A stretch of DNA of 63,949 bases, filler included, from Acidimicrobiia bacterium (GTDB lineage: Bacteria; Actinomycetota; Acidimicrobiia; Spongiisociales; CAZKJJ01), in the NCBI GenBank assembly GCA_046759765.1. It is 4 parts of 4 records of this genome, joined end to end, with 100 filler letters (N's around TTAATTAATTAA, not from the genome) between each part and the next. Parts side by side here need not be neighbours in the genome. Positions count along the whole stretch, not along the records: positions 1 to 17,723 come from JBHICV010000039.1; 3 more parts are not named here. One strand, given 5' to 3'. The first letter of the stretch is position 1, and every line of letters begins with the position of its first letter. This document shows, in pieces, positions 1 through 63,949 of this stretch. The notes beneath the pieces were generated by a model. The model saw nothing but the letters and a program-made list of their open reading frames with translations. It was not told the DNA's origin and did not search any database. Both the position numbers and the translations under genes were made by a program.

Positions 1-1
1 C

Positions 2-733
2 GGCAGCAGGGGGCTGGGACATCAGACGTGCACCGATCAGCTCAAGCTGATGGGCAGCGCCATGCAGAAACACGGGATCGAGGTCCCCGATCGGCAGCTC
101 GCCAGCGTGCCGGTCCAGTCCGCCGAAGGGGAGGACTACCTGGGAGCCATGGCCGCCTCGGCCAACTTCGCCTGGGCGAACCGGCATATCTTGGCGCACG
201 AAGCGCGCCGGGCATTCGCGGCCGCGTTTGGCCTGCCGCTGAACAAGATCGGCATGCACCTGGTCTACGACGTAGCGCACAATCTCGCCAAGATCGAAGA
301 GCACGATGTGAACGGACGAAGCCGCCAGCTTTGCGTCCACCGGAAAGGAGCGACTCGGGCCTTTGGCTCTGGTCACCCGAGCCTGCCCGAGGACATCCGA
401 CCCGTAGGTCAGCCCGTCTTGATCCCGGGAAGCATGGGAACGGCCTCCTGGGTACTGCGCGGGTTGGACACGAACGACGCTTTCTCGTCCGCCGCCCACG
501 GCGCAGGCCGGGTCATGAGCCGGGCCAAGGCGAAGAAAGTCGAGTCGGGCCACGACGTCCGGCGCGATCTGGAGCGAGAAGGGATCTCTGTCCGCCCGGG
601 CTCGGTGAAGCTCCTCTCAGAGGAAGCTCCCTACGCCTATAAAGACGTCGACGCGGTGGTCGACGTTTGTCAGGAGGCCGGCCTGGCCGGCAAGGTCGCC
701 CGCCTCCGCCCGGTGGGAGTGGTGAAGGGCTAA
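2..733 (+). CDS. rtcB: RNA ligase RtcB, 5'-partial
   Basis: GSRGLGHQ, YDVAHN, HRKGAT, PGSMG, HGAGR, EEAPxAYKD and C-terminal VVKG motifs; frame open to window edge. Confidence 0.95.
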   Translation, partial: GSRGLGHQTCTDQLKLMGSAMQKHGIEVPDRQLASVPVQSAEGEDYLGAMAASANFAWANRHILAHEARRAFAAAFGLPLNKIGMHLVYDVAHNLAKIEEHDVNGRSRQLCVHRKGATRAFGSGHPSLPEDIRPVGQPVLIPGSMGTASWVLRGLDTNDAFSSAAHGAGRVMSRAKAKKVESGHDVRRDLEREGISVRPGSVKLLSEEAPYAYKDVDAVVDVCQEAGLAGKVARLRPVGVVKG

Positions 734-734
734 G

Positions 735-791
735 ACGCGTTCTTGTCAATCTCAGTGCCGCTGGGCGCTATCTCGATTGACAGAAACGCGT
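735..791. repeat. Extragenic palindrome copy 1 (GTCAATC-N23-GATTGAC family)
   Basis: ACGCGTTCTTGTCAATC (735-751), 23-nt spacer, GATTGACAGAAACGCGT (775-791); arms complementary at 15/17. Confidence 0.9.
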
Positions 792-1696
792 AGCGCTTGG
801 CGGAGCTGGGCGATGACATTCCCCGGCGACCCGCGGAGATCTGCAGCGGTGTACCTGAGTACTCGATAGCCAACCATCAGGAGCCGGTTCTGACGCTCAC
901 GATCTCGTGTGAATGCAGCGGGGTCCGAGTGGTAAGCGTATCCGTCCAGCTCGATGAGCAGCCGGCGGTCCGGATACGCGAAATCAACGCGCCCGATGAC
1001 CCCGCGCGAGTCTGATATTTCACGTTGGGCCAACGGAAAAGGAAGGCCTTCCTTGACAAGCAGACGTCTGAACTGATCCTCTAGCTCGCTTTCAGTTGTC
1101 TCGGCCCACCTAGCACGGGCCTCCACCAACCCGCGTACCACTCTCACGCCGTTTCGCCCCTGCCGACCTAGATCCGTCACGATCTCCGCCATCTCCTCGT
1201 AGGACGTCAGCCCCTGCCTCAACGCTGCGTCAAGCGCACGCTCTGTCTGTCGGGGGTGCGCAGAACCCCCCAAATCGAGGATGGTTCGAGCCGGAGTCGT
1301 GACTGGGATATCCGAAGTGACCGTTACATACGGTTCGGCCAGATCCGTGGAACGGTGCAATACGAAGTGGCGGCCCCTCCATCTGGGCCTCGTCGTTGCT
1401 ACATGAACTGGGTACCGATCCCGATCAGCCAGCTCCCAGAGGATGGCGGCGGTCTGGTGGGACGCCACAGCTTCGTCAGCCACCGAAAGAACCGCCAAGA
1501 GAACGTCTTGGTGCCACGAAGAGGGGACTCCGGCCAACCGATAAACCGCCGGGGCCACCCGGATCCACGCCTGCCTGTCATGCAGGCGCTGGATTGATCT
1601 TGGACCAACACCAGCCTCGACAGCTTGCTGATGCGTAATCAAGCCGTACTGGCAAGCGGCGATGTGATTGACGTCGCTTTCAACTACAGGATCCAC
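752..1696 (-). CDS. AbiEi-like wHTH + DUF559 (Vsr-like) endonuclease protein
   Basis: N-term QYGLIT...WIRVAPAVYRL (AbiEi wHTH), central PVTTPARTILDL, C-term RVDFAYP-LLIELDG-YH-DRERQN-GYRVLRYT (DUF559). Confidence 0.88.
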   Translation of the reverse strand: MDPVVESDVNHIAACQYGLITHQQAVEAGVGPRSIQRLHDRQAWIRVAPAVYRLAGVPSSWHQDVLLAVLSVADEAVASHQTAAILWELADRDRYPVHVATTRPRWRGRHFVLHRSTDLAEPYVTVTSDIPVTTPARTILDLGGSAHPRQTERALDAALRQGLTSYEEMAEIVTDLGRQGRNGVRVVRGLVEARARWAETTESELEDQFRRLLVKEGLPFPLAQREISDSRGVIGRVDFAYPDRRLLIELDGYAYHSDPAAFTRDRERQNRLLMVGYRVLRYTAADLRGSPGNVIAQLRQALRVSVNRDSAQRH

Positions 1697-1735
1697 GTGC
1701 CTGAAGTATCAGATGTGTCACGTGTCTTCAATATG

Positions 1736-1790
1736 CGCGTTTTAGTCAATCTGAATCCCGCCAGGCGCCATCTCGATTGACAGAAACGCG
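1736..1790. repeat. Extragenic palindrome copy 2
   Basis: CGCGTTTTAGTCAATC-N23-GATTGACAGAAACGCG; 1770-1790 identical to 770-790 of copy 1, same orientation. Confidence 0.9.
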
Positions 1791-1797
1791 GACGGGG

Positions 1798-2256
1798 TTA
1801 GACCGCGGCCAGGGCCTTCGCGTAGGCCTCATGGGGCCGAGCCTCACCCAGTTCGTCGGAGAAGATGATGTTCCGGACGACTCCGTCGGCATCAAGGACA
1901 TAGGTGTAGCGCTTGGCGTAGCCGCGCCTGTCGTCAAAGCAGCCGTAGGCCATCGCTACTTCACCGTGCGGCCAGAAGTCGGACAGAATCGAGAACTGAT
2001 ACTCCTGCTCTACGGCCCAGCGGGCGTTGACCGCGATCGTGTCGCAAGTGATGGCAATCACGTTGGCGTCCATGCCGTCGAACACACCCAGATCGTCCCG
2101 GATGGCGCACAGCTCACCCTGACAGACGGACGTGAAGGGATAGGGGATGAAGACAATCAGCGACTTCCGACCGGCGAGATCCGACAGCGACACCTTCTGC
2201 AGGTTCTGATCCCGGAGAGAGAAGTCAGGTGCGGGCTTTCCGATCTCAGCGACCAT
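1798..2256 (-). CDS. Peroxiredoxin, AhpE/BCP-like
   Basis: APDFSLRDQN, PFTSVCQGE peroxidatic motif, LSDFWPHGEVA; ATG overlaps upstream TGA. Confidence 0.88.
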   Translation of the reverse strand: MVAEIGKPAPDFSLRDQNLQKVSLSDLAGRKSLIVFIPYPFTSVCQGELCAIRDDLGVFDGMDANVIAITCDTIAVNARWAVEQEYQFSILSDFWPHGEVAMAYGCFDDRRGYAKRYTYVLDADGVVRNIIFSDELGEARPHEAYAKALAAV

Positions 2257-4898
2257 CAACCACGCCCCACCTCTCGGGCCAACTCGAGAGTCTCGGGCAG
2301 CGTCAACGACCGGCCCCGGGCTTCGGCCTCAGCCTGCACATCCGCCGATACTCTCTGAGTGGCTGGGGAGATCTGTCTCTCGTACCACTCCCGCTCCGCG
2401 TAATTTGCGTGGACGCCTACCGAGTCTCGTAGCGCTTCTGTAGCCCACCAGAGTGCCATGGCATCTTGTGGTCGATCCTGCTCGTTGGCGAAGCCCGCCA
2501 CCGAACCGAGGCAGTGGCTTAGGCAGCCCAGATTGCCGATCTCCACGAAAGCGTCCAGGGCCTCATCGAATAAGGACGACGCCAGCTCCCTGTCGCCGCT
2601 GTACCAGGCAAGGTTCGCTCGCACTTCCAGAAGGTGGCCCAGGAGGTTGCGTTCCCCTAGCTGACGCCCAGCTGGTAGAAGTGTCTCGACAACTGCGAGC
2701 GAGCGTTCCTGCTCCTCATCGCTCCAGTCCGGTGAGCCGAGTTTGGTCAATGAGCTAAGCGCCTGGATGAAGCTGGCGTATCCCAGGCCGTGCTGATCCC
2801 CGATCTGACTAAAGACTGCCACCGCTTCGTTAACCAAAGAACCGAACTCGGCATCCGGACCGCTTCGGTAAACGCGAGCAGTTGCCCCATTGACCAGCGC
2901 CCAACCTTCGAGTCGCTTCGATCCCGAGGATCGAGCTAGTTCGACGGCTTCTGAAAGCCAGCTCTCCGCCTGTTCCGGGTCGGTAGTTCGAAACGCAAAC
3001 TCGCCCGCTCCGATCAAGACCCGAGCCCGAAGTTTCGGATCGACACCTGGGTCCTCTGCGAATAACTGCCGGTACCACCGTCGGCACTCGCCGAAGTGCG
3101 CTCGGAGCCACCAGAAGAAGGACAACCCGCCGGCCATCCGGAAAGCGGCCGTGTAGTCACCCCTGTCCACCGCCCGCTCCAGCACCACCCTCAGGTTGTC
3201 GTGCTCGGAATCGAAGACCGCCAGCGCTTCCAGCTGGTCTCTGCTCTGTACCTTGCGATGGTTGTGCTCCGCTACATCAATGAAGAATTCCATGTGCCGA
3301 GCAACGGTCTCTTCTTCCTCTTGCTCGGCGACCAGCTGCACCCATCCGTACTCGCGGATGGTCTCCAGCATGCGGTAGCGAGTCGAGCCGTCTAGCCGAT
3401 CGGCGATCACCAGCGACTGATCGACCAGGCTCGAGATGTGAGGCAGCGCGCCTACCGGACCCCACGACTCGGACGCACACACAGCCTCAACGGCCTCCAT
3501 CGTGAACCCGCCTCGAAACACGGACAGGTTGCGCATTAGCTCGCGCTCCTCGTCCGCGAGCAATTCGTAGCTCCAGCTGATAGCGGCTTCCAACGTCTCG
3601 TGTCTTGGTATAGAGGACCGGGCGGCGCCGAGAAGGGCAAAACGATCATCGAGCCGGACGGCGATCTCACTGGGCGAGAGGACACGAGCCTGGGCCGCGG
3701 CCAGCTCCAGAGCGAGCGGAATCCCGTCGAGGCGGCGGCAGATCTCTACCACCGCGGGTGCATCCTCGGGTTGCAGAGCGAACCCAGAGGTGGCCTGCGC
3801 TGCGCGCTCCGCGAAGAGGCGGACCGAGGGAGAGAGCTCTATCTCGTCCGCCTCACCCACATCAGGCACCGGCAGAGGCGGAACTTGCCACACGACCTCG
3901 CCGGCGATCCCCAGCGGCTGTCGCGAGGTAGCCAGGATCTTGACGTCGGGGCAAGCCCGGAGTAACTCGCCAACAAACTCGGCGACGCCCCGGATCAGAT
4001 GCTCACAGTTGTCCAGCGTGAGAAGGAGCATCTGATCCCTCATTGCCGCGATCAGCGTCTCCATCACCGGCCGATCGGCCTGCTCTTGGATGGAAAGAGC
4101 GCTTGCCACCTCCTTGGGAATGACCCCTTCATCGACGAGAGGTGCCAGCTCCACAAACCAAGCGCCCTCCGCGAACCGGTCCAGGAGATCGGCGGCTACC
4201 TGCAACGAGAGCCGGGTCTTTCCGACGCCCCCCGGACCGGCCAGGGTAAGCAGCCGCGCCTCGCCTACGAGCCGCTCGGCTTCGGATAGTTCACCTTCGC
4301 GACCGATCAGAGCCGTTAGCTGTGCCGGCAGATTGTGAGGGCTGCCCTCGAGCGACCTAAGGGCGGGAAACTCGGACCGGAGGCCAGGATGAAGTACCTG
4401 AAAGATCTCCTCGGGCCTAGTGAGGTCTTTAAGCAAATGCGCCCCTAGATCGAGCAGCTCAGCCTCAGCGGGGAGATCATCTCGGACCAGCTCCTGGGTG
4501 GCGAGACTAAGAACAATCTGCCCTCCGTGAGCCGTCGCCATCAGCCGCGCGGCTCGGTTGACCGACGAGCCGTAATAGTCGCCACCTCGCTCCTGCGCCT
4601 CGCCGCTGTGAAGTCCCATTCGAACCGCGAGCGGCTCCGGCAGATCCCAGTCCTCCGAACTCAGCCGGAGCTGCGCCTCAACCGTTGCGGCAACCGCATC
4701 GCCTGCCGCGGCGAATACAGCGTGGAATCCGTCTCCTAGCTGCTTGATCACGTGTCCGGAGTGCTCAGGAATGATCGAGCTGATGATCTCGTCGTGGCGG
4801 GCTACCGCCGTTGTCATCGGCTCGGAATGCTGCTCCCACAGGCGCGTGCTGCCCTCAATGTCAGTGAAGAGGAATGTGACGGTTCCGGAGGGGAGCAC
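2256..4898 (-). CDS. Class III nucleotide cyclase + STAND ATPase + TPR protein
   Basis: TFLFTDIEGST, GDGF, VRMGLHSG, VNRAARL; Walker A GPGGVGKT; LDNCEHL; LDGIPLALELAA. Confidence 0.9.
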   Translation of the reverse strand: MLPSGTVTFLFTDIEGSTRLWEQHSEPMTTAVARHDEIISSIIPEHSGHVIKQLGDGFHAVFAAAGDAVAATVEAQLRLSSEDWDLPEPLAVRMGLHSGEAQERGGDYYGSSVNRAARLMATAHGGQIVLSLATQELVRDDLPAEAELLDLGAHLLKDLTRPEEIFQVLHPGLRSEFPALRSLEGSPHNLPAQLTALIGREGELSEAERLVGEARLLTLAGPGGVGKTRLSLQVAADLLDRFAEGAWFVELAPLVDEGVIPKEVASALSIQEQADRPVMETLIAAMRDQMLLLTLDNCEHLIRGVAEFVGELLRACPDVKILATSRQPLGIAGEVVWQVPPLPVPDVGEADEIELSPSVRLFAERAAQATSGFALQPEDAPAVVEICRRLDGIPLALELAAAQARVLSPSEIAVRLDDRFALLGAARSSIPRHETLEAAISWSYELLADEERELMRNLSVFRGGFTMEAVEAVCASESWGPVGALPHISSLVDQSLVIADRLDGSTRYRMLETIREYGWVQLVAEQEEEETVARHMEFFIDVAEHNHRKVQSRDQLEALAVFDSEHDNLRVVLERAVDRGDYTAAFRMAGGLSFFWWLRAHFGECRRWYRQLFAEDPGVDPKLRARVLIGAGEFAFRTTDPEQAESWLSEAVELARSSGSKRLEGWALVNGATARVYRSGPDAEFGSLVNEAVAVFSQIGDQHGLGYASFIQALSSLTKLGSPDWSDEEQERSLAVVETLLPAGRQLGERNLLGHLLEVRANLAWYSGDRELASSLFDEALDAFVEIGNLGCLSHCLGSVAGFANEQDRPQDAMALWWATEALRDSVGVHANYAEREWYERQISPATQRVSADVQAEAEARGRSLTLPETLELAREVGRG

Positions 4899-4907
4899 CC
4901 CCAGAAG

Positions 4908-5969
4908 TTAGTCAGCGGCGACGTCGCGCAAGGGGGACAGGAAACGGTTGCGGGGGCCTTCCGCAAGGGATACGGGGCCGGCGCAACGTAAGACTCGAAC
5001 CGCCTCCGATCCAATCATGGAGCCGATCCTCTCGGCTTCGGACTCCACTTGGAGCCACCGGGCCCGAGCCCACGAATCGAAGGGCGCCACCTTGATCTCG
5101 AGATTGGAGTCGTCTGCTCCGAGGTCCCAGATGCCAACCACCCGGCCGCCTACGAGCACGACGGACGTGGCGTTCCCTCTCGGGTCGTAGACAAACGGAA
5201 GCCGATCCTCTTGAACGAGCCGGGAGCGGTCCCAGTAAGCCACCAGCAGCGCATCCCAGACGGGGAGCAGCCGGAGACCGCTTACGTGTTCGAGGCCCTC
5301 TGTGGAAGTGTCCGCCTCCGCGGCTGCCTCTGATGCCTGCTTTGCGGTCAGCCCCGACCACCAGCGAAAGTCCTCAACCGAGGCCGGGCCATACGCCTCG
5401 AAATACAGGCGGGCCAGCTCCCCCCGAGCATCCGAGACATCGACAGCCGCCGGATCCACCGAAGGCAGCCAGTTCTCCCAGCGCGCATAGGTGAAGCGAT
5501 CACTTCTCCAACTGCCGGTGACTATTGCTCTTACCACCCTGAACTCGGTCGCCATCAACGCAATCACGTACTTGAGGGCATCCGCGTCGCTCCGGTCCCC
5601 TGGATCGAGCCGCTTCCGAATCTCCGATGCGCTCAGAGGACCGTCGGCCAAGAGTTCGTACACGCGCCCAGCCCAGGTCTCGTAATCATCGGTGGCCAGC
5701 GCTTTGGCAACTATCGGCGTCAGGCCCTTGAGATGCTGCTCCTGGGTAGCCGGCGCGGCGACCTCGAGGAGCTCCAGCGGCACGATGTAAAGGCTCCCGC
5801 GCATGCAACGCACGCGGGCGGCTGACCGGTCCGCGTACAACACCCGGTCGAGATCCGAGAGCTCGAAGTCGTCAGCCCTGGCCAGCAGCGAGAGGTAGCA
5901 GGTCGGAGCAGTGCCATAGACGCCGATCGCTTGGGTTGTGAGCTCAAGAAGGGCGGCCCCGGTCGTCAC
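4908..5969 (-). CDS. AlkZ-like (HTH_42) winged-helix DNA glycosylase family protein
   Basis: YLSLLAR, MRGSLYIV, YFEAYGPAS-DF-WWSGL, LRLLPVWD, VLVGGRVVGIW. Confidence 0.75.
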   Translation of the reverse strand: MTTGAALLELTTQAIGVYGTAPTCYLSLLARADDFELSDLDRVLYADRSAARVRCMRGSLYIVPLELLEVAAPATQEQHLKGLTPIVAKALATDDYETWAGRVYELLADGPLSASEIRKRLDPGDRSDADALKYVIALMATEFRVVRAIVTGSWRSDRFTYARWENWLPSVDPAAVDVSDARGELARLYFEAYGPASVEDFRWWSGLTAKQASEAAAEADTSTEGLEHVSGLRLLPVWDALLVAYWDRSRLVQEDRLPFVYDPRGNATSVVLVGGRVVGIWDLGADDSNLEIKVAPFDSWARARWLQVESEAERIGSMIGSEAVRVLRCAGPVSLAEGPRNRFLSPLRDVAAD

Positions 5970-7192
5970 ACCTTTGGTGAGGCTCCGGCCTCGTACCGGC
6001 GTAGCTCCCGTCTGGCCACCGAGCGGATGTGAACCTCGTCGGGACCGTCCGCAATCTGCAGGGTCCTTGCATGGGCATACATGGCGGCTAGTGGAAAGTC
6101 AGCGGTTACCCCAGCCCCGCCGAAAGCCTGCATCGCTCGATCAATAACCCAGACGGCGGTTCTAGGAGCCACAACCTTGATCGCCGACACCTCGATTCGC
6201 GCACCCTTGACGCCAACCGTGTCGATCAGCCACGCCGTCTTCAACACGAGAAGCCGTGCTTGCTCGATTCGGAGCCTCGCCTCCGCGATCCAATCCTGCA
6301 CCACCCCCTGCTCGGAAATCGTCTGCCCGAAGGCTTCTCGCCCAAGCACCCGCTCGCACATGAGATCGAAGGCCCTTTCGGCCATTCCGATCGCCCGCAT
6401 GCAGTGGTGAATCCTCCCGGGACCGAGCCGGGCCTGCGCGATAGCAAACCCTGCACCTTCCTCGCCCAACAAGTTCTGAGCCGGAACCCGGACGCCGTCA
6501 AAGTTGATCTGTGGATGGCCACCCCGGTCGTGATACCCGAAAACATGAAGCGGGCGCTCGATCTCGACGCCCTTGGCGTCGAGGGGCACTAGCACCATGC
6601 TTTGCCGGTGGTAGGGGTCGGCGTCGGGGTTGGTAACCCCCATGACGATGCTCACCTTGCAGCGTGGACTCGCCGCTCCTGAAGACCACCACTTGCGGCC
6701 GTGCACGACGTAGTGGTCGCCGTCGGGCGTGATGCTGGTTCTGATGTTTGTTGCATCCGACGAGGCGACGTCCGGCTCAGTCATCGAGAAGCAGCTGCGA
6801 ATCTCGCCTTCCAGCAGGGGAACGAGCCACTTCTGTTGCTGATCCGGAGTCCCGAACATCGCCAGGATCTCCATGTTCCCGGTGTCCGGAGCAGAGCAGT
6901 TGAGCGCCTCGGGAGCCAGCCACGGGCTGCGGCCCGTTATCTCGGCCAATGGGGCGTAGTCGAGCACGGAGATGCCGGCCCCCCACTTCTCATCGGGCAG
7001 GAAGAGGTTCCACAAGCTCCGTGAACGGGCTTCTTTCTTCAGCTCCTCGACGATCGGAGGGTGGAAGTTGGGATCGGCGGCGGCTTCCATCTGCTGTTCG
7101 TAGACGGCCTCTGCCGGATAGACGTGACGGTCCATGAAGTCGAGGAGGTTCTCACGCAACTCCTCGACTCGAGATGAGAACGCGAAATCCAT
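5966..7192 (-). CDS. Acyl-CoA dehydrogenase (ACAD10/11-like)
   Basis: NCSAPDTGNME, FSMTEPDVASSDATN, AQARLGPGRIHHCMR, ADGPDEVH; start taken at MDFAFS. Confidence 0.93.
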   Translation of the reverse strand: MDFAFSSRVEELRENLLDFMDRHVYPAEAVYEQQMEAAADPNFHPPIVEELKKEARSRSLWNLFLPDEKWGAGISVLDYAPLAEITGRSPWLAPEALNCSAPDTGNMEILAMFGTPDQQQKWLVPLLEGEIRSCFSMTEPDVASSDATNIRTSITPDGDHYVVHGRKWWSSGAASPRCKVSIVMGVTNPDADPYHRQSMVLVPLDAKGVEIERPLHVFGYHDRGGHPQINFDGVRVPAQNLLGEEGAGFAIAQARLGPGRIHHCMRAIGMAERAFDLMCERVLGREAFGQTISEQGVVQDWIAEARLRIEQARLLVLKTAWLIDTVGVKGARIEVSAIKVVAPRTAVWVIDRAMQAFGGAGVTADFPLAAMYAHARTLQIADGPDEVHIRSVARRELRRYEAGASPKV

Positions 7193-7283
7193 CACTAAGC
7201 CTCGTCTTGGTGTTCGGCCCAGCGTAGAACCTACGCAAGCCACATCGAACTAGGCGCTCGGAGCAGCGGTAGCCTCAGAGCAG

Positions 7284-10200
7284 ATGGCCTGTCCCAATTG
7301 CGGCGCAGACACCGTTTCCGGTCAGAAGTTCTGCTTCGAGTGTGGAACTGAGCTGGCCGTGGCCTGCTCGAACTGTGAAGCCCCGTTGCCTGCCGGCGCC
7401 AAGTTCTGTGGGGAGTGCGGGACGCCGACCGGAGAGGCAATCACCGCGACAGCTTCACCTTCGGCCGCAGCGCCGGCGCCAGACGTCGCCGAACCGACCG
7501 CGGAGCGGAGGCTTGTCTCTGTTCTCTTTGCGGATCTGGTCGGATTCACGGCAACTTCCGAGCACCGCGATCCCGAGGAGGTCCGCGAGTTTCTGACCCG
7601 CTACTCCGAGCTGGCGACCGACACGATCCAACGCTACGGAGGCACCGTCGACAAGTTCATCGGTGACGGGGTGATGGCAATCTGGGGCACACCGACCGCA
7701 TTCGAGGACGACGCCGAGCGGGCAGTGCGAGCCGCGCTCGATTTGGCGCCCGACGTCGAGACCCTAGGTAACGAGTTCGGCGTTCCTGGATTGTCGGTTC
7801 GCGCCGGCATCGCTACCGGGGAGGCCGCGGTGACACTGGATGCGGGGTCCCACGGAATGGTGGCCGGGGATCTCGTGAACACAGCATCAAGGCTCGAGGC
7901 GGCGGCGGAACCGGGGACAGTCCTGGTCAACGAAGCCACTCAGCTAGCCACCAATGAAGCCATCTCGTACGAGCCGGCGGGTGACCTGACCCTCAAGGGC
8001 AAGACGCAGCCGGTTGCCGTGTGGCAGCCACTGCAGGTTGTCGCTATGCGTGGCGGCGCCGGCCGAGCCTCGGGCCTAGAAGCCCCCTTCGTCGGTCGGG
8101 TGGCCGAGCTCCAGCTGCTCAAGGACCTGTTTCAGGCAACAGTCCGGGACGAGCGAGCTCATCTCGTCTCGGTGCAGGGCATCCCCGGCATCGGCAAGAG
8201 CCGTCTTATCTGGGAGTTCGAGAAGTACCTGGACGGCTTGGCCGACCTCTTCTACTGGCACCAGGGACGGTCACCGGCCTATGGAGAGGGCGTCACCTTC
8301 TGGGCCTTGGGTGAGATGGTCCGCCGCCGAGCGGGCATCGCCGAGAACGATGATCACTTCTTCACCACTCTTCAACTGGACGCGATCGTGGACGAGTTCG
8401 TGCCCAAGGAAGATCGCCGATGGATCTCTACTGCCTTGCAGGTGCTCCTTGGAGTCTCAGACTCCCCCGGAGTTGAGCGTGACGAGCTCTTCGCCGCCTG
8501 GAGAACCTTCTTCCAGCATTTGTCCTCTCAGGCACCCGCAGTCATGGTGTTCGAGGATCTCCAGTGGGCTGACCATGGCACTCTCGACTTCGTCGAGTCG
8601 TTGCTCGAGTGGTCACGTGACTATCCGATCTTTGTCGTCACGTTGGCGAGACCCGAGCTACTCGACCGCCGCGAGAACTGGGGAGCTGGTCAACGGGGCT
8701 TCACGGGTCTGCACTTGGAACCGCTGTCACATCCAGAGATCGAGGAGCTGCTCACCGGTTTAGCTCCCGGGCTGCCGGACGACTTGGTAACCGGAATCGT
8801 CGAGCGATCCGAAGGAGTGCCGCTCTACGCCGTCGAGACGGTGCGGATGTTGATCGGCCAAGGGCACCTGGTCCCGGAAGGAGACGGCTATGTGCTTACG
8901 GGTGACCTGCCCGAATTGGCGGTGCCAGAAACCCTTCATGCGCTAGTCGCAGCTCGCCTGGACACCCTCGACCGCGACGACCGGCAACTTCTGCAGAAGG
9001 CCTCTGTCCTAGGACAGACCTTCCCTGCGAAAGGCCTGGCTTCACTTGCGGGTCTGTCCCCCGGCGAAGTCGAGCAAAGGCTCGAGCTACTCGTCCGGCG
9101 CGAGATCCTGAGCATCGAGGCGGACCCACGATCACCTGAACGAGGGCAATACAAGTTCGTGCAGGGCGTGATTAAGGAGGTTGCATACTCCAGCCTCGGC
9201 CGAGCCGAACGGGGCTCACTCCACATTCAGGTGGCCGAGCTTCTCGAGGAGCAAGGCGACGACGAGCTGGCAGGTGTCATCGCCTCCCACCTGGTCGACG
9301 CATATCACGCCGTGCCGCAGGCCGAACGAGCTGACGATCTGACGAGGAGAACACTGGAAGCCCTGGAATCGGCCGCGATCAGGGCCGGCACTCTCGGGTC
9401 ACACGCGCAGGCGGTTGCCCATCTCGAACAGGCGATGGACGTCTCCGTCGAGGCCGTCGAGCAAGCCGACCTGCAGGAACGAGCAGGGAGCTCAGCGGTC
9501 TTAGCCGGCCTGAACGAAGTCGCCCGCAGCCACTTCGCCAATGCTCTCGAGCACGCAAGAAGGCGGAGCGACCGTCAGGCCATTGCCCGATCGGCAGCCG
9601 GACTTGGCGGAGTGCTGCTCATGGAGTCCCAGGTCGACGAGGCAATAGAGCTCCTGGACTCCGTACGCAGCGAAATAGAGGGCATGGAAGCAACGACTGA
9701 TTCAGTCGTGCTACACGCGCAACTCGGCCGAGCGCACGCGTTTCATGAAAACGGACTCGAAGCGATGACAGAGATCGAGAAGGCCCTCACAGAGGCCGCC
9801 CGTCTCGACCTGATCGAGGTTGTGATGGACGCCCTCATAACAAAAGCCTGGGCACTCACTCTCCTCGGCCGCGAGCGGGAGGCGGAGGCGGTGACCGAGG
9901 GCGCAATGAGCTTCTCCGCCCGCCACGGTCTCACACGATCAGATCTGCGCGCCCGAAACAACATCGCCGCCTACTCCAGCTGGACCGAACCCGTCTGGAC
10001 ACTCGGGATCGTCCAGGACGGCTTCGAGATGGCCAGAAAGAGCGGCGACATGGACAACGTAGGCGTTCTCGGCTCGAAAGCGGCGTGGTCGGCGATCCAA
10101 ACCGGCGCATGGGACCTGGCAATGGACATCATCGATGAGTTACGCGAGGAGACGCACTCTTGGTTTGTGCGTAACCAGGTTGGATTCTCGCTGGCTGAAC

Positions 10201-10781
10201 TGCTGGCCAAGCGAGGTGAAATCGAGGCCGCAGAGGAGGTGCTCGAAGAGATGCGGCTGGAACTCGAGGCATCGACCTCCCCCCAGGATCGAGTGGGGTC
10301 CCTGTGGACCTACGGCTGGGTGGCTCTGGCCTCCGGCGACCCCACGTCGGCCCGGGAATACGCGTTGCAGGTGTTCGAGCTGTCGGACCAAGCGCAGTGG
10401 GTCGCGGTCGCGCACACGATCGGAATCCATGCCGCCATCTGGCAAGGGGAGGCTTCCGTGGTTTCCGACGCGATCAAGCTGGCGGAAGAGGTCAGGCTCG
10501 ACACACCGCGGCTGGAGGCATCGATACTCTCCGGGAAGGCAGCCGTTGCCGCGCTTGGGGGTGACCAGGAAACCGCAACGCAGCTCTTTGTCAAAGCGGC
10601 GGACATCTTTCGGGAGGTCGGGGTGCCGTTTGATCTCGCTCTCAGTCAGCTCGCCTGCGCGTCGCTCTTGGAGTCGGACCATGAGGCAGGTAGGGATGCC
10701 GCCGAAGAAGCCCGTGAGATCTTCACCGAGCTGGGCGCCAAGCCGTTCCTCGAGCGCCTCGACGAGGTGGCGAGGGCCTAG
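7284..10781 (+). CDS. Double zinc ribbon + class III cyclase + AAA ATPase + TPR protein
   Basis: four CxxC pairs, VLFADLVGFT, KFIGDGVMA, VNTASRLE, GIPGIGKS, FEDLQWAD. Confidence 0.9.
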   Translation: MACPNCGADTVSGQKFCFECGTELAVACSNCEAPLPAGAKFCGECGTPTGEAITATASPSAAAPAPDVAEPTAERRLVSVLFADLVGFTATSEHRDPEEVREFLTRYSELATDTIQRYGGTVDKFIGDGVMAIWGTPTAFEDDAERAVRAALDLAPDVETLGNEFGVPGLSVRAGIATGEAAVTLDAGSHGMVAGDLVNTASRLEAAAEPGTVLVNEATQLATNEAISYEPAGDLTLKGKTQPVAVWQPLQVVAMRGGAGRASGLEAPFVGRVAELQLLKDLFQATVRDERAHLVSVQGIPGIGKSRLIWEFEKYLDGLADLFYWHQGRSPAYGEGVTFWALGEMVRRRAGIAENDDHFFTTLQLDAIVDEFVPKEDRRWISTALQVLLGVSDSPGVERDELFAAWRTFFQHLSSQAPAVMVFEDLQWADHGTLDFVESLLEWSRDYPIFVVTLARPELLDRRENWGAGQRGFTGLHLEPLSHPEIEELLTGLAPGLPDDLVTGIVERSEGVPLYAVETVRMLIGQGHLVPEGDGYVLTGDLPELAVPETLHALVAARLDTLDRDDRQLLQKASVLGQTFPAKGLASLAGLSPGEVEQRLELLVRREILSIEADPRSPERGQYKFVQGVIKEVAYSSLGRAERGSLHIQVAELLEEQGDDELAGVIASHLVDAYHAVPQAERADDLTRRTLEALESAAIRAGTLGSHAQAVAHLEQAMDVSVEAVEQADLQERAGSSAVLAGLNEVARSHFANALEHARRRSDRQAIARSAAGLGGVLLMESQVDEAIELLDSVRSEIEGMEATTDSVVLHAQLGRAHAFHENGLEAMTEIEKALTEAARLDLIEVVMDALITKAWALTLLGREREAEAVTEGAMSFSARHGLTRSDLRARNNIAAYSSWTEPVWTLGIVQDGFEMARKSGDMDNVGVLGSKAAWSAIQTGAWDLAMDIIDELREETHSWFVRNQVGFSLAELLAKRGEIEAAEEVLEEMRLELEASTSPQDRVGSLWTYGWVALASGDPTSAREYALQVFELSDQAQWVAVAHTIGIHAAIWQGEASVVSDAIKLAEEVRLDTPRLEASILSGKAAVAALGGDQETATQLFVKAADIFREVGVPFDLALSQLACASLLESDHEAGRDAAEEAREIFTELGAKPFLERLDEVARA

Positions 10782-10785
10782 CTGT

Positions 10786-10850
10786 CGTTTCGTGTCAATC
10801 GCAGCCGTGGAAAGTGCGGCTCAGATTGACAGGAACGCGTAGGAACGCGT
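10786..10850. repeat. Extragenic palindrome copy 3, with 10-bp tandem duplication of the outer arm
   Basis: CGTTTCGTGTCAATC-GCAGCCGTGGAAAGTGCGGCTCA(23)-GATTGACAGGAACGCGT then AGGAACGCGT repeated (10831-10840, 10841-10850). Confidence 0.9.
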
Positions 10851-10851
10851 C

Positions 10852-11805
10852 TTAGCCCCCCAGGAGCGCCCGCCACCAGCGTGTGAGGAAGAAGGGCTTG
10901 CCCGGTCGCGGGAGGTCGGCCAGCACCGCCAGCTGCATATCTACGGGTGCGTCGCTCACCATGGCGTAGCCGCCCTTCGGCGTCTCCCAGACGTAGATCA
11001 CTTGGCCCGGGAAGAACTTGCGCTGGTAGGAGCCGCCGTCGATCTGAGCCGCTTCCACTCCGCTCAGTTCCGGTATCTCCAGCCGCGAGCCCGAGCTCAT
11101 GACCGAGAGTGAGAAGAAGCCATCGGAGTAGTAGGCCACCATGGTGCCCTCCGTCCCCGAATACACGTCAATACGGGAGAATCCGCCCACTGCGGCCGGC
11201 AGCCGGTCGGAGTCGAGTTCGCCTCCGTAGGCAACGAGCTGGGTGCGCTCGGCTTCCTCCATGGAGATCAGCTCCATCTCAGGCATGCCCGGCATGAAAG
11301 CAACGAACTCGCTCGTGCAGTACGAAGTCCCTGCAGCATTGAACGTTTCGGTGCGGAGTACTGCGCCGCTGGAGGCATCGAAACCGAGCAGGACCCGGAC
11401 CATCTCGCCTTCCCGGATCTGCACGGCGGTGATCCTTCTATCCAGCACTCGATCGACTCCCGCTATCTCAACCTCGTACCGAACAGTTGGGTCGGTGACG
11501 CCACCGCCGCTGACGGTGGCAACCCGTGAGTAGTCACCCGCCCGATCTGCGTACTCACCCTTGCGGGCGATGACCTCGGTATCGGACGTCCTGGCCTTGA
11601 TCACCGCCACGCCGCCTGATTGTTTGATGTCGGTCATCTGACTCACCACCCCATCCGGGGTTTGGCAGTGAACGAACTTCGTACCTGAGAACTCAGCCTG
11701 CGACGCTCTCTCGAAGAGCTCGTCCAGATCGTCGCTAGCTGTCGCCGGCAACGCCGCGAGCACCAGCCCCGTTGTCAACGCGCCGACGACCACGAGCCGC
11801 CTCAT
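10852..11805 (-). CDS. Secreted MucB/RseB-like sigma-E regulatory protein
   Basis: signal peptide; YEVEIAGVDRVLDR, D-SGAVLRTE, YSDGFFSLSV; last gene of sigma/anti-sigma operon. Confidence 0.65.
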   Translation of the reverse strand: MRRLVVVGALTTGLVLAALPATASDDLDELFERASQAEFSGTKFVHCQTPDGVVSQMTDIKQSGGVAVIKARTSDTEVIARKGEYADRAGDYSRVATVSGGGVTDPTVRYEVEIAGVDRVLDRRITAVQIREGEMVRVLLGFDASSGAVLRTETFNAAGTSYCTSEFVAFMPGMPEMELISMEEAERTQLVAYGGELDSDRLPAAVGGFSRIDVYSGTEGTMVAYYSDGFFSLSVMSSGSRLEIPELSGVEAAQIDGGSYQRKFFPGQVIYVWETPKGGYAMVSDAPVDMQLAVLADLPRPGKPFFLTRWWRALLGG

Positions 11806-12227
11806 TCGATGTTCTCGACTATCACGGGAACGACCTCGATCGGCGTGAACGTCGGCTCGAGCGAGTCGCGGGCCCGGAACTGGTTGGACAGATCGTCGAT
11901 GGGCACCTGCACTCCCGGCGGAGGGGGAGCCAGCACGGTCGCCAGCCCCACGAGAATCATCAGCGCGGCAGCCGCCGCTGCGGCCCAGGCCCGCGGACGG
12001 CGGAAGAGTGGGATCACCTTGGCGTCATGGTCGGCGAGCAGGGGCACGACGGAAGGCGGCATCTCGAGGATGGGCATCGAGCGAACAGCCGTCCGTGCGT
12101 CGTGGAGCTCCTCCAATTCGGCCCGGCATACGGAGCAGCCGGCCAGGTGCTCGGAAACTCGACGCTCCTCGGCGCCGGTGAGCTCGCCGTCGAGATGAGC
12201 GGAGAGAAGCTCGCCGAGATGGCTCAC
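11802..12227 (-). CDS. zf-HC2 membrane anti-sigma factor (RseA-like)
   Basis: LLSAHLDGEL, HLAGCSVC, one TM helix. Confidence 0.85.
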   Translation of the reverse strand: MSHLGELLSAHLDGELTGAEERRVSEHLAGCSVCRAELEELHDARTAVRSMPILEMPPSVVPLLADHDAKVIPLFRRPRAWAAAAAAALMILVGLATVLAPPPPGVQVPIDDLSNQFRARDSLEPTFTPIEVVPVIVENIE

Positions 12228-12727
12228 GACAGCTTCTCTCTCAGCATCCTGCGGCCACGATGGATCCTGCTGCGTACGGTTCCGACTGGAACCTCGACGG
12301 CCGCGGCGATCTCTTCATAGCTGAGGCCGACGATGTCGCAGAGCACCACCGACTCTCGGAAGTCGTATGGGAGGGACAGCAATGCTTTTTGCACGTCCTC
12401 TCCGAGGCGGACCGTGGCAAGAACCTCCTCCGGAGCGGGACTGGAACCGAGCTGGGCCCGGTCCAGCTCCTCAGGCAGAGGCGATGTAGGTCGGCGCTGT
12501 CTGCGCCGGACGTCGTCGAGGAAGGCGTTTCGGGTGATTCGCCAGAGCCATCCTTCGAAGGAGCCGGGGCGATAGTCGGGGAGCCCTCGCTTGACGCGGA
12601 GCAGCACCTCCTGGACGAGATCAGCGGCGTCGTCCGGGTTGCCGGTAAGTCGATATGCGAAGTTGTAGATCTTCCGCCCATACGTCCGAGCAACCTCTTC
12701 CCAAGTAAGGGGGATGCCTTCCGTCAC
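12224..12727 (-). CDS. sigE: ECF sigma factor, SigE-like
   Basis: AYRLTGNPDDAADL-QEV, YRPGSFEGWL-RIT-N-FLD, GTVRSRIHRGR as in actinobacterial SigE. Confidence 0.8.
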   Translation of the reverse strand: MTEGIPLTWEEVARTYGRKIYNFAYRLTGNPDDAADLVQEVLLRVKRGLPDYRPGSFEGWLWRITRNAFLDDVRRRQRRPTSPLPEELDRAQLGSSPAPEEVLATVRLGEDVQKALLSLPYDFRESVVLCDIVGLSYEEIAAAVEVPVGTVRSRIHRGRRMLREKLS

Positions 12728-12769
12728 GAGGCTCCAGTGGACACAACGAGCCGGAGGCTCGTCGCGTTC

Positions 12770-12961
12770 CTACGAATCGGGCGTTTCCTCGGGGGGCGTT
12801 TCGGGTTCCTCGGTTGAGCCATCCTGTACACCCTTGCGGAACTCTTTGGCCGACTGACCAAGCGAGCGTGCGAGGTCCGGCAGCTTTCGCGCACCGAACA
12901 GGAGCAGGATGACAGCGAGGATGATGATCAGCTCCGGACCGCTGATGCGTCCTCCAAACAT
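12770..12961 (-). CDS. tatA: Twin-arginine translocase TatA
   Basis: ELIIILAVILLLFGARKLPDLARSLGQS-KEFRKG. Confidence 0.92.
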   Translation of the reverse strand: MFGGRISGPELIIILAVILLLFGARKLPDLARSLGQSAKEFRKGVQDGSTEEPETPPEETPDS

Positions 12962-12970
12962 AAGCGAAGC

Positions 12971-13036
12971 TTAGTTGTCAGTCATCAGTCGGCAGCCGTG
13001 AGTTACTGAATACTGAATACTTAAAGCTGAGAACTA
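12971..13036. repeat. Heptad-periodic imperfect palindrome
   Basis: AG at 12973/12980/12987/12994/13001 mirrored by CT at 13006/13013/13020/13027/13034. Confidence 0.7.
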
Positions 13037-13963
13037 CCCCAACGCCATTGCGTCGATGAACTTCTGGAGCCGCTCCCGCGTAATGAACCGGACACGGGGA
13101 TCGCGCTGCTCCCGCTCGTAAACCTCAAACGGCGCATACTTCTCCGTCACCAAGAGTGCACGGCTGCTTCCCGACGTCTGCGCCTCGATCACGAACCGCT
13201 GGATGGTTTCCGAATCCAGCTCGGGGTAGTCCCCGGAGTGGTGAGGCACGACTCTGATGAAAGTCTTTATCCCTGCCTTCTCCGCCACGAACGTCCCATC
13301 GCCTGCGGGCGAGATTCGGTAGTCGAACAATTCGAGCGTGGAAGTCACGAGCTCACCGGCCGACATGGTCTCAGGATCGACACCCACGGTTCTCAGACCA
13401 ACGTCTACCGCAGTCGGTAGCCGGAGCTCGGCGCCGATCGCTCCCAGCTCATCGGCCCTGTCCTTGGCCGCTAGCCCGGGCGGCGTCACCAACTCCTCGT
13501 CGAGACGCTCGGAGAGCGGGTCAAAACCGATGTGGCTCAACGTCAGGAGGGACGGCACTGTCGTCGGAGGCGGGAGCACGCCAGGCTCTTCCAGCTCGAC
13601 CTCACCGACGCGCACCGGGTCACCGTCTGAGGCAGCTAACGCCACCACCTTGTTGACCTCGGAGAGAGGAAGGCTATGGCGCTTCTCCCGGACAACCTCG
13701 ACCGCCTCCTGCACCAACAGATCCCGGAGAACCTCGTCGATCTCGCCCTCGGGAAGCGGTACGGCAAAGGAAACGAGTGCTTCGGAACCCTGCACGTGGA
13801 AGTCCGCTACTCGTGGAGTCGGGCGTGTGACGTCCGGTAGCTCTTCGGTGGGCTTTTCTTCCTCAATTGACTTCTTTGCCATCCGGGTGCGGCTCCGCGC
13901 GATCCACCAGAGGGCAAGAATGGCAGCGGCCAAAACGATCACGATTACTAACGCGTCACCCAC
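13034..13963 (-). CDS. Membrane-anchored protein with C-terminal Mrr-like restriction-endonuclease fold (apparently degenerate)
   Basis: N-terminal TM helix; C-term pattern LV-LELFDY...IQRFV...ALLVT...VRFITRERLQKFI. Confidence 0.5.
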   Translation of the reverse strand: MGDALVIVIVLAAAILALWWIARSRTRMAKKSIEEEKPTEELPDVTRPTPRVADFHVQGSEALVSFAVPLPEGEIDEVLRDLLVQEAVEVVREKRHSLPLSEVNKVVALAASDGDPVRVGEVELEEPGVLPPPTTVPSLLTLSHIGFDPLSERLDEELVTPPGLAAKDRADELGAIGAELRLPTAVDVGLRTVGVDPETMSAGELVTSTLELFDYRISPAGDGTFVAEKAGIKTFIRVVPHHSGDYPELDSETIQRFVIEAQTSGSSRALLVTEKYAPFEVYEREQRDPRVRFITRERLQKFIDAMALG

Positions 13964-14006
13964 GGTCCCTCCCAGGCAATTACGGGAATTCTACCGGAAG
14001 GCGCGG

Positions 14007-14288
14007 TCAGGAAGCCCGCCGACGAGCCGCCTCGAGAGCCCGCTGCTTGCGTATCTTGCGGCGCTCCCGCTCGGAGAGGCCTCCCCAGATCCCAAACTTC
14101 TCACTGTGCTGTAAGGCGAACTCGAGGCACTCAACCCGTACTTCGCATTCGGCACAGATCGCCTTCGCCTGACGGGTCGACGCGCCCCGCTCCGGGAAGA
14201 ACAGGTCCGCGTCCGCCCCGCTGCAGCTGGCCTTGTCCTGCCACGAGAGGTCGTCGATGGCGAGCGCATCGATCAGATCTTGATTCAC
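14007..14288 (-). CDS. whiB: WhiB family Fe-S transcription regulator (WhiB/WhiB2-like)
   Basis: WQ-A-C, FFPERGAST-AK-IC-C-V-ECL, GIWGGLSERERR. Confidence 0.93.
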   Translation of the reverse strand: MNQDLIDALAIDDLSWQDKASCSGADADLFFPERGASTRQAKAICAECEVRVECLEFALQHSEKFGIWGGLSERERRKIRKQRALEAARRRAS

Positions 14289-14302
14289 CAGGTGCTCCCC
14301 TC

Positions 14303-14360
14303 AATGACACCGGTGTAATTACATTGATGTAATCATGGCGAGCGACGCGCGCGCTGTCAA
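14303..14360 (-). promoter_or_regulatory. whiB promoter with overlapping palindromic operators
   Basis: minus strand TTGACA(14360-14355)-N17-CATGAT; palindromes AATGACACCGGTGTAATT (14303-14320) and ATTACATTGATGTAAT (14318-14333). Confidence 0.7.
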
Positions 14361-14421
14361 GAGAGATGGCGCTTGCGCGAGCGACTTCCACCCCCGAACG
14401 CGCCCGTAAGATCGCGGTCGT

Positions 14422-15123
14422 ATGGCTTTATCGGTACGTCGGCGGTCCTGGTTCCTGGACTTCTACCGCTCCGACGTCGGGAAGAAGTGGGTGATGGCGA
14501 TCACTGGCATCGTCGGGCTGGCGTATGTCCTGTTCCACATGATCGGCAATCTCAAGATCTTCCTCGGCGCGGCTGAGATCAATGCCTACGCCGAGTGGCT
14601 CCGGGAGTTCCCGGAACCGCTACTGCCCCGCGGTGTGTTCCTCTGGATGGTCCGAGCAGGCCTGCTCGTAGCCCTCTTACTCCACGTCCACGCCGCTACC
14701 GCCCTCACGATTACGAACTGGCGGGCACGACCGGTCTCGTATGAGTCACCCCGCTCTTACTTGGTCGCCAACTATGCCTCCCGGACCATGCGCTGGTCAG
14801 GCGTAATCGTCTTGCTGTTCATTGCCTACCACCTCGCTCACGTGACGTTCGGGATCGCCCATCCCGACTTCGTAGCCGGTGACGTCCACCACAACATGAT
14901 CCGGGGCTTCCAATCCTGGCCGGTGGCGATCGCCTACATCGTGGCGATGATCGCTCTCGGCTTCCACATCTTCCACGGCGCTTGGAGTATGTTCCAGAGC
15001 CTCGGCATCAATCACCCGACGTTCAACCCCTGGCGGCGCTGGTTCGCCGGGCTGTTCGCGCTCGTGATCGTGGTAGGGAACATCAGCATGCCGATTCTGA
15101 TCGTGACCGGGGCGGTGAGCTGA
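14422..15123 (+). CDS. sdhC: Succinate dehydrogenase cytochrome b subunit
   Basis: [29 protein letters not shown]; precedes flavoprotein. Confidence 0.92.
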
Positions 15124-15124
15124 G

Positions 15125-17041
15125 GTGGTCCTCGACGCCATGATTCCCCCCGGAGCACTCGAGGATAAGTGGCAGGACCTCCTCTCCCACCTTCACTTGG
15201 TGAGCCCTGCCAACAAGCGCCGCTTCCAGATCATTGTCGTCGGAACGGGTCTGGCGGGCGCATCTGCGGCCGCGACGCTCGGCGAGCTCGGCTATCAGGT
15301 GAAGGCCTTTACCTTCCACGACTCACCTCGACGAGCTCACAGCATTGCTGCGCAAGGAGGAATCAACGCGGCGAAGAACTACCGCAACGACGGCGACTCC
15401 GTGTATCGCCTGTTCTACGACACCGTCAAAGGCGGCGACTACCGGTCCCGGGAGGCGAACGTTTACCGCCTGGCCGAGGTCAGCACCGAGATCATCGATC
15501 AGTGCGTGGCGCAGGGAGTCCCGTTCGCACGCGAGTACGGCGGCCTGCTCGACACCCGCTCGTTCGGTGGGGTTCAGGTCTCCAGGACGTTCTATGCACG
15601 GGGACAGACCGGCCAGCAGCTCCTCCTCGGCGCTTATCAGGCGCTGGCTCGACAGATAGGGGCGGGGACTGTTGAGCAGTTTGTCCGCACTGAGGTCCTC
15701 GACGTCGTGCTGCACGATGGCAGGGCGGTGGGCGTTGTCGCCCGGGATCTCATAACCGGCGAGATCTCTTCCCACTCGGCTCACGCGGTGGTCTTGGCCA
15801 CCGGCGGCTACAGCAACGCCTACTACCTCTCCACCAACGCCAAGGCATCCAACGCCACGGCCATCTGGCGGGCATACAAGAAGGGAGCCCTCTTCGGGAA
15901 TCCGTCCTTCACCCAGATCCATCCCACCTGCATTCCTCCCAGTGCCGACTTCCAATCGAAGCTCACGCTCATGAGCGAGTCGCTCCGCAATGACGGCCGG
16001 ATCTGGGTGCCGGAAAGCATCGACGAGAAGCGGCCACCGTCCGAGATCCAGGAGTCGGAGCGCGACTACTACCTCGAGCGGATGTATCCGGCCTACGGCA
16101 ATCTGGTCCCCCGCGATGTTGCGTCACGGGCGGCCAAGAGAATGGTCGACCAGGGACGTGGCGTCGGCCCGCTCAGCAATGGCGTCTACCTCGACTTTGC
16201 CGACGCGATCGCCCGGCTCGGCCAGGAGGTGATCGAGGAGCGCTATTCGAATCTATTCGAGATGTATCACCGGATAACGGACGAGGACCCGTTCCGTGTG
16301 CCTATGCGGATCTACCCGGCTCCTCACTACACGATGGGTGGGCTCTGGGTCGACTACTACCTGATGACCACTATCCCCGGCCTCTACGCCATTGGGGAGG
16401 CCAACTTCTCCGACCACGGCGCCAATCGCCTGGGAGCCAGCGCGCTTATGCAGGGACTGGCCGATGGCTACTTCATCCTCCCCTACACCATCGGCGACTA
16501 CCTGGCCGGCGTGCTCGGCTCTGATCCGCTTCCCGCCTCGCACACCGTCTTCCAGGAGACCGAGACCGCGGAGCACGAACGCATCGACCGATTCCTATCC
16601 CGAAAGGGAACCCGATCGGTCGACTGGTTCCACCGCGAGCTGGGGTGGATCCTCTGGGACTACTGCGGAATGGAACGTAGCCAGCAAGGGCTCGAGAAGG
16701 CAATGTCTGAGATTCCTGCCCTGAGGGAGGAGTTCGAGAGAGACCTGCGGGTTCTGGGTGACGACGAGACGATGAACCAGTCCCTCGAGAAGGCGGGACG
16801 CGTGGCCGACTACTTCGAACTGGCTGAGCTCATGTGCCACGACGCGCTCATCAGGGAAGAGTCCTGCGGGGGTCACTTCCGGGTGGAGTATCAGACCTCC
16901 GACGGCGAAGCACTGCGGCGAGACGATGAGTTCCTCAGTGTCAACGCCTGGGAGTTCACGGGTCAAGGCGAGACGCCCAGCTGGCTGGTGGAGCCGCTCG
17001 GATTCGAATACCTGGACCTCACCGAGAGGAGCTACCAGTAA
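15125..17041 (+). CDS. sdhA: Succinate dehydrogenase/fumarate reductase flavoprotein
   Basis: [47 protein letters not shown]. Confidence 0.95.
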
Positions 17042-17723
17042 TGGATCTAAAGCTGCAGGTGTGGCGCCAGACCGACAGCCGTGACTCGGGTCGATTCGAG
17101 ACCTACCCGGCGCAGGACATCAGCCCCGACATGTCATTCCTCGAGATGCTCGACGTGCTCAACGAGCATCTGATTTCCGAAGATATCGAGCCCATCGCCT
17201 TCGACCACGACTGCCGTGAGGGAATCTGCGGCTCGTGCGGGGTGATGATCAACGGGGTGCCCCATGGCCCGGCGCCGGGGACCGCTACTTGCCAGCTGCA
17301 CATGCGGCACTTCCGGGACGGTCAGACCATCGTCGTCGAGCCTTGGCGCGCCGCCACGTTCCCGGTCGTTCGCGATCTGACGGTCGACCGATCCGCGTTC
17401 GATCGGATCATCGAGGCCGGCGGCTACATCAGCGTGAACGCCGGCAGCGCACCCGAAGCTAATGAGATCCCCGTCCCGAAGGAGGCCGCCGAGACCTCCA
17501 TGGACTCGGCCGCGTGCATCGGCTGCGGTGCCTGCGTGGCGGCGTGCCCCAACGGTGCCGCCCAGCTGTTCACCGCCGCCAAGGTCGCCCACCTGAACCT
17601 GTTGCCACAAGGTCAGCCCGAGCGCTGGAGTCGGGTCACGGCGATGGTCGACGAGATGGAGCGCTTCTTCGGATCCTGCACCAACCACGGCGAGTGTGAG
17701 GCCGCCTGCCCCAAGGGGATCTC
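17041..17723 (+). CDS. sdhB: Succinate dehydrogenase Fe-S subunit, 3'-partial
   Basis: [36 protein letters not shown]; cut by contig end. Confidence 0.95.
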
Positions 17724-17823
17724 NNNNNNNNNNNNNNNNNNNNNNNNNNNNNNNNNNNNNNNNNNNNTTAATTAATTAANNNNNNNNNNNNNNNNNNNNN
17801 NNNNNNNNNNNNNNNNNNNNNNN
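17724..17823. other. Artificial contig linker
   Basis: N44-TTAATTAATTAA-N44. Confidence 0.98.
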
Positions 17824-18809
17824 TTGACCGCCGCCAGGTCTGACCACTCCGGTCTGAGCTGGCCAATTCCTCCGTTCAGGCAAGCAAGGACGAGCTCGAG
17901 GAGGTCGCTGCGGAGCCTGGGAAGGATTGCCTGGGCCTCGGGATCACCCAGCCGAACATTGAACTCCAGCACTTTGGGGCCGTCTTCCGTTAGCACCAGC
18001 CCGACATACAGGAATCCCATATACGGTGTCCCTTGGTCAATGAGGACCGCTAGCACCGGACGAACGATCTCCTCGAGCAGCTCCTTCTGGAGACCGAGCG
18101 GCAAATCAACGGGCGAGTAAGAGCCCATCCCGCCCGTGTTCGGGCCCTCGTCGCCGTCTCCCAAGCGCTTGTAGTCGCGGGCCGGGGCAAGGGCCACGGG
18201 CTCCTGTCCGTCGCAGATGGCGAAGAGGCTGAGTTCGGGGCCGGGTAGATGCTCCTCTATCAGCACCCTCGATCCCGCCTGGCCGAGTCCACCAGATAGA
18301 CAGCGATTTACCCAAGCTTCCGCATCCGCGAGCTGGTCACTGACGAGGACACCCTTTCCGGCGGCCAGGCCGTCGGCTTTGACTACGAACGGTGCCTCCT
18401 GGCGTCGGAGAGCCGCCACCGCAGGTCCCTCCTCCGAGAACACCTGCGCGGAGGCGGTGGCGACGTCGGCCTTGGCCATCACTTCTTTTCCGAACCACTT
18501 GGACGACTCGAGGCGAGCGGCGGCTCGCGTCGGCCCGAACGCAGCAACGCCGGCCGCGGTCAGATCGTCGACGAGGCCTTTTGCCAAAGGGTCCTCTGGT
18601 CCGATGATGGCGAGATCCACTCCTCGAGTAACTGCGAATTCCGAGATCCGGGCCGTATCGGAGGCGGAAATCTCCGGCACGGTCTCGCCCAGCGACTCCA
18701 GCCCCGGGTTGCCCGGCACCGAGATGAGCCGCCCGATCCGCGGGGATTGCGCCAACTTCCAGCCCAGCGAGTGCTCGCGCGCCCCCTCTCCGATGAGCAT
18801 GATCCTCAC
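17824..18809 (-). CDS. purD: Phosphoribosylamine-glycine ligase, 3'-partial
   Basis: GEGAREH, LESSKWF, VKADGLAAGKGV, GPNTGGMG, EFNVRLGDPE; GTG overlaps purA stop. Confidence 0.95.
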
Positions 18810-20080
18810 GGCCGCTCCACGGCTGCCCCCCTCTGGGGACCTACGGAGATCCAACTGATCGGCACTCCGGTGCGCTCCTCGATGTGCTCTACGTATTGCT
18901 GGGCTTCTTTGGGGAGGTCGTCGTAGGTTCGGACGTTGGTGATATCTGCCTTCCAGCCGGGCAGCTCTTCGTAGATTGGTGTGCAGTTATATAGGACCCT
19001 TTGCTGGCGCGGAAACTCCGTGTATCGCTCGCCGAGCGACGTATACGCGTCACAGACGTTGATGCTCTCGAATGAGGACAGCACGTCAAGCTTGGTCAAG
19101 TACAGCTCCGTGAGGCTGTTGATCCGCACGGAATAGCGGAGCGCCACGAGATCCAACCAGCCGCACCGACGGCGGCGCCCTGTTACGGTCCCGTACTCGC
19201 CGCCCACCCTGACCATCGTCTCTCCGGCTTCGTCGTGTAGCTCAGTGGGGAAAGGCCCGGTCCCGACTCGGGATATGTACGCCTTCGCCACGCCGACCAC
19301 CTCGTCGATGGCCCCCGGACCGACTCCGGAGCCGGTCATTGCGCCCCCGGCAGTGGGGTTCGAGGCCGTTACGAAAGGATATGTTCCATGGTCGATGTCA
19401 AGCAGCGTTCCCTGCGCGCCTTCAAAGAGGATGCGCTGGTCGTTCTCCAAAGCCATCGCCAGGAGGAGAGATACATCAGCGACGTAGGGCAATAGCATCG
19501 GCGCGTAGCCGAGGTACTCCTCCGCGATCTGTTCGGCATCCATTGCGAGCTGGTTGTACACCCGAGTAAGGATCTTGTTCTTCTCCCTGAGGACTTGATC
19601 GAGCTTGTCACTGAAAATCTTCGGGTCGAAGAGGTCCTGGATTCTGATGCCCTGGCGGGCGTACTTATCGGTGTAAGCAGGTCCGATGCCTTTCCTCGTA
19701 GTGCCGATCTGTTGGCGGCCCAGATAGCGCTCCATCACCGCGTCGAGCTTCCGGTGGTACGGCATGATCAGATGCGCGTTGCCCGAGATTCGAAGCCGGG
19801 AGGGATCGACGTCCCGATCTCGAAGCATGTCCATCTCGTCGATGAGAACTTTGGGATCAACGACGCACCCTGAACCGATGACTGGAGTGACCCGCCGGTA
19901 CATCACTCCACTGGGTATTAGCGAAAGGGCGAATCGCTCTTCGCCGATCACGACTGTGTGGCCAGCGTTGTTCCCGCCCTGATAGCGGACAACGACGTCG
20001 GCGGTCTCGGCGAGCTGGTCCGTGACTCGACCCTTGCCCTCATCACCCCATTGGGTGCCGAGCACGATCGTTGCGGGCAT
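18806..20080 (-). CDS. purA: Adenylosuccinate synthetase
   Basis: QWGDEGKG, GGNNAGHT, EGAQG-LDIDHGTYPFVT, EYGTVTGRRRRCGW. Confidence 0.97.
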   Translation of the reverse strand: MPATIVLGTQWGDEGKGRVTDQLAETADVVVRYQGGNNAGHTVVIGEERFALSLIPSGVMYRRVTPVIGSGCVVDPKVLIDEMDMLRDRDVDPSRLRISGNAHLIMPYHRKLDAVMERYLGRQQIGTTRKGIGPAYTDKYARQGIRIQDLFDPKIFSDKLDQVLREKNKILTRVYNQLAMDAEQIAEEYLGYAPMLLPYVADVSLLLAMALENDQRILFEGAQGTLLDIDHGTYPFVTASNPTAGGAMTGSGVGPGAIDEVVGVAKAYISRVGTGPFPTELHDEAGETMVRVGGEYGTVTGRRRRCGWLDLVALRYSVRINSLTELYLTKLDVLSSFESINVCDAYTSLGERYTEFPRQQRVLYNCTPIYEELPGWKADITNVRTYDDLPKEAQQYVEHIEERTGVPISWISVGPQRGAAVERP

Positions 20081-20159
20081 CGCCCAGACGATAAACCTGA
20101 TGCGATATCCAGACGACCGGGGCCTCTGATGCCCTGGTTCACTACCTAGGATTCACCCC

Positions 20160-20768
20160 ATGCCTCGCATCCGCGCGGCCACGATCGCTGAGCACAAAGC
20201 TCTCACCCGCACCGAGCTCCTCGATGCCGCCGAAGATCTCTTCAGCCGCCACGGATACGAAGCGACGTCGCTCGGGGATGTCGCAGCCTTCGTGGGAATC
20301 GGCCGAACGACCGTATACGAGTACTTCACCGACAAGGAAGATCTGCTTGCTTCCCTGGTCGAGGAGAGACTTCCGGAGTTGATCGACCAGGTAGTAGTAG
20401 GCATACCGCAGCGCGCACCCGCGGCTGACCAGCTCAGTGAGCTGGCCGTTCGCATGATCGAGTTTGTCGCGACCGAGCCCACCCTCGGGGTGCTACTCCA
20501 CCGGGCTGTGCCCAAGCTGTCCGAAGAGGCGCAGGAGCGCGTGCGAGTTGCTCACGAGGGTCTCGCCCGGGAGTTTGGAAGGGTCTACCGGCTCGGAGTT
20601 GAAGCGGGAGAGCTACGGTCGGTTCCCAAAGATCTTGCCGGCCGGCTGATTCAGGACATCATCATGTCGGCCGCCAAGGTTCTCAACGAGGATCCTGATC
20701 CCACCAGCCGCATGGACGAGGTGTCAGGAGCGGCGAGGACGGTTCTGCTGCACGGTCTTTCCGTATAG
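20160..20768 (+). CDS. TetR family regulator
   Basis: LF-HGYEATSLGDVA-VGIGRTTVYEYF-DKEDL. Confidence 0.9.
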   Translation: MPRIRAATIAEHKALTRTELLDAAEDLFSRHGYEATSLGDVAAFVGIGRTTVYEYFTDKEDLLASLVEERLPELIDQVVVGIPQRAPAADQLSELAVRMIEFVATEPTLGVLLHRAVPKLSEEAQERVRVAHEGLAREFGRVYRLGVEAGELRSVPKDLAGRLIQDIIMSAAKVLNEDPDPTSRMDEVSGAARTVLLHGLSV

Positions 20769-20774
20769 CCGCGA

Positions 20775-21572
20775 TTACCCGGCCGTGCTCGGTCGCATCG
20801 CGTAGAAAATCGCCTCCGCGATCGCCGGGAGATCGGCATTTCGGAGGGCAAGGTCGGGTCGTCGACCGTGGCGGCGGAGTGCACCCATCGTTGCCCGCCC
20901 GACCGTGACGACGAAGGTGTTGGCCAGGCCTCGGGAGAGAAGCCACCCATCGACGGCTTGTGGGTGCGTGAATATGACTCCTTCAACCGGCTCGCGCGGA
21001 GCAGGCTCGGCCAACAGTTCGTACACGGCGACCGCCGTGAGGCTCCTGGCCGCGTCCGCCAGAGTGAGGGCCACTCTCGGGTCTGCGCCTCGGGCGTGAG
21101 GGAACGCCACGTCGAGACCGCCCAGACCCGGTGCCACCATCTGGGCCAGGTCGGCGGCCGTTCCCGTGCCGGATGCCCAGACTGTTCCTCCCCGTTTTTC
21201 CACTTCTTCAGCCGTGCCGGCGCCGCATACCGCTGCCCTCGTGCTTGGGAGGCCCGCATCCCACAGAAGAGCAATGGGACGAGGCGAGGTAAAGACCATC
21301 ACATCCGCGTCCTCACAGGAAGCAGCGGCCCGTGCCAATTCTGCCGGTTCCGACGCCTCCGCGCGGACGGCCGGCAAAGACAGAGGTTCTAAGCCCTGGG
21401 CGGCTAGGGCGGCCAGGAGAGGTTCGGCTCTGTCGGCTGTGGTCGTGACCGCAAGTCGCACGGTCCCGCCCACGCTACGCGGCTGTCTTAGGGGATGCCT
21501 GGGATCGCGAAAGCCTCCGCTGCCGGCTTCTTCGAGCTGACCGCCGCTCATGGAACGATCTGGTTCCTTCAT
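20775..21572 (-). CDS. hemD: Uroporphyrinogen-III synthase HemD-like (true start may be GTG 21461)
   Basis: VMVFTSP, VCGAGTA, VAVYE, VTVGRAT-AL-G. Confidence 0.65.
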   Translation of the reverse strand: MKEPDRSMSGGQLEEAGSGGFRDPRHPLRQPRSVGGTVRLAVTTTADRAEPLLAALAAQGLEPLSLPAVRAEASEPAELARAAASCEDADVMVFTSPRPIALLWDAGLPSTRAAVCGAGTAEEVEKRGGTVWASGTGTAADLAQMVAPGLGGLDVAFPHARGADPRVALTLADAARSLTAVAVYELLAEPAPREPVEGVIFTHPQAVDGWLLSRGLANTFVVTVGRATMGALRRHGRRPDLALRNADLPAIAEAIFYAMRPSTAG

Positions 21573-21636
21573 GAGATGTCCGATGAGCTAACCTGGCGTC
21601 TGCTTCGAGGCACCTCACCATCGAGGAGCATCACCC

Positions 21637-22161
21637 TTGGACGAACATCTTTCAGTCAGTCGATCCACGCGGACCCCCCGTGGGGAAATCGTCGTCTTAG
21701 CCGCTACCGAGGCCCCGCCGGTCAGGACCGAGGTCCTCCACTTCCAAACGGAAGGGTCGAATGACGTCGTAGATGTAACCGACCTCGCCCGGGAAGTACT
21801 GAAGCGGTCAGGGGTTAAGCACGGCCAACTGACCTTGCACACGCCGCACACGACCACGAGCCTCGTGATCAACGAGGCTGAGGCAGGTTTTCTCAACGAC
21901 TACCGGAGACGGCTGGAGGCCCTGGTTCCTTCCGATCTCTACTACGAACACGACGACTGGGAGATCCGCACTGAGAATCTTCAGGAAGACGAGCTATTGA
22001 ACGGACCAGCCCACGTTCGCCAGGTTCTGGTCGGAGGTGCATCTGCCACCGTGCCTGTGGTAGACGGTCAGCTGCTGCTCGGGCAATGGCAGCGGTTCCT
22101 ATTCATCGAGCTCGATCAGGCGCGGGAGCGGCGCGTCATAGTCCACGCGCAGGGCGTCTGA
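21637..22161 (+). CDS. YjbQ/UPF0047 family protein
   Basis: PHTTTSLVINE, YYEHD, NGPAH, LLLGQWQRFLFIELD-R. Confidence 0.88.
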   Translation: MDEHLSVSRSTRTPRGEIVVLAATEAPPVRTEVLHFQTEGSNDVVDVTDLAREVLKRSGVKHGQLTLHTPHTTTSLVINEAEAGFLNDYRRRLEALVPSDLYYEHDDWEIRTENLQEDELLNGPAHVRQVLVGGASATVPVVDGQLLLGQWQRFLFIELDQARERRVIVHAQGV

Positions 22162-22201
22162 GAGCCCACTCGACACTCCTTCCGAAGACAATGCTTCCCT
22201 A

Positions 22202-23440
22202 ATGGGTGATGTGATCTCACGTGTCACTTCGGAGTTCGCGGCGCGGTATGGGCAGCCAGCGAAACTCGTCGCCCGTGCGCCGGGCCGCGTCAACCTGATT
22301 GGCGAGCACACCGACTACTCGCTTCTGCCGGTTCTTCCGATGGCCATCGACCGATCAGTACTGGTGGCCGCCGGACCAGGCCGCGGTGGGCTTCTAGAGG
22401 CAGACTCGCTCTCGCGGCCGTCGCCGCTGGCGACCAGGGCACCCTTCGCCGTAGAGAAGGCCGCCACCTGGCACCGCTATATCGCCGCCGCGGTGGCCAC
22501 TGTGGGAGAAAGGTCTGAGGGAGCGCAGTTACTCATCGGAGGCGATCTTCCGTCGGAGGGTGGTCTCTCTTCGTCTTCCGCGCTCACCGTTGCCCTGGTG
22601 GCGGCGCTGAATGGACTGTGGCAGCTGGGTTTCGACGACCAGGGGTTGATCGAAGCCGCGATCGCGGCCGAGCGAGCCACCGGGGTCGAGGGCGGGATGA
22701 TGGATCAGACCGTTATCGTCCGGGCAGCCGAAGGAGCAGCACTTCGTGTGGACTTCGATCCAACTCGGACGCGTCCGGTTCCGATCCCGGAAGGACTCTC
22801 GGTGGTGGCTGCGTATTCGGGCCGGCCGGCCCCGAAGGGAGCCGGCGCGAAGTCGGCTTACAACCGGCTGGTGGTAGCGAGCCGAACGGCAGCCGCGCTC
22901 CTTGGCCGCGGCAGGGATTCCGGACGGCTGGCGAGCCTCGGCCGGTTGGCTCTGATTCCGGATATCAGCTCCTCCGCTGCGGATCTTCCCGAGGCGGCGA
23001 CCGCGGAGATAGTCGCGGCGGAAACAGCGATCCCGACCGAACTGCTGGTGGAGCTCTCTGCCGGCGAGTTTGATCCGGCCGAGGTACTGCCGATTCGAGC
23101 CGCCGCACAGCATGCGTTTTCGGAGGCCAACCGCGTGAACGAGGCAGAGCAAGCCCTGCTGAACGGAGAATGGAGCCGCTTCGGGCAGCTCCTCGACGAT
23201 TCCCAAGCCAGTCTTGTTGCTCTCGGAGTCTCGACCGCGGAACTCGGTCGCCTGGTCGCATCGATGAGGGCGGCCGGGGCGGCCGGTAGCCGTCTCACAG
23301 GAGCCGGATTCGGCGGCTACGCCATCGCCGCGTGCCAGCCGGAGGTCGTACCGCGAGTCATCGAGGCCGCCGAACAAGCCACAGGAGGGCCGTCGTTTGT
23401 TGTGAAGCCCGCCGGCGGGCTCGTTACTTCGGTTATCTGA
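22202..23440 (+). CDS. galK: Galactokinase (GHMP kinase)
   Basis: APGRVNLIGEHTDY, GGLSSSSA, GGMMDQ, SRLTGAGFGG. Confidence 0.85.
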   Translation: MGDVISRVTSEFAARYGQPAKLVARAPGRVNLIGEHTDYSLLPVLPMAIDRSVLVAAGPGRGGLLEADSLSRPSPLATRAPFAVEKAATWHRYIAAAVATVGERSEGAQLLIGGDLPSEGGLSSSSALTVALVAALNGLWQLGFDDQGLIEAAIAAERATGVEGGMMDQTVIVRAAEGAALRVDFDPTRTRPVPIPEGLSVVAAYSGRPAPKGAGAKSAYNRLVVASRTAAALLGRGRDSGRLASLGRLALIPDISSSAADLPEAATAEIVAAETAIPTELLVELSAGEFDPAEVLPIRAAAQHAFSEANRVNEAEQALLNGEWSRFGQLLDDSQASLVALGVSTAELGRLVASMRAAGAAGSRLTGAGFGGYAIAACQPEVVPRVIEAAEQATGGPSFVVKPAGGLVTSVI

Positions 23441-23463
23441 ATGGGGCTTCGGGCGGCGGAAAT

Positions 23464-24621
23464 TCAGTCCGGCGACTGGCCGAGCTCGCTCCATCGGTCG
23501 GCTGTGGCGAGATCGATCACGGTCCAGGCCATGCCGAGGGCACCGTCACGGATGGCCTTCTCTCCGTCTGGCGTGATCGTGTGGGCTGCGAACTCGGGTT
23601 GGTGATTGACGGCCGGCAGTGAGTTGATGTCGAGCATCGGGTGAAGCGAGGGAAGAACGTGGCTCACGTTGCCCATGTCCGTTGATCCTGCCTCGCCGAC
23701 CATCAGATCCGAGCCTCGTAGCATTGTGCGCCCGAGAGCAGAGGCGTTTGCGTTGAACAGCTGTCTGAGGAGCGGGTCTGTCACTAGATCCTCATAGGGT
23801 TCGCCCAGCTCTTCAGAGTCCCAGGTGCAACCAGTCGCGGCGGCCGCAGCCTCGAAACACGCCATCACTCTCTGAGTCAGCTCCTCGAGTCGTTCCATCG
23901 TGTCGGCTCTTATGTACCAGGAGGAGTGGGTGTAGGCGGGGATGATGTTGGGCGCGGCGCCTCCCCTGTTGATGATTCCGTGAATCTTGTCGGTTGGGTA
24001 GAGGTGCTGGCGGAGAGTGGACACGTTGACATACGCCTGGACGAAGGCGTCAAGCGCATTGATGCCTTCCTGAGGTGTGGCGGCTGCGTGGGCTGTCTTT
24101 CCGTGGTATTCGACATCGAGGTGTCGGACGGCAAGGGACTGAGGATCGAGAACATTCTTGGGGGAGGGGTGAACCATCATCGCCGCGGCGCCGGTCTGGA
24201 ATGCCCCGGCCCGGATGAGGTCGATCTTGCCTCCCAGCTTCTCTTCGGCTGGAGTTCCGAGAACGGTCACTTTGATGCCGAGGTCGTCGGCCACCGCGGC
24301 GAGGGCGTAGCCGGCGCCCAGCGCCGAGGTAGCAATCAGGTTGTGACCGCACGCGTGCCCGACGTCGGGGAGGGCGTCGTACTCCGCGCAGATGATGATC
24401 TCCGGTCCCTCGCTTCCCGTTCGGCCCGCGAACGCGGTGTTCAGTCCGTAGGCGGGGAATTCAACGTCAAAACCTCGTTCCTCGAGAAATTGAGCTAGAC
24501 GCCGGGAGGTCTGATGCTCCTGGTTGCCGAGCTCCGGATGGTCGTACATCCAGCGACTGATCTGTCTCAGCTCCGGCTCGACCTCCATGAGTCGTTGCTC
24601 AGCCAGCTCCTTGTGATTCAT
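23464..24621 (-). CDS. M20 family amidohydrolase
   Basis: HPELG, AEYDALP-GHACGHN, GTPAEE, GSTDMGNVS. Confidence 0.92.
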   Translation of the reverse strand: MNHKELAEQRLMEVEPELRQISRWMYDHPELGNQEHQTSRRLAQFLEERGFDVEFPAYGLNTAFAGRTGSEGPEIIICAEYDALPDVGHACGHNLIATSALGAGYALAAVADDLGIKVTVLGTPAEEKLGGKIDLIRAGAFQTGAAAMMVHPSPKNVLDPQSLAVRHLDVEYHGKTAHAAATPQEGINALDAFVQAYVNVSTLRQHLYPTDKIHGIINRGGAAPNIIPAYTHSSWYIRADTMERLEELTQRVMACFEAAAAATGCTWDSEELGEPYEDLVTDPLLRQLFNANASALGRTMLRGSDLMVGEAGSTDMGNVSHVLPSLHPMLDINSLPAVNHQPEFAAHTITPDGEKAIRDGALGMAWTVIDLATADRWSELGQSPD

Positions 24622-24633
24622 GACGGGGGGAGA

Positions 24634-25587
24634 CTACGGCACTCCTCCCTGGAGTATCGTTCTGAACTTGTCCATGTCGATGTTGCCGCCTGAGACGACG
24701 CAGACCACCTTTCCTTCGCCTGCGGCGCCGCTCAGTGCGGCCGCCACCGGGACGGCACCAGCCCCTTCGGCTATTACCCGCCCTCTCTCGGCCAGCAAGC
24801 GGACTGCAGCCGCGGTTGCGGGCACGGTGGTGGTCACCACTCCGTCGAGCAGCTGCCTGGCGAGGTCCAGCATCTCCGGGTATACGACAGGCGCGCCGAT
24901 CCCGTCAATGAAGGTGGCGGCGAAGGGCACCTCGACTGGATGTCCTGGTTCCCACGAGGCCGCCAGCGGTGCCATCTCGGCGAACTCCGCCGCCAGGATT
25001 CTCGTCTCGGGACGGAGAGACCTGATTGCCGAGGCGATCCCGCCCACGAGACCTCCGCCTCCGAAAGGAACGACGATCGCATCGAGGTCGGGCACGTCCT
25101 CGATGATCTCGAGGCCAATCGTTCCGTTGCCGGCCATCACTGCCGGGTCGCTGAAGGCGTGTATGAAGAGTCCCTCAAGACCTCGGAATGCTCTCGTACG
25201 AAAGACGTCGAGCCACTCCTGTACCGGGACCTCGATAAGAGAAGCACCGAGGCGCTCGATCGAGCTCCGCTTAGAGGCGGGAGTGGTCTCCGGGACGACC
25301 ACGGTGCATGGAATGTTCAGCCGCCGGGCATGCCATGCAACGCCTTGGGCCATGTTTCCGGCCGAAGCTGTCCAGACGCCTTCGGTGAGCTGCTCCTGCT
25401 CCAGCCCTGCAATGGCATTGCCGGCACCGCGTAGCTTGAACGAGCCTATGGGCTGGAGGTTCTCGAGCTTCAGATAGATCTCGGCCGGAGCTTCGACCTC
25501 GAGTTGGATGACCGGCGTCCGGACGACATGGGCTCTTATGTTCTCGCGTGCCCTTTGGATCTTCTCTAATGGGACTGGCTGGTGCAT
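24634..25587 (-). CDS. PLP-dependent serine/threonine dehydratase family enzyme
   Basis: KLENLQPIGSFKLRG, ASAGN, PFGGGGL, VSGGNID. Confidence 0.9.
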   Translation of the reverse strand: MHQPVPLEKIQRARENIRAHVVRTPVIQLEVEAPAEIYLKLENLQPIGSFKLRGAGNAIAGLEQEQLTEGVWTASAGNMAQGVAWHARRLNIPCTVVVPETTPASKRSSIERLGASLIEVPVQEWLDVFRTRAFRGLEGLFIHAFSDPAVMAGNGTIGLEIIEDVPDLDAIVVPFGGGGLVGGIASAIRSLRPETRILAAEFAEMAPLAASWEPGHPVEVPFAATFIDGIGAPVVYPEMLDLARQLLDGVVTTTVPATAAAVRLLAERGRVIAEGAGAVPVAAALSGAAGEGKVVCVVSGGNIDMDKFRTILQGGVP

Positions 25588-25644
25588 CGCGCGCGGACGC
25601 TAGCGGTCCGCGGCAAAGAGCCTCTCTCTCGGTACTCTGCGCGC

Positions 25645-26166
25645 GTGGCCCGGTACCTGCTGACGCTTCTCCTGCTGGCCGCCGCCTGCTCAAAGACGCC
25701 CGAGGCCGCCACGACCCTGGCGCCGTCTCCGACTGCGACTGCGACCACGCTGCCACCGGCTGCGGTTCCTCACACGACCGTTGTGGATTCGGATCTGCCC
25801 TGTCGCCCGCCGATCTTCGCTCCTCGCCAACTACCTGCTCGGGTTGCCGATACGGCTCCGGCCGCGGCAGCCGTCGAAGTCGACCAGTGGACTGCGTTGC
25901 CGGGCACGTCGCTTGCGATCTGGACGGACGCAACCGGCACTCCGGTGGTAGCGCTGGTCAGAGGCGCTCTACCCCCGGAACGTTGGTCGGCCCGGCCGGC
26001 GGTAATCGAGATACGCGGCACCGACGCGGCGCTGGGTCCGCTGAGCGACGGGATGTGGGCGGCGGCCTGGTTCGAGGGACCAAGCCGGTGTGATGACTAC
26101 ACGCTGTATGTGTATCCACCGACGAGCGCGGAGGAAACGCAAGCGATAGCAGAGTCAATCAGCTGA
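25645..26166 (+). CDS. Lipoprotein, hypothetical
   Basis: lipobox LAAAC after hydrophobic stretch; TACTCT-N6-GTG leaderless start. Confidence 0.7.
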   Translation: MARYLLTLLLLAAACSKTPEAATTLAPSPTATATTLPPAAVPHTTVVDSDLPCRPPIFAPRQLPARVADTAPAAAAVEVDQWTALPGTSLAIWTDATGTPVVALVRGALPPERWSARPAVIEIRGTDAALGPLSDGMWAAAWFEGPSRCDDYTLYVYPPTSAEETQAIAESIS

Positions 26167-26169
26167 GGC

Positions 26170-26222
26170 CGCGTTCCTGTCAATCTCAGCCGCGCTTTCC
26201 GCAGTTCATATTGACAGGAAAC
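26170..26222. repeat. Extragenic palindrome copy 4 (inverted relative to copies 3 and 5)
   Basis: CGCGTTCCTGTCAATC-TCAGCCGCGCTTTCCGCAGTTCA(23)-TATTGACAGGAAAC; spacer 16/23 identical to reverse complement of copy 3 spacer. Confidence 0.88.
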
Positions 26223-26292
26223 CCAAACTGACCTTCTACCCGACCGCCGACTCCCTGGTTGTGACATACTCAGGGAGAAGGGAGGACGGGCC

Positions 26293-26466
26293 GTGCTCGC
26301 CAAGGGAAACCGGGTGCAGGTGCTGACGAAGAAGGTAGGCCAGGTCCCCCGGACCGGTGTCGTCAAGGACGTCCGGGGGAACTGGGTCGACGTGCGCTGG
26401 GACGATGGCCGTCTGACCACCGTCACCGGCAACACCCTCGTCAGAGTTACCAAGCACCAGACGTAA
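26293..26466 (+). CDS. 57-aa basic SH3-like protein (DUF1918-like), not in ORF track
   Basis: GGAGG RBS then GTG; MLAKGNRVQVLTKKVGQVPRTGVVKDVRGNWVDVRWDDG... Confidence 0.65.
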   Translation: MLAKGNRVQVLTKKVGQVPRTGVVKDVRGNWVDVRWDDGRLTTVTGNTLVRVTKHQT

Positions 26467-26490
26467 GACCGCTCCCGCCCTGGCGGGTCG

Positions 26491-27432
26491 TCAGCCTGCC
26501 GCTGGCGGAGGCGGCGATTGCTGCTCGCCGTCCTCGCTGAACATGTCCTTGATCGCGCCGAGGCTGCTCAGGATTCCGGACGTCTCAATCGGCAGGAACA
26601 ACTTGGTCGCCTGCCCGTCCGCAATGGTTCCCAGCGCATCGAGATAGCGAATCGTGATTAGATCCGGCGTGGGATCGCCGGTGTGGATCGCTCCGAAGAC
26701 CCGTTCGATGGCCCGACCTTCACCTTCGGCCACGGTCTCTTTCTGATAACGCTCTGCGTCGGCGACCTTCTTGATCGCTTCAGCCTGCCCCTCCGCTTCA
26801 CGGATCCGAGCTTCCTTGACGCCCTCCGCCTGGAGGATGGCGGCGCGCTTGTCACCTTCCGCCTCGGTAACCACGGCCCTTCGGTCACGCTCCGCCTTCA
26901 TCTGGCGGTGCATCGCCTCAGTGACGTCCGCTGGCGGATCGATGCGCTGAATCTCGACGCGAACGACGCGGGTACCCCACACGTCGGTGGCTTCATCGAG
27001 GATGTCGCGAAGCTGGACATTTATGTGCTCCCTCGACGTGAGGGCATCGTCCAGATCCATGTCGCCAACGACGTTCCTGAGGTTCGTCTGGGCCAGCTTG
27101 GTGGCCGCCAGTATGAAATTGGCGACGTTGTAGCGCAGCTTCACCGGATCCGTCGCCTGGTAGTAGACGACGGCATCGACGGTGACCACGACGTTGTCCT
27201 TGGTTATGACCTCTTGCGGAGGCACGTCGACGACCTGTTCCCGCATGTCGACTCGCTTCAGCGCGTCAACGAAGGGAACGATTATTCGAAGACCGGGATC
27301 TACCGTCTGGCGGTACCTCCCGAATCTCTCCACGAGGCCCTTTTCGTGCTGGGCTACCACCTTGACCGCCATTACGGCGAAGGCGATCAGCACAATGATG
27401 ATTGCCACTAGAACGACAACTGCGGCTTCCAT
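26491..27432 (-). CDS. SPFH/band 7 (stomatin/QmcA-like) protein
   Basis: [30 protein letters not shown]. Confidence 0.93.
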
Positions 27433-27456
27433 TTCCCGAGCTCCTTCCTTAGATCC

Positions 27457-28221
27457 TTAGTTCTCGCGCCGCTCGACCACGAGCCGGGTGCCTACGACCT
27501 CGACGACCGTAACCTCGGTGCCGGCGTGTATGACCCCGTCGCCTTTCGTGGTGGCTCTCCAGACCTCGGTGTCCATTCGCACCTCTCCGGTGCCTGCTCT
27601 CCGATCGACGTCCTCGAGGACGGTCGCCAGACGGCCTGAATAGCGAGTGGCGCCCACGACTACGGGTACCTCGCGCTCCTCCTTTTGCATGAAGCGCTGG
27701 AGGCCTATCAAGGTCAGAATCGAGACGACGATGAAGACGAGCAATTGCAGCGGCACCGAGATGCTGAACCAGGCGAGGATCGCGGCGGCAACGGCGCCAA
27801 TGGCAAAAGGCAGGATGAAGAAAGCGGGCGCCAGCATCTCGGCGATGCCGAGGACTACTGCGGCTATCAACCAGATCCAGCGCCATGCCTGGACTTCTTC
27901 CTCCGGCGCTCGCTCGCCGAACACCAGCGCCAAGATGATTACCGCCACCGCCCCCAATGCCAGGCCTGTGAGACCCGCCCACCTGGCGCGGGGGGTGACC
28001 TCCGGCGCTTCCTCCGTTGTAGCTCCCTGTTCGGCGGCCCAAGCGGCGGCGAAACTCTCGAGGTCGGGACCGACGACCGCTTCCAGCGACTTTCCTTCGC
28101 TCTCGGCGTCGCGCAGGTGAGACTCCAGCTCCGCTTTCATGTCCTCGATGGACTCGGCGGAGACGCCGGCCTCCCTCCAGTAGCGCTCGCTGCTCTGCAC
28201 TATCTGTGAGATCTCAGTCAT
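27457..28221 (-). CDS. NfeD-C family membrane protein with extra N-terminal helical domain
   Basis: W-I-A-L-IAEML-P-FF, GEVRMD-E-WRA, G-EV-VV-V-GT-LVV; N-term EDMKAELESHL-DAE-EGKS-EAVVG-D. Confidence 0.8.
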   Translation of the reverse strand: MTEISQIVQSSERYWREAGVSAESIEDMKAELESHLRDAESEGKSLEAVVGPDLESFAAAWAAEQGATTEEAPEVTPRARWAGLTGLALGAVAVIILALVFGERAPEEEVQAWRWIWLIAAVVLGIAEMLAPAFFILPFAIGAVAAAILAWFSISVPLQLLVFIVVSILTLIGLQRFMQKEEREVPVVVGATRYSGRLATVLEDVDRRAGTGEVRMDTEVWRATTKGDGVIHAGTEVTVVEVVGTRLVVERREN

Positions 28222-28555
28222 CCCGTCCTCCGTTGAGCACTGTGTTTACTCCATCTGAAAGCGTCTTCCACTCGTCTTGCCATCGTGCCAGCTCCGTTCG
28301 ACCTTCGCGGCGGATGCGGTAGTACTTTCGAGGCGGACCCTCCTTCGACTCTTCGAAGTACGCCTCCACGAGGCGGCGACGCTGCAGCCGGCTGAGTAGG
28401 GGGTAGATGCTGCCTTCGCTGACGAGGGTGAGGCCGCGGTCCTGTAGCTTCCCGACCATCTCGTATCCGTAGCTCGGCTCCTCTGAGATGAGTGCCAAGA
28501 GGCACATATCGAGTACTCCCTTCAGCAGCTGGGAGCTGCGTTCCATGGTTCCCAT
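28214..28555 (-). CDS. PadR family regulator
   Basis: LLKGVLD-C-L, YGYE, EGSIYPLL-RL, GPPRKYY. Confidence 0.93.
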   Translation of the reverse strand: MGTMERSSQLLKGVLDMCLLALISEEPSYGYEMVGKLQDRGLTLVSEGSIYPLLSRLQRRRLVEAYFEESKEGPPRKYYRIRREGRTELARWQDEWKTLSDGVNTVLNGGRDD

Positions 28556-28588
28556 CGGTACCGTGTCTTGTCGGATACAGTGCTTGGC

Positions 28589-28616
28589 AGGATAGCAGGC
28601 CTTGCCAGGTAGTCAA
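28589..28616 (-). promoter_or_regulatory. Putative sigma70-type promoter of padR operon
   Basis: minus strand TTGACT-N16-TATCCT. Confidence 0.5.
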
Positions 28617-28668
28617 CTACACAAGGTAGTAGTGGAACGGGCGAACACAGTCTTTCGGCCAGCTTTTC

Positions 28669-29646
28669 TCAGTACTCCTGTCTCACCGCCTCCCGGATAG
28701 CGCGATAGCTGTCGTAGCGCGAGGCAGCGATGGAACCGCGCTTCAGGGCATGTCTGATCGCGCAGCCCGGTTCCTCGAGGTGTCGGCAGTCTCTGAACTG
28801 ACATCGGCCGAGCAATTCGCGCAGCTCCGGCATCAGCGCAACGATGTCGTCGGGGGAGACACCCCATAATCCGAAGTACTTGATTCCCGGCGTATCTACC
28901 ACCCTGCCTCCGTTGGGAAGCTCATGCATCTCGAGGTGAGTCGTCGTGTGGCGACCCTTTTGGCTGGACTCGGACACTGCAGCCACATCTATCTCGAGCC
29001 CGGGGGCAATGGCGTTCAGCAGACTCGATTTGCCGACTCCCGACATGCCAACCACTACGGAAACGTTCCCAGCCATGGCCGCGCTCAGGCTGTCGACGCC
29101 GTGGCCCGTCACCGTCGAGGTCTCGAGCGTGGTGTAGCCAATGCCTCGATACACCTCTGCCTCGGGAAACTCGTCGATCAGATCGAGCTTGGTGAAGCAG
29201 ACCACGGGCGTTATCGCGGCCGCTTCCACCGTGACGAGCAGCCGGTCGAGCAGCTGCCAGTTCGGCGCCGGGTGCGAGACGGACACCATCGCTACGACCT
29301 GGTCGACATTGGCCACGATCACCTGCCTGCGCGGCGCACGGCCGGCCGCTACCCGCGTTAGCTCATTGCGGCGTGGCAAGACGGAGCGGATGAGGCCGGT
29401 CTGGTCGGCTCCTTCGATGAATGAGACCAGGTCTCCGACTGCGACTGGATCGACGTCGGATATGTCTGCAACTCCCAGCGCCCGTGCCGTAGGTCGCGAG
29501 CTCTCGGCAGCCGACTCGAAGCGAATGAGTTCCTTTCGGAGGGCGTTCGAAGGAGAGCACGCGAACTCATGACCGTTCGATTGAACTCGGTACTCGCCCA
29601 GCTGTTTCCGCGTCACGAGGCCTTGGCGCGTGTCGCCTTCTGTCAT
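28669..29646 (-). CDS. rsgA: Ribosome small subunit-dependent GTPase A
   Basis: VANVDQ, TKLDL, GMSGVGKSS, GRHTTT, DTPG, C-F-DC-H-EPGC. Confidence 0.93.
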   Translation of the reverse strand: MTEGDTRQGLVTRKQLGEYRVQSNGHEFACSPSNALRKELIRFESAAESSRPTARALGVADISDVDPVAVGDLVSFIEGADQTGLIRSVLPRRNELTRVAAGRAPRRQVIVANVDQVVAMVSVSHPAPNWQLLDRLLVTVEAAAITPVVCFTKLDLIDEFPEAEVYRGIGYTTLETSTVTGHGVDSLSAAMAGNVSVVVGMSGVGKSSLLNAIAPGLEIDVAAVSESSQKGRHTTTHLEMHELPNGGRVVDTPGIKYFGLWGVSPDDIVALMPELRELLGRCQFRDCRHLEEPGCAIRHALKRGSIAASRYDSYRAIREAVRQEY

Positions 29647-29741
29647 GCTGCTCCAGGTCTGCTTTCGATCCCGCGTGCCGTTGAGGAGGATCCCTAACTG
29701 GCTGCTCTACCCTAAGGGCGCCGAGGAGGTGCGCACCGGAA

Positions 29742-30866
29742 ATGGTATCGAAGGCGGACGTCGACCGTTACCTGGACAACATCCAGGAAGAGGTCGATGC
29801 TGCCTTCCTCTATCGGCTGGTGGCCGACCGGGAGTCGGATCCCGACCTCCAGGAGATCTACCGCAAGTTGGCCCAGGCGGAGGAGCGGCACGCGGCCTTC
29901 TGGGAAGTCCAGCTGGCGGAGGCCGGGGAGAAGGTCCCGGTCCGTGCGCCGACTCGCCGCGTACGTTTTCTGGGCTGGCTGGGCCGTACTTTCACCACCA
30001 AGCTGATCGTCAATGTGATGGCCTCGCTCGAGACGGCCGGGCAGACCCGTTACGACGATCAGCCCGAGGCCGAAGGATCGATCCTTCCTGCCGACGAGCG
30101 AAGCCACGCTCGTCTCCTCAAGGAGTTAAGCGGCCCTCCTGCCAAGGGGTTCGGAGGTCTGCACGGTCGGCTGGAAGGGCGCCATCGGGCCGTCGGCGGA
30201 AATGCCCTGCGGGCGGCGGTCCTTGGCGCTAACGATGGCCTCGTCTCCAACCTGAGCCTTGTCATGGGCGTCGCGGGAGCAACGGCCTCGAGGACCGCGA
30301 TCCTCATTGCAGGATTGGCTGGTCTTCTCGCCGGGTCGATCTCGATGGCTCTCGGAGAGTGGATTTCAGTCAAGAGCTCACGGGAGCTCTATGAGCAGAA
30401 GCTCGCAGGAGAACGAGAGGAGCTCCGCGCGTTTCCGGACGAGGAGCGCGACGAGCTCGTTCTCATCTACCGATCGAAAGGGATCCCCCCCGAGCTAGCT
30501 GAGGAGCTAGCCACCACGATCATGAAGAACGAGGAGCTGGCTCTCGACACCATGGCGCGCGAGGAGCTCGGTATCGATCCCGAGGAGCTGGGTGGCTCCG
30601 CTTGGGAAGCCGCCATCGCCTCGTTCTTTCTCTTCGCGTTCGGCGCCATCATCCCGGTTATCCCATACTTCTTTGCCGAGGGCCCGACGGCTCTCGCTAT
30701 CAGCGTTCTTGTCTCCGCCGTTGGGTTGTTTGTCATCGGAGCCGGGATCAGTCTCATCACCGGACGCAGCGTGTGGTTCTCCGGCCTACGTCAGCTCGGC
30801 TTTGGCATGGCGGCGGCCGCCCTCACCTTTGCCATCGGCAGTCTTCTGGGTGTGACGCTTCTCTGA
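29742..30866 (+). CDS. Rubrerythrin/ferritin-like domain + VIT1/CCC1 iron transporter
   Basis: E-D...Y...E-RHA-FW, DERSH; LRAAVLGANDGLVSN, SMALGEW. Confidence 0.9.
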   Translation: MVSKADVDRYLDNIQEEVDAAFLYRLVADRESDPDLQEIYRKLAQAEERHAAFWEVQLAEAGEKVPVRAPTRRVRFLGWLGRTFTTKLIVNVMASLETAGQTRYDDQPEAEGSILPADERSHARLLKELSGPPAKGFGGLHGRLEGRHRAVGGNALRAAVLGANDGLVSNLSLVMGVAGATASRTAILIAGLAGLLAGSISMALGEWISVKSSRELYEQKLAGEREELRAFPDEERDELVLIYRSKGIPPELAEELATTIMKNEELALDTMAREELGIDPEELGGSAWEAAIASFFLFAFGAIIPVIPYFFAEGPTALAISVLVSAVGLFVIGAGISLITGRSVWFSGLRQLGFGMAAAALTFAIGSLLGVTLL

Positions 30867-30922
30867 GGTAGCACCCGGGTACTGGCTCAGCTAGACATCG
30901 TGGCCATGGCACGCAAGGTTTC

Positions 30923-31693
30923 GTGATGGGTGCTTTGGACGACGTCGATCTGACCCTGCACCTGAAGAAGAAGGAGTACCGCCATCGCCTGGAGGAGGCA
31001 CAGGAGCGACTTCTTCAGCTCCGGCTGTATCTAGGGGCACAGACCGGCGAACAAGAGCTGGGCCCTCCCGTATGTGTTCTCTTCGAAGGATGGGACGCTT
31101 CCGGTAAGGGCGGTGCTATCAAGCGGCTCGACGCCTATCTTGATCCGCGTCATGTGCGGGTCGTCCAGTTCGCGGCGCCGACGCCCGACGAGCTTCGTCA
31201 CCACTGGTTGGCTCGGTTCTGGCCTGTGCTCCCGGGCTGGGGAGGGATGGCCATCCTCGACCGATCTTGGTATGGACGTGTGCTCGTGGAGCGGGTCGAA
31301 GGCTTTGCCAACCGGGACGAGTGGAGTCGGGCTTTCGCCGAGATTGTGAGCTTCGAAGAGATGCTCGCGGCAGAGGGCGTGATCCTCGTCAAGTTCTGGA
31401 TGCATATCTCCCATGAGGAACAGCTCCGTCGCTTCGAGGCTCGGCGAGAGAACCCTCTAAAGAAGTGGAAGCTGACGGATGAGGACTGGCGCAATCGGGA
31501 CAAGCGCGGCCTATATGAGGAGGCGGCGGAGGATATGTTCGCCAAGACCGACTGGCCTGGTGCTCCATGGCACATAGTGGCCGGGGACTCGAAGCGATAC
31601 GCGCGGGTCTTTGTGATCGAAACGGTCAATCAACGGATCAAAGACGCAGTCCGCGACCTCGGACGGGATCCGCCTGAAGCGTTGTCTGGATGA
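30923..31693 (+). CDS. ppk2: Polyphosphate kinase 2 family
   Basis: FEGWDASGKGG, DRSWYGRVLVERVEG, WKLTDEDWRNR. Confidence 0.92.
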   Translation: MMGALDDVDLTLHLKKKEYRHRLEEAQERLLQLRLYLGAQTGEQELGPPVCVLFEGWDASGKGGAIKRLDAYLDPRHVRVVQFAAPTPDELRHHWLARFWPVLPGWGGMAILDRSWYGRVLVERVEGFANRDEWSRAFAEIVSFEEMLAAEGVILVKFWMHISHEEQLRRFEARRENPLKKWKLTDEDWRNRDKRGLYEEAAEDMFAKTDWPGAPWHIVAGDSKRYARVFVIETVNQRIKDAVRDLGRDPPEALSG

Positions 31694-31716
31694 GGTAAGT
31701 CGGTAGCCTCGCCGCC

Positions 31717-33043
31717 GTGGCCGGGCCGAAGAGCACTCGCCGCGATCGGATACTCCGCAAGATCGCCTTCTGGGCGGTGAAAGGCCTGTACCGGTCGGTC
31801 GATGTCTATTACGCGGATGGGTCACGAACCGAGGGTCCGCAACTGGCGGTGGCCAACCACTTGGAGGATTTAGCGATCCCGTTCTCCTTCTTTATGCCAT
31901 GGAGCGCAGGCCTCGATTCCTGGCCCAAGACGGAATCTGGAAGGTGCCGGTGGCGAAGCAGCTGATGAACTACGTCGAGGCCATCCCCGTTCACAAGTCG
32001 CGCGAGGAAGGTCGCCTCCGCAACGACCAGATGTTCGCATCCTGCTACAAGGCGCTGGCGGAGGGAGAGCAGCTGACGATCTTCCCCGAAGGGACGACAA
32101 CCGACGATCCATCGATTCTCAGGCTCAAGACAGGTGCCGCTCGGATTGCACTCGGAGCGAGGGTGAACGGGGCCGACGGCATCAACATCATGCCTATCGG
32201 TCTTCACTACGAGGACAAGGCCGCGTTTCGTTCCCGAGCGTTGGTGAATTTCGGACCAGCGCTGGACCTCGATACCAACATCGACCGGTATGTCGAGAAG
32301 GATGAGGCAGCCGATGCTTCCAATCGCAAGGCTGTCCGCCGGCTGACCGAGGACGTCGATCGTCATCTTTGCAACGTCGCTCCCGACTTTGCCGACTGGC
32401 GAGAAGCACATCACCTGACCACGGCGGCCGAGGTGGCAATCAGATCTTTCGGCGGAGACACGCCTCGCGAGGTTCCTTACGGAGGGCGCTCCCGGTTGGC
32501 TTCGAGGCTTGCGGCGGGAGCTGCCGAGGAGAAGGAGCCGCTCGTCGAGGCTGCCGCCGTCTACCGGACAGACCTGGACGCCCTCGGGCTGACCGACCGG
32601 CAGGTAGCCGAGCGGATGACGGCCGCTAAGTTCCTTTGGTACCTGGTTCGGAGTCTTTTGCTCGGCTGGTGCTCCTGCCACTGGCTCTGGTGGGAGTTGC
32701 TCTTTATTGGTTTCCGGCGCTACTGGTCTGGGCTATCGGAAAGCGAGATGTATCTCCGGCGCTCCTGGCCACGGTCAAACCGCTAGCGGCAATATCGGGC
32801 TTCGTTCTCGTTGTGGGCCTGGCGGCCTGGGCTGCCGCCGGTGACTTCGGCTTGACCGGGTTGTTGGCTGTGTTGCTGCTGACACCGGTCTATCTGGCGG
32901 CACTCATACTTCTTTCTGAGCGAATCGTTCTGCTCTGGAGGGCGTGGAGGTCCTGGCGGCGCCCGCGCCGGCAGAGCGACATCTTGGAAAAGGTCATGAC
33001 CGACCGCGAGAGACTGGTCGAGGCGGTGCGAGAGGCGCTCTAG
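31717..33043 (+). pseudogene. PlsC-type acyltransferase with two frameshifts
   Basis: NH..DP motif split at ~31861; FPEG and LKTGAAR in second frame; TM tail continues in a third frame from ~32668. Confidence 0.8.
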
Positions 33044-33045
33044 CG

Positions 33046-33099
33046 GCATTTCGTGTCAATCCGAGCCGCGCAAAACGCGGCTGAGATTGACAGGAACGC
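33046..33099. repeat. Extragenic palindrome copy 5
   Basis: GCATTTCGTGTCAATC-CGAGCCGCGCAAAACGCGGCTGA(23)-GATTGACAGGAACGC; inner hairpin AGCCGCG/CGCGGCT. Confidence 0.9.
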
Positions 33100-33103
33100 A
33101 GAC

Positions 33104-35105
<2,002 letters not shown>

Positions 35106-35205
35106 NNNNNNNNNNNNNNNNNNNNNNNNNNNNNNNNNNNNNNNNNNNNTTAATTAATTAANNNNNNNNNNNNNNNNNNNNNNNNNNNNNNNNNNNNNNN
35201 NNNNN
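35106..35205. other. Artificial contig linker
   Basis: N-TTAATTAATTAA-N, 100 nt. Confidence 0.98.
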
Positions 35206-35207
35206 GC

Positions 35208-36680
35208 GCCGACCTCGTCGGCAAGGTCGAAGCCGGGATTCCCGAGGACGACCCGCGCAACCCGGCCGTGATCGCGGACGCGGTGGGTGACAACGTCGGC
35301 GACGTGGCCGGAATGGGGGCCGACCTCTTCGAGAGCTATGTCGGAGCGATGATCGCACCGATTGCCTATGCCGCGATCGTCTTTGTGGGTCGTGACTACA
35401 TCTCCGAAACGATCCTTTTTCCCCTCGCGGTGGCGGCTCTGGGAATGCTCGCTTCGATTCTGGGATCGTTCCTGGTTCGGCCGCGAGGTGACAACCTCGC
35501 AGCCGCGCTCCATCGTGGAACCTACGGAGCGGCCATCCTCACCGCGCTCGGAGTTCTCGGGCTCAGCCTTTGGGTCTTCGGAGACGTCGCCGACAACCCG
35601 CTGGGCATCTGGCTGGCGGTCGTCGTTGGTCTGGCCGTTGGTTTGGTCGTCGGCCAGATCTCGGAGTGGTTCACCTCCGATCACTATCGGACCGTGAAGG
35701 AGATCGCGAGGCAGTCGGAGACCGGACCCGCCACCGTAATCCTGTCCGGCGTTGCGGCGGGAAAGCGGTCCGCGGCCTTCTCCGTGATTGTGGTCGCGGT
35801 GGGCATCGCCGGGGCTTTTGCGGCCGGTGACTGGGCGCTTGGAGACGGCGGCGGCGTCTACGGGGTGGCGGTTGCGGCCATCGGCGTGCTCGCGACTCTG
35901 GGAATAACGGTCTCGGTCGACGCGTACGGCCCGATTGCTGACAACGCCGGCGGCATCTCGGAGATGGCCCATCTGCCGGAGGAGGTACGGCAAGCGACCG
36001 ATGCTTTGGACTCACTTGGGAACACGACTGCGGCCATTGCCAAGGGTTTCGCGATCGGATCGGCCGCGGTCACCGCGCTGGCTTTGTTCTCTGCCTTCAC
36101 TCAGGCGGTCGGGTTGGAGGCAATTGACTTAACCGAGGTTGAAGCGACGGTCGGACTTTTCCTCGGAGCGATGTTCCCGTTCCTTTTCGCGGCTCTAACC
36201 ATCAACGCCGTCGGCAGGGCGGCCAACAAGATGATCGAGGAGGTGAGGCGACAGTTCCGCGAGATCCCCGGACTGCGAGAAGGACTCGAGGGGGCCGAAC
36301 CCGAATATACCCGCTGCGTCGACATTGCTACCGCGGCTGCGCTGCGGGAAATGGTGCTCCCGGGCGCGTTGGCCGTGGCTCTGCCCATCGCGATCGGATA
36401 CGTCAACACCGAGGCGCTTGGCGGCTTCTTGGCCGGAGCTCTCGTGACCGGCTTCCTGCTGGCCATCTACATGGCTAATGCGGGCGGGGCCTGGGACAAC
36501 GCCAAGAAGTTCATCGAGGCCGGCGCCTTCGGCGGCAAGGGCTCCGATTCCCACAAGGCGGCCGTCATCGGAGACACCGTGGGTGACCCTTTCAAAGACA
36601 CGGCCGGCCCGGCGATGAACATCGTCATCAAGGTCATGATGATCGTGTCGTTGATCTTTGCGGCCGCCTTCATCAGCTAG
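35208..36680 (+). CDS. hppA: Membrane-bound ion-translocating pyrophosphatase, K+-dependent type, 5'-partial
   Basis: ADLVGKVE-IPEDDPRN, DNVGD, GNTTAA (Ala marks K+-dependent type), GDTVGDPFKDT. Confidence 0.95.
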   Translation, partial: ADLVGKVEAGIPEDDPRNPAVIADAVGDNVGDVAGMGADLFESYVGAMIAPIAYAAIVFVGRDYISETILFPLAVAALGMLASILGSFLVRPRGDNLAAALHRGTYGAAILTALGVLGLSLWVFGDVADNPLGIWLAVVVGLAVGLVVGQISEWFTSDHYRTVKEIARQSETGPATVILSGVAAGKRSAAFSVIVVAVGIAGAFAAGDWALGDGGGVYGVAVAAIGVLATLGITVSVDAYGPIADNAGGISEMAHLPEEVRQATDALDSLGNTTAAIAKGFAIGSAAVTALALFSAFTQAVGLEAIDLTEVEATVGLFLGAMFPFLFAALTINAVGRAANKMIEEVRRQFREIPGLREGLEGAEPEYTRCVDIATAAALREMVLPGALAVALPIAIGYVNTEALGGFLAGALVTGFLLAIYMANAGGAWDNAKKFIEAGAFGGKGSDSHKAAVIGDTVGDPFKDTAGPAMNIVIKVMMIVSLIFAAAFIS

Positions 36681-36734
36681 TACCGCGGCTGCACGCTAGA
36701 TAGCCGGCGGCACCGTAATAACTACGATGCCGGG

Positions 36735-37178
36735 ATGTTGGTGCGCGCCCTCGTTCCCGCAGACTTTCTTGCTGCCCTCGAGCGCGTTGATGAATGGTGT
36801 GGCGAGACGGTTCACGAGCCGGTCCCTCCCGTCTTCTTCCATCACTTCGGCGGCTACGCAGTCGTCGAGGACGATGAGCTGATCGGTTTGCTTATCGGCT
36901 TCCGCTCCTTCACCAACAGAGATGTCGCCTACATACACTTCACCGCGGTTCACCCGGAGCGAAGGGGAGAGGGAATCGGCAGCAATCTCTACGAGCGGTT
37001 CGAGCGTCAGGCCCACACCTGGGGAAGCACCTGGATCGAGGCAGTGGCCGACCCCGAGAATCAATCGGCGGTTGATTTTCACGAGTCCAAAGGCTTCTGG
37101 AAAGAGCTCGTTCCCGACTGGGCAGGACCGGGAAGCGACCGCTGGGTCCTGCGGAAGCGAATCGCTCCCGCTCTGTAA
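36735..37178 (+). CDS. GNAT acetyltransferase
   Basis: YIHFTAVHPERRGEGIG-LY, N-SA-FH-GF. Confidence 0.88.
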   Translation: MLVRALVPADFLAALERVDEWCGETVHEPVPPVFFHHFGGYAVVEDDELIGLLIGFRSFTNRDVAYIHFTAVHPERRGEGIGSNLYERFERQAHTWGSTWIEAVADPENQSAVDFHESKGFWKELVPDWAGPGSDRWVLRKRIAPAL

Positions 37179-38293
37179 TGGAAGTCACACTCGTTCGTCA
37201 CGCCCAGACGTCCGCAAATGCGGCGGGGGTCCTGCAGGGCCAGGGACAAGGCAGCCTGACCAGTCTGGGCGAGGAGCAGGCCGAAGCTCTCTCCGATCGA
37301 ATCGATGTCTCCGACTACGACGTGTTGTTGGTCTCCGACCTCGATCGGGCGCTGGCCACCGCAGACGCGCTCGGTGAAGGGTTCGTTGCGTTGCAGACAT
37401 GGCGGGAGCTGAACCTAGGAGATTGGGAAGGAATGACGCGGTCTGAGGTTCGGGAGGGTTACGCGGAGGAGCTCGAACGGATGCGGAGCGGCGAGGACAT
37501 CCACTTCGGTGGCGGCGAGAGCTGGGAGGAGTTCTCGAACCGGGTACGGAGTGGCTTCGATGATCTCTCCGATGGCATGGAGGAAGGACAGAGAGGACTG
37601 GTAGTCACGCATGGCGGAGTTATCAACGAAGTGCTCAGACTTGTGGGCGGGCTGCCGGAGAGGTCAGGTCGGTTCGGTCGCTCGGCCAACACGGGTATAA
37701 CACGCCTTGTCAGGGAGCATGGCGCCTGGTCTCTGGCCGTCTTCAACGACGCCACCCACCTCCACTCCGACCCGCCCTACCTCCGCGAACGTATCGAACG
37801 GGGGAGACAGGCCGCCTTCCTGATTCGGCACGGTGAGACCGATGCCACCGACGGCCGAGGGGAGGGCGAGTCCGATCAGGGGCTGAATGCGGTTGGGCGG
37901 TCTCAAGCCGATGTCCTCAGTGACCGCGTTGACGCTCCGGTGGTGTTCAGCTCACCTATGGAAAGCGCGTGGGAGACCGCCTACGCCCTGAACGGCTCGG
38001 ATCCAGTGCGACTCGCGGAGCTGACCGAGATGAGAAAGGGGACTGAGGGCGAGACGTGGAAGGAGGTAGGGACCAGGATGAACGAGGGCATCGAGGCGGC
38101 CTTGTCGAGCACCGACGAGGCCCGCGTAGCGTTCGTCAGCCATGGTCCTGCCATTCGCGCTTACTTGAGTCGGATCCTGCATCTACCTCAGCGGAAGAGA
38201 AACCGGCTGGCTCCGGTGGAGAACGCCTCGGTTTCGAGTCTCGTCTTCGAAGAGCGAGGACCGGTGATCGCGAGCTTCAACGTCACCTTCTGA
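37178..38293 (+). CDS. Tandem two-domain histidine phosphatase
   Basis: RHAQT...VTHGG and RHGET...VSHGP. Confidence 0.88.
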   Translation: MEVTLVRHAQTSANAAGVLQGQGQGSLTSLGEEQAEALSDRIDVSDYDVLLVSDLDRALATADALGEGFVALQTWRELNLGDWEGMTRSEVREGYAEELERMRSGEDIHFGGGESWEEFSNRVRSGFDDLSDGMEEGQRGLVVTHGGVINEVLRLVGGLPERSGRFGRSANTGITRLVREHGAWSLAVFNDATHLHSDPPYLRERIERGRQAAFLIRHGETDATDGRGEGESDQGLNAVGRSQADVLSDRVDAPVVFSSPMESAWETAYALNGSDPVRLAELTEMRKGTEGETWKEVGTRMNEGIEAALSSTDEARVAFVSHGPAIRAYLSRILHLPQRKRNRLAPVENASVSSLVFEERGPVIASFNVTF

Positions 38294-38308
38294 GAGAACC
38301 GCCTACTA

Positions 38309-40870
38309 CTACTTCTTCTTCTTGTCCCGTGCCTTGCGAGCCTCGAGCAGCTCGACCGCTCGCTCCAAGTCCACCGATAGAGGATCGTCGCCCTTCCTCA
38401 GCGAAGCATTTAGCTCTCCGTCGGTCACGTAAGGCCCATAGCGGCCCTCCCGGAGCACGATCCTCTTGCCCGTTGACGGGTGCTCGCCGATCTCACGCAG
38501 ATCGGCGGCCCGTCCCCGGCGGCGAGGCGGAGGCGGACGGCTGAACAGGTCGACGGCTTCGTCAAGCGTGACGGTGAATACCTGCGCGGTCTCGGTGAGA
38601 CTGCGCGACTCTGATCCCATCTTCAGGTATGGCCCGTAGCGTCCGAGGTTGGCGGTGATTTCGCTGTTCTTGTTCGGATGAATACCGACAACTCGGGGCA
38701 GGCTCAGCAATTCGAGCGCAGCCTCGAGCCCTACTTCGTCCAGCTCCATGCCATCGGGCACCGATACCGTCTTCGGTTTGGTCCCGTCTTCGATCTCCTC
38801 CGCTCCTCCCAGCTGGACATAGGGGCCAAACCGCCCGGAGCGAGCCAAGATGGTCAGCCCTGTATCGGGATCTGTTCCAAGGATCTTGTCGCCTGAGGGC
38901 GCATCGAGTAGTTCCGTCGCTACCACCAGCGTCAGCTCGTCGGGCGCTAGTCGCTCCGGAATCGAGGCGGTGTCGTCCCCCCGCTGGAGGTAGGGTCCGA
39001 AACGCCCGACTCTCGCCACTACCTTTCGCTCATGACTGTCAGTCCCGATCAGAATGGAGTTGACCTGTCGGGCGTCGATCTCCGCCAGGCGGTCGGCGAC
39101 CATGTCTCGCAAGCCACCGTCTCCGTTACCGAAGTAGAAGCCACTCAACCATGGCACCGAGGCCGTCTCGCCTTTGGCGATCTGATCGAGGTCGTCTTCC
39201 ATTCGCGCCGTAAACGTGTAGTCGACGAGATCGGGAAAGTGCCCTTCCAGCAGCGCAACCGTCGCGAAGGCCAAATAGGTCGGAATCAGCGCGGAGGCGC
39301 GCTTCCAAACGTAACCACGATCCTGGATGGTGGAGATGATCGACGCGTATGTAGATGGGCGGCCGATGCCTAGCTTCTCGAGATTGCGTACGAGCGACGC
39401 CTCCGTGTAGCGAGCGGGAGGCTTGGTTGCGTGACTTTGTGCTTTCAGATCCCGAACCGTCACCGCGTCCCCGTTCTCCAGGGCTGGGAGCGGCCTCTCC
39501 TGGTCATCACGGTCGGCGCGCGGATCGTCACGGTCGACGACGTAGACGGAGAGAAAGCCCAAAAACGAGATGGTGCGCCCCTTCGTAGCGAAGGACACCT
39601 GACGACCGGACCGCGTGGCCAGCCGGACCTGCACGCTTTCCCCGCGTGCGTCCGCCATCTGGGAGGCGATCGTGCGCTTCCATACGAGCTCGTAGACCCG
39701 GGCTTCATCGCTGCCCACCTGACCGGCGACATCTTCCGGATCTGAGAAGGTCTCGCCCGCCGGTCGGATCGCCTCGTGCACTTCCTGGGCGTTGCGGACC
39801 TGACGGCTATAGGTCCGAGGCTTCTCTGTCAGAGACTCGGCTCCATAGCGTTCGGCGATGATTCGTCGGGCTTCAGCGACCGCACGTTCCGCCAGGGCGG
39901 TCGAATCGGTTCGCATGTACGTTATGAAGCCGCCCTCGTAGAGGCGTTGCGCGGCGGCCATGGTCCGTCCGGCCGTGAATCGCAACTTTCGAGCTGCCTC
40001 CTGCTGGAGCGTCGACGTTCGGAAAGGCGGATAGGGAGAGCGGCGATAGGGCTTTCGCTCCACGGACTCCACGTAGAAATCGGAGTCTCGGAGCTCGGCG
40101 GCTAGCTCCGTTGCAGTCCGCTCATCGAGGACTAGAACGCCTTCGCCGGCTTTGGCGTCCGGACCAAAGTCGCGGCCTGTCGCCACCCTTACGTCGTCGA
40201 CCGAGGCAACCGTCGCTTCGAAGGTCGACTCCTCCTTGGAAAATGTCGCGGCGATGTCCCAGTACGAAGCAGAGTGGAACCGGATTCGTTCCCGTTCCCG
40301 TTCGACGATCAGACGGACTGCTACTGACTGAACGCGGCCTGCGGAGAGCTTGGGCCTTATCTTCTTCCACAGGACCGGAGAGACCTCGTAGCCGTAGAGC
40401 CGGTCGAGTATTCGCCTGGCTTCCTGCGCGTCCACCAGGTGCATGTCCAGCTCCCGGGGATCCGAAATCGCGTCTCGGATGGCTTGCGGGGTTATCTCGT
40501 GGAACACCAACCTCTTGATCGGAACCTTGGGCTGCAAGACCTCGGTGAGGTGCCAGGCGATCGACTCGCCCTCCCGATCTTCGTCGGTCGCCAGATACAG
40601 CTCGCTGGCGTCCGTCAGAACATGCTTGAGCTTGCGAACCTGATCGCGTTTTTCCTTCGGAACGACGTAGAGCGGCTCGAATTCCTCGTCGACGTTGACT
40701 CCGAGCCGAGCCCAAGGCTCCTGCTTGAGCTTGGCCGGGATCTCCGAGGCGTTCCGCGGCAGGTCCCGAATGTGTCCTACTGACGACTCGACAACGAAGT
40801 CGCGGCCGAGTAAGCCCGCGATCGTGCGCGCCTTAGCTGGTGACTCGACTATGACCAGTGACTTCGACAC
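38309..40870 (-). CDS. topA: DNA topoisomerase I
   Basis: IVESPAKA, ATDEDREGE, SAGRVQS, ITYMRTDS, actinobacterial GR(F/Y)GPY C-terminal repeats. Confidence 0.97.
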   Translation of the reverse strand: MSKSLVIVESPAKARTIAGLLGRDFVVESSVGHIRDLPRNASEIPAKLKQEPWARLGVNVDEEFEPLYVVPKEKRDQVRKLKHVLTDASELYLATDEDREGESIAWHLTEVLQPKVPIKRLVFHEITPQAIRDAISDPRELDMHLVDAQEARRILDRLYGYEVSPVLWKKIRPKLSAGRVQSVAVRLIVERERERIRFHSASYWDIAATFSKEESTFEATVASVDDVRVATGRDFGPDAKAGEGVLVLDERTATELAAELRDSDFYVESVERKPYRRSPYPPFRTSTLQQEAARKLRFTAGRTMAAAQRLYEGGFITYMRTDSTALAERAVAEARRIIAERYGAESLTEKPRTYSRQVRNAQEVHEAIRPAGETFSDPEDVAGQVGSDEARVYELVWKRTIASQMADARGESVQVRLATRSGRQVSFATKGRTISFLGFLSVYVVDRDDPRADRDDQERPLPALENGDAVTVRDLKAQSHATKPPARYTEASLVRNLEKLGIGRPSTYASIISTIQDRGYVWKRASALIPTYLAFATVALLEGHFPDLVDYTFTARMEDDLDQIAKGETASVPWLSGFYFGNGDGGLRDMVADRLAEIDARQVNSILIGTDSHERKVVARVGRFGPYLQRGDDTASIPERLAPDELTLVVATELLDAPSGDKILGTDPDTGLTILARSGRFGPYVQLGGAEEIEDGTKPKTVSVPDGMELDEVGLEAALELLSLPRVVGIHPNKNSEITANLGRYGPYLKMGSESRSLTETAQVFTVTLDEAVDLFSRPPPPRRRGRAADLREIGEHPSTGKRIVLREGRYGPYVTDGELNASLRKGDDPLSVDLERAVELLEARKARDKKKK

Positions 40871-40934
40871 AGGGGGACAGTTAGTCAGCCGAGGCTGAGC
40901 CTGTCAAGGATGGGCACCATTAACGTGGCGGCGC

Positions 40935-42347
40935 ATGGCGAGCCCGCCCGCGGATTCTGCCTCCGCAATGACTCTTATCCGAAAGGGTCCTTTCGCGCGC
41001 CTCTTCTGGGCCAACAGCCTGTCGAGCATCGGTGATTGGGTGACCCTCTTCGCCACCCTGGAGCTCGCGGGAGACATCGGGGGACTCGGTGGCACGTTGG
41101 TCGCGTTGTTGGCGAGGGTCATTCCCGGTCTGCTTTTCGGAGCGATAGCAGGTGTGGTAGCGGACCGGCTCGACCGGAAGAGAACGATGATCATCTCCGA
41201 CGTTGGCCGGGCTCTGCTCGTGCTGCTCCTTCCCTTCGTGGGAGATATCACCTCGATCTTCCTGATCTCGTTCGCGATGGAAATCCTCAGCCTCATCCGA
41301 CAACCGGCGCGTGAGGCAACCGTGCCCCATCTCGTGCCGCCCGGGTCGCTCGTCACGGCTAACAGTCTTTCGCTGGTCGGCTCCTACGGAACGATGCCCG
41401 TGGGTGCGCTGCTGCTCACACTGTTCGGTGCTCTGGTAACGCTGTTCGACCTCACTTTTGATGCGGTGGATCCCAAATTGACCATGGCCTTCGTCTTCGA
41501 CTCGGTCACCTTCCTTATGTCAGCTGCCATCGTGGCCACGATCCCAATACCAAAACCTGAGGTTCCCGAGGCGAGACGAGCGAAGGGGGCGTTCGACCTT
41601 CGGGCACCGATCCGTGACATCGTCGAAGGCGTTCAATTCGTTGCGGGTGTCCGGACGATTCGGGGAATCATTATCGGCATGACGACAGCTCTCTTCGGCG
41701 CGGGTGCGCTCTTCATTGTCGGTGACCAGTTCGCCCAGACCCTGGAGGGCGGTGGTGAGTCCGGGTTCGGCATTCTGCTTACCGCGATCGGGCTCGGCGC
41801 CGGTACGGGAATGGTGATCATGTCCACGTTGTCACGCGTGTTGACATGGCGGGCGGTCGTGTTCGGTGTGTCGCTGGTCGTAGCGGGTCTGGCGACGGTC
41901 TTTGCTGCCACGACCTCGACAATCTGGGCCGCAGCAGGTTGGATCTTCGTTGGGGGCGTTGCGACCGGTTCGGCATACGTGATGGGCTTCACCCACATTC
42001 ACGAGTCGGTCAGCGATGAGTTGCGCGGCCGCACCTTTGCAGCCCTGTTCACACTTGCCCGCACCGCACTGTTGGTATCTCTCACGGTTGCCGGGGGCGT
42101 GGCCGCGGCACTAGATGGGAGATTCCCGCCTCCGTTCGACAGCGGAGTCAGAGATGTGCTCTTCATCGGGGGCACGATCGTGATCCTCGCCGGAGCGATG
42201 ACGTTGTGGACGATGCGAGATCTGCTCACCGCATCGGGTGAGGACGCGCTCCGTGAGATGGGTCAGCAGTTCCTCGATGATCGGCGGCGGGCTCGTCAGG
42301 AGCGGGCCACGGTTGAGGCAGAGGAGAAGGACGAGGAGGACCGGTGA
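40935..42347 (+). CDS. MFS transporter
   Basis: GVVADRLDRKRTM, about 12 TM segments; topA-MFS-tmk-holB order typical of Actinobacteria. Confidence 0.9.
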   Translation: MASPPADSASAMTLIRKGPFARLFWANSLSSIGDWVTLFATLELAGDIGGLGGTLVALLARVIPGLLFGAIAGVVADRLDRKRTMIISDVGRALLVLLLPFVGDITSIFLISFAMEILSLIRQPAREATVPHLVPPGSLVTANSLSLVGSYGTMPVGALLLTLFGALVTLFDLTFDAVDPKLTMAFVFDSVTFLMSAAIVATIPIPKPEVPEARRAKGAFDLRAPIRDIVEGVQFVAGVRTIRGIIIGMTTALFGAGALFIVGDQFAQTLEGGGESGFGILLTAIGLGAGTGMVIMSTLSRVLTWRAVVFGVSLVVAGLATVFAATTSTIWAAAGWIFVGGVATGSAYVMGFTHIHESVSDELRGRTFAALFTLARTALLVSLTVAGGVAAALDGRFPPPFDSGVRDVLFIGGTIVILAGAMTLWTMRDLLTASGEDALREMGQQFLDDRRRARQERATVEAEEKDEEDR

Positions 42348-42949
42348 CGGCCCACTACGTAGCTCTAGAAGGCATAGAGGGCGCCGGCAAGTCGTCGATC
42401 GCCCCGGCCGTGGTCGAAGGCCTCCTGGCTGGCGGCCATCCGTCGATCCTCGTCAGGGAGCCGGGCGGGACTCCGACGGGGGAGAGCATACGGAGCATCC
42501 TTTTGGGACAGGAGTCGGTGCTCGACGCTTGGACCGAAGCCCTCCTCTTCGCCGCGCAAAGGGCTCAGCTGGCTTCCGAGGTGATCGGACCCGCCCTAGC
42601 CGAGGGAACCTCGGTGGTAGGCGACCGGTCCGTCTACTCCTCGCTCGCCTATCAGGGTGGGGCTAGAGGTTTGGGCGTAGACATCGTCCGCACGGTGAAC
42701 CGGGCCGGATTGGGGAACGTGTGGCCTTCTCTGGTTGTCTTGCTGGCTATTGACCCCGCGCTGGGTCTCGCCCGCCAGGCGGTGCCGGATCGGATTGGCG
42801 CGCAGGGGGTGGAGTTTCAACGGCGTGTTGCCGCTGTCTACGAGACCCTCGCGGCAACCGAGCCGGAGAGGTTCATCTTGGTCGACGCAGCTCGTGCTCA
42901 CGAAGACGTCGCGGCTCGCGTCGTAGAGGAGGTGCTTGCGCGGTGGTGA
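42344..42949 (+). CDS. tmk: Thymidylate kinase
   Basis: EGIEGAGKS, REPGGT, EALLFAA-R, DRSVYSSLAYQG. Confidence 0.95.
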   Translation: MTAHYVALEGIEGAGKSSIAPAVVEGLLAGGHPSILVREPGGTPTGESIRSILLGQESVLDAWTEALLFAAQRAQLASEVIGPALAEGTSVVGDRSVYSSLAYQGGARGLGVDIVRTVNRAGLGNVWPSLVVLLAIDPALGLARQAVPDRIGAQGVEFQRRVAAVYETLAATEPERFILVDAARAHEDVAARVVEEVLARW

Positions 42950-44022
42950 AAGGTCAGGGGGTCTTCGAGGGACTCATCGGCCACGATCGGGCGCTTGACT
43001 TGCTGGCGGCCGAGGTGAAGCGGCCAGCCCACGCGTACTTCTTCGTCGGCCCGGCCAGTGTTGGGAAGGCGACCGTCGCCCGGAGATTCGCCGCGGCCTT
43101 GCTCTGCCCAGAAAGCGGAGATACCGAATGCATTCGCAGGGTGCTGTCCGCTCGGCATCCCGACCTCGTGATCGTCGAGCCTGACGGCCGAACGGTCCTG
43201 ACCGTGAATCAGGCGCGAACAACGATCACCAAGGCGACTCTCGTCCCGGTTGAGGCTGCCAGGAAGGTATTCCTCTTCGAGGAGGCCGGGATGATGAACG
43301 AGTCGGCCGCTAACGCGCTGTTGAAGACACTCGAGGAACCGACCGCCAGCACCGTTTTCGTACTGGTGGCCGAATCCGAGCATGATCTGCCGAGTACAGT
43401 CGAGAGTCGCTGTCGCATCGTTCAATTCGGACGAGTTGCCGATGCCGAGGTAACCGACGCACTGGTTGAATCGGGTCTGGAGGACGAGCGAGCTGCCGAG
43501 GTGGCACGGATCTCTGGTGGCCGTCCTGGGTTGGCGTTGTCCTTGGCGAGCCGGTCGGACATCGCCCTCTTCAGGAATATCTGGCTCAACATCCCCCAGG
43601 AGGTAAGCCCCAGACCGGGTGACGCGTATCAACTCGCGGATCGCGTGCTCGAGAGCTCTACTCCTCTGCTCGAATCGCTCGACCAGCGTCACCAAGCCGA
43701 GCTGGAGGCGGAAGGTCCCGAGGTGAGCACGGCTCACCTAAAAGCCGTGCAGGAAAGACACGCACGTGAGTTGAGGCGTCAGTCGCAGGCGCTCATGACC
43801 TCGGGGCTCGAGATTCTCGCCTCCTGGTACGCGGATGCCGCTATCTCCCAGTTCGGAGGGGCAATTCGGAATCGGGACGTCCGAACGACCAGCTTCGTCG
43901 CCGTTACCCCTCGCCAGGCGGTGGCCAGAGCCGAACGCACTCTCCGCGCCGTAGCCGAGCTGGAGGCGAATCAAAGGCCCCGTCTGGTGTTGGCTTCCCT
44001 GTTCTCCGATCTGGCCGGCTGA
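42943..44022 (+). CDS. holB: DNA polymerase III subunit delta'
   Basis: HAYFF-GP-VGK, HPDL, AANALLKTLEEP, SRC; follows tmk. Confidence 0.9.
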   Translation: MVKGQGVFEGLIGHDRALDLLAAEVKRPAHAYFFVGPASVGKATVARRFAAALLCPESGDTECIRRVLSARHPDLVIVEPDGRTVLTVNQARTTITKATLVPVEAARKVFLFEEAGMMNESAANALLKTLEEPTASTVFVLVAESEHDLPSTVESRCRIVQFGRVADAEVTDALVESGLEDERAAEVARISGGRPGLALSLASRSDIALFRNIWLNIPQEVSPRPGDAYQLADRVLESSTPLLESLDQRHQAELEAEGPEVSTAHLKAVQERHARELRRQSQALMTSGLEILASWYADAAISQFGGAIRNRDVRTTSFVAVTPRQAVARAERTLRAVAELEANQRPRLVLASLFSDLAG

Positions 44023-44031
44023 GTCTGAGCG

Positions 44032-46206
44032 TCAGCCCCAGGCCAGTGCACCGAGGTCGGCAAGCTCGATCAACTCGGGGAGCACCTCCTCGAGAGAGCG
44101 CTCGAATGATTGCCATCCGGCCGCCGCCGCGGAGAGGTCGCCGGAGGTGGCGGCTGCTTCGAGCCGTTGCGCCTCGTCGGCAGCGGCCATCGCACCCAGA
44201 CTCTCCAAGCTTCCTCTCATCCGATGAGCGATTCTGCCAACTGTTTCAAGATCGCCGATTACAAATGCTCGCTCGAGCTCAGCCTGCTCGGCCGGATACT
44301 CGTCGAGGAAGAGCCGCACGATCTCGGCGAGCACCTCGCCCATGCCGTCCACGCGTTCTAGGGCATCTGCCCGATCGAGGATGGTTGTGCGAGCCGTATC
44401 TTGAAAGTCGCGGGAGCCTGCCTGTGTCGCTTCCGCGAGCCGCTCAATCGTCTCGTACAGCTGTGAGACGACAAACGGCTTAGTGAGGTAGCCGTCGAGA
44501 CCTGCTTCGTCGGCCTTCTCCCGATCGGCCTCGGTGGCCCGTCCCGTCAACGCCACGATCGGGATAGCAGAGTCGATTGCTCTCATTCTTTGGGCGGTGG
44601 CCAGACCGTCGAGCCCTGGCATCTCGAGGTCGAGAAGGATTACGGCGTATGGCTCGCTACTGAAGGCCTCGACCGCATCTTCGCCGCTCTCGACCGCGGT
44701 GACCAGATGGCCGCGCTTCTCGAGGACGCGGACGACAAGCAGCCGGTTCGTGGGTGAGTCGTCGGCCAGAAGAACGCGCAGTCTCGGCCTTCGCTCCCTC
44801 AGCCAGTGCCTGGTGACCAGGACGCTCCCGGTTCCTTCGGTGGCCACCGCGTGCAGTACCTCGATCAGATCGCCGGGTGTAAGTGGCTTGGCGAGGTATC
44901 CGGCCGCGCCTGCACTCTGGTAAGTGGCCGCGTCCCCGCGCCTACCGCTGGCCGCGATCGCCACAATCGGGATGCCTGGCAGCCGAGCGGAGAGCTCGGC
45001 CACCGCCTCCTCACATCCGTCGGTAAGCGATACGAGAACGGCGTCGGCGGAGGAGCTGGACAGGCGCGCCGCCTCTTCTGGTGTGGTCACCGACACCGAT
45101 ATGGACGAGTTATGGAGCAACCGGGTCAGAGCTTCCTGTTCGGTCTGATCGTCAGCTACGACTAGGACGGACAGCTTGCCGGCGGTACCTTCCAGCCCGG
45201 GCTCTCGGGCGAACTCTTCCTGCCCCACCGAGGGAAGGCGAATCGTGAAGTGGAAGGTGCTTCCACGACCGACGGAACTGTCCACCCAGACTCGGCCTTC
45301 GTAGAGATCGACCAGCTGCGCGACGATTGTCAGGCCGAGCCCCGTGCCTCCGAACTCACGGGCCGTTGACACGTCAGCCTGCGTGAAGGATTCAAAAATC
45401 GCTTCGATTCGTTCGGGACGGATTCCCGGCCCAGTGTCCGCAACTCGGAAGTGGATCATGTCGTCGGTGAGCCGCCTGGCCGACACTGCCACGCTCCCCT
45501 TCTCAGTGAACTTGATGGCATTACCGACGAGGTTGAAGAGGATCTGACGGAGCCTGCCCGGGTCGCCCAGCACGTAGGTGGGCAGTTCGGTAGCAAGCTC
45601 AAGCTCCAGGGCCAGGCCTTTTTCTTCAGCCTTGATCCGCAGTGCACGCAGGGTGTCTCGGACGTTGTCTCGGAGGCTGAACGGGATCGATTCGAGCTCC
45701 ATTCGGCCCGCATCTATCTTCGACAGATCGAGAATGTCGTTGATCAACGTTAGGAGCGAGTCGCCTTCTGACTTTATCGTGCCCAGGTATTCGCGCTGTT
45801 CGATGCTCAGCTCCGTGTTGAGTGCGAGCTCTGCCATGCCGAGGATGGCGTTCATGGGTGTGCGGATCTCGTGGCTGACGTTGGCGACGAACTCGGACCT
45901 GGTCCTTGCCGCCGCCTCCGCCTCTTCTTTGGCGTGTAGCAGCTCTGCCGTACGCTCATTAACCCGCTGTTCGGTAGCACGCCTGGCGGTGTCCAGGTCG
46001 GCATGGAAGAACCCAACCGCGAGACCCGCGGCAGTGAGTACGGGGACAAAGAAGTCCGCCAGCCACAGGACGGGCTGCTCCAGGTGAGCGAGCCCGAGGT
46101 CCGAAAGGCCCCGACCGGCGATCCACCAGCCCGAGATCATGGCGATCAGTCCTAGGGCCAGACCCCCGACCGTCCAGGCAGCGACGATCCAACTGCGGCG
46201 GCTCAT
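44032..46206 (-). CDS. Hybrid sensor histidine kinase (HisKA-HATPase-2xREC-Hpt)
   Basis: VSHEIRTPMN, NAIKFT, GGTGLGL, LLDLEMP, AHRMRGS. Confidence 0.92.
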   Translation of the reverse strand: MSRRSWIVAAWTVGGLALGLIAMISGWWIAGRGLSDLGLAHLEQPVLWLADFFVPVLTAAGLAVGFFHADLDTARRATEQRVNERTAELLHAKEEAEAAARTRSEFVANVSHEIRTPMNAILGMAELALNTELSIEQREYLGTIKSEGDSLLTLINDILDLSKIDAGRMELESIPFSLRDNVRDTLRALRIKAEEKGLALELELATELPTYVLGDPGRLRQILFNLVGNAIKFTEKGSVAVSARRLTDDMIHFRVADTGPGIRPERIEAIFESFTQADVSTAREFGGTGLGLTIVAQLVDLYEGRVWVDSSVGRGSTFHFTIRLPSVGQEEFAREPGLEGTAGKLSVLVVADDQTEQEALTRLLHNSSISVSVTTPEEAARLSSSSADAVLVSLTDGCEEAVAELSARLPGIPIVAIAASGRRGDAATYQSAGAAGYLAKPLTPGDLIEVLHAVATEGTGSVLVTRHWLRERRPRLRVLLADDSPTNRLLVVRVLEKRGHLVTAVESGEDAVEAFSSEPYAVILLDLEMPGLDGLATAQRMRAIDSAIPIVALTGRATEADREKADEAGLDGYLTKPFVVSQLYETIERLAEATQAGSRDFQDTARTTILDRADALERVDGMGEVLAEIVRLFLDEYPAEQAELERAFVIGDLETVGRIAHRMRGSLESLGAMAAADEAQRLEAAATSGDLSAAAAGWQSFERSLEEVLPELIELADLGALAWG

Positions 46207-46357
46207 GATGCTGTCATCGGCTGCTGTGTCTGCCCGCCTTAGACCACCCCGTCAGCGGGCGGTGACCCCCTCCGGTGATCGCCCTTCTGGGCGGCCGATG
46301 TCTATCCTCTAATCGACCTGTTGGGGACGAGGAACCCCCGGGTCGGGAGCCAGGGAC

Positions 46358-47356
46358 GTGACCAGTATCGCCGATGTCGCAGCGGCTGCTGGAGTAGGAA
46401 TCGGGACCGTGTCGAGGGTCCTGAACGACAGCCCGCACGTGTCCCCCGAGACACGCGCCAAGGTGGAGGCCGCCATCGACGAACTCGGCTATCGGCCGAG
46501 CCCGACCGCGCGAGCACTCTCCTCGGGCCATTCGACCGCGGTGTGCCTAGTTGTGCCTCCCTTCACGAATCCCGGTGTCTCGGAGCGGCTAGCCGCCGCG
46601 GCGGACGTTCTCACCCGCCGGGAGTTCGAAGTCATCGTCAAGGTGGCCGAGACGCCGGCGGACGTCACGAGAATTGTCAGCGAACGATCAACCATTGATC
46701 GTCCGGCCGGCCTCGTGTTCCTCGATGTCCCGATCACGACCGAGGATGGGCAGGCTCTTCTTTCGGCGGGCGTGCCTACGGCGGTGACCGGATTCCATGT
46801 CGCGAGCATCGCCAGCTCTTGGGCCGACCCGTCCGAAGCACTTCGCATCGCGACTGAGCATCTGGTGAAGCTCGGCCATCGTCGCATAGCTCTCGTGCAG
46901 CGCCCGGAGCCCCTCGGCGGAGAGGTTCCGCGACGTCAGGGCTATCTGGCGGTGGTAGGAGAGCTGATGACCCAACCACGGGTTGAAACCGTGATCGATC
47001 CCACCGATCCGGGGAGCCGGAATCGGCTGGGCGAGCTCCTGGCGCCCACAGGAGACGTCACTGGTGTTGTGACCACTTCGGACGACCTCGCCTATGCGGT
47101 GCTTGCGGCCGCAGCCTCTGCCGGCCGCCGAGTGCCGGAGGACCTGTCGGTAGTAGGAAGCGGTGACCTGGCCGCGTCTGCGCACATCGGTCTCACTACG
47201 GTGCGCGAGGACGTGGGCTCTTCGGCCGCGTGGGCCGCCGAGCAGGTTTTGGGGGCCATCGACGGAACGCTCGGCGATACGGCTTACCGCGCCGTCGAGG
47301 TAGAGCTCATCGAAAGGGGCACGAGCGGACCTGCGCCCGAGACCTCGGTCAGTTGA
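46358..47356 (+). CDS. LacI family regulator
   Basis: SIADVA-AGVGIGTVSRVLN, LGYRP, VPEDLSVVG. Confidence 0.92.
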   Translation: MTSIADVAAAAGVGIGTVSRVLNDSPHVSPETRAKVEAAIDELGYRPSPTARALSSGHSTAVCLVVPPFTNPGVSERLAAAADVLTRREFEVIVKVAETPADVTRIVSERSTIDRPAGLVFLDVPITTEDGQALLSAGVPTAVTGFHVASIASSWADPSEALRIATEHLVKLGHRRIALVQRPEPLGGEVPRRQGYLAVVGELMTQPRVETVIDPTDPGSRNRLGELLAPTGDVTGVVTTSDDLAYAVLAAAASAGRRVPEDLSVVGSGDLAASAHIGLTTVREDVGSSAAWAAEQVLGAIDGTLGDTAYRAVEVELIERGTSGPAPETSVS

Positions 47357-47762
47357 CGAGCTGGTCGAACTCCTCTTCTAGCGCTCGCTGACCAGTGATG
47401 TTCCGCCAGACGCTGGTATAGCCCGTCACCTCTCCGTCAGCATCGCGAATGGCGCTGAAGGCAACTTCGGCCAGGAACTTCGACCCGTCCCTCCGCGTCT
47501 GGGTGGCCTCGCCCCGCCACGAGCCGGTCCGGTATACCGCGTCGAAGGCCGTCTCTGCGGTCATGCCGTCGGGGTATTCGCCGGGGGGAATAAAGTCGAA
47601 TGCCAAGCCTCCGACGGTTTCGGATTCCGTCCAACCGAAGATTCTCTCCGCAGTTTGGTTCCAGATCTCGACCTCGAAGTGGGCATCGACGATCACGATT
47701 CCGACGTCGATGCCATTGAGTACCTGAATGAGCAGCTCGCGGCTCGCGGCAAGTCTTTGCAC
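47349..47762 (-). CDS. Stand-alone PAS domain protein
   Basis: WNQTAERIFGWT-E-VG, WRGE-RRDGS-F, NITGQR. Confidence 0.8.
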   Translation of the reverse strand: MQRLAASRELLIQVLNGIDVGIVIVDAHFEVEIWNQTAERIFGWTESETVGGLAFDFIPPGEYPDGMTAETAFDAVYRTGSWRGEATQTRRDGSKFLAEVAFSAIRDADGEVTGYTSVWRNITGQRALEEEFDQLVN

Positions 47763-47837
47763 GGAGACCAGACTCTAACCGGCGCAACACGATGTCGATT
47801 CCTTCAGCGAGTTCACCCAGGTGCCGATGGCCAAAGC

Positions 47838-48014
47838 ATGCGGTTACTGCGACCATTCGTAGGTGCTGTGCTGCTCATAGCTGCCGCATGCGGCGCCGCG
47901 CCGGTGCCAGAGGAGGTACGGGAGGAACCGCTCGCGCCATTGCAGATGATCGACCGCGCACAAGATGTCGCCGATCAGGTCGAGCAACGCTACGACCTGC
48001 TCGACCAGCCGTGA
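47838..48014 (+). CDS. Small lipoprotein (58 aa)
   Basis: MRLLRPFVGAVLLIAAACG lipobox. Confidence 0.6.
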   Translation: MRLLRPFVGAVLLIAAACGAAPVPEEVREEPLAPLQMIDRAQDVADQVEQRYDLLDQP

Positions 48015-48076
48015 ACCGACCCCGACCGACTGCTTTGCCACCCAACTAATCTTCTCGCGAACTTCGAAGGGGCGAT

Positions 48077-49729
48077 GTGGCGAAGCCGGTCATCTTGACG
48101 GTCGATGACGAACCCGGTGTGCTGCGGGCGATCGAGCGCGATCTGCGAAAGCAATACAGCAAGGAGTACCGGGTCATCGGAGCGGGGTCCGGTCAGGCGG
48201 CCTTAGAGACGCTGCAGCAGCTGTCGGTTCGAAACGAACCGGTCGCTCTCATCCTGGTCGACCAGCGGATGCCGGAGATGACCGGTGTAGATGTGCTCGA
48301 GCAGGTGGTTGGCGATTGGCCGACCAGCAAGCGGGCGCTTCTGACGGCATACGCCGACACGGACGCGGCTATCCAGGCGATCAACGCCGCCCGGCTCGAC
48401 TACTACATAATGAAGCCCTGGGATCCGCCGGAGGACCGGCTCTATCCGATCCTCGACGACCTCCTCTCAGACTGGCAGGCCGGCTATCGGCCCGGCATCG
48501 ACGGCATCAGCGTCTTCGAGCACACGTTTTCGAAGGAGTCCCACCACCTCAAGGAGTTCCTCGTCCGCAACCAGATCCCGTATCAGGCGTTCGATGTTGA
48601 CGCCGACGAAGGAGCGGCGAAGCTGGCGGCCAAGACCGAAGTCGACACTGCCGACCTGCCCGTTCTCGTCATGCCCGACGGCGAGCGTCTCGTCCGGCCC
48701 TCAACGGTGGAGGTGGCGGAGAAGGTCGGTCTCCACACCCACGCCGAGCTCGACGTCTACGACCTGGTCATTGTCGGGGCGGGTCCCGCCGGGCTGGCAG
48801 CGGCTGTGTACGGCTCCTCCGAGGGTCTGAAGACATTGCTGGTAGAGAAGGACGCTCCCGGCGGTCAAGCCGGACAGAGCGCCAAGATCGAGAACTACCT
48901 GGGGTTCCCGTCGGGTCTCAGTGGGGCCGACCTAGCCCGGCGGGCGGTCACTCAGGCCACACGCTTCGGTGCCGAGATTCTCGTTCCCGGCGAGGCCGTG
49001 GCGCTGGTCCGCAAGGATCCGTACCGGATTGTGCAACTTTCCGACGGCAGCGAGGTCAACTGCAAAGCGGTGATCATCAGCTCCGGGGTGTCGTACCGAA
49101 CTCTCGATGTTCCGGGGACCGCCGAGCTAACGGGAAGCGGCGTTTACTACGGCGTATCGCGCATGGACGCGATGGTTCACGAGGGTGAACCGGTGTTCGT
49201 GCTCGGAGGAGCCAACTCGGCGGGCCAGGGCGCCGTGTACCTCACGCGAGTCGCCGAGCAGGTGACCATGCTGATCAGAGGCGAGTCGTTGGCCGCTTCG
49301 ATGTCGCAGTATCTCATCGACGTTTTGGAAAGGATCGAGAACTTCCAGCTGCGGACTCGCGTGCGAATGAAGGAAGTCCACGGCAACGGACGCGTCGAGT
49401 CGTTGCTGATTGAAGACCGCGATACCGGTGAAGAGGAAGAGGTAAAGGCGGGAGCGCTCTTCATCTTCATAGGACAGAAACCCCGCACCGACTGGGTGGC
49501 AGACGTAGTCGAACGCGACGAGAGGGGCTTTATCTTCTCGTCGACTCTGGGTAGCGAGCGGCCCGATGGGTGGTACCTGGAACGGGCACCGCTGCCGTTC
49601 GAGAGCACCGTGCCCGGCGTGTTTGTCGCCGGCGACGTTCGCGCAGACTCGACGAAGAGAGTGGCGTCGGCAGCCGGCGAGGGCGCCATGGCAGTCCGAT
49701 TCGTTCACCAGCACTTGGCCAGCTTTTGA
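48077..49729 (+). CDS. Receiver domain fused to thioredoxin-reductase-like flavoprotein
   Basis: VDDE/DQRMP/KPW receiver; GAGPAG, IENYLGFP, GGANSA, AGDVR; no CxxC. Confidence 0.9.
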   Translation: MAKPVILTVDDEPGVLRAIERDLRKQYSKEYRVIGAGSGQAALETLQQLSVRNEPVALILVDQRMPEMTGVDVLEQVVGDWPTSKRALLTAYADTDAAIQAINAARLDYYIMKPWDPPEDRLYPILDDLLSDWQAGYRPGIDGISVFEHTFSKESHHLKEFLVRNQIPYQAFDVDADEGAAKLAAKTEVDTADLPVLVMPDGERLVRPSTVEVAEKVGLHTHAELDVYDLVIVGAGPAGLAAAVYGSSEGLKTLLVEKDAPGGQAGQSAKIENYLGFPSGLSGADLARRAVTQATRFGAEILVPGEAVALVRKDPYRIVQLSDGSEVNCKAVIISSGVSYRTLDVPGTAELTGSGVYYGVSRMDAMVHEGEPVFVLGGANSAGQGAVYLTRVAEQVTMLIRGESLAASMSQYLIDVLERIENFQLRTRVRMKEVHGNGRVESLLIEDRDTGEEEEVKAGALFIFIGQKPRTDWVADVVERDERGFIFSSTLGSERPDGWYLERAPLPFESTVPGVFVAGDVRADSTKRVASAAGEGAMAVRFVHQHLASF

Positions 49730-51090
49730 GAACCTACGACTTTCTCAAGGAGATCCCGTACTTCGCGGAGCTGGGTGACCGCCAGCTCAAGCTCCTCTGC
49801 GGCCGGACCGAGCAGGTCCCATTCGAGCCGGGCGAGACCATCTTCGAGCAAGGCTCGGAGAGCGAGGAGATGTTCGTGATCATGCAAGGCTCCATCGAGG
49901 TGGCCGAGACCACCGGAGGACATGACACCATCCTCGCTCACCTCGGTCCCGGCGAGGTCCTCGGCGAGATGTCACTGCTGGAGGGTCACCCCCGAAATGC
50001 GGCGGCGCGAGCGGTCACTTCGAGCAGAGTGATACGCGTTCCGCAAGAGGAACTGTTTCGGCTTCTCACCACGAAGGAAGCGGTCCTGTCGATGCTCCGG
50101 ACCGTCACCTCGCGTCTGCGAAGCGCCGAGTCGATTCTCCAGCACGACGAGAAGATGGCCGCGCTGGGCAAGATGGCAGCTGGGCTCATGCACGAGCTCA
50201 ACAACCCGGCGGCGGCACTTGCGCGCAGCTCGGACTATCTCGACGAGACACTGTCCGCCTTGCAAGAGTCCACCCGCACCCTGCTCGAACAGGGCGTCAG
50301 GCTGGGAGCTCCGGCTCCTGACCCGGACCAAGCACCGACCGACCCGCTGGCGAGGTCGGATCGGGAAGCGGAGATAGGCGATTGGCTCGAGGAGGCCGAG
50401 GTACCCGAGGCATGGGATCTCGCTCCCGCTCTCGTCGCGGGCGGTTGGGATGTCGAGCAGCTCGGCAGCGCCACGGAAGGACTCGACGGCGTGGGGCGTG
50501 CGGCCATAGCTCGGTGGTTGGGACTGGCGGCCCTCTCCGGTCAGCTGGCCGAGGAGATGCACATGGAGGCCGAGCGCATCTCGGATCTGGTCGGCACCGT
50601 CAAGCGATATTCGTATGTCGACCAGGCACCTGTTCAACAGCTCGACATCCAGGCCGGGTTGGAGGACACGCTCCGAATTCTCACTACCAAGATCGGCCCC
50701 GAGATCAATGTCGAACGCCACTACGAGCCTGACCTTCCCAAGATCGAGGGTTATGGGGGCGAGTTGAACCAGGTCTGGACCAACCTGATCGACAACGCTC
50801 TCGACGCGATGGAGGACGGCGGCACTCTGACAGTGAAAGCCTTCTCAGACAACGGCTGCGTAGTCGTGGAAGTTGGAGATACCGGCAACGGCATACCGGA
50901 AGACATACAGAAGAAGATCTTTGATCCCTTCTACACGACGAAGCCACTTGGTGAAGGCACCGGCATTGGCCTGCATACCGTTCACACGATCGTGACCAAG
51001 CATGGTGGGGACATACGCCTCGATTCGGGTCCAGGGCATACGGAGTTTCGGGTCAGGCTCCCGCTACGCATGAATCCGGCTGGGGAGTAG
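49726..51090 (+). CDS. cNMP-binding-domain histidine kinase
   Basis: GEMSLL-PRNA-A; HELNNP; LNQVWTNLIDNA; GTGIGL; TTG overlaps upstream stop. Confidence 0.9.
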   Translation: MRTYDFLKEIPYFAELGDRQLKLLCGRTEQVPFEPGETIFEQGSESEEMFVIMQGSIEVAETTGGHDTILAHLGPGEVLGEMSLLEGHPRNAAARAVTSSRVIRVPQEELFRLLTTKEAVLSMLRTVTSRLRSAESILQHDEKMAALGKMAAGLMHELNNPAAALARSSDYLDETLSALQESTRTLLEQGVRLGAPAPDPDQAPTDPLARSDREAEIGDWLEEAEVPEAWDLAPALVAGGWDVEQLGSATEGLDGVGRAAIARWLGLAALSGQLAEEMHMEAERISDLVGTVKRYSYVDQAPVQQLDIQAGLEDTLRILTTKIGPEINVERHYEPDLPKIEGYGGELNQVWTNLIDNALDAMEDGGTLTVKAFSDNGCVVVEVGDTGNGIPEDIQKKIFDPFYTTKPLGEGTGIGLHTVHTIVTKHGGDIRLDSGPGHTEFRVRLPLRMNPAGE

Positions 51091-51683
51091 CGACGGAAAG
51101 GAAACCCGTCTACGAGTCGCGCGGTTACGCGCGTGCCAACCGTTGGGACCCCACGCACCTGGAGAAGGTCGACAGACTGCTCGATCTATCCCGGGGCGAG
51201 CGGGTTCTGGAAGTGGGCTGCGGCCAGGGTCATCTGACCAAGCGGCTGGCAGACCGGGGAGTTGACGCAGTGGGGATTGATGCCAACCCGCATGCGGCGG
51301 AGTTGGCGCGGTCCGACCGGATCATGTGCATGGTGGCAGAAGAACTGGAATTCCCGGATGCCTCCTTCGACGCGGTCATGTCGGTCCACGCGATCGAGCA
51401 CATTCCCGACCTCCATCGCGCCCTCTCCGAAATGGCCCGGGTCCTGAAGCCATCGGCTCAGGCACTCCACATCTATCCCGCGGAGCCGATCATGGGCTTG
51501 TACGCGATACCGACCTCCGTGATTCTCTATGGCACGCCGTTCAAGGCCCGCCAGGTCCACTGCCACAAGCTGTGGCCGAAGAAGCTACGGAGGATGGTGG
51601 AGCCGCTCGGCATGACCGAGACCCATCAAGAGTTCAACCTGCTCCGATCCCCCCAGTTCGTGTCCCGCTTCGAGAAGAGCTAG
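51087..51683 (+). CDS. Class I SAM-dependent methyltransferase (start uncertain)
   Basis: VLEVGCGQG, FPDASFD, EHIPD-AL-EM-RVLKP; frame open upstream of 51213 without a canonical start. Confidence 0.8.
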   Translation, partial: VATERKPVYESRGYARANRWDPTHLEKVDRLLDLSRGERVLEVGCGQGHLTKRLADRGVDAVGIDANPHAAELARSDRIMCMVAEELEFPDASFDAVMSVHAIEHIPDLHRALSEMARVLKPSAQALHIYPAEPIMGLYAIPTSVILYGTPFKARQVHCHKLWPKKLRRMVEPLGMTETHQEFNLLRSPQFVSRFEKS

Positions 51684-51728
51684 GCCACCGCTACGAGATC
51701 ATTACGGAACCCTCCGTAATCTGCCGCC

Positions 51729-52394
51729 ATGAGGGTCGTGGGTGGCGACGTATGGAGAAAGGGATGGGTTGCCGTCGGCCTCGCCGATGGTCGACTCGAT
51801 GAGGTAGCTACCTTCGATTCAGTGGGCGAACTCATCGCAGCTCACCCTGAGGCAGTCGTGATCGCCCTCGACATGCCGATTGGTCTCCCTGAACAACCGC
51901 CACGCCCGGCCGACGTCGAAGCACGCTCCTTCCTCGGACCGCGGCGATCGAGTGTGTTCCCAGCTCCTCCCAAGGACGTCCTCGAGCGGAAGACCTACAG
52001 AGAGGCGCGGCTCCTATCGAAGAAGCGCTACGGACAGGGTCTGTCCGCCTACAGCTACTCGATGCGCAGGCGGATTATGGAAACTGATGAGGCTTCTAGG
52101 CATGACCGTCGACTGATCGAAGTGCATCCCGAGGTGTCTTTCCGAGCACTAGCCGGAACGCCGCTCGAATACTCGAAGAGGACCTGGAACGGCCAGATGG
52201 AGCGAAGGGCCCTGCTTGAACAGGCCGGGATCGTCCTACCGGATCGCTTGCCGGCCGGAGTTGGTCAGGTGCCGGTCGATGATGTTCTAGATGCAGCCGC
52301 AGCCGCTTGGTCGGCGCGCCGCCACGCTATGGGGGAAGCACTCTCTCTTCCCACTTCTTCGCCCCCCGGTACCGGAGGCGTCATTTGGTACTAG
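51729..52394 (+). CDS. DUF429 family (RNase H-fold) protein
   Basis: GGD-W-GW, DMPIGL, R-AD-AR, EVHPE, DDVLDA. Confidence 0.85.
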   Translation: MRVVGGDVWRKGWVAVGLADGRLDEVATFDSVGELIAAHPEAVVIALDMPIGLPEQPPRPADVEARSFLGPRRSSVFPAPPKDVLERKTYREARLLSKKRYGQGLSAYSYSMRRRIMETDEASRHDRRLIEVHPEVSFRALAGTPLEYSKRTWNGQMERRALLEQAGIVLPDRLPAGVGQVPVDDVLDAAAAAWSARRHAMGEALSLPTSSPPGTGGVIWY

Positions 52395-52422
52395 GGCTCA
52401 CGGGTGCTGGGGACGCGTGTGG

Positions 52423-52476
52423 TCAGGGTGGGTGGCTGGTGATGGTGTAGGTGTGTCCGAGGGGGCTGGTCCAGAT
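52423..52476 (-). CDS. C-terminal tip of probable DUF222/HNH endonuclease
   Basis: IWTSPLGHTYTITSHPP-stop at contig end; only 17 aa visible. Confidence 0.55.
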   Translation of the reverse strand: MWTSPLGHTYTITSHPP

Positions 52477-52477
52477 G

Positions 52478-52577
52478 NNNNNNNNNNNNNNNNNNNNNNN
52501 NNNNNNNNNNNNNNNNNNNNNTTAATTAATTAANNNNNNNNNNNNNNNNNNNNNNNNNNNNNNNNNNNNNNNNNNNN
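52478..52577. other. Artificial contig linker
   Basis: N-TTAATTAATTAA-N, 100 nt. Confidence 0.98.
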
Positions 52578-52578
52578 C

Positions 52579-52896
52579 CTCCCATCTGTCGCCGTTCTTT
52601 CAGACGGTACGGTCGGAGTGACCTACTACGACTTCCGCAATGATGACGGCACCGGCGAGCTGGCCGACTACTGGATCGTCCATTGCCATAGCACCTGTGC
52701 CACCGCTGGAAACTGGGGCAACGAGATCCGTCTCACAGCCGCCCCGTTCAACTATGCCCTGGCACCATTCGCAAATGGCCTCTTCCTAGGCGACTACATG
52801 GGACTGGCCTCGGACGGAGCAGACTTCCTCGCTTTCTTCCAGCAGTCTTCGCCCACCGATCCAGCCAACGGATTTTTCCGAAGAATCGGTCCCTGA
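52579..52896 (+). CDS. Sialidase-like/BNR beta-propeller protein, 5'-partial
   Basis: PSVAV-DGTVGVTYYDFRN, FLGDYMGL. Confidence 0.65.
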   Translation, partial: LPSVAVLSDGTVGVTYYDFRNDDGTGELADYWIVHCHSTCATAGNWGNEIRLTAAPFNYALAPFANGLFLGDYMGLASDGADFLAFFQQSSPTDPANGFFRRIGP

Positions 52897-53015
52897 CACC
52901 GGGCGACCTATTGCGGTGGGGGACCACAGATGAGTCAGGGCCGTCTGGAGGAAGGCTCTGACATGACCCTCGACGAAGCCGTCGCCTACGCCCTCGATCA
53001 CCTCGACGACTGACC

Positions 53016-53037
53016 TGTCACACCCTCTCCGTACTGT
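53016..53037 (+). promoter_or_regulatory. Putative PafBC/RecA-NDp-type promoter
   Basis: TGTCAC-N10-TACTGT, 6 nt before ATG 53044. Confidence 0.5.
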
Positions 53038-53043
53038 CGGCTT

Positions 53044-53277
53044 ATGGCCGCCGACCTCATGCCCATAGTGCTGTCGGCACTCTCAACGATCCATGTGGCC
53101 ACCGATGAGCTGGCAGATCTGACCGGCATCCCATTGCGAACGGTCGAGGAGGTGATGCTGAAGGCAGCCGATCAGGGCCTCGTCCTGCGGCTGGGTGGGG
53201 ATCGGTGGGAGTTGACCGGTGCGGGGGCTACTACCGACTGGTTAGACATGTGCTACGGCCGAAATGGGCGCTTCTAG
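53044..53277 (+). CDS. Small winged-helix protein
   Basis: ELADLTGIPLRTVEEVM-A-QGLV...WELT-G. Confidence 0.6.
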   Translation: MAADLMPIVLSALSTIHVATDELADLTGIPLRTVEEVMLKAADQGLVLRLGGDRWELTGAGATTDWLDMCYGRNGRF

Positions 53278-53501
53278 GGCTCTGGTTCGTCCTTTGATGG
53301 AAGTTGCCACATGTCATCATCCGGATTCGCTTCTTGGAGACCCATGTCGGCGTGGGTGGCCGGGTCGTTGGAGGATGCTGCTGTGACACGCCGATCAGAC
53401 ACTCGATCAAGGACCTTGAGGCCGCAGGAACCGCACAGGTACTTATCGGAGAGTCTGCTCGCGGCCCATCTGACGCGGCAGACCTCACATGGGACGGCCA
53501 T
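53274..53501 (-). CDS. Small CxxC-CxxC protein, hypothetical
   Basis: CEVC...CGSC; possible GGGA RBS. Confidence 0.4.
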   Translation of the reverse strand: MAVPCEVCRVRWAASRLSDKYLCGSCGLKVLDRVSDRRVTAASSNDPATHADMGLQEANPDDDMWQLPSKDEPEP

Positions 53502-53666
53502 GCGATGATCCCTTCTCTGTTGGCATCTGCTGCGACGGACCCTTGGAGGCAGGCGCTGATGGATTGGTGAGCCTCATGGCAGTGTGGGCACCCCGACTGC
53601 TCGAAGAGACTCATCCGGTCCGGAGTTGGAGTCGCTAGCTGCAGCGCCTCGACCCAGCCACATAGA

Positions 53667-54452
53667 TCAGTCTCCAGAGGGGCCTTGCTGACTGCGGCGT
53701 CGGGTTGCTATCAGCAGGCCCGCTCCTCCCACCAGCAATACCGCCCCGATGCCACCGGCTCCTCCGGAGCCAAATCCGGTGAAAGGAAGGGTCTCCGTGC
53801 TGGCGACCGTCGTGGTGGTCAGCTGAGTCGGCAGAACAGTCGGCGCGACCGTGGTGGTAGGCCCTTCAGTGGTAGTGGTCGTACCTTCGGTAGTAGTAGT
53901 CGCTTCCTGTGGCCCTGTCGTTGTGGTGGGCTCCGGCGGCGCTGTCGTCGTGGTTTGCTCAACGGTTGTCGTCGGCTCCGGCGGAGCTGTAGTGGTCGGG
54001 GGGACTGTCGTTGGAACGGTGGTGGCGTTCTCCGTCTGGTAGCAGAAGGAAATGTGGCTCAAACCGTACGGCTGGTTGGTGTTGGGGTTGATAGGTGAAT
54101 GAAGCCCGGCATCCGAGGTGGCCAACGGGTTGTACAGATAGAGGTTGGCGTTCGGACCGCCCTTGGCCACGACCGCATCGACGCCGAAGTTGCTGGACCA
54201 GTCAAACGTTGTGCCGTCGAAGTCCGAAATCGTGACCTCGAGAGTCCCGTCCGTGTGCACACCGTTGCTGAGGCTGCCATTTTCCAGCTTCAACTCTGCG
54301 TTGGTGCTGTAACTCCCACAGGTGGGATTACCCTCGACCAGGATCGGATCCACATGAGTGGCCGACGCCGGTGCGATCATCCACGCCATAAGCATGGCTA
54401 CCAAGAGAATCGTCCCGATACCGGCTACCCGCCGCCTTTCAGATCCCCCCAT
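53667..54452 (-). CDS. Secreted Thr/Pro-rich protein with LPxTG-type anchor
   Basis: signal peptide ASA, KGGP...Y...LSHISFC domain, TTT repeats, LPFTG + TM + RRR. Confidence 0.8.
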   Translation of the reverse strand: MGGSERRRVAGIGTILLVAMLMAWMIAPASATHVDPILVEGNPTCGSYSTNAELKLENGSLSNGVHTDGTLEVTISDFDGTTFDWSSNFGVDAVVAKGGPNANLYLYNPLATSDAGLHSPINPNTNQPYGLSHISFCYQTENATTVPTTVPPTTTAPPEPTTTVEQTTTTAPPEPTTTTGPQEATTTTEGTTTTTEGPTTTVAPTVLPTQLTTTTVASTETLPFTGFGSGGAGGIGAVLLVGGAGLLIATRRRSQQGPSGD

Positions 54453-54679
54453 CTTCTACCCCCCTCTGGGTCATTCGATAGGGGAAGGCGGGTGCGACAG
54501 CCAGCTCTGGATCGGAGCTATCCCCCCTAGCCCTACCACTCAAAGTAGTTACGAAGTCATCATAACCACTCTCCGCGCGATTTGGAAAGGCTGCTAGGTC
54601 TTGGCCCTAATTGGACTGCAGCGCAAGGTCCAGACTCCCGGTGCGGAGCCACGGTTCAGCACTCGATTTGGGAACATCC

Positions 54680-55369
54680 CGCTGCCATTCGATGGGGGAA
54701 GCTCAACCGGAATCCTGCCACCGATGCAGACCCACCTAGCAGAAGGCGAAGCGCAGCTCACCGGACGTGGACTTCAGGTCAGCTTCGTAGCTTCATCGAA
54801 CACATGAGGAAAGACCGTCTGGGTGCAGCATGGCTTCTTCTCGGAACAACGGGAATGCGCCGAGGCGAAGTGCTCGGGCTCCTGTGGGACGATGTAGATC
54901 TCGATCGAGGCCGGATATCAGTGCGGCGTTCCCTTGCATTGGCTATGACATGGAGGTGTCCGAGACCAAGACGGCGCGGGGGAAGCGTCAGGTAGCCCTC
55001 GACAGCCGCACCGTCTCGGCGTTCAGGGCCCACCGCAAGACGCAGACAGAGGAACGAATGGCCCTCGGACAGGCATGGGAGGACATGGGCTACGTGTTCA
55101 CTAATCCCGACGGGACCCCCGGGCACCCAGACCGGCTATCGAGGCTATTCGGCAGAGCGGCATCGGAGGTGGGCCTTCCACGGATCCGACTCCACGACCT
55201 CCGCCATACCCACGCAACTCTTGCCCTCCAAGCTGGCATCCACCCCAATGTTGTAAGCGAGCGACTCGGGCACGCGAGTGTCGCGTTCACCCTCGACACC
55301 TACTCGCACGCAGTACCCGCATTGCAGGAGGAGGCGGCCGAGCAGCTGGCAACTCTGGTACTTGGATAG
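54680..55369 (+). pseudogene. Truncated, frameshifted tyrosine integrase
   Basis: NPA, TGMRRGEVLGL-W in one frame; shift near 54935; LHDLRH, SERLGH, TYSH in the next; N-terminus missing. Confidence 0.88.
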
Positions 55370-55434
55370 CGACGCCGTGATCATTTCGTGATCAGACGCC
55401 GCCTCACGAGTGAACTGGAAGCCCTTCGACACTA

Positions 55435-55463
55435 AGAAACCCCCTGCTATGCAAGGGGTTTCT
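55435..55463. terminator. Hairpin between integrase 3' end and tRNA fragment
   Basis: AGAAACCCCCTGC-TAT-GCAAGGGGTTTCT. Confidence 0.7.
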
Positions 55464-55467
55464 CTCG

Positions 55468-55509
55468 TAGCGGGGGCGGGATTTGAACCCGCGACCTACG
55501 GGTTATGAG
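55468..55509 (-). mobile_element. att site: 3' half of tRNA-Met(CAT), initiator-like
   Basis: CTCATAACCCGTAGGTCGCGGGTTCAAATCCCGCCCCCGCTA; no D-arm or 5' acceptor strand upstream. Confidence 0.85.
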
Positions 55510-55778
55510 TCTCAGGATTGACGTACCCCTGCATGTCCCCGTGGGACATCGCGTAGCCGCTCACCAGCGCAAACGCTTGAACGGACGAGCCCTTCGTGAT
55601 CGTATTCATCCGCCTGTGTCCCCTTGTTTGTTTGCAGACTGTTTGCGGCGCAAAGCCATCGTCGAGTTGCGAACGTTCTCCCAGGAAGCGCACACACGCC
55701 TATCTCCAATAGTCTGTTGAGCCAGGTCCGATAGATTCAAGAGCCGACGGTCACGAGAAGAGTCAACGAGTCCATCGT

Positions 55779-56567
55779 GCCACCGCTCTCGAACTCGGCA
55801 GATAGCGCTTTCACCTGATCCTGGCGGTCGGTCGGAGGAACGCACCGCGCCGGTGATCGAGCAGATCGAGGCCGATGGCGGCCGGGTGGACTTCATCCAT
55901 CTCGACCTGGCGTCGTTGGCCGCCGTCCGTTCGGCGGCCGAAACGTCTGCTCCCTCAACCTGTTGCTCTCAGTGCTGGCCAACAATGCAATCGTCGCCCG
56001 GCGCGGGAGGACGACCGTCGCGGGCTTCGAGCCGACCTTCGGGGTCAACCACCTGGGCCACTTTCTCCTCACCCGGTGGCTGGAGCCTCAGCTCAAAGCT
56101 GCGGCACCGTCCGGGTCGTCACCGTTTCCAGCGATGCCCACTACGGGGCCAAGTCGATCGACTGGGAGCTCCAGCGTCCTACAGCCACGCTGGCTGGTTT
56201 CCGCGAGTACGAGGTCTCCAAGCTGGCCAACGTCCTCTTCACTCGAGCGCTCGCCCGGCGGTTGGCCGGCGCCGGCGTCACCACCTACGCGTTGCATCCC
56301 GGCACCGTGGCAACGGATCTCTGGCGGAAGGTGCCCTGGCCGATCAGACCGCTGATGAAACTGGGGATGCTGACTCCCGAACAGGGTGCCGTTACGCCCG
56401 TTTACTGCGCGACGGCTCCAGAGCTGGCCGATCAGACCGGCCTCTACTACGCGAACAGCCGAGCGAAAGAACCCAGCCGCCTGGCCCGCGACGACTCGGT
56501 CGCCGACGAGCTGTGGAAGCGCAGCGAGACGTGGGTCGCGGACTACCTGCCCCCGGCAGAGGGCTGA
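55779..56567 (+). pseudogene. Short-chain dehydrogenase (retinol-DH-like) pseudogene
   Basis: ATALELGR*RFHLILA / GRSEER...LDLASL / NNA...FGVNHLGHF / VSSDAH-YEVSKLAN across a stop and about three frameshifts. Confidence 0.85.
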
Positions 56568-58027
56568 GACTCAGCCAGGCCGGTCCAGTCGTTGAAGGCC
56601 TCGATCAGTTGATCAATCGGATCGGCCTGCTCCTGAATGTCGGTCCAGTAGTCGGGGTCGTACCACTGCGCCTCGAGCTCTTCGGCGCTCTTACCCTGCT
56701 GCTCGACCCAAGTGAAGTACTTAAGGTTGTGGATCCGCTTGCGGCCCAAGTAGTCGAGCTCTCCCATGTAGTCGGTCGAGGCTCCCAGCAGGTACCGGTG
56801 GTACAGGCCGGCGGCGTCGAGCGACGTGAACGGGCCCGCCTCCCGTAGCTCATCGAGGCGGCTCTGATACATCTCCATCGAGTCGGTGGCGACGGTCAAC
56901 AGGACATCCTGCGAGCCGAGCTCGAACCAGTGGGCGAGCTTGATCGATGCCAGCAGGTTGGCGGCGCTGGAGATACCGAGCAGCGGCAGCTCCTCGACGA
57001 GGTCGGCGGTCACCCCGTGGGAGGCGAGGTATTCCTGCCCGGCCGGCTCGTTGAACAGCCGGATGAGCGCCATCGAGGCGGCATCGTCGACGGCGATCAC
57101 CACGTCGGTGTTGCGGACGTTGTGGATCCAGGGCACGTGCTTGTCGCCGATTCCCTCGATGCGGTGGGCGCCGAAGCCGTTGAGGAGCAACGTGGGAACT
57201 TGGAGCGCCTCGGCGGCGGCGATCTTGGCCGTGGGGAACTGTTGTTTGAGATAGTCGCCGGAGGCGAGCGTCCCGGCTGAGCCGGTCGTCAGTGCCAGCC
57301 CGAAGAACCGATCGTCAGGCGTCATGACCTCGCCCAGGACCTCGGCCATTGCCGGCCCGGTGACTGCGTAGTGCCACAGGTAGTTCCCGAACTCGTCGAA
57401 CTGATTGAAGATGGCGATGTCCTCACCGGAAGCGACCAACTCCTTGCACTTGTCGAAGATCTCCTTGACGTTGGCCTCCGAGCCGGGTGTCTTTATGACC
57501 TCGCCGGCCACCGACTCCAGCCAATCGAACCGCTCTCGGCTCATGCCCTCTGGGAGGATGGCGATCGAGTCACAGGCCAGCAGGTGGGAGTCGTAGGCCC
57601 CGCCCCGGCAGTAGTTGCCGGTCGAGGGCCAGGCCGCTTTCTGGGTCGTTGGGTCGAACTGCCCGGTGACCAGTCGAGGTACCAGGCATCCGAACGCCGC
57701 CCCGACCTTGTGAGCGCCGGTCGGGAACCACTTGCCGACCAGCGTGATGATCCGGGCCTCGACTCCGGTCAGCTCCGGGGGAAACTCCAAGTAGTTGACA
57801 CTGCCAAAGCGTCCGCCCTTCTCCACCGGTTCGTTGTGCCAACCGATACGGAACAGGTTGAGGGGATCGAGGTCCCACAGACCAATATCCTCGAGCCGCT
57901 CCTGCACGGACCGCGGGAGGGTGCTCGGGTCCCGCATCTGGGCGAAGGTCGGCACCACGATGCCTTGCTCCCGGGCGCGGTCGACCGCTCGCTCCAGGCC
58001 TTCCTCGTCGATCGTGAGGTCGATCAT
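56543..58027 (-). CDS. Fold-type II PLP-dependent enzyme, uncharacterised
   Basis: FPTGAHK, STGNY, NQF, TGSAGT, HRIEGIG. Confidence 0.85.
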   Translation of the reverse strand: MIDLTIDEEGLERAVDRAREQGIVVPTFAQMRDPSTLPRSVQERLEDIGLWDLDPLNLFRIGWHNEPVEKGGRFGSVNYLEFPPELTGVEARIITLVGKWFPTGAHKVGAAFGCLVPRLVTGQFDPTTQKAAWPSTGNYCRGGAYDSHLLACDSIAILPEGMSRERFDWLESVAGEVIKTPGSEANVKEIFDKCKELVASGEDIAIFNQFDEFGNYLWHYAVTGPAMAEVLGEVMTPDDRFFGLALTTGSAGTLASGDYLKQQFPTAKIAAAEALQVPTLLLNGFGAHRIEGIGDKHVPWIHNVRNTDVVIAVDDAASMALIRLFNEPAGQEYLASHGVTADLVEELPLLGISSAANLLASIKLAHWFELGSQDVLLTVATDSMEMYQSRLDELREAGPFTSLDAAGLYHRYLLGASTDYMGELDYLGRKRIHNLKYFTWVEQQGKSAEELEAQWYDPDYWTDIQEQADPIDQLIEAFNDWTGLAESQPSAGGR

Positions 58028-58039
58028 CGGACTCCCGCC

Positions 58040-59323
58040 TCAGCCAGGACCGTCATTGGCGTCGAGGCCCTCTTCGACAGCCGCCAGGGTAGGTGCCACG
58101 GGGATGACTTTTGTCCCGGCCGCATCGACCGCCTGCATGGCCGCCGGCACATCCTTGAGACCGTTGCCGGTCGCCAGCACGACCACCCGCTCGTCGGCCC
58201 CGACGAGACCTTCTCCAATCGCCTTGACCAGGCCGGCATAGCTGGCCGCGGCAGCCGGCTCGGCGAATACGCCGGAGCCGCGGGCCAGGATGGGGATTGC
58301 AGCCAGGATCTCGTCGTCGCTCACGGCGAGAAACTCACCTCCCGTCTCCGTCACCGCCCGCATCCCCTTCAGGCGGTCGCGAGGCAGTCCCGCCGCAATG
58401 CTGTCCGCGACGGTGTCGGCGGGCGCTGGGGGCTTGGTGAGTACGTCGCTCCCGTCCTCCCACGCCTGCACGAAGTAGCTGCTTCCTTCTGCCTGTACTC
58501 CGATCAGCCGTGGCATGTGACGAATCCAACCCAGCACGCCCAGGTCTCGCAGACCCTTGTACAGCCCGCCGATGATGCAGCCGTCGCCCACTCCGACCAG
58601 GATCGCATCCGGCAAGTTGCCGTCGAGCTGCTCGAAGATCTCGAAGAGGACCGTTTTCTTGCCCTCGCTCATGTAGGGGTTGACGCCGGTGTTGCGGTTG
58701 TACCAACCGAAGCGCTCGGAAGCGTCCATAGTCAGATCGAACGCCTGGTCGTAGGTGCCCTGGACCAGCATCACCGTTGACCCATAGGTGAGGAGCTGGG
58801 TGATCTTGGCCGGCGGTGCGCTCTCCGGAACGAAGATCACGTTGCGCTGGTCGACGCTGGCGGCCACGCCGGAGAGCGCCGCGGCCGCGTTCCCGGTCGA
58901 AGCGGTCGTGATGACCTCGGCCTTCCGGTCCGCCGCCTTCACCACTGCCACCGCGCTGGCCCGGTCCTTGAGGGAAGCGGTCGGCTGGCGCCCCTCGTCC
59001 TTGACCCACAGCTCGCGTATTCCCAGCCCGTCCGCCAGCCGGTCGGCGCGATAGAGCGGGGTCCACCCCACCGTCAGCGGCGGCACCTCGGCGTCAGGAT
59101 CGACGGGCAGCAGCGGCCCGTACCGCCACATCGACGGCTCGGCCGAAGCTAGGTCGTCGCGGGTGAGCCGGTTGGCTATCAGCTCGTAGTCGTAAGCCAC
59201 GTCGAGCGTCCCGACCGGGCCATGCTTGGGGCACACATACTCGACCTCCGCGGGGTCGTACAGCTTCCCACACACCAGGCACTCCAGGTGCAGGACGTGA
59301 TCGAGTGGCGGAGCCGGGATCAC
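58040..59323 (-). CDS. Threonine synthase-like PLP enzyme
   Basis: N-term Zn ribbon, PTASLKDR, ASTGNA, EGKKT, EPAAA, TGNGLKD. Confidence 0.85.
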   Translation of the reverse strand: MIPAPPLDHVLHLECLVCGKLYDPAEVEYVCPKHGPVGTLDVAYDYELIANRLTRDDLASAEPSMWRYGPLLPVDPDAEVPPLTVGWTPLYRADRLADGLGIRELWVKDEGRQPTASLKDRASAVAVVKAADRKAEVITTASTGNAAAALSGVAASVDQRNVIFVPESAPPAKITQLLTYGSTVMLVQGTYDQAFDLTMDASERFGWYNRNTGVNPYMSEGKKTVLFEIFEQLDGNLPDAILVGVGDGCIIGGLYKGLRDLGVLGWIRHMPRLIGVQAEGSSYFVQAWEDGSDVLTKPPAPADTVADSIAAGLPRDRLKGMRAVTETGGEFLAVSDDEILAAIPILARGSGVFAEPAAAASYAGLVKAIGEGLVGADERVVVLATGNGLKDVPAAMQAVDAAGTKVIPVAPTLAAVEEGLDANDGPG

Positions 59324-60264
59324 GGGACGATGTGGGTGCCGGTAGCGCCCGCCACTGCGCGTTCGAGGTTCTCGGGGTCGGTGATGATGGCGCGTTTCCC
59401 TCCAGCCTCCAGATAGTCGATGATCGCCTGGATCTTGGGCGCCATGCTGCCTTCCTTGAAGTGAATGCCCTCGGCGAGGTACGCCTTGGCCTCGTCGAGG
59501 GTCATCTCATCGATGAGGGACTGGTCGGGTGTCCCCCAATTCAAACCCACCTTCTCGACGGCGGTCGAGATGAGAAACAGGTCCGCTTCGAGAACCTCAG
59601 CCAGCATCGCCGAAGCGAAGTCCTTGTCGATCACCGCCGCCACGCCATGCAGGTCGCCGTTCTCATCCGCAGCCACCGGGATGCCTCCTCCGCCGGCCGC
59701 GATCACGATCACGCCCGCGTCCACCAGCTGCTTGATCGCCTGAGTCTCAACGATGCGAAGCGGCCGGGGCGACGCCACCACCCGACGCCAGCCACGGCCG
59801 GCGTCCTCGAACACGTGCCAGCCTTCCTCCTCCTGCCGTTGGCGTGCCCGCGCCTCGTCCATGAACGAACCGATGGGCTTGGCGGGGTGCCGGAAGGCGG
59901 GATCGTCGGGATCGACCTCCACCTGGGTGACGACGGTCGTGACGACCTTCTCGATGCCCATCCGGCGAAAGTGGTTGTAGAGGTTCTGCTGCAGCGCGTA
60001 GCCGATTGCACCCTGGGAGTCGGCGCCGCAGGCATCGAGCGGCACCTCGTGCAGCTCGTGAGCGGCCAGCTCGGAGCGGCGCAGGATGAAGCCCACCTGG
60101 GGTCCGTTGCCGTGCGAGATGGCGACCTCCCATCCGTCGGCGATGAGATTGGCGATGTGCCCGGCGGTGACCCCGGCCGCTCGGTACTGGTCCGGCACGG
60201 TCCTGTGTTGGTCGTCGATGATCAGAGAGTTCCCTCCGATGGCCACCACGGCCCGGCTTCCCAT
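59320..60264 (-). CDS. arcC: Carbamate kinase
   Basis: AIGGN, HGNGPQVG, KPIG, WRRVVASP, GGGGIPV, AVIDKD, GSMAPK. Confidence 0.95.
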   Translation of the reverse strand: MGSRAVVAIGGNSLIIDDQHRTVPDQYRAAGVTAGHIANLIADGWEVAISHGNGPQVGFILRRSELAAHELHEVPLDACGADSQGAIGYALQQNLYNHFRRMGIEKVVTTVVTQVEVDPDDPAFRHPAKPIGSFMDEARARQRQEEEGWHVFEDAGRGWRRVVASPRPLRIVETQAIKQLVDAGVIVIAAGGGGIPVAADENGDLHGVAAVIDKDFASAMLAEVLEADLFLISTAVEKVGLNWGTPDQSLIDEMTLDEAKAYLAEGIHFKEGSMAPKIQAIIDYLEAGGKRAIITDPENLERAVAGATGTHIVP

Positions 60265-60303
60265 CGTCCTCCTTTCCCACCGAGTACAGCTGGCTGCGGT
60301 CAG

Positions 60304-61278
60304 CTACATGGTCAGGGCCATCACGGCTTTCTGCACATGCAAGCGGTTTTCCGCCTGGTCGAACACCACGCTCTGCGGCCCGTCGATCACCTCGTCTGTG
60401 ACCTCGATGTTGCGGTCAGCCGGCAGCGGATGCATGTAGATGGCGTCGCCGGCGGCTAGATCCATGCGCCGTTGGTCGGTGATCCAGTCCTGGTACTTCT
60501 CGCTGATGCGGGCCGACTCGTCCAGATCGTCGGTGGTCAGCATGCAGCCCCAGGCCTTGGCGTAGATCACGTCGGCATCCCGGAACCCTTCCTCAAAGTC
60601 TTCGAGGATCTCGAACGACCCGCCTGAGCTGCGGGCGTTCTCTTCCGCCTGGGCCACGATCTCGGGCATCAGCTTGAACTCCGGTGGCCGGGTGAGACGA
60701 ACGTTCATGCCGTACCGGGTCATCAACAGGATCACGCTCTGCGGCACGCTCAGCGGCTTCTGGTATGAGGCGGCATAGGCGTAGCTCACGTTGATCGTCA
60801 GACCCGGGGGATCCTGCTTCTTCTCGATAATCGTGAGCAGGTCGGCCAGCACCTGAAACGGGTGGTAAATCTCACACTGCATATTGAGGATCGGGACCCG
60901 AGAGGCCTGGGCGACATCCCGCATGTACTGGTTGCCGACGCCCCAATCGACCTGACGGATGGCGATGCCGTCGTTATAGCGTCCGAGGATCTCTCCAATC
61001 TCCTTGGCGGTGTCGCCGTGAGCGATCTGGGTGGTCTTCGCCTCGATGAACTGGGCATGGCCGCCGAGCTGTGTCATGCCCGCCTCGAAGCTCGAGCGGG
61101 TGCGGGTGCTGGAGAAGAAGAAGAGCATGGCGAGGACCTTGTCCTCCAGCAGCCGATGGGGCTGTCCGACTGCCCGCTGGTGTTTCAGCTCTGTGGCCAG
61201 GTCGAGGACGCGGTCGATCTCGTCGCGGGTCCACTCCTGGGTGGAGATCATGTCCCGGCCTCGCAGGTCCGTCGACAC
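60304..61278 (-). CDS. YgeW-like carbamoyltransferase
   Basis: STRTRSSF, QIAHGDT, HPFQ, AYAASYQKPLSVPQ (YgeW-like loop), HPLP, QAENRLH. Confidence 0.8.
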   Translation of the reverse strand: MSTDLRGRDMISTQEWTRDEIDRVLDLATELKHQRAVGQPHRLLEDKVLAMLFFFSSTRTRSSFEAGMTQLGGHAQFIEAKTTQIAHGDTAKEIGEILGRYNDGIAIRQVDWGVGNQYMRDVAQASRVPILNMQCEIYHPFQVLADLLTIIEKKQDPPGLTINVSYAYAASYQKPLSVPQSVILLMTRYGMNVRLTRPPEFKLMPEIVAQAEENARSSGGSFEILEDFEEGFRDADVIYAKAWGCMLTTDDLDESARISEKYQDWITDQRRMDLAAGDAIYMHPLPADRNIEVTDEVIDGPQSVVFDQAENRLHVQKAVMALTM

Positions 61279-61304
61279 CCCTGCTCTCCCGCTTCAGGGC
61301 CGAG

Positions 61305-62258
61305 TCATTCCATGGCGCCCAGCACGAGCGCCAGCAGGGACATCCGCATCACGACCCCGTAGTAGGCCTCTTGCCAATAGCGGGCGTGGCGGGTGGCGTC
61401 GACGTCTTCCGGCAGCTCGTCCATGCGGGGCAGCGAGTGGAGCACGATGGCGTGCGGCCTGGCCTGGGTCGCCAGCAACTCGCGTGTGACCTGGTAGTTC
61501 TCCGGGGTGAGGCCGTATTCCTCCGAGACCTCCTCGCGGGCCTTCGTGTAGTCGGGCTGGACCACCGGCTCCATGTAGATGACGTCCGCCTCTGAAATGA
61601 CGTCGGCCACGTGCCCCGCCTCCCGGACCCGCAGATTCTTCTCCTCCAGCTCGGCGAGGAACTCCTTAGTGGGCGACATCTCCTCCGGGGCGATGAGGAT
61701 CATCTCGGCGTCGAATTGGGTGAGGCCGTAGCCGATGGAGTGCATAGTCCGCATCCGCATGTCCCCGATGCACAGAAACGTGAGCCCGTCGACGGTTCCA
61801 AGCTCCCGTTGAACGGTGTAGAGGTCGGTCAGCACCTGGGTGGGATGTTCTCCCCAGCCGTCGCCGGCGTTGATGACCGGAATGCTTGCCCACTGAGCCG
61901 CCTCGGCAGGCGCCCCCTGCTGGAAGTGACGCATGACGAGCGCGTCGCCGTAGTACTCCAGCATGTGAACGGTGTCCTTGATCGACTCCTGGTAGAAGTC
62001 GCCGGCCCGAGTCATTTTGGGGTCCGCGAAGCCGAGGACGTGTCCGCCGAGGCGGTGCATAGCCGCCTCGTGAGCGAGCCGTGTGCGGGTCGAGGGCTGA
62101 TAGAAGGCGGTGATCAGCGTCTTGCCCGCCAGCAAGTCGGTGTTCTCCCTGATTCGGGCGATCGGCTCCAGCTCGTCTGCGACCTCGAAGACGTGCTCGA
62201 ATTCGGCCCGCTCGAAATCCTTCAGAGAGAGGATGTCCCTCCCGGCGAAGCTCCGCAT
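61305..62258 (-). CDS. PyrB-like carbamoyltransferase with divergent substrate site
   Basis: PSTRTR, INAGDG-GEHPTQ, HSLPR-DE; lacks KGE and R-Q-ER motifs. Confidence 0.8.
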   Translation of the reverse strand: MRSFAGRDILSLKDFERAEFEHVFEVADELEPIARIRENTDLLAGKTLITAFYQPSTRTRLAHEAAMHRLGGHVLGFADPKMTRAGDFYQESIKDTVHMLEYYGDALVMRHFQQGAPAEAAQWASIPVINAGDGWGEHPTQVLTDLYTVQRELGTVDGLTFLCIGDMRMRTMHSIGYGLTQFDAEMILIAPEEMSPTKEFLAELEEKNLRVREAGHVADVISEADVIYMEPVVQPDYTKAREEVSEEYGLTPENYQVTRELLATQARPHAIVLHSLPRMDELPEDVDATRHARYWQEAYYGVVMRMSLLALVLGAME

Positions 62259-62327
62259 GTTCTCACCTCCTCGACGCTTGCGCAGACTAGAAGCCCTGGC
62301 CGGCCCGGTCGAGACTGGGGGTCCCGG

Positions 62328-63329
62328 CTAGGGGGAGAAGACCTCGATCACACGGCGAGCATCGCCCAGCGGATAGAGGATGGGTGACGTGCATCCCGCC
62401 GCCACGTACTCGGCGACCTTCTCCCGGCACTCGTCCGGCGTGCCTGCCGCGCAAATCATCTGGACGACGTCGTCGGGAACCAGCCGTGCTGCCTGCTCGA
62501 TCTCTGAGCGGCTGGCCGGCCAGGTCAATACTTGCCCGATGTCGTCCAGGAGCGAAGCGGGCACGCCTGACGCCTTTCCGATGTGGGGCTGTTGCCCCAG
62601 GTACTGGGTGACCAGCAGTCGGGCCTCGTCTAAGGCACCGGCCCGGTCCTCACTTAGCGAGCACACGATGAGCTGAGGGCGGTCGAGGTCATCCAGGGAT
62701 CGACCAGTACGGGCGGCACCCGCCTCGAGCTGAGTCAGAGCCTCTCGGTTGTACCCAGGAGAGACGAGGTAGTTCAACAGCACGCCGTCGGCGATCTCCC
62801 CCGTGAGCTTCATCATCTGCATCCCGGTTGCGCCGACGTAGATCAGTATGTCACGAGGGCCACGTTCTTGATGAACGAAGTCCAGCTCGACGTTGTCTAA
62901 GTCGACGAAGTCCCCTGCGTAGGTCACTCGCTCTCCGTTGAGCAGGCGGCGCACCACCTCGACCGTCTCTCGCATGGCCCGTAGCGGGCGGCTCCGATCG
63001 ATGCCCACCTGCCGAGCCAACGGATCCCACCAGGCCCCGATGCCGAAGAGGACTCGCCCCGGCCCGAGGTCGTCGAGGGTAGCGAACGTCGAGGCGAGCA
63101 GGGCCGCATTCCTCGTCCAGTTGTTGACCACCCCGGAGCCCACCTTGATCCGGCTGGTGACGGCCAGGAAGGCCGCCATCGGCACCGTGGCTTCTCGGGC
63201 CAAACGGCTTTCCGCCTGCCAGACGCTCGCGAAGCCACACTGCTCGGCGTATCGCACTAACTCGATCGCCTCGGGGAGCGGATGGGCATCTTGCATGTAG
63301 AGGCCGTAGGGAACGTCGGTCGCGCTCAT
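62328..63329 (-). CDS. LLM-class (Mer-like, probably F420-dependent) oxidoreductase
   Basis: AEQCGF-SVW-AE, T-RIKVGSGV-N, IYVGATG-M-GEIADG, AGTPDEC. Confidence 0.88.
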   Translation of the reverse strand: MSATDVPYGLYMQDAHPLPEAIELVRYAEQCGFASVWQAESRLAREATVPMAAFLAVTSRIKVGSGVVNNWTRNAALLASTFATLDDLGPGRVLFGIGAWWDPLARQVGIDRSRPLRAMRETVEVVRRLLNGERVTYAGDFVDLDNVELDFVHQERGPRDILIYVGATGMQMMKLTGEIADGVLLNYLVSPGYNREALTQLEAGAARTGRSLDDLDRPQLIVCSLSEDRAGALDEARLLVTQYLGQQPHIGKASGVPASLLDDIGQVLTWPASRSEIEQAARLVPDDVVQMICAAGTPDECREKVAEYVAAGCTSPILYPLGDARRVIEVFSP

Positions 63330-63375
63330 CGTCCCGCGAGGCGGAAGGGCCGCCGATTGGGGGGTCCGGATCCGA

Positions 63376-63949
63376 TCACAGGCGGGCGTGGAGGCGCTCG
63401 GCTTGCTCACGCGCCTTCGCCCGCACCTCGGCGGCGTCCACCCGGGTTGGGCGGCCTTCAGAGAGCACCACCTCGCCGTCCACTTTCACCTCGACGGGGC
63501 GAATGCCCGGCGTGAAAGCCACGTGCCAGGGATCGATCGGTTCATAGGACCACGTCACCTCATCGTTCTTTGCCTCAGGCATCAGATCCCAGCCGTTCTC
63601 CAACCACGACCAGGCCACCTCCGGACTGGCGGTCACGTCGACCGATCGCTGCATCACGTAGGCCAGTCGGAAGGACTCAACGACGTTGCCGCCGATTCCG
63701 TCGGTGCCCAGTGCCACCGGTTCGGCGAAGCGGGCGGGATGGGCGTAACCGACGCCGTTGTTCAGGTTGGAACGCGGGTTGTGGAGGATCGTGCCGCGCA
63801 GGTCGTGATCGGTCGGGAGGTGGACGCAGTGGGCGAGGAGCCAACTCGCGCGGGTCAGGCCTCGCAAGCGCTCTGGGGCATCGGCGTCCTCCGGTCCCTC
63901 CGCCACATGGATGTGGACGCCCACCCCCACGTCGTCGGCTAGGCCGGCG
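63376..63949 (-). CDS. SsnA/AtzA-like amidohydrolase, 5'-partial
   Basis: HIHVAEG, LLAHCVH, HNPRSNLNNGVG, LGTDG. Confidence 0.82.
   Translation of the reverse strand, partial: AGLADDVGVGVHIHVAEGPEDADAPERLRGLTRASWLLAHCVHLPTDHDLRGTILHNPRSNLNNGVGYAHPARFAEPVALGTDGIGGNVVESFRLAYVMQRSVDVTASPEVAWSWLENGWDLMPEAKNDEVTWSYEPIDPWHVAFTPGIRPVEVKVDGEVVLSEGRPTRVDAAEVRAKAREQAERLHARL

Follow-up and report, generated by a model that had tools for sequence, protein, structure and literature searches.

Our analysis shows that genes encoding a fusion of an AbiEi fold with a Vsr/DUF559 nuclease domain take part in a real, widespread, and clade-specific partnership with palindromic repeats. The genes of each AbiEi-DUF559 clade lie between copies of a fixed-length palindrome family specific to that clade, and this family is dispersed in tens of copies just past stop codons where the gene is present and decays upon gene loss. 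We propose, with a probability of roughly 60%, that the gene is a repeat partner whose AbiEi module retained the 49-bp operator, parted with its toxin, and acquired a Vsr-fold nuclease. The best reading of the system is a domesticated REP/RAYT-like partnership built from an antitoxin, its operator, and a nuclease, in which the protein would bind, cut, and spread its own repeats.

The window, i.e., the whole stretch of 63,949 nucleotides analysed here, consists of four contigs (C39, C40, C41, and C71) of one genome (2.73 Mb, 63% GC, 92% complete) joined via N-padded linkers at positions 17724-17823, 35106-35205, and 52478-52577; because these joins are artificial, distances across them are meaningless. 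On contig C39, a gene adjoined by rtcB and by an AhpC/TSA peroxiredoxin gene, and whose closest homologues are in records titled Acidimicrobiia, lies between two palindromes of a family named F1 (736-790 and 1736-1790), which are in direct orientation, 85% identical, exactly 1000 bp apart, and identical over a 21-nt end (Table 1). The downstream element (copy 1) contains the stop codon (752-754) together with the final ~12 codons of the gene, and further F1 copies lie at 10785, 26170, and 33046, the latter two on contig C40 of the same genome. No match to AbiEii (PF08843) was found anywhere in the 92%-complete genome. The first-pass annotation had reported two same-orientation palindromes of ~56 bp around the gene, the 21 identical nucleotides, the end of the gene within copy 1, the solo copies at three other loci, and the lack of an adjacent AbiEii toxin. 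All of this stands except the length, the conserved unit being 49 bp (739-787 and 1739-1787). Its view that the protein is not an antitoxin is likewise borne out as regards a working antitoxin of an adjacent toxin.

Table 1. Features of the cassette and of the solo F1 elements, in window coordinates
Feature	Position	Strand	Remarks
Downstream F1 element, inner subtype B	739-787		12-bp arm, 25-bp centre, 12-bp arm; overlaps last codons and stop; hairpin z -3.9/-3.8
314-aa gene	752-1696	-	Residues 4-195, whole AbiEi fold (wHTH and C-terminal domain); residues 201-307, Vsr/DUF559 nuclease domain with invariant D238, E249, H256, D265
Putative leaderless promoter region, upstream element to start codon	1697-1738	-	Predicted; weak match in this copy
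Upstream F1 element, subtype B	1739-1787		Direct orientation relative to downstream copy, 1000 bp away
Solo F1 element, subtype A	10788-10836		Directly past a stop codon
Solo F1 element, subtype A	26173-26221		Contig C40
Solo F1 element, subtype A	33049-33097		Contig C40

An iterated profile search placed F1 at 72 loci genome-wide, with 0 matches in the reversed-genome control. The only other AbiEi-DUF559 gene of this genome, on contig C55 and 36% identical to the C39 gene, has on either side doublets belonging to a second family, F2, found at 74 loci (control, 0), and de novo clustering yielded no third palindrome family in the genome among 58 leftover candidates. Same-family repeat pairs 0.1 to 4 kb apart that enclose one main open reading frame (ORF) occur six times in the genome, and two of these ORFs are the AbiEi-DUF559 genes. 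This background comes from a hand check of same-family pairs; the crude gene caller was set aside for it because it placed the start of the C39 gene wrongly and reported only the paralogue, 1 of 2304 genes, as bracketed. A 410-codon ORF located between two F2 copies (G000 C180:3029-4477) reads like what we take to be an IS481-type transposase and is perhaps an insertion into an F2 doublet.

The hairpin z-scores of the seven strands folded (five window copies) range from -3.8 to -5.9, none of 200 shuffles being as good, which together with the empty reversed-genome control indicates that the palindromes are not due to chance. One 49-bp frame fits 65/72 F1 and 70/74 F2 copies, and both families share the same layout, with a 12-bp outer arm, a mismatch zone at positions 13 to 15, an inner stem, and a short loop. 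The spacer between exact arm pairs (hexamers) is exactly 25 nt in 52/56 F1 and 54/65 F2 cases, and doublets are spaced by 60 bp in 26/28 F2 and 3/4 F1 cases (29/32 together). No target-site duplication was seen in the 32 doublet linkers or in the flank consensus; as for a simple 60-bp tandem duplication at the origin of the doublets, the linkers give no support to it. By their centres, F1 elements fall into inner subtypes A (29), C (19), and B (15), the cassette copies being B and the three window solos A. Linkage between the left and right halves is weak within subtypes.

Bracketing is a property of the protein family at large. Among 207 loci scored (L001-L213, leaving out three duplicates and three hits that were partial or unrelated), 176 unique full-length proteins were kept, 167 of them with enough flank, and a score of at least 20 defined a shared repeat. 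The upstream and downstream flanks shared a repeat in 131/167 homologues, against 2/600 cross-locus and 0/167 shuffled controls; the proportion was 98/111 within the order and 12/24 loci elsewhere in the phylum (two unpublished loci left out), while an earlier subset gave 70/99 homologues against 7/148 neighbouring genes, all these counts overstating independence as the genomes are related. The family is present in 85/151 genomes of the order and in 25/81 genomes across the phylum (two unpublished included). An unbiased estimate of the element span is looser, with 47 to 51 bp in only 25/47 elements from homologues.

Proteins with F2 flanks group into a single clade (support, 98) spanning three host families, and the F1-type-flanked proteins form another (support, 89). 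Arm identity reaches 0.66 for close proteins from different host families (81 pairs), compared to 0.33 for distant proteins from the same host family (199 pairs) and 0.43 for paralogues within one genome (28 pairs); the Mantel r is 0.22 against a maximum of 0.12 in 999 permutations, with rows that are not independent. The repeat sequence thus tracks the protein clade and not the host. Both predictions made from the window, that homologues are bracketed above random genes and that the repeat co-varies with protein phylogeny, are therefore supported. Two groups of homologues lack a shared flank repeat: seven loci in family f10 (L019, L158, L159, L161, L162, L164, and L167), with catalytic residues intact, and seven in family f25 (L291-L294 and L314-L316). 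Whole unflanked clades with intact residues imply that the enzyme can persist without bracketing, and these clades, which may have taken on another role, provide natural controls. Two repeat pairs spaced by about 1 kb, at L154 and L155 (G060 and G037), enclose no AbiEi-DUF559 gene.

Repeat abundance was surveyed in 151 genomes of the order with three repeat patterns derived from gene flanks, these flanks supplying only 2 to 4 of the copies and the patterns covering few of the many families. The F1 pattern occurs in eight genomes (4 to 52 copies), six with an F1-flanked gene, one with a contig break, and one with an empty site. In G060, which has no F1 gene, the contig stops where the gene would be expected, so that this genome is uninformative. 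The F2 pattern also occurs in eight genomes, four with the gene (20 to 60 copies), two without it that keep 25 to 29 copies, and two with a single copy, and the third pattern is found in 34 genomes, 31 with some homologue. Altogether, the three patterns match 32/85 gene-bearing versus 4/66 gene-lacking genomes (hand tally). As first suggested from the window, repeat abundance is thus mostly tied to the gene, with exceptions in G017 (29 copies), G037 (25), G007 (23), and G063 (9), which carry repeats without a detected cognate gene.

The history of the cassette is one of long residence. In G001, which belongs to another genus, the rtcB-gene-peroxiredoxin order is kept with F1 flanks and 57% protein identity; this is the one other genome of the host family examined for an empty site at this position, and it carries the cassette. 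In G016, G027, and G006, no ORF for rtcB was found around the peroxiredoxin gene among ORFs of at least 140 aa. In other host families, the F1-clade gene adjoins a Nudix gene instead, implying that the cassette has moved, though rarely. The DNA is present in hydrothermal-vent metagenome runs from one study, and one of these runs may be where it came from. Contig joints skipping the cassette were absent from four runs of one study (window positions 1 to 12000), which is no evidence of absence because contigs drop rare variants. Orthologous solos mostly hold their position within a genus, and their identity over 14 comparisons is 93% in the arms, 71% in the centres, and 86% in the flanks, this last value being biased upward by the choice of the best-matching side. 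In one orthologous doublet, the centre type in each genus is that of its own cassette. The first-pass annotation had suggested that the cassette would be an autonomous form; being old and syntenic in G001, with solos that mostly stay put and no target duplication seen, it is better called domesticated than autonomous.

Empty sites occur at two loci. At the Nudix-decarboxylase locus, G067 carries a 1.2-kb cassette, G053 a single F1 element that has decayed, and G046 a decayed remnant, with 15 intact F1 matches in G067 against 0 and 4 in G053 and G046, respectively; the G053 and G046 empty sites fit a loss of the cassette by recombination followed by decay. The site past acnA holds an F2 cassette in G006 and G027, a single F1 element in G017 and G037, and a third-clade cassette in family f5. 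The solo left in G017 and G037 is a member of the other family, which simple direct-repeat recombination does not explain, and this hints that elements overwrite one another there. Hence, the earlier proposal that recombination between the flanking copies leaves one solo repeat agrees with the single decayed solo in G053 and G046 and disagrees with the acnA site of G017 and G037. Across the loci collected (L036, L039, L041, L043, L046, L049, L224, and L225), the aconitase 3' end is occupied, depending on the genome, by a cassette of the F2 clade, a cassette of a third clade, or a solo F1 element. At another locus, L264 (G017:C36:68605-68729), we observed a ~120-bp GC-rich stretch of purine/pyrimidine runs, shorter in G006 and G037, which is possibly another repeat family, and at L264:3284-3333, an 85-bp segment that includes an element of the third family is found in G017 and not in G037.

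The protein itself combines two known folds. Pfam models matched DUF559 (36.4 bits, over the cut-off), MTES_1575 (37.1 bits, just under the cut-off), and AbiEi_4 (22 bits, under the cut-off), and PADLOC AbiEi models matched with a best E value of 8e-38. The AlphaFold model (pLDDT, 92) aligns with AbiEi 6y8q over residues 4-195 (Z 13.5, rmsd 3.6, 183 aligned), with the I-Bth0305I catalytic domain 3r3p over residues 202-307 (Z 12.2, rmsd 3.0, 96 aligned), and with the Vsr-fold protein 3hrl over about residues 201-307 (Z 12.3). An HUH tyrosine transposase was not indicated by Pfam or by two fold searches, which gave AbiEi and Vsr instead, nor was a GIY-YIG single-domain nuclease by Pfam or the fold search. 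The catalytic-type residues D238, E249, H256, and D265 are kept in 131/131 flanked and 26/26 unflanked homologues (157/157 scored), so that the nuclease looks intact, yet is not confined to flanked genes. The homodimer prediction for the protein scored 0.30 against a mark of 0.42 and carries no weight here.

A further link between protein and repeat is the operator geometry. The Streptococcus agalactiae AbiEi operator is an 11-bp repeat around N27, also described as 23-3-23, of 49 bp (PMC3985639), with one AbiEi monomer on each half (PMC3985639, PMC7319586). The 12-bp arms and 25-nt spacer of F1 and F2 add up to the same 49 bp and the same geometry. On this basis, we take the repeats to be operator-type sites belonging to the AbiEi module. 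Binding of the repeat by its cognate protein is very probable. According to the published proposal, in which the wHTH sits on the outer arms and the C-terminal domains point inward, the nucleases would be brought to the centre. Covariation leans in the reverse direction, with two tests that disagree: the partial r between arms and the C-terminal domain of AbiEi is 0.31 over all pairs and 0.02 in 33 disjoint pairs, and that between centre and wHTH is 0.07 and 0.45, respectively. Thus, the nuclease may face the element ends or the 11-bp linker instead.

We propose a model in which two protomers would each occupy one half of a duplex element, in the manner of AbiEi on the 23-3-23 operator, and this would fix both the 49/50-bp length and the 60-bp doublet spacing. 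The DUF559 domains would introduce nicks or cuts at a fixed distance, at the centre or slightly outside the ends, and repair from another copy would then rewrite the 25-bp centre, homogenise the family, and occasionally seed new copies or doublets. The gene itself would move rarely, be lost via recombination between its flanks, and otherwise be inherited vertically like a RAYT, probably since the gene or the 3'-end hairpins benefit the host. We somewhat favour such nuclease-driven upkeep or spread of the repeats. A bolder version, to which we give slightly less than an even chance, is that an antitoxin operator became a self-propagating repeat, the AbiEi-nuclease fusion copying or rewriting its own 49-bp operator and being able to overwrite, at a shared site, elements that belong to rival paralogue families; the overwriting is suggested by the F2-to-F1 swap past acnA, with different clades at that locus. 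Several observations count against the preferred explanation: the unflanked homologues with intact residues, the repeats kept in genomes where no cognate gene was detected, the looser span estimate in homologues, the inconsistent covariation, and the commonest solos (subtypes A and C), which differ in their centre from the cassette copies (subtype B).

The same partnership could act on a single-stranded hairpin or cruciform, the AbiEi module binding the 12-bp outer stem and the Vsr-fold domain nicking the mismatch zone at positions 13 to 15, with control of incoming ssDNA or arm-to-arm repair as the outcome. This is unlikely, about one chance in five in our judgment, even though the stem-and-mismatch layout of both families and the z-scores suit it, Vsr nicks at T:G mismatches (PMC3239194), and SsnA cuts its own repeat only as ssDNA (PMC11893778). 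The F1 inner stems differ among subtypes A, B, and C yet remain self-complementary (6.8 pairs versus 5.5 with shuffled halves), which fits hairpin recognition too. However, within subtypes, the inner pairing is not above that of shuffled halves (A, 7.2 versus 7.8; C, 7.1 versus 7.9), F2 pairing equals the shuffle (5.5 versus 5.6), and the strict 25-nt spacer and AbiEi-operator length are explained more simply by two protomers on a duplex.

Another reading, which we hold improbable, makes the protein only a binder, as an autoregulator or chromosome organiser, the copies being regulatory or 3'-end structural sites spread otherwise. AbiEi is a proven autorepressor on its 49-bp operator (PMC3985639, PMC7319586), and in 130 flanked homologues, the upstream copy ends at a median of 45 bp before the start codon, beside a leaderless-type -10 signal (A at -11 in 61% and T at -7 in 61%); the positional stability of solos across a genus would also suit a binder. 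The element lies upstream of this weak, putative -10 signal; the AbiE operator covers -35, -10, and +1. Autoregulation leaves the downstream copy unexplained, and the invariant nuclease residues argue against a mere binder. Moreover, with genes called crudely, the neighbours of F1 solos are convergent in 26/56 cases (background, 201/1509) and divergent in 3/56 (background, 377/1509), the solos being at a median of 8 bp past a stop codon, and the neighbours of F2 solos are convergent in 11/37 and divergent in 4/37 cases. Solos directly past stop codons point to a REP-like placement and not to a regulon. Finally, an orphan antitoxin or stand-alone defence nuclease, bracketed incidentally since repeats are common, would account for the strong PADLOC AbiEi matches, the unflanked clades, and the weak NCBIfam matches to the anti-phage proteins ProA (8/43) and Hhe (4/43), which presumably arise through the nuclease domain, but it is very improbable given a genome without AbiEii and the search of mobile elements (0 phage matches and only 3 plasmid records), and its incidental bracketing is largely refuted by the clade-specific counts above.

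The preferred reading, a repeat-partner gene of antitoxin origin, places the system close to several known ones. As in REP/RAYT systems (PMC3686654, PMC3733652), a single gene is flanked by cognate palindromes whose extragenic copies number from tens to hundreds, every clade of the enzyme is paired with a particular repeat class, and high abundance needs the cognate gene and is disturbed by its loss. The enzyme is, however, a fusion of an AbiEi fold with a Vsr/PD-(D/E)xK domain and not an HUH tyrosine transposase. The elements measure 49 to 50 bp, have a fixed spacer, and are conserved in the arms at either end; the half-site consensus of F1 and F2 lacks a terminal GTAG tag. Here the flanks are in direct orientation, and among homologues either direct or inverted ones occur. 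The NTS/SRM repeats with their Ssn nucleases (PMC11893778) resemble it in the repeat-gene-repeat arrangement, the homologue-specific repeats, and a nuclease in place of a transposase, but Ssn is a small single-domain GIY-YIG ssDNA nuclease, and the main text of that paper does not mention DUF559, AbiEi, or Vsr. As the enzyme class differs, the system is a member of neither group. The type IV antitoxins AbiEi and Rv2827c (PMC3985639, PMC7319586) share the whole two-domain fold and the 11-N27-11, 49-bp inverted repeat. Here, in contrast, the nuclease is fused and the operator-like site flanks the gene at either end and recurs at some 70 positions past stops instead of only at one promoter, and since there is no toxin, this is not an AbiE system. 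The EDxHD homing endonuclease I-Bth0305I, a dimer cutting a long pseudo-palindromic site, also joins an N-terminal DNA-binding part to a Vsr-like catalytic domain (PMC3239194); unlike it, the present gene is a free-standing intergenic cassette without intron or intein, its DNA-binding module is a different one, and its site is present many times in the genome.

How most families of palindromic repeats in bacteria arose and are maintained is a standing question, and the repeat partners in the literature examined are only HUH-type RAYTs and GIY-YIG Ssn proteins. Mycobacterial stem-loop families include Myt-1 and Myt-8 (PMC2267715), and the available parts of PMC3710099, PMC3632139, and PMC2267715 do not tie AbiEi-DUF559 proteins to repeats. 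A literature search covering few subscription papers and no supplements found no paper tying such fusions to repeats, which points to an enzyme-repeat partnership undescribed so far. Antitoxin and defence annotations would be put right by such a partnership, and a family that generally goes by the label "AbiEi antitoxin" or "DUF559 protein" gains a concrete candidate substrate, readable from the flanks of each gene. The operator-geometry match outlines a specific way in which the regulator of a toxin-antitoxin system could have turned into a repeat partner, and it indicates how binding and cutting can be assayed. If the self-propagating-operator reading is true, a third, independently evolved enzyme class would stand behind REP-like repeats and be widespread in Actinomycetota, and its members would form a natural library of nucleases of about 300 aa with clade-specific 49-bp targets.

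The same architecture, AbiEi (COG5340) with a YcjD/Vsr-like domain (COG2852), is found in the 283-aa Rv1073 of Mycobacterium tuberculosis, an uncharacterised gene that PMC13366182 treats only as a conserved hypothetical antigen, in a main text without the word "repeat". In another member of the Mycobacteriales, a Tsukamurella record with a DUF559-annotated homologue, palindromes that match by eye flank the gene on both sides, in inverted orientation, at L318:1340-1475 and 2300-2430.
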